Positions 1-64,000 of a stretch of 64,000 nt of DNA are shown in pieces. Origin of the DNA: Nitrosopumilaceae archaeon (GTDB lineage Archaea; Thermoproteota; Nitrososphaeria; Nitrososphaerales; Nitrosopumilaceae); NCBI GenBank assembly GCA_965208905.1, contig OZ242365.1:1952001-2016000 (forward strand), written 5' to 3'. The notes under the pieces are model-generated. The model was given only the letters and a program-made list of their open reading frames with translations. It searched no databases and was not told the DNA's origin. The position numbers and the translations under genes are program-made. Numbering within the stretch: the first letter of the stretch is position 1; each line of letters begins with the position of its first letter.

Positions 1-1
1 C

Positions 2-1669
2 TCATAGAGGTCGTGTGACCGCACCGCGTGAGGCAGACCCTGCCATGGATGCGTACTTTGCAAGAGCCCCATGAGTATAGTTTGGTTTTGGAGGTTGCCA
101 CAAACTCCTTCTGTTTTGTAATGTTTCATTTGAGACCTCCAAGTCTATACGATTATGGGACACATCTATAGATATTACATCGCCATCCTCCACCAGACTT
201 ATGGGCCCACCAACAAAGGCTTCGGGCGCCACATGACCCACCATAAATCCTCTGGTCCCTCCAGAGAACCTCCCATCGGTGACCATCGCCACATGTTTAC
301 CCAGTCCCTGACCCACCAATGCTGCAGTAGTAGATAACATCTCACGCATACCCGGACCCCCTTTTGGTCCCTCATATCGTATGACGACTACATCACCTTC
401 AGATATATCTCCCTTGGATGCACTCTCGAATGCAGTCTCTTCACGATCAAATACTTTGGCTTTACCTGTAAAGTTAGTCATCTGCACACCAGCGGTCTTT
501 ATGACGGCGCCTTCAGGTGCTAGGCTACCCCAGAGTATGTTTGCCGTGCCTTGAGGGTGCAGTGGTGCATTTGGCATACGGATTATCCTCTGTTGCGGGC
601 TCACACTACCCATATCTTTGAGGTTGTCAGATATGGTACCTGTTGTAGCAGTAAGACAGTCTCCGTGCAGTAGGCCATGATTAAGTAGACTCTTCATCAC
701 TAAAGGTATGCCTCCAATCTTGTCCAATGAGTTCATTACATAGTTACCGCCAGGCTTCATGTCTGCTATGTGGGGTGTCTTTTTGCGTATACGCTCAAAA
801 TCACCATAGTCCAGTTTTATGTTGGCCTCGCCGGCCAGTGCCAACAGATGCAGTATGCCATTTGTAGATCCGCCCAATGCATTTAGTATTGTAATGGCAT
901 TCTCAAATGCCTCAAATGTAAGTATGTCTGAAGGCCGTATGCCACTATTCAATAGTTTCACACATGCTACACCACTCTCATATACAATCTTCTCGCGGCG
1001 AGGATCTTCGGCTGGCGGACTAGCGCTGCCCGGCAGAGCCAGCCCTATGGCTTCGGATATGGAGGCCATCGTATTTGCGGTAAACATGCCACCGCAGGAT
1101 CCTGCAGAGGGGCAAGCCGTATCTTCGATATTCTTTAGTGACTCCAGGCTCAGATTGCCTGCATTATATGCACCTACCGCCTCGTATACATCCACCACAG
1201 TGAGTTCACGGCCATCTAGTATGCCGGGCATAATAGTACCGCCATACACAAAGACCGATGGTACATTCAGGCGAGCCATGGCCATCATTGTACCTGGTAG
1301 GCTCTTGTCACATCCGGCCAATCCCACTACCGCATCATATTGGTGGGCGCGCACCATAAGTTCTATAGAGTCAGCTATAATCTCTCTGGATATCAGTGAT
1401 GACTTCATTCCTTCATGTCCCATGGCTATTCCGTCACTGACGGCTATTGTGCCAAACTCTCGGGGTGTGGCACCCGCATCAGATACTCCACGCTTGGCCT
1501 CTTTTGCCAGAGACGGTAGGTGTATGTTGCAGGGTGTTGCTTCGTTGCCTGCATGCGATACACCAATCATGTGTTTTGCCAAATCCTCATCGTTCAGCCC
1601 CATGGCTTTATACATGGCGCGATGCGGAGCTCGAGATACACCCTCTACAACATTACGACTCGATATCAT
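2..1669 (-). CDS. ilvD: dihydroxy-acid dehydratase
   Basis: 555 aa ORF with IlvD motifs [45 protein letters not shown]. Confidence 0.97.
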
Positions 1670-2265
1670 CTAACCAGTTCCATACTGTTCAGCTCGGCCA
1701 GATAAGCAGCGACCTCCTCTTCGGACTCATTGCCGTATATAATCAATACGCGGTCATTCTCCATGGGTTCATAGTCCCGAATGTCATCCACCTCCATGTT
1801 GTTGATAAAGAAGCGCAGTGTGTAGTCATCATTGGTGCAGAACTGTTGACCGCTGGGGAATTGGTAGCATTGGTCTGTGAGTTCGATGTCTAGAGAGTCA
1901 AACAGGAATCCCAAGTCTACGCCAGTGGCGTGCTTGTGAATTGTAGAGCCATCATGATTCTCAAAGTGTATCCAATTTGATTGTATCTGATATCCTGTTT
2001 CATGGAATGGGAATGTATCTCCAAATATCTTTACAAGTATTCCTGTATGTGTGTGCGCACTGTTTAGTGCTCCCGCACCCATGGGTGCACCGCCTATGTC
2101 TGCAGGATCCAAAGTTACAAACACAAATGCCGACCATCCAACTATGGCTCCTACACCGCCTAACACACCGATGGCTATCAGCATATGTTTACGCTTTTCA
2201 GATGCGTGCTTTGATGCATAGCTTGCCCTCTTTTGTTCACGCTCCCGCCTCTCTTTTCTGCCCAT
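1666..2265 (-). CDS. conserved thaumarchaeal membrane-anchored hypothetical protein
   Basis: 199 aa; basic N-terminus, one TM helix, HTH..IHFE..IHKH His motifs, CxxxxxxxxxC; 4-bp overlap with the ilvD start. Confidence 0.75.
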
Positions 2266-2394
2266 GTACTGTATGGTGTCTTTTTTTTGGCTTTAATTAA
2301 TTAATCGAAAAAGACTGACATTAACAGCATATCAACTAGAGACATGTACACCATACGTTACAGCTCCGCTGAAGTTAGTTGCTTGACATCTCAG

Positions 2395-2520
2395 GGAATT
2401 GTACATATGAGTAAACATTACTCATGCCTTTTCTTGGCGCCTTGTATAGCGGTCTACACAGCGTTGGTTTGTTGCCGCCGTACCACAAGCGCCTCTAGAC
2501 GACTTTCCCCGCCGCGGGGC
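2395..2520 (-). ncRNA. orphan right end / omegaRNA-like remnant of a tnpB element related to 20622-23197
   Basis: Shares blocks with the tnpB 3' end at 20622-20765 (GCGGCGGGGAA-GTCGTC, GAAAAGGCATGAGT, terminal AATTCC) and has analogous stems with different sequence; no tnpB ORF is attached. Confidence 0.6.
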
Positions 2521-2623
2521 AGGCTCTGCGCATAATTTTTTTGAAATGAGTACTACATCTGTTGAGTCTGTGTCATACATCTAACTGTAAAAAATTCACA
2601 GTCTAGCCGATACCATACAGAAT

Positions 2624-3335
2624 GAACTGGTAACTAAACGTCGCGTAAAAACTCCGTTTAAGAATTACAAGATTTTCCAAAAAAGCTGTGGATTTTACAC
2701 TTTGCCTAACTAAAACATAAACTTCACATAAGATATACATGGATATACCAGTACCGCAAACTCACCACATGAAGATTCTACTAGATGAGATGTGTGATAT
2801 GGGATATGACATGCTCGAGATCAAGGGGTATGATGTGCATAGTGTGGTACGACTACGTAAATCCATGAAGGATATCGATGTGATTACATATGCACGCGAC
2901 AACCACATGATAGTAGTTACCAAAGACAACAAGTGTGGAAGGAAGTGTGAGCAGGCAGGGGTACAGCATATACTACTGGAAGATAATATACTGTACAACT
3001 TTCTCGCAAGTAGGCTTGAAGAGATGAAGGCGGACTAAACACTAATTCCAAGAATGACGCGTATATCTAGTCATCATACTCAAGTCGGAATAATTTCATT
3101 ACACATAATAACTCACAACTTCCCTTACGATATATACACAATACACGAGAGTGAGCCGCGCGACAAAAAAACCCCTGTCGAACGTGCCGGGTTGTGTGTT
3201 GAGGGTGTGGGTAAACTAAAGGTATTGATACAAAATGCCGCGCTCTACATGTAGAATTTACAGAGTTTTGGGAGAATACTGTAAAAATTTCAGTGTATTT
3301 TGGCATATATTGACGCGACGTTTAGTTACTAGCTC
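2624..3335. mobile_element. non-autonomous TIR-bounded element carrying a PIN-domain gene
   Basis: Inverted repeats GAACTGGTAACTAAACGTCGCGT (from 2624) and ACGCGACGTTTAGTTACTAGCTC (to 3335), 21/23 match; degenerate flanking duplication CATACAGAAT/AATACAAAAC. Confidence 0.65.
2769..3038 (+). CDS. DUF5615 / VapC45-like PIN-domain protein
   Basis: MKILLDE...D.DVITYA...IVVTKD pattern of Mut7-C/DUF5615 PIN domains; start taken at ATG 2769 (the ORF is open from 2739). Confidence 0.8.
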   Translation: MKILLDEMCDMGYDMLEIKGYDVHSVVRLRKSMKDIDVITYARDNHMIVVTKDNKCGRKCEQAGVQHILLEDNILYNFLASRLEEMKAD

Positions 3336-3410
3336 AATACAAAACGACTATTTTGTATATACTATATTATACGGTACATGGACATATACCATACAGTGTA
3401 AACATGTTAA

Positions 3411-4475
3411 TCATCTGAAGAGTAGATTGAATATGCGTACTATACCCTTGCTTTTGGTCCTTCTTCCCAATGTATGAGTGGGTTTCTCTACAATCACGCC
3501 CTGTGGCCTGAACAAGAGCACGACAAGCAGTATGGAGCCCAGAAGCAGCATATCCAGCCACACAACATCAAAGGGTACAATCCATTCAAACGAGTCCTTG
3601 AAGAATATAATCACCTTGCGCAGTGTTACAAACAACAAGGTGCCAACCAGTACACCCTTGTTGTTGGCCAGACCGCCAATGAGAATCATCAAGAATGGCC
3701 AAAATGTCCAGCTGCCTCGATCATAAGCTATGGCAATAGTGCTTCCAGTATATATTGCGTATAAGGCTCCAGCAATGGCAGCCAAGGCAGATGCCACTAT
3801 TATGGTCTTTATGCGTACGCGACCAGTATCCTTTCCCAAAGACTCGGATGCCATCTCATTATCCCGAACGGCTCGTAAGGACCGGCCCAGTGGGGAGCGA
3901 ATGGTCATCTCACAGTATATGTATGCAACCACGGCCATCACTATCAGAATCAGGCTGGCCGTTGGGAATCGAAGCTCATCAGGTACAAACGACAATGGAT
4001 CAGGAACCTGCACGCCCAAAGTACCACCCACAAGTGGCGGAAAGTTGTTACCAATGATACGTATACTCTCACCAAACGCCAATAGCGTTATGGCCAGATA
4101 GTCCCCCCGTAGACGAAGCGCAGGGTATGATGTAAGGGCGCCCAATCCACCACCCACAAGGGCGGCAATCACAAATGTAAACGCGAATATAACCATCGTT
4201 AACCCCAAATTATCTACAATCCAGATATCCGCCGCAGCCACCACAGATAGATTGTTCTGTATGTAGTCACCCTCAATATTGGCAATGGCTGCTATTATAC
4301 GACCAGGTACTGATGCTGCAACAAAGGCGCCAGCACCCACTGCCAGAACCTTGCCAAAGTTTGGAATACCGCCATAACCAAACTCCAAATTCAAGCTGAG
4401 ATTTATTATAGCATATATTGAAAAGATAGCAATCAGGTCCGTCAAAAATATAAACGCGGGATCTATCGACGCCAT
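3411..4475 (-). CDS. livM: branched-chain amino acid ABC transporter permease (LivM-like)
   Basis: SLNLEFGYGGIPNFG, LRLRGDYLAITLLAFGE, SPLGRSLRAVRDNE motifs; multiple TM helices. Confidence 0.9.
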   Translation of the reverse strand: MASIDPAFIFLTDLIAIFSIYAIINLSLNLEFGYGGIPNFGKVLAVGAGAFVAASVPGRIIAAIANIEGDYIQNNLSVVAAADIWIVDNLGLTMVIFAFTFVIAALVGGGLGALTSYPALRLRGDYLAITLLAFGESIRIIGNNFPPLVGGTLGVQVPDPLSFVPDELRFPTASLILIVMAVVAYIYCEMTIRSPLGRSLRAVRDNEMASESLGKDTGRVRIKTIIVASALAAIAGALYAIYTGSTIAIAYDRGSWTFWPFLMILIGGLANNKGVLVGTLLFVTLRKVIIFFKDSFEWIVPFDVVWLDMLLLGSILLVVLLFRPQGVIVEKPTHTLGRRTKSKGIVRIFNLLFR

Positions 4476-5386
4476 ACTTTACTCCTCACCTTAGACCAGT
4501 TTATTCCTGCCAGACCATTTGGCACAAACAGGAGTGTAACTGCGATTATAATAAGCGGTATCAACGGCCGGTACGCTATAAGCCAAGAGCCAATCTCACC
4601 GGCCAAAAACCTAGTACCCAATACCTCGGCTAACCCTACTAAAAGGCCTCCAGCCACGGCGCCAAATATACTCGTCAAGCCCCCGGCAATGCTGGCCGCA
4701 AATACACTGGGTATCAAGAGCGGCCCTAGATTTGGATCTCCTAAAAACCACAACGCCATCAGGGCACCAGCAATTCCTGCCAGACCACCAGCAATCATCC
4801 AAGCCACTCCATAAACAGCATTTACGTTTATTCCCACAGTCCCAGACAAGTCAGGATTCTCGGTGGATGCGCGTACCGCAATGCCAAACTTTGTCTTCTT
4901 TAGTACAAGATATAGAACAATGCCTATTATTGCAACTGCCAGGGGGGCAATCATTACAATCATGGGTAAATCCATAAACTCCAAATCATAGCTGCGCAAA
5001 GTAAACTCACGAGATTTAATGCGGAACCCATCAGTTAGGTAGTCGGCCAGTATGTTCAAGCCTGCAATCAGTATCATATCAAATGCCAGAGTAGCGATCA
5101 TCTGTATCGAACCGGTTGCGCCCCGACGTGCCAGGGGTTTTAGTATAAAGATATACAAGGCAATGGCAACAAGCCCGGACATCACAAACGCTATTGGTAC
5201 GGCGATGTATGGATTTGTCTCCCATACTCGTACGGCGATTAGTGTCATGTATACACCCAGCGTGGCAAAAGATGCATGAGCAAAATTTGGTACTTTGGTC
5301 GTCAGATACGTCAGTGTTAGACCCAAGCTCAACAAGACCAAAAGACTAGCAAAGACTGCCGCGTCAAAGAATACCGGATTTATCAC
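4463..5386 (-). CDS. livH: branched-chain amino acid ABC transporter permease (LivH-like)
   Basis: GLTLTY...VPNFAH, TKFGIAVRA..ENPDL...GIN motifs. Confidence 0.9.
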   Translation of the reverse strand: MINPVFFDAAVFASLLVLLSLGLTLTYLTTKVPNFAHASFATLGVYMTLIAVRVWETNPYIAVPIAFVMSGLVAIALYIFILKPLARRGATGSIQMIATLAFDMILIAGLNILADYLTDGFRIKSREFTLRSYDLEFMDLPMIVMIAPLAVAIIGIVLYLVLKKTKFGIAVRASTENPDLSGTVGINVNAVYGVAWMIAGGLAGIAGALMALWFLGDPNLGPLLIPSVFAASIAGGLTSIFGAVAGGLLVGLAEVLGTRFLAGEIGSWLIAYRPLIPLIIIAVTLLFVPNGLAGINWSKVRSKVWRR

Positions 5387-5434
5387 AGCAAATATAACGA
5401 AAAGTCCTATATTACACTATTGGTTATATACAAC

Positions 5435-6190
5435 ATGGCATTACTGAGTGTAAAGAATGTTGGAAAGCATTTTGATGGAAATTATGTTCTGACAAGTATA
5501 GATTTGGAGTTAGAGGGCGGAGAGGTACATCAGTTAATAGGGCCTAATGGTAGTGGCAAGACCACACTTGTGAATGTAATTGCAGGAGTGCTAAAGCCAG
5601 ATACCGGCACGGTACACTTTGATGGGCATGATATAACAGGCAAGGAGCCACATGAGATATACAAGTATGGTTTAGTGCGCTCTTTTCAAATACCACAACC
5701 GTTTGTGAACCTGAATGTAAATGAGAATCTCATGACAGCCACTACAGAGAATCCCGGAGATTTATACAGGAATGCGCCCATAAGGCGCAGGTGGTTGGAT
5801 GACGAAAAAAAGCTACAAAAGAAGGCCGATGAACTTTTAGAGATGGTAAATCTAGCCGGTGTCGTGGACAACCTAAGTAGTAATCTGAGTGGAGGTCAGA
5901 TGAAACTACTTGAACTAGGAAGGATAATGATGTCTGGCGCAAAAATGATATTCATGGATGAGCCCATTGCAGGGGTCAACCCAACCTTGGCTCATGAGAT
6001 ATTTAAAAAGATAAACCATATATGCAGAGAACACAAAATTACCTTTCTTATAATAGAGCATCGATTAGACATATCATTTCAGTATGTGGACAGGGTCTAC
6101 GCGACTGATCAGGGTAAGATTATAGCTGAAGGGACGCCCGACGAGATACTAAAGAATAAGGCTGTCATAGAGTCGTATCTGGGGGTGTGA
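5435..6190 (+). CDS. livG: branched-chain amino acid ABC transporter ATP-binding protein (LivG-like)
   Basis: Walker A GPNGSGKT, RSFQIP, LSGGQ, DEPIAGVNP, IIEH. Confidence 0.9.
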   Translation: MALLSVKNVGKHFDGNYVLTSIDLELEGGEVHQLIGPNGSGKTTLVNVIAGVLKPDTGTVHFDGHDITGKEPHEIYKYGLVRSFQIPQPFVNLNVNENLMTATTENPGDLYRNAPIRRRWLDDEKKLQKKADELLEMVNLAGVVDNLSSNLSGGQMKLLELGRIMMSGAKMIFMDEPIAGVNPTLAHEIFKKINHICREHKITFLIIEHRLDISFQYVDRVYATDQGKIIAEGTPDEILKNKAVIESYLGV

Positions 6191-6194
6191 TGTT

Positions 6195-6914
6195 ACGTCA
6201 GATGTAGTTATAGAGTCCAAAGAACTTGAAGCAGGTTTTGGCAAGAGTCACATATTGTTTGGTATCAACTTTATAGCAAAAGAGCACGATATTACAGTAA
6301 TTGTTGGTCCCAACGGGTGTGGTAAGAGTACACTACTCAAGAGCATATTTGGACTCACCACAATATACTCAGGAAGCATAATGTATCATGGTGATGACAT
6401 TACAAAACTGGCACCCCACCAGGTTACACGTAAAAAGATAGCTTACCTGCCTCAGGTCAACAACATCTTTGTCAATCTGACAATCCGGGAGAATCTATAC
6501 ATGGCAAGCTATACACTCAGCAAGAAAGAGTTCAACGACAGACTGCCAGCCATATACTCAACATTTCCCATTTTAGAAGAGTACAAAAACAAAAAGTCCA
6601 GTGTTCTAAGTGGCGGCCAACGCCAGATGCTAGGTATGGGAATGGCCATGATGAGGCAACCAAAGTTGATGCTCTTTGATGAGCCCACTGCAGGGTTATC
6701 TCCCAGACTGGCCGATGAAGTATTAGACAAGATCCGCCATATGCGCGACGAATTTGGTGTTACAATAATACTTGTAGAGCAGGATGTCCGGCGGGCTTTA
6801 CGTCTGGGCGATATCGTATACCTGTTTGCCAGTGGACGAAATGTCTTTGATGGGCCTCCTTCAGAGTTATCTGCGCACCCAGAGCTGGGTAGAATGTATC
6901 TGGGAATGCACTAA
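6195..6914 (+). CDS. livF: branched-chain amino acid ABC transporter ATP-binding protein (LivF-like); start uncertain
   Basis: GPNGCGKS, LSGGQ, DEPTAGLSP, LVEQ; homologous N-terminus (DVVIESKELEAGFGKSHIL) extends upstream of TTG 6255 with no canonical start. Confidence 0.88.
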   Translation, partial: TSDVVIESKELEAGFGKSHILFGINFIAKEHDITVIVGPNGCGKSTLLKSIFGLTTIYSGSIMYHGDDITKLAPHQVTRKKIAYLPQVNNIFVNLTIRENLYMASYTLSKKEFNDRLPAIYSTFPILEEYKNKKSSVLSGGQRQMLGMGMAMMRQPKLMLFDEPTAGLSPRLADEVLDKIRHMRDEFGVTIILVEQDVRRALRLGDIVYLFASGRNVFDGPPSELSAHPELGRMYLGMH

Positions 6915-7176
6915 ATGTTATTGGGTCTACATAGCTCGTAGAACTACCATACACCTGTTAGCGAACTAGCCGTTCAGAGATACTTCTGGTGTGAGATCGC
7001 AGAGGGTCACCAGTCTAGTCGCCTACACGATAAACAAATGTTCGAAACGGAATACCTTTCACATGCAGCGGTGCTTGCTTGGCACTTGTTTTTGCAGCAA
7101 ATTCATTTTTCGGCATATCGGGCAAAGCCTCACTCCCCACAATCCACAAATATGTGACAATACCATATCGTATAAC

Positions 7177-7647
7177 ATGAAAAAATCCATACCAATACTG
7201 GCCGGTGTCCTTATTGTGGCCGGTATTGCCTCATACGCACTAAGCCCTTACCTGTTGGAGTCGGAAATTCACGAGGATTTACCTGATAGTATTATGTCCG
7301 ATGATACCGGTGATGTACTTCAAACGTATGGGGGGACTTTTGTGGGCGTAAATGACGGAATACATAATGCTGAAGGGGTTGCTCGTGTATTGCCGCAAAA
7401 CGACGGCAGTCAGATACTGCGCCTAGAGGATTTTTACTCCACCAATGGTCCTGACCTGTACGTGTATCTGTCCGTTGACAAGGCAGCTACAGATATTGTC
7501 AGTTTGGGTCAACTAAAGGCCAATAGAGGAGACCAAAACTATGACATACCACACGGTACTGACTTGACAAAATACGACCATGTCCTTGTGTGGTGCAAGC
7601 CTTTTAGCGTGCTGTTTGGCAGTGCCCAGATCACTCCACAAGAATAA
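7177..7647 (+). CDS. DM13 domain-containing membrane-anchored protein
   Basis: N-terminal TM helix; H.AEG.A, LRLEDF..TNGPDLYVYLS, VLVWCKPFSVLFGSA DM13 signature; start at ATG 7177. Confidence 0.9.
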   Translation: MKKSIPILAGVLIVAGIASYALSPYLLESEIHEDLPDSIMSDDTGDVLQTYGGTFVGVNDGIHNAEGVARVLPQNDGSQILRLEDFYSTNGPDLYVYLSVDKAATDIVSLGQLKANRGDQNYDIPHGTDLTKYDHVLVWCKPFSVLFGSAQITPQE

Positions 7648-7769
7648 GCGCTTTAATTTATGATATGTCATGTATCTGTATGTGGTATAATGATACTGTT
7701 TGGTGATCTACAAAAGAAGAATGTCCAAAAGATTAAAGAAATTAAAAAACTAATCAAAAAGAAAGATTA

Positions 7770-7902
7770 CGATGCGGGTCATACGTGGTCTCAAGCGCGA
7801 AGATTCTGCTATACTCACTGGGCTACAACTATATCATAACTTTGTACGACCCACATGGGGTTGCCTAGACAACCAGCACCAGCCGGGGCCGCTGGCATCC
7901 AG
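7770..7902 (+). pseudogene. C-terminal fragment of an IS6-like (DDE, IS240-type) transposase
   Basis: RGLKREDSAILTGLQLYHNFVRP, then frameshifted HMGL...PAGAAGI, resembling the C-terminus of thaumarchaeal IS6-type transposases. Confidence 0.6.
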
Positions 7903-8056
7903 ATTATTTATAAAGACATACATGGTGGGCGTTATGGTTTTTTATATTCACAGTAACAAAGTGCAGCTCCGTAGGTTCCGCGCGTAGAGTGGCATGTGTG
8001 TAATCATCAAACTGTGGGAGAGAGTCAGATGTCAGTCTGATTTACAACAGTGTCAA

Positions 8057-9781
8057 TTACCAGTATTTGGTCTTTATCTTCTCAATTACCAGTTCATGTT
8101 CCCGGCTCTTTTTGCTGGCATAACGCTCCATGGCGCCTAGAGGCACACCACCCAAACTTCGGGCTATTGCGTTGAACAGATAACGTTGAGGGCCTTTGCC
8201 ACCGGTCTTGGTCATGAACTTTTGTATTCCATACTTAAAGTTGTGCTGCCATGTCTTGTACATTACACCCAATTGAGCTGGATCCATCTCGTTTCCAATA
8301 TTGAAGAATTCAGACTTCTCCAAGAGTCCAATGGGGACAAACGTCAACGGGGTAACTGTAAACATAGATTCTGGTTGCTCCTGTTCAAGTTCATTTATCA
8401 GTTGTATAGTCTCCCAAGAGTCCTCGGGAGTTTCATCGTTGTCCAGTCCCATTATCAGTGTAAAGGCGGGGATCCAATAATCTTCGTTGAGTGTCTTGAC
8501 ACCCTCTTTTACCACCCAGTGCCACTCTTCTGGAGCATAGGGGGCCAATTTCCTATCAGCATATTTATCGATAAGACGTAAGCTTCCCGTCTCAAAGCCA
8601 CACTGAATGCCAATTACATTGTCTGGACCAGATCCTATGATTTTAGAGAGGTTGGGAATGAGTTTCTCATCGGCGATGGCCCCTGCCAATGTACCATGTG
8701 TGGGATTTGTGTGGGTTACTCCGGCAGACATTATGGCTGTGAACAACTCCTCTAATGCCTCCCTATTGGGCTCCATGCCTTTGCTGGTTCGTGGGTCCAT
8801 ACCGTATACAAATATGTCATCACTGTGAACCCATGCGGATCTGGTGCCGCCCTTTTTGATGTTCACCTCTATCTCATTCTTTACTTTTTCTGGTGAGTAG
8901 TATCGTAGTGAACGTAATGTGACATCACAGAACTTGCATCCTCGACCACATCCGCGCATCACCTCAATCATACCATGCATGCTGGGCTCTACAATATTTG
9001 GAATTTCATCGAGATCAGGCCTATCCCAAAAGTTTACAAATCTACCATAATACGTATGATCTTGCCTCTTGAACTCTTTGATGTTTACCTTAAAGTCTGC
9101 TTTTTTGCGGAAGGGATCCATATTTTCAAACTGGCCATCCATCAGATATCTAAAGAACTTGCCAGCATGTCCGTCTATCTCAGGTGCTATTCCACCCAGC
9201 TCGCCTTCCAGTATCGCATATATGCCAAACTCCTCTATCTTTTCGGGAGCATAATTATACTGCCAGGTTCCCGAAGCTCCAGATATCACCTTTGCCTTGC
9301 TACCCGTCCTCTTCTTTGCCGCATTGATACGATTGTGTAGTTCGGTGTTATAGTATTCATCGTATGACGTCTGTTTTCGACCATAGGTAAACGTCATTGT
9401 AACCGGTCCCATTCCCAGTGGATCCATCTCGTACGTGCCAATAACCTGAGTCTCTGGGCCGATGAACTTTTCAATGTAGTTGGGGTGGGCCACCACCACT
9501 TCATCACGACGGAAGCCGTCCCGGAGTAAGCCTGCCTCCACCTTGCGTAGTCCATAGGGGGCAAACTTGGCTACACCGTTATCATGAGGTATATAGTTAC
9601 AGATAAAGTCAAAGAGTATCTTTGGCGTAACCTGATTTTTTAATATCTTGTACCAAAAGCTCTTTTTGTCTCGGTTGGGATCAATTGCAGGTGCACAGCC
9701 AAAGAATGTAGCCAGAGATATATGCCTATATGGAGACATTAGTGTTCGGTCTGCAGTCAGTACGATTTTTGGCATCACCAT
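8057..9781 (-). CDS. B12-binding radical SAM protein, GDGT ring synthase (Grs)/Gms-like family
   Basis: CGRGCKFC motif; N-terminal IVLTADRTLM and APYGLRKVEA motifs resemble GrsA/B-family lipid-modifying radical SAM enzymes; start taken at ATG 9781. Confidence 0.7.
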   Translation of the reverse strand: MVMPKIVLTADRTLMSPYRHISLATFFGCAPAIDPNRDKKSFWYKILKNQVTPKILFDFICNYIPHDNGVAKFAPYGLRKVEAGLLRDGFRRDEVVVAHPNYIEKFIGPETQVIGTYEMDPLGMGPVTMTFTYGRKQTSYDEYYNTELHNRINAAKKRTGSKAKVISGASGTWQYNYAPEKIEEFGIYAILEGELGGIAPEIDGHAGKFFRYLMDGQFENMDPFRKKADFKVNIKEFKRQDHTYYGRFVNFWDRPDLDEIPNIVEPSMHGMIEVMRGCGRGCKFCDVTLRSLRYYSPEKVKNEIEVNIKKGGTRSAWVHSDDIFVYGMDPRTSKGMEPNREALEELFTAIMSAGVTHTNPTHGTLAGAIADEKLIPNLSKIIGSGPDNVIGIQCGFETGSLRLIDKYADRKLAPYAPEEWHWVVKEGVKTLNEDYWIPAFTLIMGLDNDETPEDSWETIQLINELEQEQPESMFTVTPLTFVPIGLLEKSEFFNIGNEMDPAQLGVMYKTWQHNFKYGIQKFMTKTGGKGPQRYLFNAIARSLGGVPLGAMERYASKKSREHELVIEKIKTKYW

Positions 9782-9986
9782 GCTAATCCGAAAGTCTTTA
9801 TAATTTGTTTTAAATCTTACGCATTTTGATGGGTTGTTTTCAGGCTTGATGAGGAGCAAAAATGGCAACACCTACAATAATCGCCTCCAGAAAATGGGCC
9901 GCCAAAGGTCGCTTATGCCTGTATTAATTAGGCTCTACAATTTACCCGAAAATATATTTGTATAATAAGTAGCCCACACTTGTATT

Positions 9987-10850
9987 ATGTGTAGTGAGAT
10001 TCCTCCTTCATGGTCAGGTAGCATAATACAATGCAATAAAGAATTAGGTATACTGCTGCTGGGAACGCAGGAGGATCAGTTCCAAAAAATATGCGTCATG
10101 TTGTATGATGAGGGATTAGATGTGCAGCGCTCACCCCTGCCCGATATTGAAACGTGGGATGAACTACTCGACAAGTGTTCTGTCGATATTGTGGTGGCCG
10201 GCGACCACCCGGCAGGGAGTAAAGAATGTGTAAAGTTTGCCCGATATCTAATACGGCGAAATCCCCTGATTGATGTACTTTTGTATGATGTGGATAGAAT
10301 AGACGAGACTACCAAATATGACAAGTCACTATACACCAAGATATGGACTCATGATGGTGCAGAGTTTGCGCAGCGTGCCTTATCAATGATAAACATGGGC
10401 AGAAGTAAGTGGAATGACATTATATTCCTGCGTGGAATGGTCATATCCCAGGTGGTCGAACTAGAATCATATATCAACGAGGTTCTGGCTGCCTACTTTG
10501 GGAGCAATATGTCAGATAAACTTGGTAAGCAGTTTATCGAATTCATATTGGAGAATCCCACGTTCTTGCTGGAAGGAAAAAAGAAGGTACTGCAAAGGAT
10601 ACTTGTGTCAGCGGGACGGGGCGACCAATGGAAGAGGATAGGTAGTAAACTGTCAAATCTGCAGAGCTTGCGCAACAAAGTGGCACATTGTGGTGTGGAA
10701 CCAGACGAGCCGAATTTAATCATCTCCATGGACAAAGAATACAAGTACGACAGAGTCAAGATGAGAAAGATAATACAAGATGCACGGCAGGCACGGTTGC
10801 ATTTGATAGATTTGGCCAAAGATATGCGCAACACACAAAATTCAATGTAA
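9987..10850 (+). CDS. degenerate receiver-like domain fused to a putative HEPN domain
   Basis: N-terminal beta/alpha pattern (ILLL, VDIVV, NPLIDVLLY) resembles REC; helical C-terminus LRG.VI...ELE.... LRNKVAH contains an RxxxxH motif. Confidence 0.55.
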   Translation: MCSEIPPSWSGSIIQCNKELGILLLGTQEDQFQKICVMLYDEGLDVQRSPLPDIETWDELLDKCSVDIVVAGDHPAGSKECVKFARYLIRRNPLIDVLLYDVDRIDETTKYDKSLYTKIWTHDGAEFAQRALSMINMGRSKWNDIIFLRGMVISQVVELESYINEVLAAYFGSNMSDKLGKQFIEFILENPTFLLEGKKKVLQRILVSAGRGDQWKRIGSKLSNLQSLRNKVAHCGVEPDEPNLIISMDKEYKYDRVKMRKIIQDARQARLHLIDLAKDMRNTQNSM

Positions 10851-11091
10851 AGAGCTCAGTTGCTTGGTTTACGCCACATGTACATCCAGGACACACATAG
10901 ACATGCAGTACACATTTGCAGTACTAGGATTGGGTTCTGTTGCAAACGTGGTTGATGCGAGGTCGGGGGTGTCGATTTGACCTGTGGCGCATAATGCTAA
11001 CTTGGCATCATGCGTAAAATCACCATCAACCGTATTTTCTAGAGAACCGTATAATGCATAATTTTTAAGGGAAACACGTACTGCACATGAT

Positions 11092-12327
11092 ATGTACTCG
11101 GTAATACTCACAGAGATGGGAATTTTGGTAAGAGATAATGGTCAATACGTACGTTCCTTCCCATTCACTAACAGGGCACAAGAGTATCTAGATGTAAAGG
11201 AGGGGAAGGGGAATAGGGCGCCTCTAGTAATATTTCTATCATCATCAGAGGTAGAGACCAATGATTTGGGTCTGCTATCCATACTAAACAGAAATGACAT
11301 AGATGCCAGAATGATGTCGGACTCAGATATAGATATCATACAGGATACAAAGCCAGCCATTTTAGTAGAAGGGGGCTTTACCTCCAACGAACACGACTCT
11401 CGGGGCAAGTTGCGAGAGTTTGCCTTGGAGTTGTCATCCTCAAGGGTGGCCCAGATATCAGAGACGCCAGACTTGCACATAATACAAGCAATCAACTCGT
11501 TGGATGAGACTGATCGGATAGCCAACTCACTATTTGGTAGGCTGCGGGAGTGGTACGGACTACACTTTCCAGAACTAGAGAATCTGGTTGACGGAATATC
11601 TGGATACTGTAAGATTGTTTTGGTGGGCCGGCGGGAGTCTCTAAATACTCAAGTATTCATCGATGCAGGCTTCTCAGAGTCCAAGACCGATATGCTAAAT
11701 TTGGTGGCCAAGACCAGTCGGGGCGGCAATATATCAGATGAAAATTTAGAACGTATACAGACGATGGCAGGGCAAGTTCTTGAGTTGTACGAGACCCGCA
11801 GAGACTTGGAGGGGCATGTAGAGGTACAGATGAGACAGGCCGCACCAAATCTATCTGCAATAATGGGGACCGGAGTGGGAGCCAGATTGATGGCAAGGGC
11901 AGGTAGTCTTCAACGGTTGGCAACCATGGCTGCCAGTACCATACAGATACTAGGGGCGGAGAAGGCACTATTTCGTGCCATAAAGACTGGAGCCCAGCCG
12001 CCCAAACACGGTCTCATATTCCAACACAGCATGGTACACAAGGCCCCCCGCTGGCAGAGGGGCAAGATAGCCAGAGCCGTGGCATCAAAGGCTGCAATAG
12101 CGGCCCGTATGGATGTGCACGAGCCAGTCCTAAATGAGACACTACTAGAGAAGTTAAATGTTCGAGTCGAAGAGATTGGAGAAAAGTACACTTCGCCTCC
12201 AGAGAGACCAGAGAGACCAGAGATGCACCATAAAGGCGGCAAACAGAAAGATAGTAAACAGAAGGGAAAGAAGTCCAAAACAAAACATTCCAAGAGAAAA
12301 GGCAAGAGAAAGATTGCCCGAAGATAG
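11092..12327 (+). CDS. nop5: C/D box RNP subunit Nop5 (Nop56/58)
   Basis: RLREWYGLHFPEL, APNLSA, IQILGAEKALF, PPKHGLIFQH, GKIARAVA. Confidence 0.96.
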   Translation: MYSVILTEMGILVRDNGQYVRSFPFTNRAQEYLDVKEGKGNRAPLVIFLSSSEVETNDLGLLSILNRNDIDARMMSDSDIDIIQDTKPAILVEGGFTSNEHDSRGKLREFALELSSSRVAQISETPDLHIIQAINSLDETDRIANSLFGRLREWYGLHFPELENLVDGISGYCKIVLVGRRESLNTQVFIDAGFSESKTDMLNLVAKTSRGGNISDENLERIQTMAGQVLELYETRRDLEGHVEVQMRQAAPNLSAIMGTGVGARLMARAGSLQRLATMAASTIQILGAEKALFRAIKTGAQPPKHGLIFQHSMVHKAPRWQRGKIARAVASKAAIAARMDVHEPVLNETLLEKLNVRVEEIGEKYTSPPERPERPEMHHKGGKQKDSKQKGKKSKTKHSKRKGKRKIARR

Positions 12328-12997
12328 TAGTTACTTTTGGATAAAGTTTGAAGGAGAGACTCGCCTAGCTACTGAAAATTTGGCAGTAGGCATACAAGCA
12401 TACAAAGAGAAGTTAGTCACATACAAAAAGACAGAGTATCGTATATGGGATCCATATAGGAGTAAGCTGGCATCAGCCATACTAAACGGAGTGCCCACGC
12501 ATTCGATACGCTATGGCGCATCCATACTATATTTGGGAGCATCCACCGGTACCACCGTAAGCCACGTATCAGATATGATAGGCAGCAGTGGTGTGGTCTT
12601 TGCAGTGGAGCACACCAGCCGCGTGGCCAGAGAGTTGATGGAGAGGGTGGCACGCCACCGTTCAAACGTTACACCCATACTGCAAGATGCCCGCAGGCCT
12701 TCAGAATACTTTTCAGTCTTTGGTAAGATGGATGTCATATACTGCGATATTGCGCAACCGGACCAAACCGACATATCCATTGATAACTGCAAAAAGTATC
12801 TAAAACCCGGAGGTCATCTGTTTTTGGTGATAAAGGCACGTAGCATAAATGTGGCAAAGAGTCCAGCCGACATATTCAAATCAGAGATATCAAAACTAAA
12901 AGACTTTGATGTGCTGTATAATGTAGACCTCAGACCATATCACAAGGACCATGCCATGGTATTAAGTAGATACAATGGTCAAGCAACAAATCTTTGA
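12314..12997 (+). CDS. flpA: fibrillarin-like rRNA/tRNA 2'-O-methyltransferase
   Basis: EYRIWDPYRSKLA, LYLGASTGTTVSHVSD, DIAQPDQ; TTG start at 12314 overlapping the end of nop5. Confidence 0.95.
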   Translation: MPEDSSYFWIKFEGETRLATENLAVGIQAYKEKLVTYKKTEYRIWDPYRSKLASAILNGVPTHSIRYGASILYLGASTGTTVSHVSDMIGSSGVVFAVEHTSRVARELMERVARHRSNVTPILQDARRPSEYFSVFGKMDVIYCDIAQPDQTDISIDNCKKYLKPGGHLFLVIKARSINVAKSPADIFKSEISKLKDFDVLYNVDLRPYHKDHAMVLSRYNGQATNL

Positions 12998-13611
12998 TCA
13001 CCGAGTACGCGACGCATAGTAGACCAGCTCTGCCGTACGAAGGGAGGCATGACACCTGTTGCAAAGTATACTTTACGAAGATACCGTATGGTGTCTGAAT
13101 CGGTGGGGTAACCGCTCCCTACAGGATGACTCTTTTGTATATTCTGTATAGATTTATCCCTTAATACTTTGGCGACTATGGATGCGGCAGCGACCACTAC
13201 AAATTTAGAGTCGGCACATACGTGTGAATGTATCTGCGTCTGTTGTGTGACATCTTTTAGTCTTTTACCAAACTGCGCAGCATCAGAGTAACATGAATCC
13301 ACATAGTATGCATCAGCAGGTGTATGGGATATTATATCTGCCATCTTTATAATCTCCAAATCAGTCAAGCCATGAAACAGTACACTGTTATCTATTGTGT
13401 GAGGACGACAGCGTCGCACCACACATGATGCAGACTTTTTCAGTATCATACGATATAGGCGTAATCGCGTATCAGGTGTCAATACTTTGGAGTCTGCAAC
13501 GCCGGCCTGCTGTAATGTATCTAGATGAGACTCATCGATTGCAACGCCGGCAATCACCAGTGGGCCTATAAAAGAGCCCCGTCCGGCCTCGTCAATACCG
13601 CATACAATCAC
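12979..13611 (-). CDS. rnhB: ribonuclease HII
   Basis: GIDEAGRG, DSKVL, AAASIVAKV.RD, GSGYP. Confidence 0.95.
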   Translation of the reverse strand: MIVCGIDEAGRGSFIGPLVIAGVAIDESHLDTLQQAGVADSKVLTPDTRLRLYRMILKKSASCVVRRCRPHTIDNSVLFHGLTDLEIIKMADIISHTPADAYYVDSCYSDAAQFGKRLKDVTQQTQIHSHVCADSKFVVVAAASIVAKVLRDKSIQNIQKSHPVGSGYPTDSDTIRYLRKVYFATGVMPPFVRQSWSTMRRVLGDQRFVA

Positions 13612-13664
13612 AGTATCAAACAGTATCGCGCAGGTATTAAACCATCAGGCATATCACCTAAAGT

Positions 13665-14777
13665 ATGATAAACATCACAGAGGGTAAGACGCAGATTTTA
13701 GTTCCCGAATCATCGTTACATGATGTTGTGCCCTCCAAATATCCTGTATTCTTTAATCCCAAAGCAAAGCGAACACGAGACATTGCAGTGTTAGCCTGCA
13801 AGGCCCATGCTCAATGCGAAAAATCTGGCGTATATCTAGATGCCATGGCCGGTATGGGGGTACGGGGAATTCGTGCAGCCGTGGAATCAGGCTATGATAC
13901 AATATACGTAAATGATTCAAACTCCCAAGCCATACAGGTGGCACAGAGATGCGCAGCCCTTAATGACATATCCAATGTACAGTTCTCCACGCAAGAGGCA
14001 TGCAGGTTTTTAGCAGAACACTCCAGTCGAGGAGTGCGAGGAGATATAGTTGATGTGGACCCGTTTGGTTCTCCAGCACCATACATGGACTGCGCCATAC
14101 GGGCCACAAAATATAATGGAATGCTGGCAATGACCGCAACTGACCTGCAGGTGTTGGGCGGATTACACAACGAGGCATGCCAAAGGATATACGGTGGCAT
14201 ACCACTCAAGACAGTGTATGGTGCAGAGATTGCCATACGATTGATTTTAGGTTGTTTAGCACAGGTTGCTGGTCGGTTAGGGGTAGGAGTCTCTCCATTA
14301 TACGTGGAGAGTCATATGCACTATTATCGTGTATATGTCAAAGTGCATTCGACATCCACACCAAACAGTATAGGATATTTAGCACAATGTATGTCGTGTG
14401 GGAGTCGTAATGACTCAAAACACCATGGTGACTGTTCTGCAACAAAGAGTAAGGCAGGTCCATTGTGGGTTGATAAATTATTCGATTCAGAGTTTGTAGG
14501 CGCCATGATAGAACACAGTAATGATATGTACAAAGAGCACCTGCAGATATGTTATGATGAGGCAGGTATGCCGCCCACATTTTATACATCAGATGAAATA
14601 GCATCAAAGATTAAGAGTGGTCCGCCCCCTCTAAAGACAATGATACCTGCGTTGAGAGATGCAGGTTTTATTGCGTCACGCACGTCATTCTCGCCCACAG
14701 GATTCAGAACCAATGCTAGTATTACTGATGTATGTGATATAATGAGTGATGTAAAACGTGCCTGTTTTGCTTTTTGA
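13665..14777 (+). CDS. trm1: tRNA (guanine-26-N2)-dimethyltransferase
   Basis: VFFNP, G.RGIR, DVDPFGSP, MTATD, GPLW. Confidence 0.93.
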   Translation: MINITEGKTQILVPESSLHDVVPSKYPVFFNPKAKRTRDIAVLACKAHAQCEKSGVYLDAMAGMGVRGIRAAVESGYDTIYVNDSNSQAIQVAQRCAALNDISNVQFSTQEACRFLAEHSSRGVRGDIVDVDPFGSPAPYMDCAIRATKYNGMLAMTATDLQVLGGLHNEACQRIYGGIPLKTVYGAEIAIRLILGCLAQVAGRLGVGVSPLYVESHMHYYRVYVKVHSTSTPNSIGYLAQCMSCGSRNDSKHHGDCSATKSKAGPLWVDKLFDSEFVGAMIEHSNDMYKEHLQICYDEAGMPPTFYTSDEIASKIKSGPPPLKTMIPALRDAGFIASRTSFSPTGFRTNASITDVCDIMSDVKRACFAF

Positions 14778-15000
14778 GTGATGTAAATTGCCAAAATACA
14801 TAACATAAGGGGTATAATAGTTCCAAAATACCCATAATTTACTTGATGTGTAACTTTTCTGTTTTGTTATCCATACCACTAGCAGCGCTGAGGATATCAT
14901 TAAAAAGGTATAAAAAATTAGTAGTCTGCCATGAAAAACCTGTAAAAACACATTATCAAAATCAAGCTCGAATACAAGGGCCCACTCTTGCCGCAGCTAT

Positions 15001-15591
15001 TTATTTAAATCCCACACATATCATGTATAGTTCACTACTAGGTTTTCGACTGGCTTTTGGTTTTGTGGTCTTGACCCGTACAAATTTTTTTGTCATATAT
15101 TGGCGAAATTCTTGAGAATATTCACCATCAAATACTTTGAATACCGCATTACCTTTAGAGGACAAGACTGCATCCATTATTCTGGCACAAGAGTAGTTTA
15201 ACGCTATCTGACGAGCATGATCCACTGACCAATTACCCGTTACGGATGGAGACATATCACAGATTACAGAGTTTATCTTGCGGCCAAAGTACTCTAGTAT
15301 ATCATCGATTACAAAATCATCATCAATGTCAGCCTGCAGTATATAAGCACCCATAATATCCTCCACAAATGACGTATCGACTCCCATTACGCGACCTCTA
15401 TTTCCTGCTAATTTCACGGCCATCTGCGTCCAGCCACCCGGTGCGCATCCCAAGTCCAATACATAAAAGCCGGGGCCTATGATACGATATGATTTATTGA
15501 TCTCTTTTAGTTTGTATGCTGCCCTACTGCGATACCCCTGCTCTCTGGCCAGACGACGATAGTGATCCTTTCTGGCATCTAAAAGTTTCAT
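15001..15591 (-). CDS. rlmE: 23S rRNA (U2552-2'-O)-methyltransferase RlmE/FtsJ
   Basis: GYRSRAAYKL, LDLGCAPGGW, KP.ASR..SSELY. Confidence 0.95.
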   Translation of the reverse strand: MKLLDARKDHYRRLAREQGYRSRAAYKLKEINKSYRIIGPGFYVLDLGCAPGGWTQMAVKLAGNRGRVMGVDTSFVEDIMGAYILQADIDDDFVIDDILEYFGRKINSVICDMSPSVTGNWSVDHARQIALNYSCARIMDAVLSSKGNAVFKVFDGEYSQEFRQYMTKKFVRVKTTKPKASRKPSSELYMICVGFK

Positions 15592-16583
15592 TTGGAACGG
15601 GTTCTTTTCAGGTCAATTAAAACCCAGTCTTCAATATATGGACAAGTCATTGGACTTATTTCACCATCCATGGAACATCGCTGTTCAACCGCGCAGGTCA
15701 AACATGGTGCTCCATTAAGCGAGTCTGTACTTACAGGAGTCTTTTTGAGTATCAGCTTGTATGTCCACCTCTCATTTTCAAGAATCTTTACTCTGCTAAC
15801 CGTACCCATACGTTCTAGTTTGAGTGAGAGGCGGGCTCCATTTCGAGCGCTAAGTTTCAGTTTTTTGTATAAATCGGCCTGAAGCATTCCCTCAGATTCA
15901 CGTTCAATCAATAGATCGCACACCTTGTGGGTGAGTTTATCCATATCTACTCGTTCTATCTGAAAGTTTTCAATCTCTTCAGGTGTTAAAGTTTCAGCTA
16001 GTTCATCCTCAAGTATATTTTGGGTTTTTGTGGGGGATTTGGCCTTTCTGGTGCCTTTTTTTGTAGACGCAGTCTTCTTTGTAGTGGAGGCGGCGCTCTT
16101 TGGTTTTGATTTAGAACTTGGAGCGGTTTTAGGTTTTTTTGTGGTTGTGGATTTTTTAGTGGTGGATTTTTTTGTTGATGTGGACTTTTTTGTAGTGGAT
16201 TTTGTGGTTGTGGATTTTTTAGTAGGTTTTTTAGTGGTGGATTTTTTTGTTGATGTGGACTTTTTTGTAGTGGATTTTGTAGGCGGTGCGGCGCTAGCAT
16301 CATCGGTCTGAGCGGCCTTTGTATCAGTGCTGGATTTTGTAGTTGTTTTATTTAGTGCTACATTATTTCTTGATGCTAATTTTGTGGCCTTTTTTCCTTT
16401 TAATTGGTCAGAATTATCATCTACAGTGGGAGTCATCTTTGAGTTGACTTCAATAGGCTCTTTGGTTGTAAATACATTCAGCCATTTTTTGAGTTTAGTA
16501 ATATCATTTACAATATCGGTCAAGTTGGATTCAAGGTCTGTCTTTGAAAGATTACTATCACTCATTGCTATACACAAAGCCAT
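15588..16583 (-). CDS. archaeal RPC34-like / TFE-beta transcription factor with a long Lys/Thr-rich N-terminal region
   Basis: C-terminal winged helix plus PCLTC-x4-C-x10-C cysteine cluster typical of archaeal RPC34/TFE-beta; KKSTTKK repeats. Confidence 0.75.
   Translation of the reverse strand: MALCIAMSDSNLSKTDLESNLTDIVNDITKLKKWLNVFTTKEPIEVNSKMTPTVDDNSDQLKGKKATKLASRNNVALNKTTTKSSTDTKAAQTDDASAAPPTKSTTKKSTSTKKSTTKKPTKKSTTTKSTTKKSTSTKKSTTKKSTTTKKPKTAPSSKSKPKSAASTTKKTASTKKGTRKAKSPTKTQNILEDELAETLTPEEIENFQIERVDMDKLTHKVCDLLIERESEGMLQADLYKKLKLSARNGARLSLKLERMGTVSRVKILENERWTYKLILKKTPVSTDSLNGAPCLTCAVEQRCSMDGEISPMTCPYIEDWVLIDLKRTRSK
16152..16280. repeat. 54-bp direct repeat (75-bp period) within a low-complexity coding region
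   Basis: TTTTTTAGTGGTGGATTTTTTTGTTGATGTGGACTTTTTTGTAGTGGATTTTGT at 16152-16205 and 16227-16280. Confidence 0.85.
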
Positions 16584-17026
16584 TATCTAATATAAAATAC
16601 AGTACTTCCTATAAGTTGGTTACCATGAATATCAATTATTGTTGTAATAGTATAGCTGCCAGGCTCCAGATCATCAGTCAAGAGACCATCCAACACGAGT
16701 AGTTGAGAGTCGGCCAAAACACATTGTGATGGATACAGAGTTTCAAATATAACATCCCCTGCTGAATTATACACTATTACATTAACATCTCCACAATCAA
16801 AGGAGGTATTTCCCATGTACATTTGAAGTTCAACTATATCACCCTGCATATACTCTTCCTGCAATCCCAACATCTCAACTGATGGCGTAGAGTCATGTGA
16901 TGCGGTAGGCCACATGTTCAGTTCCCGGTCCAGACTATCCAAGGCGCTAGCCAGTACAGCAGAGCCAAATACTACAGTAAATATCGCAGGCAATACAAAT
17001 ACAACATATGCAACTCCACGCGCCAT
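16583..17026 (-). CDS. membrane-anchored hypothetical protein
   Basis: 147 aa; N-terminal TM helix, RELNMWP and FDCG motifs, Ig-like beta pattern. Confidence 0.7.
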   Translation of the reverse strand: MARGVAYVVFVLPAIFTVVFGSAVLASALDSLDRELNMWPTASHDSTPSVEMLGLQEEYMQGDIVELQMYMGNTSFDCGDVNVIVYNSAGDVIFETLYPSQCVLADSQLLVLDGLLTDDLEPGSYTITTIIDIHGNQLIGSTVFYIR

Positions 17027-17181
17027 GAGATGACAAAATCATAAAGTAATATATCAGTTTACAAAATTGGATAATAATAGTTACTACCAGTCTACACATG
17101 GTCGCCAAGTTACAGATGCCGTCCGTATGGTGACATAATTGATACACTTGGATTTTTATAGCCACAACAACTGGTCACACT

Positions 17182-18015
17182 ATGAAGATAACTGTAGGCC
17201 ACACTCCAGATGCAGATGATGCCTTTATGTTTTATGGAATGCTCTCAGGCAAAATACCATCCACACACTTTGATGTCATAGAGGTGATCGATGATATAGA
17301 AAGTCTAAATCGACGTGCAAGAATAGGGGATTTGGATGTTACAGCAGTATCAGTGCACGCTTGCGCCAGTATTTCTGGATATACCATACTGAGAAGTGGG
17401 GGCAGTTTTGGTCTGGGATACGGGCCCATAGTAGTGGCACAAGATAATTTTGATATAAATGATCTACCAGACTCTAAGATAGCCATACCCGGAAGAATGA
17501 CATCTGCCTATCTACTACTCCAACTGATGATTGGTAGGTTCGACTATGTTGAGATGGACTTTACCAAGATACCAGCAGCCGTGAAAGATGGCATAGTAGA
17601 TGCAGGACTAGTCATACATGAGGGACAGATATCATATGCGCAACATGATATAATCAAAGTGCTAGATACCGGCGAATGGTGGAGTAAGGAGACCGGCGGG
17701 CTTCCGGTACCTTTGGGCATAAATGTGATAAAGACATCATTAGGTTATGACACAATACGTAGATTTGACAGATACTTTCAGGAATCCATAAAGTGTGGAT
17801 TGGCCAACTCGCAAGAGGCAGTAAAGTTTGCTATGAAGTATGGGAGAGGTAACACCAGTGAACTTATAGATAAATTTGTCAAGATGTATGTCAACCCCGT
17901 AACGGTGGATATGGGAGATGATGGTGAGAAAGCCATACGAAGAATGTTTCAGATGGCAAAGGATGCAGATCTGGTTTCAGAGTTTGACTTAGAAATTGCA
18001 CCACACATCGATTAA
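17182..18015 (+). CDS. mqnD: MqnD-like 1,4-dihydroxy-6-naphthoate synthase (MqnA/MqnD/SBP family)
   Basis: GHTPDADDAFMFY, DIESLN, G.GYGP, AIPG..TSA, GLVIHEGQ, LPVPLG, MYVN. Confidence 0.85.
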   Translation: MKITVGHTPDADDAFMFYGMLSGKIPSTHFDVIEVIDDIESLNRRARIGDLDVTAVSVHACASISGYTILRSGGSFGLGYGPIVVAQDNFDINDLPDSKIAIPGRMTSAYLLLQLMIGRFDYVEMDFTKIPAAVKDGIVDAGLVIHEGQISYAQHDIIKVLDTGEWWSKETGGLPVPLGINVIKTSLGYDTIRRFDRYFQESIKCGLANSQEAVKFAMKYGRGNTSELIDKFVKMYVNPVTVDMGDDGEKAIRRMFQMAKDADLVSEFDLEIAPHID

Positions 18016-18153
18016 TTTTGCCTCTCAGCATACGTGTAGCGCTGCAGTCATCATTTAATCAGTCTGGCCATGATATGCAGTCATAAGATTATGCGCTATA
18101 CTGATAATTAATACAATGATAAGATATTTTTAGAGACGATTTTACATGTATTT

Positions 18154-18540
18154 ATGAACAAATGTTGGGTAGGTGCCGAATATATCATATCTGGAGACGG
18201 TCATCTTGTGGTTTTAGAGACTCTAAAACATTACATGGCCAAGCTTGAGAGTATTCAGAGTCCCGAATATGGGGCCACAAACATGTTCATTGGACTAGTA
18301 AAACAAGAGGCTGCCAAAAGAATGCCGCAGGTAGAGATGACATTAGACAAGGTGCACCGTTTTTTAATTGGTGAGACTACTGCGCAGTCTTTGATAGATG
18401 ACATACCGATTATAAATAGTGCCATTGACTCTTATAGATTTGATCTTGTACAGTCCCAGTCCAAGACAGATGACGCAGTTGTTACAGCTACTATTGCTCG
18501 CTTAGATGAGGCAAAGCAGGCCATAAATAAATTCGAATAA
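18154..18540 (+). CDS. hypothetical helical protein
   Basis: 128 aa ORF with an upstream AT-rich promoter-like region. Confidence 0.7.
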   Translation: MNKCWVGAEYIISGDGHLVVLETLKHYMAKLESIQSPEYGATNMFIGLVKQEAAKRMPQVEMTLDKVHRFLIGETTAQSLIDDIPIINSAIDSYRFDLVQSQSKTDDAVVTATIARLDEAKQAINKFE

Positions 18541-18545
18541 AAATT

Positions 18546-18779
18546 CTAGTTGTGTACACCAGATAGATACCAGTCAAAATATGGCAATAATTTCTTGCAT
18601 AGTTTTTGACGCTCGTCAGACTCGGCAGAACGGGTGGCAGTTATCTTTGTGTCAAGATACGTACGGGTGCTAGTTGTGCGCAGGCTCTGCTGTATACGAG
18701 ATAGTACGTTTAAAAATTCATCTGTATCAGTAGAGTCAAAGTTTCTGCGAACTCGCTCAGCATCTTCAGCTAATGTCAT
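18546..18779 (-). CDS. small conserved hypothetical protein
   Basis: 77 aa, C-terminal LCKKLLPYFDWY; convergent with the neighbouring gene. Confidence 0.65.
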   Translation of the reverse strand: MTLAEDAERVRRNFDSTDTDEFLNVLSRIQQSLRTTSTRTYLDTKITATRSAESDERQKLCKKLLPYFDWYLSGVHN

Positions 18780-18834
18780 GTTGATATTTTACAGTACGTA
18801 TTTTTAATTCTAGTGATGTTGTGTGTAATAGATA

Positions 18835-19944
18835 TAGTTAGGTGCATAAATAACCCGACACCAGTTTTACACCGGTAGGATTTTGTCTAAATTTCTGAAC
18901 AGAATGCTGCGCGGATCAAACTTTATTTCCAGCGACTCGTATATCCGCATGATTTTCCTCCGGAAATATCTCTTGGCAGGTCGCTTGAAAGTCCGCCGTA
19001 TCCTTGCCTTGCCGTTGAGCCACAGCCATTCGGCCGGATTCAGAAATGGTGAGTACGGCGGCAGAAATATTAGTTTGATGAAATCACTATTCTTTTTCAA
19101 GTATCGCTTTACGCGGCTAGAGTTGTGATATGCAGCATTATCCAGTATTACGGCAACCTTGCCGAACCGTTTTTTCGTCTTGTTCAAATATCTGATAAAG
19201 GACCTGTCGTTGGCCTTGCTAGCGGCCATATAGCATGTCTGCCCATCTAGCGTGATGCCACCGTATATGGTCTGGCGCTGGTTGCCGAGTGGCGTTTGTA
19301 CCGGTATGGCATCACCGCGTGTATAGACTGCGCCGCTGCCAAACATACTTAAATTTTGGTGGCTTTCGTCTACCATCACGAGTGTAAAACCGTCCTTTTC
19401 AAACATTTCTGCCTCCTTTTTGGTGTCTTTCTGCCAGATTTCGAGATCTTTCCTTGGTGGAATTCGGTCGGATATCCGGGGAGTCTTCCGTATAGTGAAG
19501 CCAAGAGACCTAAGGATACGGCGCGCTTGTGATTCGCTGTATTTTATGCCGGTCTTTTTCTCAGCCAGTTTAACAAATCCGTAGGCGGTAAATCGCTTGA
19601 CACCGTTAATTATGTTCTCTAATGTGTGGCGCGGTACGAAAGATGGACGGCCAGGCCTCGCACCATCGGCGAGGCCATCCAGGCCTTTGTGGTCGTAGGC
19701 ATTAAGCCAATCATATATGGTGCTACGATCGACACCAAGCACATCCGCTGCCGCAGAGATGGTATATCCTTTAATGCGCACCATGTTTACGGCTACGATA
19801 CGGGCGTGCTGTGTCGCACTCTTAGTCTGTTTTAGGGCAGCCTTTATTTTTTGGGCATTAGTTTGGTTATTCATATAATTAGTTAGTAATTTTGATCATT
19901 TATGTATTTCTAATAGAGTGTAGGATTATTTATGCTCCCAACTA
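18835..19944 (-). mobile_element. IS630-family insertion sequence, copy 1 (1110 bp)
   Basis: TIRs TAGTTAGGTGCATAAATAA / TTATTTATGCTCCCAACTA, TA duplication on both sides, matches the copy at 21363-22472. Confidence 0.95.
18867..19874 (-). CDS. IS630-family transposase
   Basis: N-terminal HTH, RPGRP, DDE triad VDES / LDNA..H / LPPYSPFLNPAE. Confidence 0.95.
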   Translation of the reverse strand: MNNQTNAQKIKAALKQTKSATQHARIVAVNMVRIKGYTISAAADVLGVDRSTIYDWLNAYDHKGLDGLADGARPGRPSFVPRHTLENIINGVKRFTAYGFVKLAEKKTGIKYSESQARRILRSLGFTIRKTPRISDRIPPRKDLEIWQKDTKKEAEMFEKDGFTLVMVDESHQNLSMFGSGAVYTRGDAIPVQTPLGNQRQTIYGGITLDGQTCYMAASKANDRSFIRYLNKTKKRFGKVAVILDNAAYHNSSRVKRYLKKNSDFIKLIFLPPYSPFLNPAEWLWLNGKARIRRTFKRPAKRYFRRKIMRIYESLEIKFDPRSILFRNLDKILPV

Positions 19945-19997
19945 TACACCCACCAGCAGAAAAACATCTATTAAACAATCATCTCTTTGTGTATGGA

Positions 19998-20606
19998 GTG
20001 GACAGAGAGATAGAGAGGGTATTACAGAGTCTTGATGAGACATCTCGTCTTGAGAACTCTCGCGCAGTAACCGTACCGGCAGGAGAGCTGATGTCTGCCA
20101 TAACATGGGATACTGGAGTGTTCTTTAACATATTGTTAAGAGGCATGAGGGCAAAGAACGTCTTGGAGATAGGAACATCAACTGGCTTCTCCACCATATG
20201 GCTAGCAGAGGCCATACATGATGGTAGTGTTATAACCATCGAGGCCAACTCAAAGAAGAGGAGTCGAGCCCAGGCAAACTTCAAGAAGGCAGGACTTGAA
20301 GGGCGTATAAAGATACAGTCAGGTGATGCGCAGGATGTATTAAACAGCATGTCATCGTCTGGCGAGTATAATCTCTTCTTTGACTTTGTACTGATAGATG
20401 CGGATAAAGAGAACATACCCCTCTACTTTGATATGGTACTGCCTATGATCAGGGTTGGTGGCATAATTGCCACTGACAATATGACGTACCCAAAAAAGTT
20501 TACTCACATGATGGAGAGATTCGCAAAGTCTGTGCGCCAAAACCCCAGAGTTAGAACTGTAACCATACCGATAGGAAACGGGGAAGAGTTGACCATTAAG
20601 ATATAG
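19998..20606 (+). CDS. O-methyltransferase (CCoAOMT/YrrM-like)
   Basis: VLEIGTSTGFST, FDFVLIDADK, TDN; the ORF-track start at 19932 lies inside the IS630 end, so GTG 19998 is preferred. Confidence 0.9.
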   Translation: MDREIERVLQSLDETSRLENSRAVTVPAGELMSAITWDTGVFFNILLRGMRAKNVLEIGTSTGFSTIWLAEAIHDGSVITIEANSKKRSRAQANFKKAGLEGRIKIQSGDAQDVLNSMSSSGEYNLFFDFVLIDADKENIPLYFDMVLPMIRVGGIIATDNMTYPKKFTHMMERFAKSVRQNPRVRTVTIPIGNGEELTIKI

Positions 20607-21362
20607 TCATACAAAAGATATGGAATTATATACAAAAGTACACAGCCTCGGCTGTACACTCATGCCTTTTCTGACGGCTTTTTTGTATACAGTGGAGCAT
20701 AGAAGGTGTTGGCTTGTAGCCCTCCTTATGCCCCGGCCGTCTTAGGACGACGTTCCCCGCCGCCCTATACAGAATATTCCAGGCGGCATTAACATCCGCG
20801 TGGAATACCCTGGTACAATTTGTGCAAATGAATTTGTCGCGTGATATACGCGACTCTGAATCTACGTGACCACACACATGGCACGTCTGGCTCGTATATT
20901 TGGCCGATGCCCCCAACAGCGGCATGTTGTGCATCTCACACCACTGCGCAAGCTTGCGCAGGAACTCCCCAACATGGTTCTCCCGCATTGAACGGTTCAT
21001 AGCGCGTTTGTAATTCCCACCATGTGTGGTCATATCCTTTACGGAGAGCGACTCGACCACGACTGCGTCCACGCCATTAGTTATCTGCGCAATCGTCTGA
21101 TTTATGGTGTTCGCAGCTATGTTGTTGGCCTTCCTGTATAGCCGCTTAATCTGATCATTCAATATATGCCACTTCCGGCCATGCCGTGTCTTGCGGTCGC
21201 GCAAACTCTTTAGCGCGTCAATCTCCCGCAGGATTGCTCTATGGCGGGTGTTGTGTATTGTAACGTTGCCGTCCGTATCTACCGTGACGGCGAGATGCTT
21301 GCCGCCCACATCAACGCCACGCATTACACCCGTAGTATGGTGCGACTCTACCGGTTCATGTA

Positions 21363-22472
21363 TAGTTAGGTGCATAAATAACCCGACACCAGTTTTACAC
21401 CGGTAGGATTTTGTCTAAATTTCTGAACAGAATGCTGCGCGGATCAAACTTTATTTCCAGCGACTCGTATATCCGCATGATTTTCCTCCGGAAATATCTC
21501 TTGGCAGGTCGCTTGAAAGTCCGCCGTATCCTTGCCTTGCCGTTGAGCCACAGCCATTCGGCCGGATTCAGAAATGGTGAGTACGGCGGCAGAAATATTA
21601 GTTTGATGAAATCACTATTCTTTTTCAAGTATCGCTTTACGCGGCTAGAGTTGTGATATGCAGCATTATCCAGTATTACGGCAACCTTGCCGAACCGTTT
21701 TTTCGTCTTGTTCAAATATCTGATAAAGGACCTGTCGTTGGCCTTGCTAGCGGCCATATAGCATGTCTGCCCATCTAGCGTGATGCCACCGTATATGGTC
21801 TGGCGCTGGTTGCCGAGTGGCGTTTGTACCGGTATGGCATCACCGCGTGTATAGACTGCGCCGCTGCCAAACATACTTAAATTTTGGTGGCTTTCGTCTA
21901 CCATCACGAGTGTAAAACCGTCCTTTTCAAACATTTCTGCCTCCTTTTTGGTGTCTTTCTGCCAGATTTCGAGATCTTTCCTTGGTGGAATTCGGTCGGA
22001 TATCCGGGGAGTCTTCCGTATAGTGAAGCCAAGAGACCTAAGGATACGGCGCGCTTGTGATTCGCTGTATTTTATGCCGGTCTTTTTCTCAGCCAGTTTA
22101 ACAAATCCGTAGGCGGTAAATCGCTTGACACCGTTAATTATGTTCTCTAATGTGTGGCGCGGTACGAAAGATGGACGGCCAGGCCTCGCACCATCGGCGA
22201 GGCCATCCAGGCCTTTGTGGTCGTAGGCATTAAGCCAATCATATATGGTGCTACGATCGACACCAAGCACATCCGCTGCCGCAGAGATGGTATATCCTTT
22301 AATGCGCACCATGTTTACGGCTACGATACGGGCGTGCTGTGTCGCACTCTTAGTCTGTTTTAGGGCAGCCTTTATTTTTTGGGCATTAGTTTGGTTATTC
22401 ATATAATTAGTTAGTAATTTTGATCATTTATGTATTTCTAATAGAGTGTAGGATTATTTATGCTCCCAACTA
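21363..22472 (-). mobile_element. IS630-family insertion sequence, copy 2, inserted in tnpB
   Basis: Same TIRs and identical transposase translation as copy 1; TA duplication. Confidence 0.95.
21395..22402 (-). CDS. IS630-family transposase
   Basis: Translation identical to 18867-19874. Confidence 0.95.
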   Translation of the reverse strand: MNNQTNAQKIKAALKQTKSATQHARIVAVNMVRIKGYTISAAADVLGVDRSTIYDWLNAYDHKGLDGLADGARPGRPSFVPRHTLENIINGVKRFTAYGFVKLAEKKTGIKYSESQARRILRSLGFTIRKTPRISDRIPPRKDLEIWQKDTKKEAEMFEKDGFTLVMVDESHQNLSMFGSGAVYTRGDAIPVQTPLGNQRQTIYGGITLDGQTCYMAASKANDRSFIRYLNKTKKRFGKVAVILDNAAYHNSSRVKRYLKKNSDFIKLIFLPPYSPFLNPAEWLWLNGKARIRRTFKRPAKRYFRRKIMRIYESLEIKFDPRSILFRNLDKILPV

Positions 22473-23263
22473 TATGGCAATATGCAGCTCAAACATGTGG
22501 TCTGATGGTTTGGTATGCTTGTCCACCCGTTTGGTGACATCAACTATCTTGAATGAGCGCATGTCCCATGATGTATTGATGGGCTTGGCGGTCTCCACCG
22601 TACCATATCCGGGGATATGTACTGTATGGCTATCTTTCCGTACAGGCGGTGTAACGGAACTAAGTATGATGCGGCCGTCTTTGCGGCGGTATGGCGCATG
22701 GCCGGAGTTGTCATCCATGACTCTCCTACACGCGACGGAGGCATCCTGTATGGCGCCCCTGCCAAACACCATAGGCAAGTCAGATACCCATGCATGTTCA
22801 GCGCGCCACTCCGTAAGCTACTTGAACATGCCGTACTTTAATGCCATCTTTGACGGCCCAAAATCATATGTATGGTAGTCATCGTCCAGCATACCTGATG
22901 TAAAATCCAGCTTGCCCGGCAGTTTGAAGGGCTGCAGGATGTCCACTACCACCCTCTCCATATATTCGCCACCAAACAAATACTCTGATACGGCGCGGTT
23001 GTACACATATCTTGACGCATGATTCGTGCGGTGCACCCACTCCGCGAACCGCACATCCCTCCGTAGCGGCACCTTAACTATTTGTATCATGATATATAAT
23101 ACGGTATACTGGTATTTAAGGGGAGTTGTATGGACGCGATCCGTGGTTCAGGCATTAACTCTCAGAATCGGGGTTGTGTACTTTTGTATATAATTCCCAA
23201 AAGATACTACAAAACGCAGGTGGATTAAGCTTTTAGGATGTAATTTGTACAATATGTAACATA

Positions 23264-23638
23264 ATGGTCACCCGAACAGAGTACCTTCAAAGCATGCTCG
23301 AAAAGATACAGGGATCGTACAATGTCATAAATGGGCTAAGCGACAAACCTGGTGACATCACCATCATCCGACTAGAGTTACTCCGGGCAAAGGGCATAAT
23401 GCAGGTGGTAGTCAACAAGATAAATCCACGAGATTATCCAAATGTCGATATTCCAGGCCTTGTATCACGATTGTCCATATTTTTGGATGGCTATTACTTT
23501 GAGAGGGAGTTAGATATAATGGAGCCATTATACGGCGATGATCCTGGAAGAATTCGGCATCTACGCCTAAAAATACTAGATTCAATGCGAAGTAAAGATT
23601 TAACAGTGAAGATAGAGGAGATCCTCTCGGAGCTATAG
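23264..23638 (+). CDS. conserved hypothetical protein
   Basis: 124 aa, Y.FEREL....PLYGDDP.R motif. Confidence 0.7.
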   Translation: MVTRTEYLQSMLEKIQGSYNVINGLSDKPGDITIIRLELLRAKGIMQVVVNKINPRDYPNVDIPGLVSRLSIFLDGYYFERELDIMEPLYGDDPGRIRHLRLKILDSMRSKDLTVKIEEILSEL

Positions 23639-23641
23639 ATT

Positions 23642-23749
23642 ATGAAGTGTGTCATATGTGGGTGTAAAGATCATAGACTCATCGGTTGTGCTCGACATTT
23701 TGCAAAAAAGTGTAGCTGTTATGCCGACGGGAACCATACCGACAAGTAG
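23642..23749 (+). CDS. putative Cys/His-rich microprotein (35 aa)
   Basis: MKCVICGCKDHRLIGCARHFAKKCSCYADGNHTDK, starting 3 bp after the upstream stop codon. Confidence 0.45.
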   Translation: MKCVICGCKDHRLIGCARHFAKKCSCYADGNHTDK

Positions 23750-24200
23750 GCGACATCCAATGCTTGGAGGTCTGGCCATACGTTTTTTGGTGTGGCAACA
23801 TAATATCATGCCGTCTTGAAGACATCACAGTGAAAGTGATCTATTAAGACACACCATCATACAACAGTAATTCTAGCTCGACCTCCAGCGTTTATTTACA
23901 GCATCATAAACTACAGCATATTCAGATGATTCTCTTGTGGTAATCTCTTTTTTTGTACATCTTGGTCCACTTAGAAGGGTTAGGGTCCTCAAATGAGCTA
24001 TGTTTGCCATCTAGAAATTTTTCTCTCCGTCCATACACTGTTTGTGGGACCAAGATGTGCTCACAATACATCTTGACCATACTAGGTTGAAGGTTGAGTT
24101 GTACTATATGGACTGTTCCATACGTACCATGTGATTTTTTGTTTATTATATTGTGTATTGATGTTCGGTCTTATTTTAGTACAACCTACTCTACCAACTC

Positions 24201-24335
24201 TCACAAGTCTCGCCGACCAGGTCCAGACCGTATATGAAAGTTAAAACAGCAAGGACACTCTTTGCGTATACATTCTTCGGCATCACGATGACCACAAATT
24301 CCACATTGACAACTTTGCATGGATTTACTCTTCAT
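24201..24335 (-). CDS. putative Cys-rich microprotein (44 aa)
   Basis: MKSKSMQSCQCGICGHRDAEECIRKECPCCFNFHIRSGPGRRDL; AT-rich TATA-like sequence about 25-30 bp upstream. Confidence 0.55.
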   Translation of the reverse strand: MKSKSMQSCQCGICGHRDAEECIRKECPCCFNFHIRSGPGRRDL

Positions 24336-24447
24336 TCCAGAACTTTTAATCGCTACCATATATTTAATATGCAAACAAGTGATTTAAACTTCACCTATTT
24401 AATGTGTAAATGACACTATTATAATAGCGTGGTTTTGTGCCGTATGC

Positions 24448-24759
24448 CTAACGCTTCCGTCTACGTTTACGGGTCACCTGTTTATTCATCTCAGCTTTTC
24501 GGTTATCAACGGTGGTGATTATCTCTTGAATCACGCCATCCAAATCGTTGTCAGAAGCAGGAGGCTCGATTGCGGCCGCAATATTGGATATGGTACCTGC
24601 AATATCGGAGCTGATCTGCTCAAATGCTTCAGGATCATCGTATGCCTGACTATACAGGTTTTTGAGTCTGTCAACTTGACTCAAAACTTGGCCTGTCAGC
24701 GTAAATTTGTAAAGGCTACCATTCACTTCTACTTCTTTTACTATCATAATGATATTCAT
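24448..24759 (-). CDS. conserved hypothetical protein
   Basis: 103 aa ORF with an Arg-rich tail. Confidence 0.7.
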   Translation of the reverse strand: MNIIMIVKEVEVNGSLYKFTLTGQVLSQVDRLKNLYSQAYDDPEAFEQISSDIAGTISNIAAAIEPPASDNDLDGVIQEIITTVDNRKAEMNKQVTRKRRRKR

Positions 24760-24859
24760 TTAGTGTATGCAATATAGGTTTTAAGATGATGCAGATGGCG
24801 TAACTCCTCGACTGGCCAGTATATGTCTATTTCATAGGGTTGACCCATTACGACACCAT

Positions 24860-25468
24860 CTAGAACACTATATAATCAAGCGCTACAGCATCGCTAATCA
24901 GCGATGTATGTCTACTTCCAACAACATATCCGTTCTTGATATCACTGGTTGGAACCCAGCGATTGGTAGATGTATAGTGGCGCTTCTCTGCCAACTCTCG
25001 TTCTATGGCCTCTATATCAAACTCACCTTCTTCCACCTCTTGAGTGGAGAGGTGTTTTATGGTGACTAGTATCTTTGTTATCTTTATACGGTCACCAAAC
25101 CTCCATTGTACTGGTGGGTGTTCATCAGATACATCCAAAACCTTGATCTTCATCTGTTTGTTACCCAAGGCATCCATGCTCACCAGTAATCGTTCATCCA
25201 CAAACTCCTCAAATTTGGTGCGGCGCTGTGAGGGCTCGGATTCAGAGACTGTAGACAGTATACTCTTGACACCACTACTGATATTGTCCTCTTGTATCAC
25301 TTTTGGTGACTCCTCGGTTGGCTCGTCGTACTCGGTTGGCTCTTCATCCTCTACTGGTTCAGAATCCTCGGGTATGTCATTATCATCGAGTTCAGGCTCT
25401 TCATCCTGTGGTATGTCGTCGGGCATGTTACTTTTATTATCTTCTGCATCCTTGCTGAATATACTCAA
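24860..25468 (-). CDS. conserved hypothetical protein with an acidic N-terminus
   Basis: 202 aa; WRFGDRIK, HYTSTNRWVP, RHTSLISDA. Confidence 0.75.
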   Translation of the reverse strand: MSIFSKDAEDNKSNMPDDIPQDEEPELDDNDIPEDSEPVEDEEPTEYDEPTEESPKVIQEDNISSGVKSILSTVSESEPSQRRTKFEEFVDERLLVSMDALGNKQMKIKVLDVSDEHPPVQWRFGDRIKITKILVTIKHLSTQEVEEGEFDIEAIERELAEKRHYTSTNRWVPTSDIKNGYVVGSRHTSLISDAVALDYIVF

Positions 25469-25499
25469 TAAGTATGCCTAATGCACATCTCTTAAAAAT

Positions 25500-25991
25500 T
25501 TAATTGAAAGCGTAGTCTTTGAGTGGCATATCAATCCTTACTTTGTTGGTCAGTGTATATGTGTGGCCATCATATAAGCACACACAGTCTTTGGGCTCAA
25601 CAGCAGGATCCCATATCTTGTAGTATTCATGTAAGGTACGAGATTGGTACTTGTCTGTTCCTATACGTTTCTTTGATAAAAATTTGAACGCTAATATCAC
25701 CTGCCGATTCTCGTACACTCCAAGAATATCACACCAATCCCGACATCGAGTTATTTGAGTTGCCGGTACCATGAGGCTAGTATTTGCACCAGACTTGGCC
25801 TCAATAACAAGAACAGAGCGTTGATCATTGTTTACTGCCAATACATCAGGCAATGCAACGCTAGGGGAGCCCAGTCTAAATGCACGCCATCCATCCATAC
25901 AGTTGAATCGCTTTACCAGTAAGTCTTCCCAATTGTAGCCACGTCGCCGCCGCAATCTGGCGCTCTTGACTTTTTGCTCAGAAGACATCAT
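25500..25991 (-). CDS. Holliday junction resolvase-like PD-(D/E)xK nuclease
   Basis: RGYNWE, LPDVLA, IEAKS motifs of the Hjc family. Confidence 0.8.
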   Translation of the reverse strand: MMSSEQKVKSARLRRRRGYNWEDLLVKRFNCMDGWRAFRLGSPSVALPDVLAVNNDQRSVLVIEAKSGANTSLMVPATQITRCRDWCDILGVYENRQVILAFKFLSKKRIGTDKYQSRTLHEYYKIWDPAVEPKDCVCLYDGHTYTLTNKVRIDMPLKDYAFN

Positions 25992-26088
25992 ACCATATTG
26001 TATATAGTGTTAATTTATCAATATTTGTGTAGTAATGTTGCATTTGTGATTAATATCCATACTATTGCAAGTGTTGCATGTATTATGT

Positions 26089-26406
26089 TCAGGTTTGTTC
26101 TGGGGCAAACTCAAAGAATGGAGCATTATCACGCATGCCACATCTAGACAAGTATACAGGTGAGCCTTCGGCGCATTGTGAGAGTAGCCGTCCCATGACA
26201 TCCATATCCCCCATGCGACAGACACAAAATATCACACCGTTCTGAGAAGAGTACTCCAAGAGTGTACCGTGTTTGGTAGATGGTATCAGTCGAGTCTTTA
26301 AGAAACATTTACTGCAGAGGGAAGAGTGTGGCCACATAACAGTGTCGCAGTTGTTACAGTATGCGACACAAAATTCACCCTGTTTTAGACGCTCTTCAAA
26401 ACTCAT
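26089..26406 (-). CDS. DUF35 Zn-ribbon/OB-fold thiolase partner
   Basis: CxxC..WP...CxxC; overlaps the thiolase stop codon. Confidence 0.85.
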   Translation of the reverse strand: MSFEERLKQGEFCVAYCNNCDTVMWPHSSLCSKCFLKTRLIPSTKHGTLLEYSSQNGVIFCVCRMGDMDVMGRLLSQCAEGSPVYLSRCGMRDNAPFFEFAPEQT

Positions 26407-27503
26407 CTTTGCATCACCGCCACCAGAGATGATGTACCTGCTGCGGACATTCCCTGGGTAACTCCTGTATATGCGTCTGGAACTTGGCGGTCTTTGGCCT
26501 CGCCCCGCAGTTGTCTAAATATCTCCACCATCTGTGATATTCCCGTGGCGCCCAATGGATGGCCCGAGCCCAAGATGCCACCACGGGGATTTACTTTGCG
26601 ACTCTCTGTAACGTACAGGTCATGTGCGTATGCAGCGCCCTGTCCATACTCGACCATTTGAAGTGACTCTGTTGCCATAATCTCACATATAGAGAATGCG
26701 TCGTGTACTTCCACCACATCTATCATGTCAGGTGTGATATCAGCCATTTTGTAGGCATCACGAGCAGCCCTCCCGGTAGACTCTATTCTGTCATATGTGG
26801 AATATCTTCCAAATGTTGCCGATAGTACACACTGAGAGATGCTCCGAATCCAGACTGCGTCATCTGTCACTGTACGACATGTGTCAGCATCAGATATCAG
26901 TATGGCAGATGCACCTGCGCATGCCCTAGAGCAGTCCAAAAGATGTAGATCAGCAGTTATCTCTTTGGACTGCATAATATCTCCGGGTGTGCACCTATAC
27001 CCATATAGGGCATCAGGGTTGTCTGCTGCAAGAGAGTGATTCTTTGCTGCAACTGTCGACACAGATTCATCAGATATATCATATCTGCGCTTGTAAGACT
27101 TTGTGAGTATCGAACCCCAGTATATGGGGCTTTGAAATTGTCCTCTGGACATATCCCATTTTAGTATGCCGCCGGGACTGTTTGGTAGTTCGGCGCCCAC
27201 CACTAGAATTGATCTGGCCAGGCCGGATTTTATGTGAGAGTATGCAGACATTATGGCGTTGCCTCCAGACCCGCACATACTCTCAACTGTATGAGATATG
27301 CGGGGTTGTATTCCACACATCTCAGAGAGAATGACTCCCAAATAGCGATGTGTATCATTTGTAGAGACCAAGATGCCATCAATGACTGTGCTATCCAAGT
27401 CAGTCAGAATGGTTCTGGCCGCATCAAATAATATATCGTGAATAGGACGAGATTCCATTGTAAATTTGATCTGTCCTGCTGCAGCTATTCCCACGTCAGT
27501 CAT
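26403..27503 (-). CDS. thiolase (SCP2-type acetyl-CoA acetyltransferase)
   Basis: VESMCGSG, EVHDAF, NPRGG..GSGHPLGATG. Confidence 0.92.
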   Translation of the reverse strand: MTDVGIAAAGQIKFTMESRPIHDILFDAARTILTDLDSTVIDGILVSTNDTHRYLGVILSEMCGIQPRISHTVESMCGSGGNAIMSAYSHIKSGLARSILVVGAELPNSPGGILKWDMSRGQFQSPIYWGSILTKSYKRRYDISDESVSTVAAKNHSLAADNPDALYGYRCTPGDIMQSKEITADLHLLDCSRACAGASAILISDADTCRTVTDDAVWIRSISQCVLSATFGRYSTYDRIESTGRAARDAYKMADITPDMIDVVEVHDAFSICEIMATESLQMVEYGQGAAYAHDLYVTESRKVNPRGGILGSGHPLGATGISQMVEIFRQLRGEAKDRQVPDAYTGVTQGMSAAGTSSLVAVMQR

Positions 27504-28447
27504 TGTATAGTCGCCAACAGTTTAAACGACTCACGCACATCACCCACGGGATTAAACTGCATTATGACCTCGGTTAGCCCGGCTCGTTGCGCAGACTGTA
27601 TGGTAGATTTACATTCTCTGGGAGTTCCGCATGCCGTAAGGGCATGTAGCATATCATCTGGTACAAGTTGTGCTACGCGCTTTAGGCCACTGGTTCTGTA
27701 TTCGTTGTATATGCGATCAGTGATGTCACGATATCCGTGCTGGGCCAAGAACTCTCTGTACACATCCCCCACAGATATGTAAAAGGCCAAGGTCTGCCGG
27801 GCACGCCCGTATGCAGCCTCGGCATCATCAGAGACTGCGGTAATAATCTGATAGGCAGTCTGAATGCGACGTCTCTGTTGCATTGTATTTATTGTATGGT
27901 GCAGTTCATCCAGAGGTCTCAGATAAAAGAGTACACCATCTGCAACCTCCCAGGCTAGATTTATCATCTTTTTATTTACAGCCGCCAGATATAGTGGTAT
28001 ATGTTTGCTATACTTGTAGACTAACAGCGAAAAGCCTTCAGTGTCATATATGCTGCCGGTATGATTAATCTTCTTGCCATCCAGTGCATATCGTATAATT
28101 TGTATTGATTCACGTATTCTATGCAGTGGCGTATCGTACGACTGGCCATGTAAACCTTGGACAATCTTTGGGCTACTGACCCCCAGACCCAGGACAAATC
28201 GACCTTTTGATATAACATCCATGGTTACAGCTCCCATTGCAAGCACGGCGGGGCTGCGCGAATATACATTCAGTATGGATGAGCCAATCCGTTTACAGTT
28301 ACTAGTATGTGCTATGGCAGACATCACACTAAAACACTCCATGCCCCAAGTTTCAGGTATCCAGATTGAGTCATCTCTGCTTACGTTGGATGCGCACCAC
28401 AACAAATCATCTATAGAAAGTAGAGATCCCAGTCCGTATGATGCCAT
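27500..28447 (-). CDS. LLM-class (luciferase-like, probably F420-dependent) oxidoreductase
   Basis: WIPETWG, IGSSILNVYSRSP, GRFVLGLG, A.EVADG. Confidence 0.9.
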   Translation of the reverse strand: MASYGLGSLLSIDDLLWCASNVSRDDSIWIPETWGMECFSVMSAIAHTSNCKRIGSSILNVYSRSPAVLAMGAVTMDVISKGRFVLGLGVSSPKIVQGLHGQSYDTPLHRIRESIQIIRYALDGKKINHTGSIYDTEGFSLLVYKYSKHIPLYLAAVNKKMINLAWEVADGVLFYLRPLDELHHTINTMQQRRRIQTAYQIITAVSDDAEAAYGRARQTLAFYISVGDVYREFLAQHGYRDITDRIYNEYRTSGLKRVAQLVPDDMLHALTACGTPRECKSTIQSAQRAGLTEVIMQFNPVGDVRESFKLLATIQ

Positions 28448-28495
28448 GTCATATATGACATGTACCGTTTATTCTAGTGTTGTGTTTGGATTCTG

Positions 28496-29770
28496 CTAGT
28501 GACCGGGATTATATCGCAGCATGGCGGCAACTCTGCCCAAGCTAGACAGCATGGCGCCATGTTCGCTCTTACCAGATATCACCTCAACGGTTGCACCTAT
28601 CTTACTACATACTAGTGACAGATAATCTATAATATCCTGCTCTGTGACCTGTATATCTTCGGACTTACATGAAGGACATGGGCTGGACACAAATCCATTC
28701 TTTGTGGAGATTACCTTGACTCTCTCCACCATGGCTACCTGTTCAGCGTTGCACCGCCGGCATGTAGCAACAATCCTGTGTAGGTCTATATCATCAGCTA
28801 CCAATACTGTCTGTGCCACGTTGTTTGATATGTGATTTAAAATATCCTTCATGCCATACGCGGCCAAACCTGATCGTCGATTTATGTCCCGAAATAGATT
28901 CTCGACGAACTTCTTCTCCTCCATGAGCCTAAAGTCAGATAGTACATCAGAAGATTTTGCAAACGCTTCGCGGACACCTTCTGCGCCAGAGTACGACGAA
29001 TCGATTGTGGAGAGTATCATATCCTTGAGCCTATACTCCAAATGGTTTCCCTTGATGAACTCTTCTTTGGTAGGGCCGGGACCAGACACAATTATACCCT
29101 TTACTTTGTGTATATCTAAAAACAGCTCCTGTGTAGTCTTGGCCACACGGTTAAAGTAGTATGTCAGCTCCATCTCACGAAGTTTTTGAAATCTTTTTGC
29201 CGACTGGCCGCCCTGCCTATGCTTGCCGGCCACGCCCGAACCAGTTTGGGATAGCACCTCTAGTCTATCACCGCGTAAAAGGCCCCATCCGCAGTCCTTG
29301 GCATCAATAGCTAGAAACCCTATGGCATTATCATCGCGAAGCATGTCCTTTAGTATGTCAGTATGAAAGTGATCATCGCATCGATACAGGTACTGCCTAA
29401 GGTCCTTTATTGGATCTATCTCGTATATTTCAAGAACCTCACTGCCTATAGGTGCACCCTCATCAGGAGGTAGTGCACCACAAAATACTACAAGTCCACG
29501 CTCGGGTGTCTTTTTGTATAATTTTAAGCGTTGTACCACCTTTGCCAGTGAATCTACAACATGAGTCCGAGTCAAGTCAGACTTTATGTTAGAAGCAGTA
29601 CCCTGCTCAGACTGAAGCGTGCTAATAACCTCATGCAGTTGTCTATTTTTTGGTATATAGACAGATATGAGTTCGGTACCGCGTCCGCGCTTTCTGGACA
29701 GCTCCGCGAGGAGTTTGCGTATACGATACATCTTGACCGAATCGCGTTTGTCTACTTTTATTGCGCCCAT
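28496..29770 (-). CDS. prf1: peptide chain release factor aRF1
   Basis: GRGTELISVYIP, TASNIKS, YRCD, GGQSA.RF; start taken at ATG 29770. Confidence 0.97.
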   Translation of the reverse strand: MGAIKVDKRDSVKMYRIRKLLAELSRKRGRGTELISVYIPKNRQLHEVISTLQSEQGTASNIKSDLTRTHVVDSLAKVVQRLKLYKKTPERGLVVFCGALPPDEGAPIGSEVLEIYEIDPIKDLRQYLYRCDDHFHTDILKDMLRDDNAIGFLAIDAKDCGWGLLRGDRLEVLSQTGSGVAGKHRQGGQSAKRFQKLREMELTYYFNRVAKTTQELFLDIHKVKGIIVSGPGPTKEEFIKGNHLEYRLKDMILSTIDSSYSGAEGVREAFAKSSDVLSDFRLMEEKKFVENLFRDINRRSGLAAYGMKDILNHISNNVAQTVLVADDIDLHRIVATCRRCNAEQVAMVERVKVISTKNGFVSSPCPSCKSEDIQVTEQDIIDYLSLVCSKIGATVEVISGKSEHGAMLSSLGRVAAMLRYNPGH

Positions 29771-29802
29771 GAAATACAAGTCTCAATACACTCAATATGT
29801 GG

Positions 29803-51009: not shown

Positions 51010-52701
51010 CTAAATATCATCGTTTAGTTGATTTATTTGATCAAAAATTTGCGCAAATGTAGTTATAGATTTTTCCGGAACATCATCTATGTTATCTATA
51101 ATGCATTTTACTACCTTCATCTTATCGAATTCTTCTGAGTTGTTAAATTTGTCTTTTAATGAATCTAGAATTGGTTTGTCTGGATCAATATCATTCATAC
51201 TAATGGTAAGGTCCGGGTACGCTTTTGTTACTGCACAAAGATAGAATTCTGGCGGAAATAAATCTTCGATACTGGAATTTTGAATATTGCAAAAATTTGA
51301 TGTAGTTATATAGGGAATCTTGTATTCTTTTTTGATATTTTTTGCGCGATTCGTTCCAGCGTCATCCCCATCTTGGAATAATATAATGTTAACGTCTGAT
51401 GCCCGGAGTAGCGAAATAAGCATGGATGTTTTGTGTCCACCGCCGGGCACGCATAATATATCCGAATGCAGACTATTTTTTGACTGTTTCTCTAACACAT
51501 TATTCATGGCGTTGAATATTTCGACGTCGCTCTGTCCCTCAAGTACTAAATGCGTCTTTTTAGTAATGTAGCTATTCAAGACATCATACCACCACCCAAC
51601 ACGAATTGGGAATAGCGCATCTTGATCACGCGGCCAATTTTGTGTTTCGGCAACACGGGAAAAGCCCGTCTCCTTATCCTCAAACACGGTTTTGATCGAA
51701 TCTAGATTCGCGCTGTCTACCAAAAACGGCGAATGTGTTGTGTATAAAATTTGGTTCTTTTTAGATAGCGTACGAAAGAATGTAATCAGTTGTGTTTGCA
51801 TACTACCGTGATAATGAAGGCCGGGTTCGTCCAACAGTATAATCGAGTTTTTATTAGTTGTTTCTGCCTCAACAAGAAAGATCAAATAAAACGAAAAGAA
51901 GTACCGCATTCCCATGCTCCGTTCCTCCAACACTATTGGACTAGGATCTATATCATCAGATATTTCTATACGAAAATATTTGCCATCAACTTTGTAGTGA
52001 AATTGGTGCCTACGTTGAAACCACCACGCTGAAAATTTATCAGTCATTGATGCTTGTGCGGCATGACATAATGCAGAGCGTTGTGCAGCCAGTAATTGTC
52101 CTTGGTCATCAGTTACATTCGCGCTGGAAGGATCGAGATCTTTTAGTTCCTCTGCGCTCAATTTTACGTGCCTGAATAGGCAAGTTTGTACCCTCAATTT
52201 TCTATTTTTTGGTTCGTTTTTTAACTTATTTAGGTAGTCGGGTATGTTGATTGCGGAATCCAAAACATCGTAATTATCAAAATAGAGAAAATGTGGCATC
52301 TTAGATATAAAATATTTTGAGAGTTTTCTATCAATTTGTTTGTCGCTTTCCGAAAAGAATGCCAAAGTTTTATTATTGTAATATTTTGTCATCATGACCA
52401 AATCATCTTCCCAATCTGCGCAAATTTCTCTAGCGCGGCGCAGATCTTCTTTACTTAATTTGAAAACTGCACTACAGACTGGAAGGTGTTTGCCACGTAG
52501 ATCAGTTAACAACCGTCTAGGAAGTTCTCTAAATTCATCATATGTTGTCTTATCAGACGGATTCAACTTTGCCAGTCCTTGAAATAGTGCGGACTTGCCT
52601 GCCTCATTTTTACCAACAAATGCTGTGAGACATCCCACGCTGATCCAGTCTGTGTCTTTATAGCGCTTGTAATTTTGCAACTTAAATTTTATAAGTTCCA
52701 A
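51010..52701 (-). CDS. OLD-family ATP-dependent endonuclease (ABC ATPase + TOPRIM)
   Basis: Walker A GKNEAGKS, RSMG signature, LLDEPGLH, YTTHSPF, TOPRIM LVLEGQSD and DGD. Confidence 0.88.
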   Translation of the reverse strand: MELIKFKLQNYKRYKDTDWISVGCLTAFVGKNEAGKSALFQGLAKLNPSDKTTYDEFRELPRRLLTDLRGKHLPVCSAVFKLSKEDLRRAREICADWEDDLVMMTKYYNNKTLAFFSESDKQIDRKLSKYFISKMPHFLYFDNYDVLDSAINIPDYLNKLKNEPKNRKLRVQTCLFRHVKLSAEELKDLDPSSANVTDDQGQLLAAQRSALCHAAQASMTDKFSAWWFQRRHQFHYKVDGKYFRIEISDDIDPSPIVLEERSMGMRYFFSFYLIFLVEAETTNKNSIILLDEPGLHYHGSMQTQLITFFRTLSKKNQILYTTHSPFLVDSANLDSIKTVFEDKETGFSRVAETQNWPRDQDALFPIRVGWWYDVLNSYITKKTHLVLEGQSDVEIFNAMNNVLEKQSKNSLHSDILCVPGGGHKTSMLISLLRASDVNIILFQDGDDAGTNRAKNIKKEYKIPYITTSNFCNIQNSSIEDLFPPEFYLCAVTKAYPDLTISMNDIDPDKPILDSLKDKFNNSEEFDKMKVVKCIIDNIDDVPEKSITTFAQIFDQINQLNDDI

Positions 52702-52737
52702 TATTGGCAGTTATGTTCATTATTATATAAATTAAAG

Positions 52738-52846
52738 TGGTGCGCCGACTATCCAAATCAGGCCGAACTTACCGCGGCGGCCCCTGCGTCCGATCCTCAA
52801 TCGTTACGCTGGTGCGCCGACTATCCAAATCAGGCCGAACTTACCG
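52738..52846. repeat. two identical 37-bp direct repeats separated by a 35-bp unique spacer (CRISPR-like mini-array, no cas genes)
   Basis: TGGTGCGCCGACTATCCAAATCAGGCCGAACTTACCG at 52738-52774 and 52810-52846; AT-rich sequence on the left. Confidence 0.7.
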
Positions 52847-53589
52847 TGCGCGTTCGCTACTTGAGGCCCATAGCCGTCGGGGTAATACTGCACAGGCCCG
52901 GCCAGGTATGATCTTGGGTGCACCGCAAACCGTCACGGTATCCGCGCCACTCCACAATCAGATACCAACCAGCGCCGAGGACGTCATGACCGAGATACAA
53001 TACCGGCTGCGCCTGATGGTCTCATAAACTCCGGAATGCTACCCATACGTGGAACGGATCATCCCGCCTCGATGCTGATCCAAGCACCCACCAGTACGTG
53101 ATGATATCACAGCATCGGCATTTCCAACTCCGTCAGTAACAGCCACGCTTTGACAAGCCTGGCAAGCGCCAGCGCGATGATGTCCCCAAGCACATAGACG
53201 CGATTCTGGCGTGGACGGACATGTGATTATCATCAGGTGGCGATTCCAGCGGAAGCCTGCGCCCAATCCGTATCAGGATAGCAAACATCCCGCACGTGAT
53301 GACGAACGAGGCAGAACTCCACGCCATCATGTTGACTTTTCCAAGATGATCGAGAGGATGATTCGGTCCGCTAGGTGATACGGGATGGTGTCAGTGACGT
53401 ACCCCAGTGCCTAGAATGCAGCCAAGAGGTTGAGCGAGGCGACCACGGCCTAGACGACGATACCGACCACGCCAAGCTACCCCATGATCGGTGGTATGCG
53501 ATTCTTCTCATTAGCAGATTCAGGCTTGATGCTAGACGGGGATAGCGTCCTTTGGAGCATGTGATCGGCCTGGATCTTCCCTAGACGGG

Positions 53590-54360
53590 TAGGTTACGGC
53601 CAGTGCTGGCACCTGGATCGAATCGACCAATACAGGCCCCCGTCACCCTAACCCAGCCGCGACCAGAATCCAAAAATCTAGCAAAATAGTTACGGTTTCC
53701 CCTAGACCCGCAGATCTTCCGGCTGAATTCTACTTGTAAATTCGCCATCAATTTTGTGTATGTCGGTCTGAATGCTATGGGAGCAATTTGCCCACTTACC
53801 TCTTGGCGTTGCTTAGTCAGTTACGATATCTGGTTGTTAATTATAGAGTCTGTATCGTTACTCCCGAGTCCGCTCAAACCCAGTCTGGCATTGTTGCGAA
53901 TTTGGCCTCACCTCTATTGCCTCACTGTTGGCCATCCATTCCACGCAGCTCCTCGTGAGTCGCCATCTCCTCAATGGGCTTCGATCATCGGGCGCAACTT
54001 GTGCAGTCTTTGCCGTTCAGCCTCATTAGCTACGCTGCGAGCCGCAATCCTAGACATGATGTCGAGTGCGGCGCTGTAATCATCGTCACTTTGCTTGAAT
54101 AGTTTGTCTAGACGTCTCTTTAGCCTAGACTTTCTCTCCGATTCTGACAAGGTTGTCTTTCAGATTTTTGTACAGATGACATCCTTTGCGGTATGGGGAG
54201 ATATCCTCTTCAAGCCCCAACTCTTCGGCAAGCTTGGCGCACCGATCTAACTTGTCAATTAACGCATCAAACGTTACCATGCATCTTGTTGGGAGATCTT
54301 GTCTAATGAACGTCATGATGCCGTGGTTGTACAAGTTCCAGATTGGGAGTACCGTTGCCA
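53590..54360 (-). pseudogene. decayed helical/coiled-coil protein gene of the island
   Basis: MATVLPIWNLY...IDKLDRCAKLAEELG continues after a frameshift (LKRRLDKLFKQSDDD...) with several in-frame stops. Confidence 0.35.
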
Positions 54361-54858
54361 TAAAGCTTCGCAACGGGATGCTCCCCTGACCTTTGTTGCG
54401 AAGCTCTAGTCGTCGGTTGCGGGGTCCATGCTGTCGGTCTTGAGGCCCCCTAGACCACCTCCTAGGAGAATGCCAGCCCGCTGGGTCCCATACCCTCCCA
54501 GAATCGTGCGCCGGCAGGACAAATTCCTGACAGAGGACTGCACCCGTCTGGAGTGCCGGGAAGGTTAAAGTAAACGCATTGCTACATATACCAAGTTCTT
54601 TCTTGCACTTGACGGAAAGGCACTCTTGCCCTACATGTCTCAATACCCCGCGCTTTGTTTAATATACACCATATGACACATTATGTAAATGGGAAGAAGA
54701 AAAACTCAAAAGATAATACGTACTACGCAGCGTAACTCCACCATAGGACGTTGTCCCCACTGTCGCACCATAGGTAAAATATTTCTGCTGGGAAAGCCTG
54801 GTCAGGAGAGATGTAAGTGTGACAAGTGCAGAGCAGAGTTTGACATTTGATAATTTAG

Positions 54859-54933
54859 AGGACTCGGAGGGCTTCGATCCCCCGACCTGATGATCCGGAA
54901 TCACCTGCACTATCCAGGCTGTGCTACAAGTCC
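54859..54933 (-). tRNA. tRNA-Arg(CCG)
   Basis: Minus strand GGACTTG...CGAGTCC acceptor stem, anticodon arm GGTGA-TTCCGGA-TCATC, GGATCGAAGCC T arm. Confidence 0.9.
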
Positions 54934-55006
54934 GCCCTCACCTATCGTTTTGTAACATAAAAATCCTAACTCTGATTTTTATATCAGGCATATGATACGA
55001 TACAGT

Positions 55007-55237
55007 GTGGGCCTTCTATACACCACTAGCTATGTGGACTTTGATGAGAGTGATTGGAGACAGATAGCTGTAAATCCACCTGTATTTGAGGCCATCAACA
55101 ATGTGGTGTCATTGGATATCTTTGATGTGTCACAAAAATCCTACAAAATAAAGTTCCGGAAAGGTGCTCAGGTAAAGTCATTTCGGGTGGTAGGAAAATT
55201 TCGACTCACATGGGATGACTCATTTGTGGCAGAGTAG
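55007..55237 (+). CDS. small conserved hypothetical protein
   Basis: GLLYT..Y.DF.ESDW.QI...FRVVGKFRLTWDD; GTG 55007 is the probable start. Confidence 0.65.
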   Translation: MGLLYTTSYVDFDESDWRQIAVNPPVFEAINNVVSLDIFDVSQKSYKIKFRKGAQVKSFRVVGKFRLTWDDSFVAE

Positions 55238-55368
55238 ATTTATGCGTACAGTGGCTTTGTCGTATGGTTGGTTAAAAGTCCAAATCTCATACAGATAGAT
55301 TTTAGGTGGCCTCAAAGATACCTGTTGTGTAATAACACACAACTACATCGGCAAGAATATACATCTAG

Positions 55369-56700
55369 TTACCTGTCGCGATTCCTCGGGGGACGGGCAA
55401 ATCGGTTGGATGGGTCATTGTGATATTGTACTGGTAACATCGAGTCCTTTTGACGCCCGGTGAGTATGCCCACAACAACATCGTCCTTTTTAATCACTTC
55501 AGACTCCATCAACTTTTTTATGCCGGCCAAAGAGGCTCCCGATGCCATCTCACAGTCAAAGCCATTTAAGCCTACTACGGCCATGGCATCAAGCATCTCT
55601 TTGTCAGATACGGTAACGACTACACCGTTTGTGGCATCTAGCGCCCGTAGACACTTTAGTATGTTTGCAGGCTTGCCTATCTGAATGGCAGAGGCGTGTG
55701 TGTGGGGATCAAGGCCCCGGGAGCCCATTTTATCATAATAGTCATCGATTAGTGCAGTATCTACATCACCATCATTCCATCGGAGTTTGGGACCGAATTT
55801 ACCGTTGTACAGGTTGTATAATGTGGACGCACCTTGGGCATTTATGACGGCTATACGAGGCATCTTTTTAATCCAGCCCCATTTGTATAACTCCAAAAGT
55901 GCCTTGCCGCAGCTGGAAGTATTGCCCAATGCACCACCTGGATATACAATCCAGTCAGGCGCCTTCCATTCTAGATGTTCAAGCAGTCTATACGGAATTG
56001 TCTTTTGACCCTCAATACGGAAAGGATTTATCGAGTTTACTGTATAACCATCATTGTCCACATCTTGGAGTGACTGTTCAAGGGCATCATCAAAGTTGCC
56101 ATCAACCTCTATAATCTGAGCTCCAAATTGGTACGCCTGACTTAGTTTTCCCGGAGCTATCTGGCCGGCCGGAATATACACATCACATTCCATTCCCTCG
56201 TTGGCGGCAAACATGCCCGCCGAGGCAGATGTGTTTCCCGTGGATGCGCAGATTAGTCTCTTGGCGCCCACCATCTTGCCATGAGTCACAGCAGTAGCCA
56301 TGCCATTATCCTTGAAAGAACCGCTGGGGTTGTATCCCTCAGGTTGCAGCCACAGCGACTCACCCTCGGCTCCGGCAAACTGCGCCGCCCGTTTCATATG
56401 ATATGGTTTGGACAGGCGACCTTCCGACCCATCTAGTGACACAAAGTGGTTTGCACACTCTATCGTGTCAAATGTATCTATCTGGCAAAAGTTCAACAAC
56501 TCTCTAAATCGCCAGACTCCACTCTCATCAAAGATATTGCCGTGGTGATCGCGTCTCTTGTAAAATGTCTCCTTAAGGGATGTAGACGGGGTCTTATCAT
56601 ATACAACATCAGTGGGATGGCCATGTTCACAGCGAAACGCCACACTACTCACAGGATATTCAAGTCCACACTCTGAGAATATGCACTTAAGGTAAGCCAT
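55369..56700 (-). CDS. thrC: threonine synthase
   Basis: EGYNPSGSFKD (PLP Lys), CASTGNTSAS, NSINPFRIEGQKT, PGGALGN. Confidence 0.95.
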   Translation of the reverse strand: MAYLKCIFSECGLEYPVSSVAFRCEHGHPTDVVYDKTPSTSLKETFYKRRDHHGNIFDESGVWRFRELLNFCQIDTFDTIECANHFVSLDGSEGRLSKPYHMKRAAQFAGAEGESLWLQPEGYNPSGSFKDNGMATAVTHGKMVGAKRLICASTGNTSASAGMFAANEGMECDVYIPAGQIAPGKLSQAYQFGAQIIEVDGNFDDALEQSLQDVDNDGYTVNSINPFRIEGQKTIPYRLLEHLEWKAPDWIVYPGGALGNTSSCGKALLELYKWGWIKKMPRIAVINAQGASTLYNLYNGKFGPKLRWNDGDVDTALIDDYYDKMGSRGLDPHTHASAIQIGKPANILKCLRALDATNGVVVTVSDKEMLDAMAVVGLNGFDCEMASGASLAGIKKLMESEVIKKDDVVVGILTGRQKDSMLPVQYHNDPSNRFARPPRNRDR

Positions 56701-57047
56701 CAATATAATGTACAACATTATGTTAATTTAAATGTGGAAGTTGTTCGGGTGTTTAGACGTGTGACATCTTGAGCTTTTATACTCATAGACTCTCATCCCA
56801 TAGGTGAGTGATGATCTAAGTTGGACAATATCAGAAAAAACATCTACGCATAGCGTACAATGACAGAGTCGCAATAGTATTTTTGTGCGTTATGAATAAT
56901 TTTTGTACAAAAGATCTTTGTATTCATGGTCAGACTTTGTTATTAGAACTACTCAGATAATCTCAAAGTCGCCCATATTGTACAATTTAGATCATCACTC
57001 AACTCTGGAAGGGAAGCCTTATCTCATAAAAAGATAAACCAAATGTA

Positions 57048-58637
57048 TTGTATGCTGCGCTCATAGTTGTATGTACCGTATTATTTATGGTATATACTGC
57101 AGCGGCCGAGCCAGTAATATATGATGATGAGCTCTCACTAGAGACGTACGTTACGGGGTTCTGTTGTCGTCTCACCGGCATGGAGTTTATGCCCAATGAT
57201 GACTTGTTGGTACTACAGCAGAATGGAGATGTCCGACTAGTCAAGGACGGACAGTTGATGGCGGATGCAGTACTAACTGTAGACACAATTCCGTTCCGGG
57301 AGATGGGGCTTTTGGGCATAACCCGGTCTGGAGAGTCTGTATATCTATACTATACAGTTCCAGACGAGCATGGCGATCCCATCTACAACCGTATAGAGCG
57401 ATACACATGGGATGGACAGTCTTTGATTGATCCTGTTGTGATGATCGATATTCCAGTCAACCTGTACCATAACGGTGGAGCAATGGTTACCGGTCCTGAC
57501 GGCCAAGTATATGCAGTAGTTGGAGATACGGGAAGATATGGACTCTTACAAAACAAGGAACCGGGAAGTTATTATCCTTCAGATATGACTGACTATCTTG
57601 ATACCAGTGTCATACTGCGGGTAGATCCACCTGGCGAATACTATGCGGTGGGAATCAGAAACAGTTTTGGTCTTGCATTTGATCCTGTTACCGGTATGAT
57701 GTGGGACACGGAGAATGGTCCTGACAACTTTGATGAGATAAACATTGTACAGGAGGGTTTCAACAGTGGATGGGAGGTTGTGATGGGTCTGGCAACAAAA
57801 GATGACCTGTCGCACATGACAATGAGTGAGAGTTATCAGTATGAGGATCCCAAGTTTACATGGTATCATACTGTGGCGCCAACGGGAATTGGTTTTGTAG
57901 ACTTTGCTGAGACTGACAAGTACAACAACTCAATATTTGCAGGCGACTGCAATCATGGACGGCTCTACATCTTTACAATGAATCAGAACAGAGATGGGTT
58001 TGTGTTTTCATCTCCAGGTCTGCAAGATACAGTTGCGGATTCAGGGGATTCCCTAGAGGAGATAATACTAGCAGAAGGGTTAGGATGTATCACCAATATA
58101 CGCACCGGGCCTGACGGCTACCTGTACATAGCAAGCTACTCGCACGATACAATATACAGAGTACTTCCCGCATCTGCGGCATCTGCCCAGCAGACCAACA
58201 CAGAATCACCACAGGAACAACATACCCAAGAGGGTGGCGGGTGCCTCATAGCCACTGCAGCGTATAACACCGAGCTTGCATCACAAGTACAGACGCTACG
58301 CGAGATTCGGGACAATACAATACTTTCAACCGAGTCAGGAACCGCATTCATGTCTTTGTTCAATACATTCTACTACTCTTTCTCTCCAGCAGTGGCAGAC
58401 ATTGAAAGGGAGAGTCCAACTTTGCGTGCCATAATACGTGGCATCATCACACCCATGATATACTCCCTTTCACCTCTATCTTTGATTGATGGGGATTCAG
58501 AGATTCAAGTTATATTCTTGGGTGCTGCCATAATCTTGTTCAATGTTGCAGTGTATATAGGATCTCCGATCATTATTACGTACAGGGCGCGAAGGTTTGT
58601 AATGCAAAGGACCCGATCATATTCAATTTTTACCTAA
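57048..58637 (+). CDS. PQQ-dependent sugar dehydrogenase-like (GSDH beta-propeller) protein with a CFI-box-CTERM domain
   Basis: Signal peptide; E.GLLGI, HNGG, GIRNSFGLAFDP, ENGP..FDEIN; C-terminal GGGCLIATAAY...LREIRD. Confidence 0.9.
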   Translation: MYAALIVVCTVLFMVYTAAAEPVIYDDELSLETYVTGFCCRLTGMEFMPNDDLLVLQQNGDVRLVKDGQLMADAVLTVDTIPFREMGLLGITRSGESVYLYYTVPDEHGDPIYNRIERYTWDGQSLIDPVVMIDIPVNLYHNGGAMVTGPDGQVYAVVGDTGRYGLLQNKEPGSYYPSDMTDYLDTSVILRVDPPGEYYAVGIRNSFGLAFDPVTGMMWDTENGPDNFDEINIVQEGFNSGWEVVMGLATKDDLSHMTMSESYQYEDPKFTWYHTVAPTGIGFVDFAETDKYNNSIFAGDCNHGRLYIFTMNQNRDGFVFSSPGLQDTVADSGDSLEEIILAEGLGCITNIRTGPDGYLYIASYSHDTIYRVLPASAASAQQTNTESPQEQHTQEGGGCLIATAAYNTELASQVQTLREIRDNTILSTESGTAFMSLFNTFYYSFSPAVADIERESPTLRAIIRGIITPMIYSLSPLSLIDGDSEIQVIFLGAAIILFNVAVYIGSPIIITYRARRFVMQRTRSYSIFT

Positions 58638-58759
58638 TTATTATATGATATCAAGAGTCTCTTTTGGTGCAAGATCTTTAGACAGATACAACACTATATC
58701 GACATATAGAACAATATTTTGCCACGTAGTATATATTCAACCGCTCCTAATCCAGTAAT

Positions 58760-59407
58760 GTGGCGCGCAGGCGAAGGCAGAAAATTCAGAGCAAGCGCAA
58801 CCGCTCCAATCTAACCCACAAGAGTAGGATGCAGACCAATACCAAAATTCATAGTGGTAGAGACTCAGGTACGTACATAACACAAGGCATGCGTTTTTTA
58901 TATGATGATAAGTTGGAGCTGGCAATTGAATATTTTGAGAAAGCCATTATTGCAAACCCAGAAGACGCAAGAAGTTATAGTTGCATAGGTGCGGCACTAG
59001 AGCATTTGGGCCGGCCTGGTGAAGCCATCAACCATTTTAAAAGAGCAATAAAGTTAGACTCACAGAATGCTGACTTGCATGCTGAGATGGGAGCAGTCTT
59101 TTGGGATTTAGGCAAACATAGGGATGTAATAGACTGCTTTAACAGGGCGGTGGAACTTAATCCGACAAATCTCTCCGTCCGCAGCAGTATGGGGATGGCG
59201 CTTTTCATGTCTGGTAGACACAAAGAGGCTATCGCCGCCTATGACGATATCATACGTATGGACCCTCAAAACTCAGATGCATACTACGGTAAGGCCATAA
59301 TACTTTCTCAGTTGGAAAGATACTCAGAAGCCTCGGAGTGTTTTGAAAAAATGATTAAGATTGATCCTAAAAACGTTGAAAAGCTCGGCCAGATGATAGC
59401 GAGTTAA
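58760..59407 (+). CDS. tetratricopeptide repeat protein
   Basis: About five 34-aa repeats with G..L..LG...EA...F..AI..DP pattern. Confidence 0.9.
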   Translation: MARRRRQKIQSKRNRSNLTHKSRMQTNTKIHSGRDSGTYITQGMRFLYDDKLELAIEYFEKAIIANPEDARSYSCIGAALEHLGRPGEAINHFKRAIKLDSQNADLHAEMGAVFWDLGKHRDVIDCFNRAVELNPTNLSVRSSMGMALFMSGRHKEAIAAYDDIIRMDPQNSDAYYGKAIILSQLERYSEASECFEKMIKIDPKNVEKLGQMIAS

Positions 59408-59445
59408 AGACAACATGATGTGGGCGCAATCAAGATGCTGAAAGT

Positions 59446-59664
59446 ATGTTGCACGAGGTGTGTATACATGATGAGGCCATTATCTGCCATAACAGGTCCA
59501 CATTGTATGATCCTCAAGACATGGAGGTGTACCGATGCAAGGGTTTGGTGCTCATGAAATTTGACATGATCTCTGAGGCCTTGGACTGTTTTGAGATGGC
59601 CGTCTGCCTAGACCCTCAGAACAGTACATATTGGTATGGCCAACACGCTGGACAGTATGTATAG
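59446..59664 (+). pseudogene. degenerate TPR fragment
   Basis: EAIICHNRSTLYDP..KGLVLMK..EALDCFEMAVCLDPQN; short and out of frame with the upstream TPR gene. Confidence 0.55.
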
Positions 59665-59848
59665 ACAGAGAAGTTGTCATGACTAAGAGAAATATTTGAA
59701 ATTCAAACTAGAGTGTCAAAAAATAGTCCATAGCCCTGAACTATTATGACTTTCATACACAAAGAATGACTAAATGTATATTCTACAGACACAAATTGGT
59801 CCAATACACTACAATAGCTTTTTAAATAAATACAGATTTCACATACAT

Positions 59849-59995
59849 ATGAGCGAAGATACCATTTACGAACGCATAGCCAGACTAGAAAATGAGATCA
59901 AGTCCATACGCAAAGATCTAGACATTATAATGACGTTCCACAAGAACAAGCTGGTGAAGTTGCAGGTAAAACGTGTAAAAGACGGTAAGATTTAG
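59849..59995 (+). CDS. small coiled-coil protein
   Basis: MSEDTIYERIARLENEIKSIRKDLD; TTTAAATA TATA box about 25 bp upstream. Confidence 0.55.
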   Translation: MSEDTIYERIARLENEIKSIRKDLDIIMTFHKNKLVKLQVKRVKDGKI

Positions 59996-60317
59996 TCGGT
60001 ATCTAAGAAATCAACTAGGTTTGCCACATTGCCGAGTTGTCTGCGTGATGGTTCTCCCCAAGTTTTTTAACCATCACATAGTTTTTGGGGACCGGGTCCG
60101 ATACAATCTTCAAATCCATATGATCCGCAGATGAACTTTGATACTCACAGCCACATCAATACAAATCGGGGCGTTCTCATATTGTGCCATCGCATTATAC
60201 ATCCTGATACTGCAAGCATATGGCGTATTATCTGAGTCTTAGATAGTTTTAAACTCACACCAAAACATGATGTTATATCACTTGTGATATTTACACAAAA
60301 AAAATCCTTACCACAAA

Positions 60318-61502
60318 TCAAGGATTGACTCGCCGAATATACTTTGCAGGATCCTTTAATTCGGCAGTACTAGGAGGAGTATCTAGCATCTTTGCAAATG
60401 ATGCATCGCCCATACTCTTCACCAAGTATTCAACAAACTCCGTTCCCATATCTTTACGGACCTGATATGTTGTGGTACTTGCAGGCATGAATGTATTTTT
60501 ATACTCCAAATAATCTGAATCATTCTCCAAAATATTCTTCAGTGTATAGGCTGCCATACCCTCCATCACAGTGAATGCGGCATGATGTCGCTGTATGTGA
60601 GGAAGCCATTCCATGTATAGGTCAGTGAGTTTTGGTACATATTCAGATATTTTTGCATCTACGTTTACATGTGTAAAAGTCATAATGTCCGGGCCAATCT
60701 GGTTATGCAGAAAGTGATCCGGATTTAAAAAGAAGAATAAATTAGCTTTTTGCGCAAAAGGAAACTCATCCGGAACAGGTTGTAGTTTCAGATATGCAGA
60801 TAGTGCCTTTACGTCGTTACCGTCCATATCTAGTATTGTTTGAGCAATCTTTTCATTGATTATGTTAACGCCAATTGCCGCCTGACGGTTCTGCTCATAC
60901 AGTGATCTCTGCATCGAGTGGATAGACTCTTCGAGAACTGTCATCTTTACGGCTCCAATATATCCAGAGCGTACGCGTTCATAGTTGGATTGTGCACTCC
61001 CCATCTTGTAAAGTATTATTCCAGGATATCGTTTTAGTATGAATTTATTGATAAATATGACATCATCCATATAGTCTCCATACGTGGTGGTTATTTTGGA
61101 TATGTATTGTATGGCATATGTGGAATATACCAAATATTTAGCCGGACTTGTTTCAATTAATTTTATAATACGACCAGCATCAAATGCAGATACGGCGCCA
61201 AACAATTCAGCAACAAATTGTTTAGAATCTGCATTACAGAATACTTTTCTGCCCTTTATGGTCTTTAATTCTGCCAACTCTGGATATTCTAAACGAACGT
61301 TCTTGTTTGGAGGCAGTTGTAAAAAGTCGGCAGCTTGTTGCTGCATAGTCGGGAATACTTGGCCTGCTACGGATTCGAGAGTCTCAAATGTGGGCGCATC
61401 ATCAGGTATACTCTCGTAGATTTTACTAATTTCAGACTCCTCGTTTAGTTCTACATGCATCTGATCAAAGAGCGCCTCTACAAAATCTTCATACTCTGTC
61501 AA
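60318..61502 (-). CDS. conserved hypothetical protein (zincin-like)
   Basis: 394 aa; LEESIHSMQ and MEGMA motifs; C-terminal PP.TAELKDP.KY. Confidence 0.7.
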   Translation of the reverse strand: MTEYEDFVEALFDQMHVELNEESEISKIYESIPDDAPTFETLESVAGQVFPTMQQQAADFLQLPPNKNVRLEYPELAELKTIKGRKVFCNADSKQFVAELFGAVSAFDAGRIIKLIETSPAKYLVYSTYAIQYISKITTTYGDYMDDVIFINKFILKRYPGIILYKMGSAQSNYERVRSGYIGAVKMTVLEESIHSMQRSLYEQNRQAAIGVNIINEKIAQTILDMDGNDVKALSAYLKLQPVPDEFPFAQKANLFFFLNPDHFLHNQIGPDIMTFTHVNVDAKISEYVPKLTDLYMEWLPHIQRHHAAFTVMEGMAAYTLKNILENDSDYLEYKNTFMPASTTTYQVRKDMGTEFVEYLVKSMGDASFAKMLDTPPSTAELKDPAKYIRRVNP

Positions 61503-61557
61503 TTATCACACATGACATTCTGCCACATTTATTATTATCCGTGCAAAATTAGATGCA

Positions 61558-62352
61558 GTGTGGGAATTAAAGTGTGTAAAATGCCATAATGTATTGATCG
61601 CGCGCCATACATCAGACTTTTTGTTGTGTGATCATTGCCATACATTATACCCCATAATATCTGGTATCCCCATTTTAATAGACAATCTAACGTCTTACTT
61701 ATCAAGCAGACATTCGGTGGGCCTACAGATGATGCGACTATGTACGGGAGATACTCAAAGATTTATTGCCAAATGTATGCCAGCGGACTGCCAAGACAAC
61801 ATGGGCGCCGCAGAACGCCGCTGGGCGGCAATATACGCGGCCAACTCGACATCAAGTATGTACAAGATAATTCTAAAACATATACCAAAAGGATTCAGCA
61901 TACTAGAGATGGGGTGCTCGGCCGGTAACCTACAGCACGATAATATGTTGATGGGGGTCGACATGTCGTTTCCTGCTTTGACATACGCAAAGAGAAAGTC
62001 TCCAAACGTCAGATATGTACTGGCAGATATCAGTCAGGGCAGGTTTAGTACACATGATGTTGTGGTTGCACTCAACATGCTAGATGTGGTGGAGCCACAC
62101 GTGCTGCTGAAGAGTATGATATCACATGCAACAAGATATATCGTGCTGTCTGACCCGTACGACTATAGCCGGGGAGAGAGTACTGTAAAAACACCCATGG
62201 ACAGCATTACTATACGGGAGCATATACAACACTTGGGCTTTCAGATTTCAGATGATACTGCGCAACCATCATTTGTACCATGGGAGATACGCATCAACTC
62301 CCGCACATCGGTCAGATATCTTGTAGACATCATAGTAGCAAAAAGAGTATAA
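61558..62352 (+). CDS. SAM-dependent methyltransferase with an N-terminal Trm112-like Zn ribbon
   Basis: CVKC..CDHC.YPIISGIP; LEMGCSAG, GVDMS. Confidence 0.85.
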   Translation: MWELKCVKCHNVLIARHTSDFLLCDHCHTLYPIISGIPILIDNLTSYLSSRHSVGLQMMRLCTGDTQRFIAKCMPADCQDNMGAAERRWAAIYAANSTSSMYKIILKHIPKGFSILEMGCSAGNLQHDNMLMGVDMSFPALTYAKRKSPNVRYVLADISQGRFSTHDVVVALNMLDVVEPHVLLKSMISHATRYIVLSDPYDYSRGESTVKTPMDSITIREHIQHLGFQISDDTAQPSFVPWEIRINSRTSVRYLVDIIVAKRV

Positions 62353-62459
62353 TGCCGGGGGCGGGTTTCGAACCCGCGACCTCCAGATTATGAGTTTTAC
62401 CTTTGGAGGGGAGTTCTTGACACCAAACTGGCACTCTAACCAGGCTGAGCTACCCCGGC
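62353..62459 (-). tRNA. elongator tRNA-Met(CAT) with a 32-nt intron at a non-canonical position (about 62396-62427)
   Basis: GCCGGGG/CCCCGGC acceptor stem; removing the intron restores CCAGA-CTCATAA-TCTGG; GGTTCGAAACC T-loop. Confidence 0.88.
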
Positions 62460-62685
62460 ACTACATTATGTGTATTATAACAGAAATTAAATGATTCTTT
62501 TTTGGTACGCATCAGGGGCCGATAACCCAGACATTCAAAGGCAAGCACGCATGCTGATAGTATTCCAGCACAGACATGCATACTGTACAAAGAATGCAGG
62601 TATGGTCTGACTGTAGATAGAATGTACGGCGTTTTTGATGTATAGTTTGGATGTCCATCAAACAATACTGCATTATAGAAACACA

Positions 62686-64000
62686 TCAGTCTGCATTATA
62701 CACGCCACTCTTTACTTGACGCCAAGATGTCTTCTCCTTTCCAACCCACAAAAACTTCTTTTGTAATGCAGTTGTGTACATCCTCTCCCATTCCATACTC
62801 ATCTCATCGGTCCAGGCCTTTAGAATTCGTGGGTCGATATAGTTGCGGAGTGATGTTCCAAGGTTATAGTCCTTGGTGTTTTGTGTCAAATTGATCAGGA
62901 GAGACTGTTTCTCCACACGTTCGCTGTGTTTTTGTCTTCTCTGTTTTATTAGTGCGCGAAGGCGTTTGAGTCGCTCACGCCGCCTCTGTTTCTGTTTTTC
63001 AGTCTTTGGATTGGCGGCTTTTATCTTTTTTATGGTTTCTTCAGTCTTTGCCCAGGTATTTTGTGCTTTTATTTTTTTAAGGTTGTCTTTCTTCTTCTGC
63101 AGAGACTGGTTGAACGTCTTTGGGATGGCCCGCTTGTGGTTACACCGTATGGCCGCTTGCAGATTTGCCATCTTAGCATGGTATAGTTTTTTGGGTGCAG
63201 ATGCCTTTTTCAGATCATCGTGTTCAGATAGATATTTGGCGACTACTCTTGTGGCCAGATATGTCCTGAATACCTTGGCGGTAACACCATCTATCACACC
63301 CGAGAGATACTTGTTTACTGTCTGGGATTTGATTCCATCAAATATTTCATCAGTTTCTTTTTTATTGCTAATTAAATCCAGTAGATTATCCTTGAACTGT
63401 ACCTCATGGTCTTTTAATAAAATCGTCTCTTGCCAGCGGACACTATCCTTACCTAGAAAATCTAATTTTATTGTATTTTTATCTATTTTGACATGTTCTT
63501 TACGCAGTGTAGTTGCCCCTACGGTATCGGCCTCTTCTTCGTTCTTTTCGTCCCCTACCCGCATGGCAGTACGATATATCAGATAACATACAGTGGCTAT
63601 CTTTGACTTTTTTTTGTCAGACATGTCACGGTATAATGACTCTTTTATTTTATCAATATTATTTGCCAGCATTATTGCTTTCTCATACTTTACTTTGTCC
63701 ATATTCTGTTTCTGTTTTGATGTGTCAGCTAACCAAACATACTTTGTCTTGCCAGTCAATTTGTCTGTCCATTTTGCCACCCAGACACCACTACGTTCAT
63801 GTACAATCCCACCCCAATCACCAGGTGGCAATTTGGCTTTTTTGTCTAGATTTAAAGTTACATCCTTCTGTGATATTCGGGGTTTCCATTTGCCTCGGAA
63901 AGGATGCTTCCCCCGACCAATAAATATTCCCGGCGGCTCAGCCATATAATTTCCCAGTTCCACCTCCTCGCCATCTATGACTGCCGTTCCATACTTTTGT
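62686..64000 (-). CDS. DNA topoisomerase IB (5' end beyond the window)
   Basis: EPPGIFIGRG.HP, MRVGDEK, DTVGATTLR, FLGKDSV, TAKVFRTY, CNH, catalytic TSLRNYIDPR; frame open to the window edge. Confidence 0.96.
   Translation of the reverse strand, partial: QKYGTAVIDGEEVELGNYMAEPPGIFIGRGKHPFRGKWKPRISQKDVTLNLDKKAKLPPGDWGGIVHERSGVWVAKWTDKLTGKTKYVWLADTSKQKQNMDKVKYEKAIMLANNIDKIKESLYRDMSDKKKSKIATVCYLIYRTAMRVGDEKNEEEADTVGATTLRKEHVKIDKNTIKLDFLGKDSVRWQETILLKDHEVQFKDNLLDLISNKKETDEIFDGIKSQTVNKYLSGVIDGVTAKVFRTYLATRVVAKYLSEHDDLKKASAPKKLYHAKMANLQAAIRCNHKRAIPKTFNQSLQKKKDNLKKIKAQNTWAKTEETIKKIKAANPKTEKQKQRRRERLKRLRALIKQRRQKHSERVEKQSLLINLTQNTKDYNLGTSLRNYIDPRILKAWTDEMSMEWERMYTTALQKKFLWVGKEKTSWRQVKSGVYNAD

Follow-up and report, generated by a model that had tools for sequence, protein, structure and literature searches.

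A tnpB cassette with IS1595-type inverted repeats in a Nitrosopumilaceae archaeon and a TAM-like base beside its target site duplication

Genes for TnpB on DDE transposons have been described before. The text of Altae-Tran et al. 2023 (PMC10691335) distinguishes six DDE-associated TnpB branches, DDE-1 to DDE-6, with inverted repeats and with solo copies that are moved in trans, and gives for the ends of DDE-5 a TA motif located 8 bp upstream. In the main text of that paper, as distinct from its branch-defining figure and data, only IS630 is named as a DDE partner, IS1595 appearing only in the list of control profiles; the account of the subject in a 2026 review (PMC13565253) lists ISL2, IS630, and IS1031 and describes such associations as rare. 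A literature search confined to papers available without subscription found no report of IS1595 with TnpB and no host-specific report. It had been stated in the original prediction for the locus described here that prokaryotic tnpB elements normally lack terminal inverted repeats (TIRs) and target site duplications (TSDs). This is so for IS605, IS607, and IS1341 but is overstated as a rule, since prokaryotic DDE- or TIR-borne and solo TnpBs have been published (PMC10691335). An element of this kind, a DDE-borne and TIR-bounded TnpB, is thus already known, IS1595 being unnamed as a partner in the two texts cited.

The cassette reported here resembles DDE-1 to DDE-6 and the solo TnpBs, as the text of PMC10691335 describes them, in that TnpB lies within inverted terminal repeats, the 3' end of the gene is near the transposon end, and movement would be in trans. 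The gene ends no more than 250 bp from the end of the element, and this together with enclosure by TIRs is how a DDE branch is defined in that text. The TA motif of DDE-5, 8 bp upstream of the end, has the same geometry as the G of the cassette. One of the DDE branches, DDE-5 in particular, could be an IS1595 or IS6 branch that includes the proteins reported here, the branches being compared by their description in PMC10691335.

The window, the whole stretch of DNA that was analyzed, comprises 64,000 nucleotides (contig OZ242365.1, positions 1,952,001 to 2,016,000) of the genome of a Nitrosopumilaceae archaeon. This source genome, G000, is a single contig and is 99.6% complete. The element occupies 20621-23198 of the window, with tnpB on the minus strand; its features are as follows, G005 being a relative in which the site is empty.

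20613..20620, no strand: TSD copy at the tnpB-3' end, predicted to supply guide positions 1 to 8 (minus strand); G005 has one copy at its empty site
20621..20644, minus strand: right 24-bp TIR, IS1595-type (GGGAATTATATAC...), holding the tnpB stop; outermost base off consensus
20621..20765, minus strand: predicted omegaRNA scaffold, overlapping the tnpB tail, with P1 hairpin (20745-20765, GGGAA loop), long-range helix P2, and terminal hairpin
20626..21360, minus strand: 3' part of tnpB with RuvC-I D, RuvC-II E, C4 zinc finger, RuvC-III D, and disordered tail (PF07282, PF01385)
21361..22474, minus strand: nested IS630, 1114 bp with both TA, encoding a 335-aa transposase (21395-22402; NF033545 over cut-off)
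22475..23090, minus strand: 5' part of tnpB, WED/REC region, interrupted by a nonsense codon (22818-22820)
23175..23198, minus strand: left 24-bp TIR
23199..23206, no strand: TSD copy at the tnpB-5' end, matching 20613-20620
23207..23207, minus strand: candidate TAM base, a G directly 5' of the TSD; it predates insertion, is present at the G005 empty site, and is found in 13/13 family copies with an intact TSD

The element is 2578 bases long including the nested IS630. A perfect 23-bp inverted pair is present as predicted (20622-20644 and 23175-23197), but the other copies in G000 show that the family TIR is 24 bp, starting with GGG (GGGAATTATATAC), and that the window copy departs from the family consensus at its outermost base, 20621. 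The inverted repeat is not due to chance, because the genome has 22 exact matches to the 23-mer, most of them forming inverted pairs approximately 1.45 kb apart. The flanking duplication is real but measures exactly 8 bp (AAAAGATA, at 20613-20620 and 23199-23206), the extra C once counted on the right being the last base of the TIR. With the ends corrected, the element without the IS630 is 1466 bp, where the former ends had given about 1464 bp. The tnpB stop (TAA at 20626-20628) lies inside the right TIR, as had been predicted. In G005 the site of the window element is empty with the 8-mer present once, and one contig from sequencing run X6 joins the flanks while skipping 2586 bases, that is, 2578 plus 8. 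Readings of the TSD as 9 or 10 bp were ruled out by the empty sites in G005. The nested IS630 is a later insertion that splits tnpB, and an identical copy is found at 18833-19946 of the window. An Rfam scan of window positions 18500-24500 gave no match up to an E value of 1, and none was found at the left end in a scan for promoter and terminator consensus sequences, a consensus not suited to archaea.

The multi-copy spread of this family, lineage A, has been recent. G000 contains 17 copies, 16 full-length and one internally deleted, plus three right-end remnants, with pairwise identities of 77 to 98%. Intact ORFs of 450-451 aa with D, E, and D kept are found in 14 of the 17, and 13 have TSDs that match at 7 or more of 8 positions. 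These 13 TSDs are all different, which bears out the expectation of further TIR-bounded copies with other TSDs. Equally, relatives were expected to show empty sites, and in G005 the site is legible for nine TSD-bearing copies and holds a single 8-mer in 9/9; this search covered 14 of the 17 copies (1024215, 1895575, and 2089312 were left out, and 116544 is without a TSD), the sites of 33496, 530183, 1310837, and 2149851 being illegible at base level. A protein search gave matches in 13 of 61 genomes; 8 of the 9 other members of the genus are among them. The 55%-identical orthologues of G006, another species, have the same ends and 8-bp TSDs, as do the more distant TnpBs of G015, which belongs to another genus (g7). 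The label "A-like" was dropped for the G015 proteins because the tree places them on a separate branch; this branch has the P1 hairpin in common with lineage A. The closest named records, with 62 to 84% identity, are titled Cenarchaeum sp., and several sequencing runs containing the element are sponge metagenomes; the host is therefore probably a sponge-associated ammonia-oxidizing archaeon. Among 1905 plasmid records searched with tblastn, none reached 60% identity or more, the best among those listed having 25 to 28%.

Four autonomous elements in G000 have GGGAATTATA termini, perfect 8-bp TSDs, and IS1595-type transposases, and the two of these transposases that were scanned scored 176 bits against NF033547 (cut-off, 75). 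The cassette TIR is identical to these elements over its first 10 to 13 bases and at 13 to 17 of 24 positions overall, so that a non-autonomous family with a DDE vehicle, as originally proposed, has a candidate vehicle in the IS1595 elements with their 8-bp TSDs. IS1595 is present in all 9 other genomes of the genus. The features of the IS1595 family are GG ends, an 8-bp TSD, and an N-terminal zinc finger in the transposase (as given in PMC8101967); the cassette has the GG-start TIRs common to the autonomous members and the 8-bp TSD, and the transposase, absent from the cassette, is found in trans in G000 and in cis in L078, a lineage-B locus of genome G001. L078 is a 2562-bp composite with one TSD that consists of an intact IS1595 transposase, an inner right TIR, a lineage-B tnpB, and an outer TIR, and two further composites, L081 and L079, resemble it with damaged transposases or ends. 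These composites suggest that tnpB was captured by IS1595 through use of an outer end, and L078 shows that autonomous IS1595 forms with tnpB exist, though for lineage B. Other passengers (methyltransferase-HNH) are also carried by IS1595 elements in G000. The element in the window is best explained as a non-autonomous member of the IS1595 family, with a putative TnpB-omegaRNA module as its sole cargo.

The window copy is a dead member of the family; its sister copies are not dead. Its tnpB, on the minus strand, starts at 23090 and ends with the stop in the TIR. The RuvC D-E-D and zinc finger had been described as intact, and these motifs are indeed present in the family (D223, E309, D395, and a C4 zinc finger), but the window gene itself is split by the IS630 and a nonsense codon. 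An intact sister copy scores over the cut-off of NF040570 (NCBIfam guided_TnpB), and its structure model (mean pLDDT, 84) has its best Foldseek matches in 8h1j and 8iaz, the ISDra2 and ISFba1 TnpB structures; a single-sequence model with a pLDDT of 34 was discarded. The distance from E309 to C366 is 57 residues, which is the canonical TnpB spacing and unlike that of Fanzor and TnpB2, where the glutamate is about six residues before the zinc finger. The proposed likeness to Fanzors thus extends to the TIR/DDE vehicle but not to the protein, a canonical TnpB with glutamate 57 residues from the zinc finger and ISDra2 TnpB as best fold match. The dN/dS of 0.21 across the lineage A proteins indicates that the protein is under selection in the family. 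Synonymous divergence is 0.22 in the tail of tnpB, versus 0.34 to 0.36 in its core.

The last approximately 145 nt of the element have a consensus fold with a z score of -6.5, well under column shuffles (0/100). In a 24-row alignment of lineage A and G015 sequences, 93% of the cells are paired, one P1 pair is found as GC, CG, and AU, and P2 shows changes on both sides of the helix; of the five measures, three are above all 500 shuffles and two are not, relatedness inflating the figures. The P1 loop, GGGA(A/U), is complementary to the last 4 to 5 nt of the TIR, a candidate pseudoknot that is nearly invariant and without compensatory change in the family, its fifth pair failing in 10 of the 24 rows. 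For ISDra2, PMC10097598 describes a pseudoknot closed by the scaffold's final nucleotides, those adjoining the guide, and pairing of the stem-1 region with them is known TnpB architecture. If the loop pairs with the TIR terminus, the guide would begin at the TSD. Of the 10 groups that were folded, four (A, G015, F, and G) have a hairpin loop that matches their own terminal 4-mer; one G015 loop fits a foreign end as well. No score was obtained for B, E, H, or D of G000, and by eye 3 to 5 nt match in C, D4, and D of G005. Contigs from RNA runs X18 and X19 have a depth of approximately 2 to 13, patchy over tnpB and the adjacent gene, and neither show nor exclude an omegaRNA. The predicted fold, the complementarity of loop and terminus, and the TAM-like base just beyond the TSD lend indirect support to the original prediction of an omegaRNA that would end at the TIR and take its guide from the TSD.

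For the analysis of this base, copies with TSDs matching at 7/8 or better were oriented by tnpB, position -1 being directly 5' of the left TSD. G is found at -1 in 13/13 G000 copies (binomial p, 4.7e-9); of the four copies dropped for unmatched TSDs, two have it. At the mirror position on the opposite side, C occurs in 3/13, and a palindromic transposase preference is thereby ruled out. The base is G in 4/5 copies of G006 (3 of 8 other-species rows dropped) and in 9/9 of G015 (2 of 11 rows dropped, both with G), giving 13/14 for these other genomes combined, and in 5/5 copies of lineage C (2 of 7 dropped). In controls that have the end type of the cassette, G is found in 9/32, made up of 7/23 in lineage B (4 of 27 dropped), whose ends are the same and whose catalytic motifs are intact, and 2/9 in autonomous IS1595. 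MITE 341419, a reversed family-A derivative, was removed from the control set, one autonomous element was added, and MITE 658457, of unknown orientation, was omitted. Fisher's test of 26/27 against 9/32 gives a p of 4e-8, or 6e-5 without lineage A of G000, the related genomes not being independent.

The G is target derived, because 8 of 9 empty sites in G005 already have it, and it is one-sided and outside the duplication. In G006 and G015 it occurs with several TIR subtypes, and even in the several copies whose two 24-bp TIRs are identical, the base is found on one side only, in keeping with the orientation of tnpB. Three short deletion derivatives without tnpB retain the G on the tnpB-5' side. 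Across genomes, the G is the one constant position of a motif that is perhaps aTnG; the TSD itself has a lineage-dependent bias at its first base, toward T in A-type copies and toward A in lineage C. Lineages E and F both have IS6-like ends but differ in the motif at this place: TT occupies positions -3 and -2 in 10/12 and 12/12, followed mostly by G in E and by A in F. The G motif is best read as the TAM of TnpB because it lies on one side only and beyond the duplication, goes with the TnpB lineage, and is situated where the RNA model would place a TAM. Set against this reading are the unusual shortness of a one-base (perhaps aTnG) TAM, the TIR subtype that A and C have in common, the G kept by the three tnpB-less derivatives, and the spread of lineage B without the motif.

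The explanation that we favor, with a probability of roughly 60%, is that IS1595 moves the cassette in trans and that TnpB cuts the precise empty allele where a TAM is present, homing then keeping and spreading the copies. IS1595 transposases encoded elsewhere would mobilize the cassette into AT-rich sites, and every copy would make an omegaRNA from the 3' end of tnpB through the right TIR, the TIR terminus closing the pseudoknot and the TSD plus flank serving as guide. If TnpB needs a short TAM immediately upstream of the TSD, only precise empty alleles at sites that happen to carry it would be cut. The filled allele would be immune, because its TAM side runs into the left TIR after 8 nt, and repair from it would restore or spread the element. 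DDE excision results in a break or in a scar with two TSDs rather than in the precise empty site; as the scar would be no target, the substrate would have to be an uninserted or precisely reverted allele. The transposase apparently does not pick the TAM, so that only some insertions would be protected; copies at TAM-bearing sites would persist and others would be lost, leaving a filtered census. For IS605 elements, TnpB cutting with repair has been reported to keep the element (main findings of bioRxiv 10.1101/2023.03.14.532601). The homing explanation has its difficulties: 13/13 by retention alone requires heavy loss of unprotected copies, only 10 to 13 terminal bases match the autonomous elements, and the TIR subtype common to A and C allows for a transposase subtype with a one-sided preference of its own.

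If the ends were ordinary IS605, IS607, or IS1341 ends, the inverted repeats and duplication would be chance or remnants, as might be thought of a protein that is usually tied to Y1 or serine TnpA (according to the text of PMC10691335). Neither Y1 TnpA (PF01797) nor IS607 serine TnpA (NF033518) was found in G000, with positive controls that worked, and Y1 TnpA was over the cut-off in 0 of 41 genomes. The original prediction had named ordinary IS607 or IS605 ends with a cognate TnpA as the contrary case, and the cassette departs from IS200/IS605, IS1341, and IS607 elements in having TIRs and a TSD. The 13 different TSDs, the 9 empty sites, the matching IS1595 elements, and the failure to find a TnpA in G000 refute such ends, to which we give practically no credence.

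Two other accounts keep the IS1595 vehicle and differ in what the nuclease does. TnpB might be active but incidental, a passenger of an IS1595 cassette whose G reflects the target preference of a transposase subtype. Other cargo does ride on IS1595 elements here (methyltransferase-HNH), lineages A and C have the CAAAAGTAC TIR subtype and the G in common, the three tnpB-less derivatives keep the G on the tnpB-5' side, and lineage B spreads without the motif. We nevertheless consider this unlikely, given that the base is one-sided by tnpB orientation despite identical TIRs at both ends, that the G is seen with several TIR subtypes (G006 and G015) and in only 2/9 autonomous IS1595 elements, and that the dN/dS of 0.21 and the conserved RNA fold speak for selection on the module; the tnpB-less derivatives, too, may be deletions in place. 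Alternatively, the bias could be made at insertion instead of by later homing, if TnpB-omegaRNA acted at integration by binding TAM-bearing DNA or by contacting the IS1595 transposase. That the bias is nearly complete at sites empty in a close relative, where insertions are young, would suit such steering, as would the lineage bias of the first TSD base, but all catalytic residues are retained, as fits cutting, and TnpB is dispensable for IS605 transposition (as summarized in PMC13565253), so that we rate it improbable.

Compared with known systems, the cassette is like IS1595 insertion sequences and their derivatives in its GG-start TIRs, its 8-bp TSD, and its ends matching IS1595 of the same genome (features as in PMC8101967), and unlike the usual IS1595 in having no transposase, a cargo that overlaps the right TIR and apparently uses it as part of an RNA, and a one-sided target motif. 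With IS200/IS605, IS1341, and IS607 elements (ISDra2) it has in common the canonical TnpB fold, the D-E-D spacing, a left-end motif, and, as predicted here, a right-end RNA that overlaps the ORF and a guide taken from the flank; unlike these elements, it has TIRs and a TSD, and no TnpA was found. Its motif lies outside the 8-bp duplication and apparently is not the target of the transposase, whereas the TnpA and TnpB of IS605 read the same TAM (as reported in bioRxiv 10.1101/2023.03.14.532601). Fanzor1 and Fanzor2, according to the Fanzor sections of PMC13565253, are RNA-guided nucleases that likewise travel on several DDE vehicles, which are unrelated to one another and often have no transposase. 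In that account, the 5' TSD of Fanzors contributes to the TAM and the 3' TSD to the scaffold, whereas the TSD of the cassette appears to be the guide seed; Fanzor1 is without the pseudoknot that is possible in the cassette; and the cassette TnpB is without the rearranged RuvC-II of Fanzors. The likeness to Fanzors is one of convergence, not descent.

Why a DDE transposon keeps an RNA-guided nuclease is posed as an open question in PMC13565253, and the retention is puzzling because TAM and transposase target are uncoupled. The family offers many young intact copies, known empty alleles, candidate transposases, and composite intermediates, with lineage B as a built-in negative control; with these resources the homing, steering, and passenger models make different predictions that are directly testable. 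It also points to compact TnpBs with a possibly very short TAM.

With a profile derived from nine local TnpBs, 83 loci were detected in G000, 62 of them full-length. Matching inverted ends of six types were found in 59 of the 62 (two loci have one end and one has none), namely, 26 IS1595-type, 17 IS6-like GGTTCC, and 6, 5, 4, and 1 of the others; the end patterns were taken from a de novo repeat search, so the tally is no independent test. Tentatively, and with the odds somewhat against it, these archaea may have moved TnpB-omegaRNA modules wholesale onto DDE vehicles, with the omegaRNA loop retuned to each TIR terminus, the variable 8-bp TSD as guide seed, and insertions filtered or steered by the nuclease alone, because the TAM would not be the transposase's target; the IS1595 partnership would then be an unreported one and a prokaryotic parallel to Fanzors by a different solution. 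Lineage D has IS1595 ends in G005 and other ends in G000, and so ends get swapped. Lineages A and C have the same TIR subtype, CAAAAGTAC, in both G000 and G005. In a FastTree tree (126 rows, 346 columns, midpoint root, weak backbone, P-rows without genomic context), A, C, and D cluster with a support of 0.986, and the B and G015 proteins stand apart.

TnpB loci in the genome of this archaeon (G000) are largely carried in TIR-bounded cassettes, which are of six end types and hold 59 of the 62 full-length loci genome-wide. The lineage D ends in G000 differ from the lineage D ends found in the related genome G005. GG..CTGTCAA ends occur with IS6-like transposases at 18695 and 157876, both of which score below the NF033587 cut-off. 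For cassettes with TGGGCT, AGAG, or GGGTGTG ends, G000 yielded no autonomous partner, and for those with GGTTCCT ends it yielded no exact one. DNA methyltransferase-like genes and HNH or restriction-nuclease-like genes, with identities predicted from reading of the translations, were observed as passengers in IS1595 and IS6-like elements of G000 (1043578, 1770047, 18695, and 157876).

A composite layout was found at four loci (L078:606-3167 in G001, L081, L079 in G006, and L056), consisting of an IS1595 transposase, an inner TIR, tnpB, an outer TIR, and a single TSD. These composite units are plausible capture intermediates. In the L056 unit, a damaged IS1595-like gene is joined to a lineage-A tnpB represented by its 3' half.

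The predicted guide of the window copy (positions 20605 to 20620) has five G-preceded 12-nt matches elsewhere in G000, compared with zero or one for the other copies, and with 11 hits in total it ranks within the highest 2% when set against matched 12-mers. The window copy is the most damaged full copy, and its damage extends to the terminal base, by which the pseudoknot would be closed; that self-targeting lies behind this damage is speculation from a single case (n = 1). The candidate TAM G is apparently absent from two empty alleles, one in G005 at the 339644 site (L120), where the base was read directly, and one in sequencing run X6 at the window site (20621/23207), where the missing G was deduced from joint coordinates only. 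These two alleles (n = 2) are possible escape alleles.

The window also contains a second IS630 copy:

Window 18833-19946: IS630 identical to the nested IS630, terminating at the start of an O-methyltransferase gene (19932-20606)

This copy is probably absent from the X6 contig, because that contig departs from the window sequence at 19944.

Right-end-only remnants of 150 to 215 nt retain the entire predicted omegaRNA scaffold and are possibly solo guide loci:

G000 near 1493800-1494006: right-end remnant
G000 near 2197130-2197325: right-end remnant
G000 near 1694379-1694545: right-end remnant
L061: right-end remnant

Two lineage-C copies (G000 1455264-1456902 and 2049469-2051107) are identical, and their TSD halves are exchanged, with the left of one matching the right of the other, a sign of inter-copy recombination or replicative movement. 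Both contain long internal inverted repeats. The left flanks of lineage B show a weak T-richness 6 to 8 bases upstream of the TSD (T at -8 in 15 of 23), which may have arisen by chance or mark a displaced motif.
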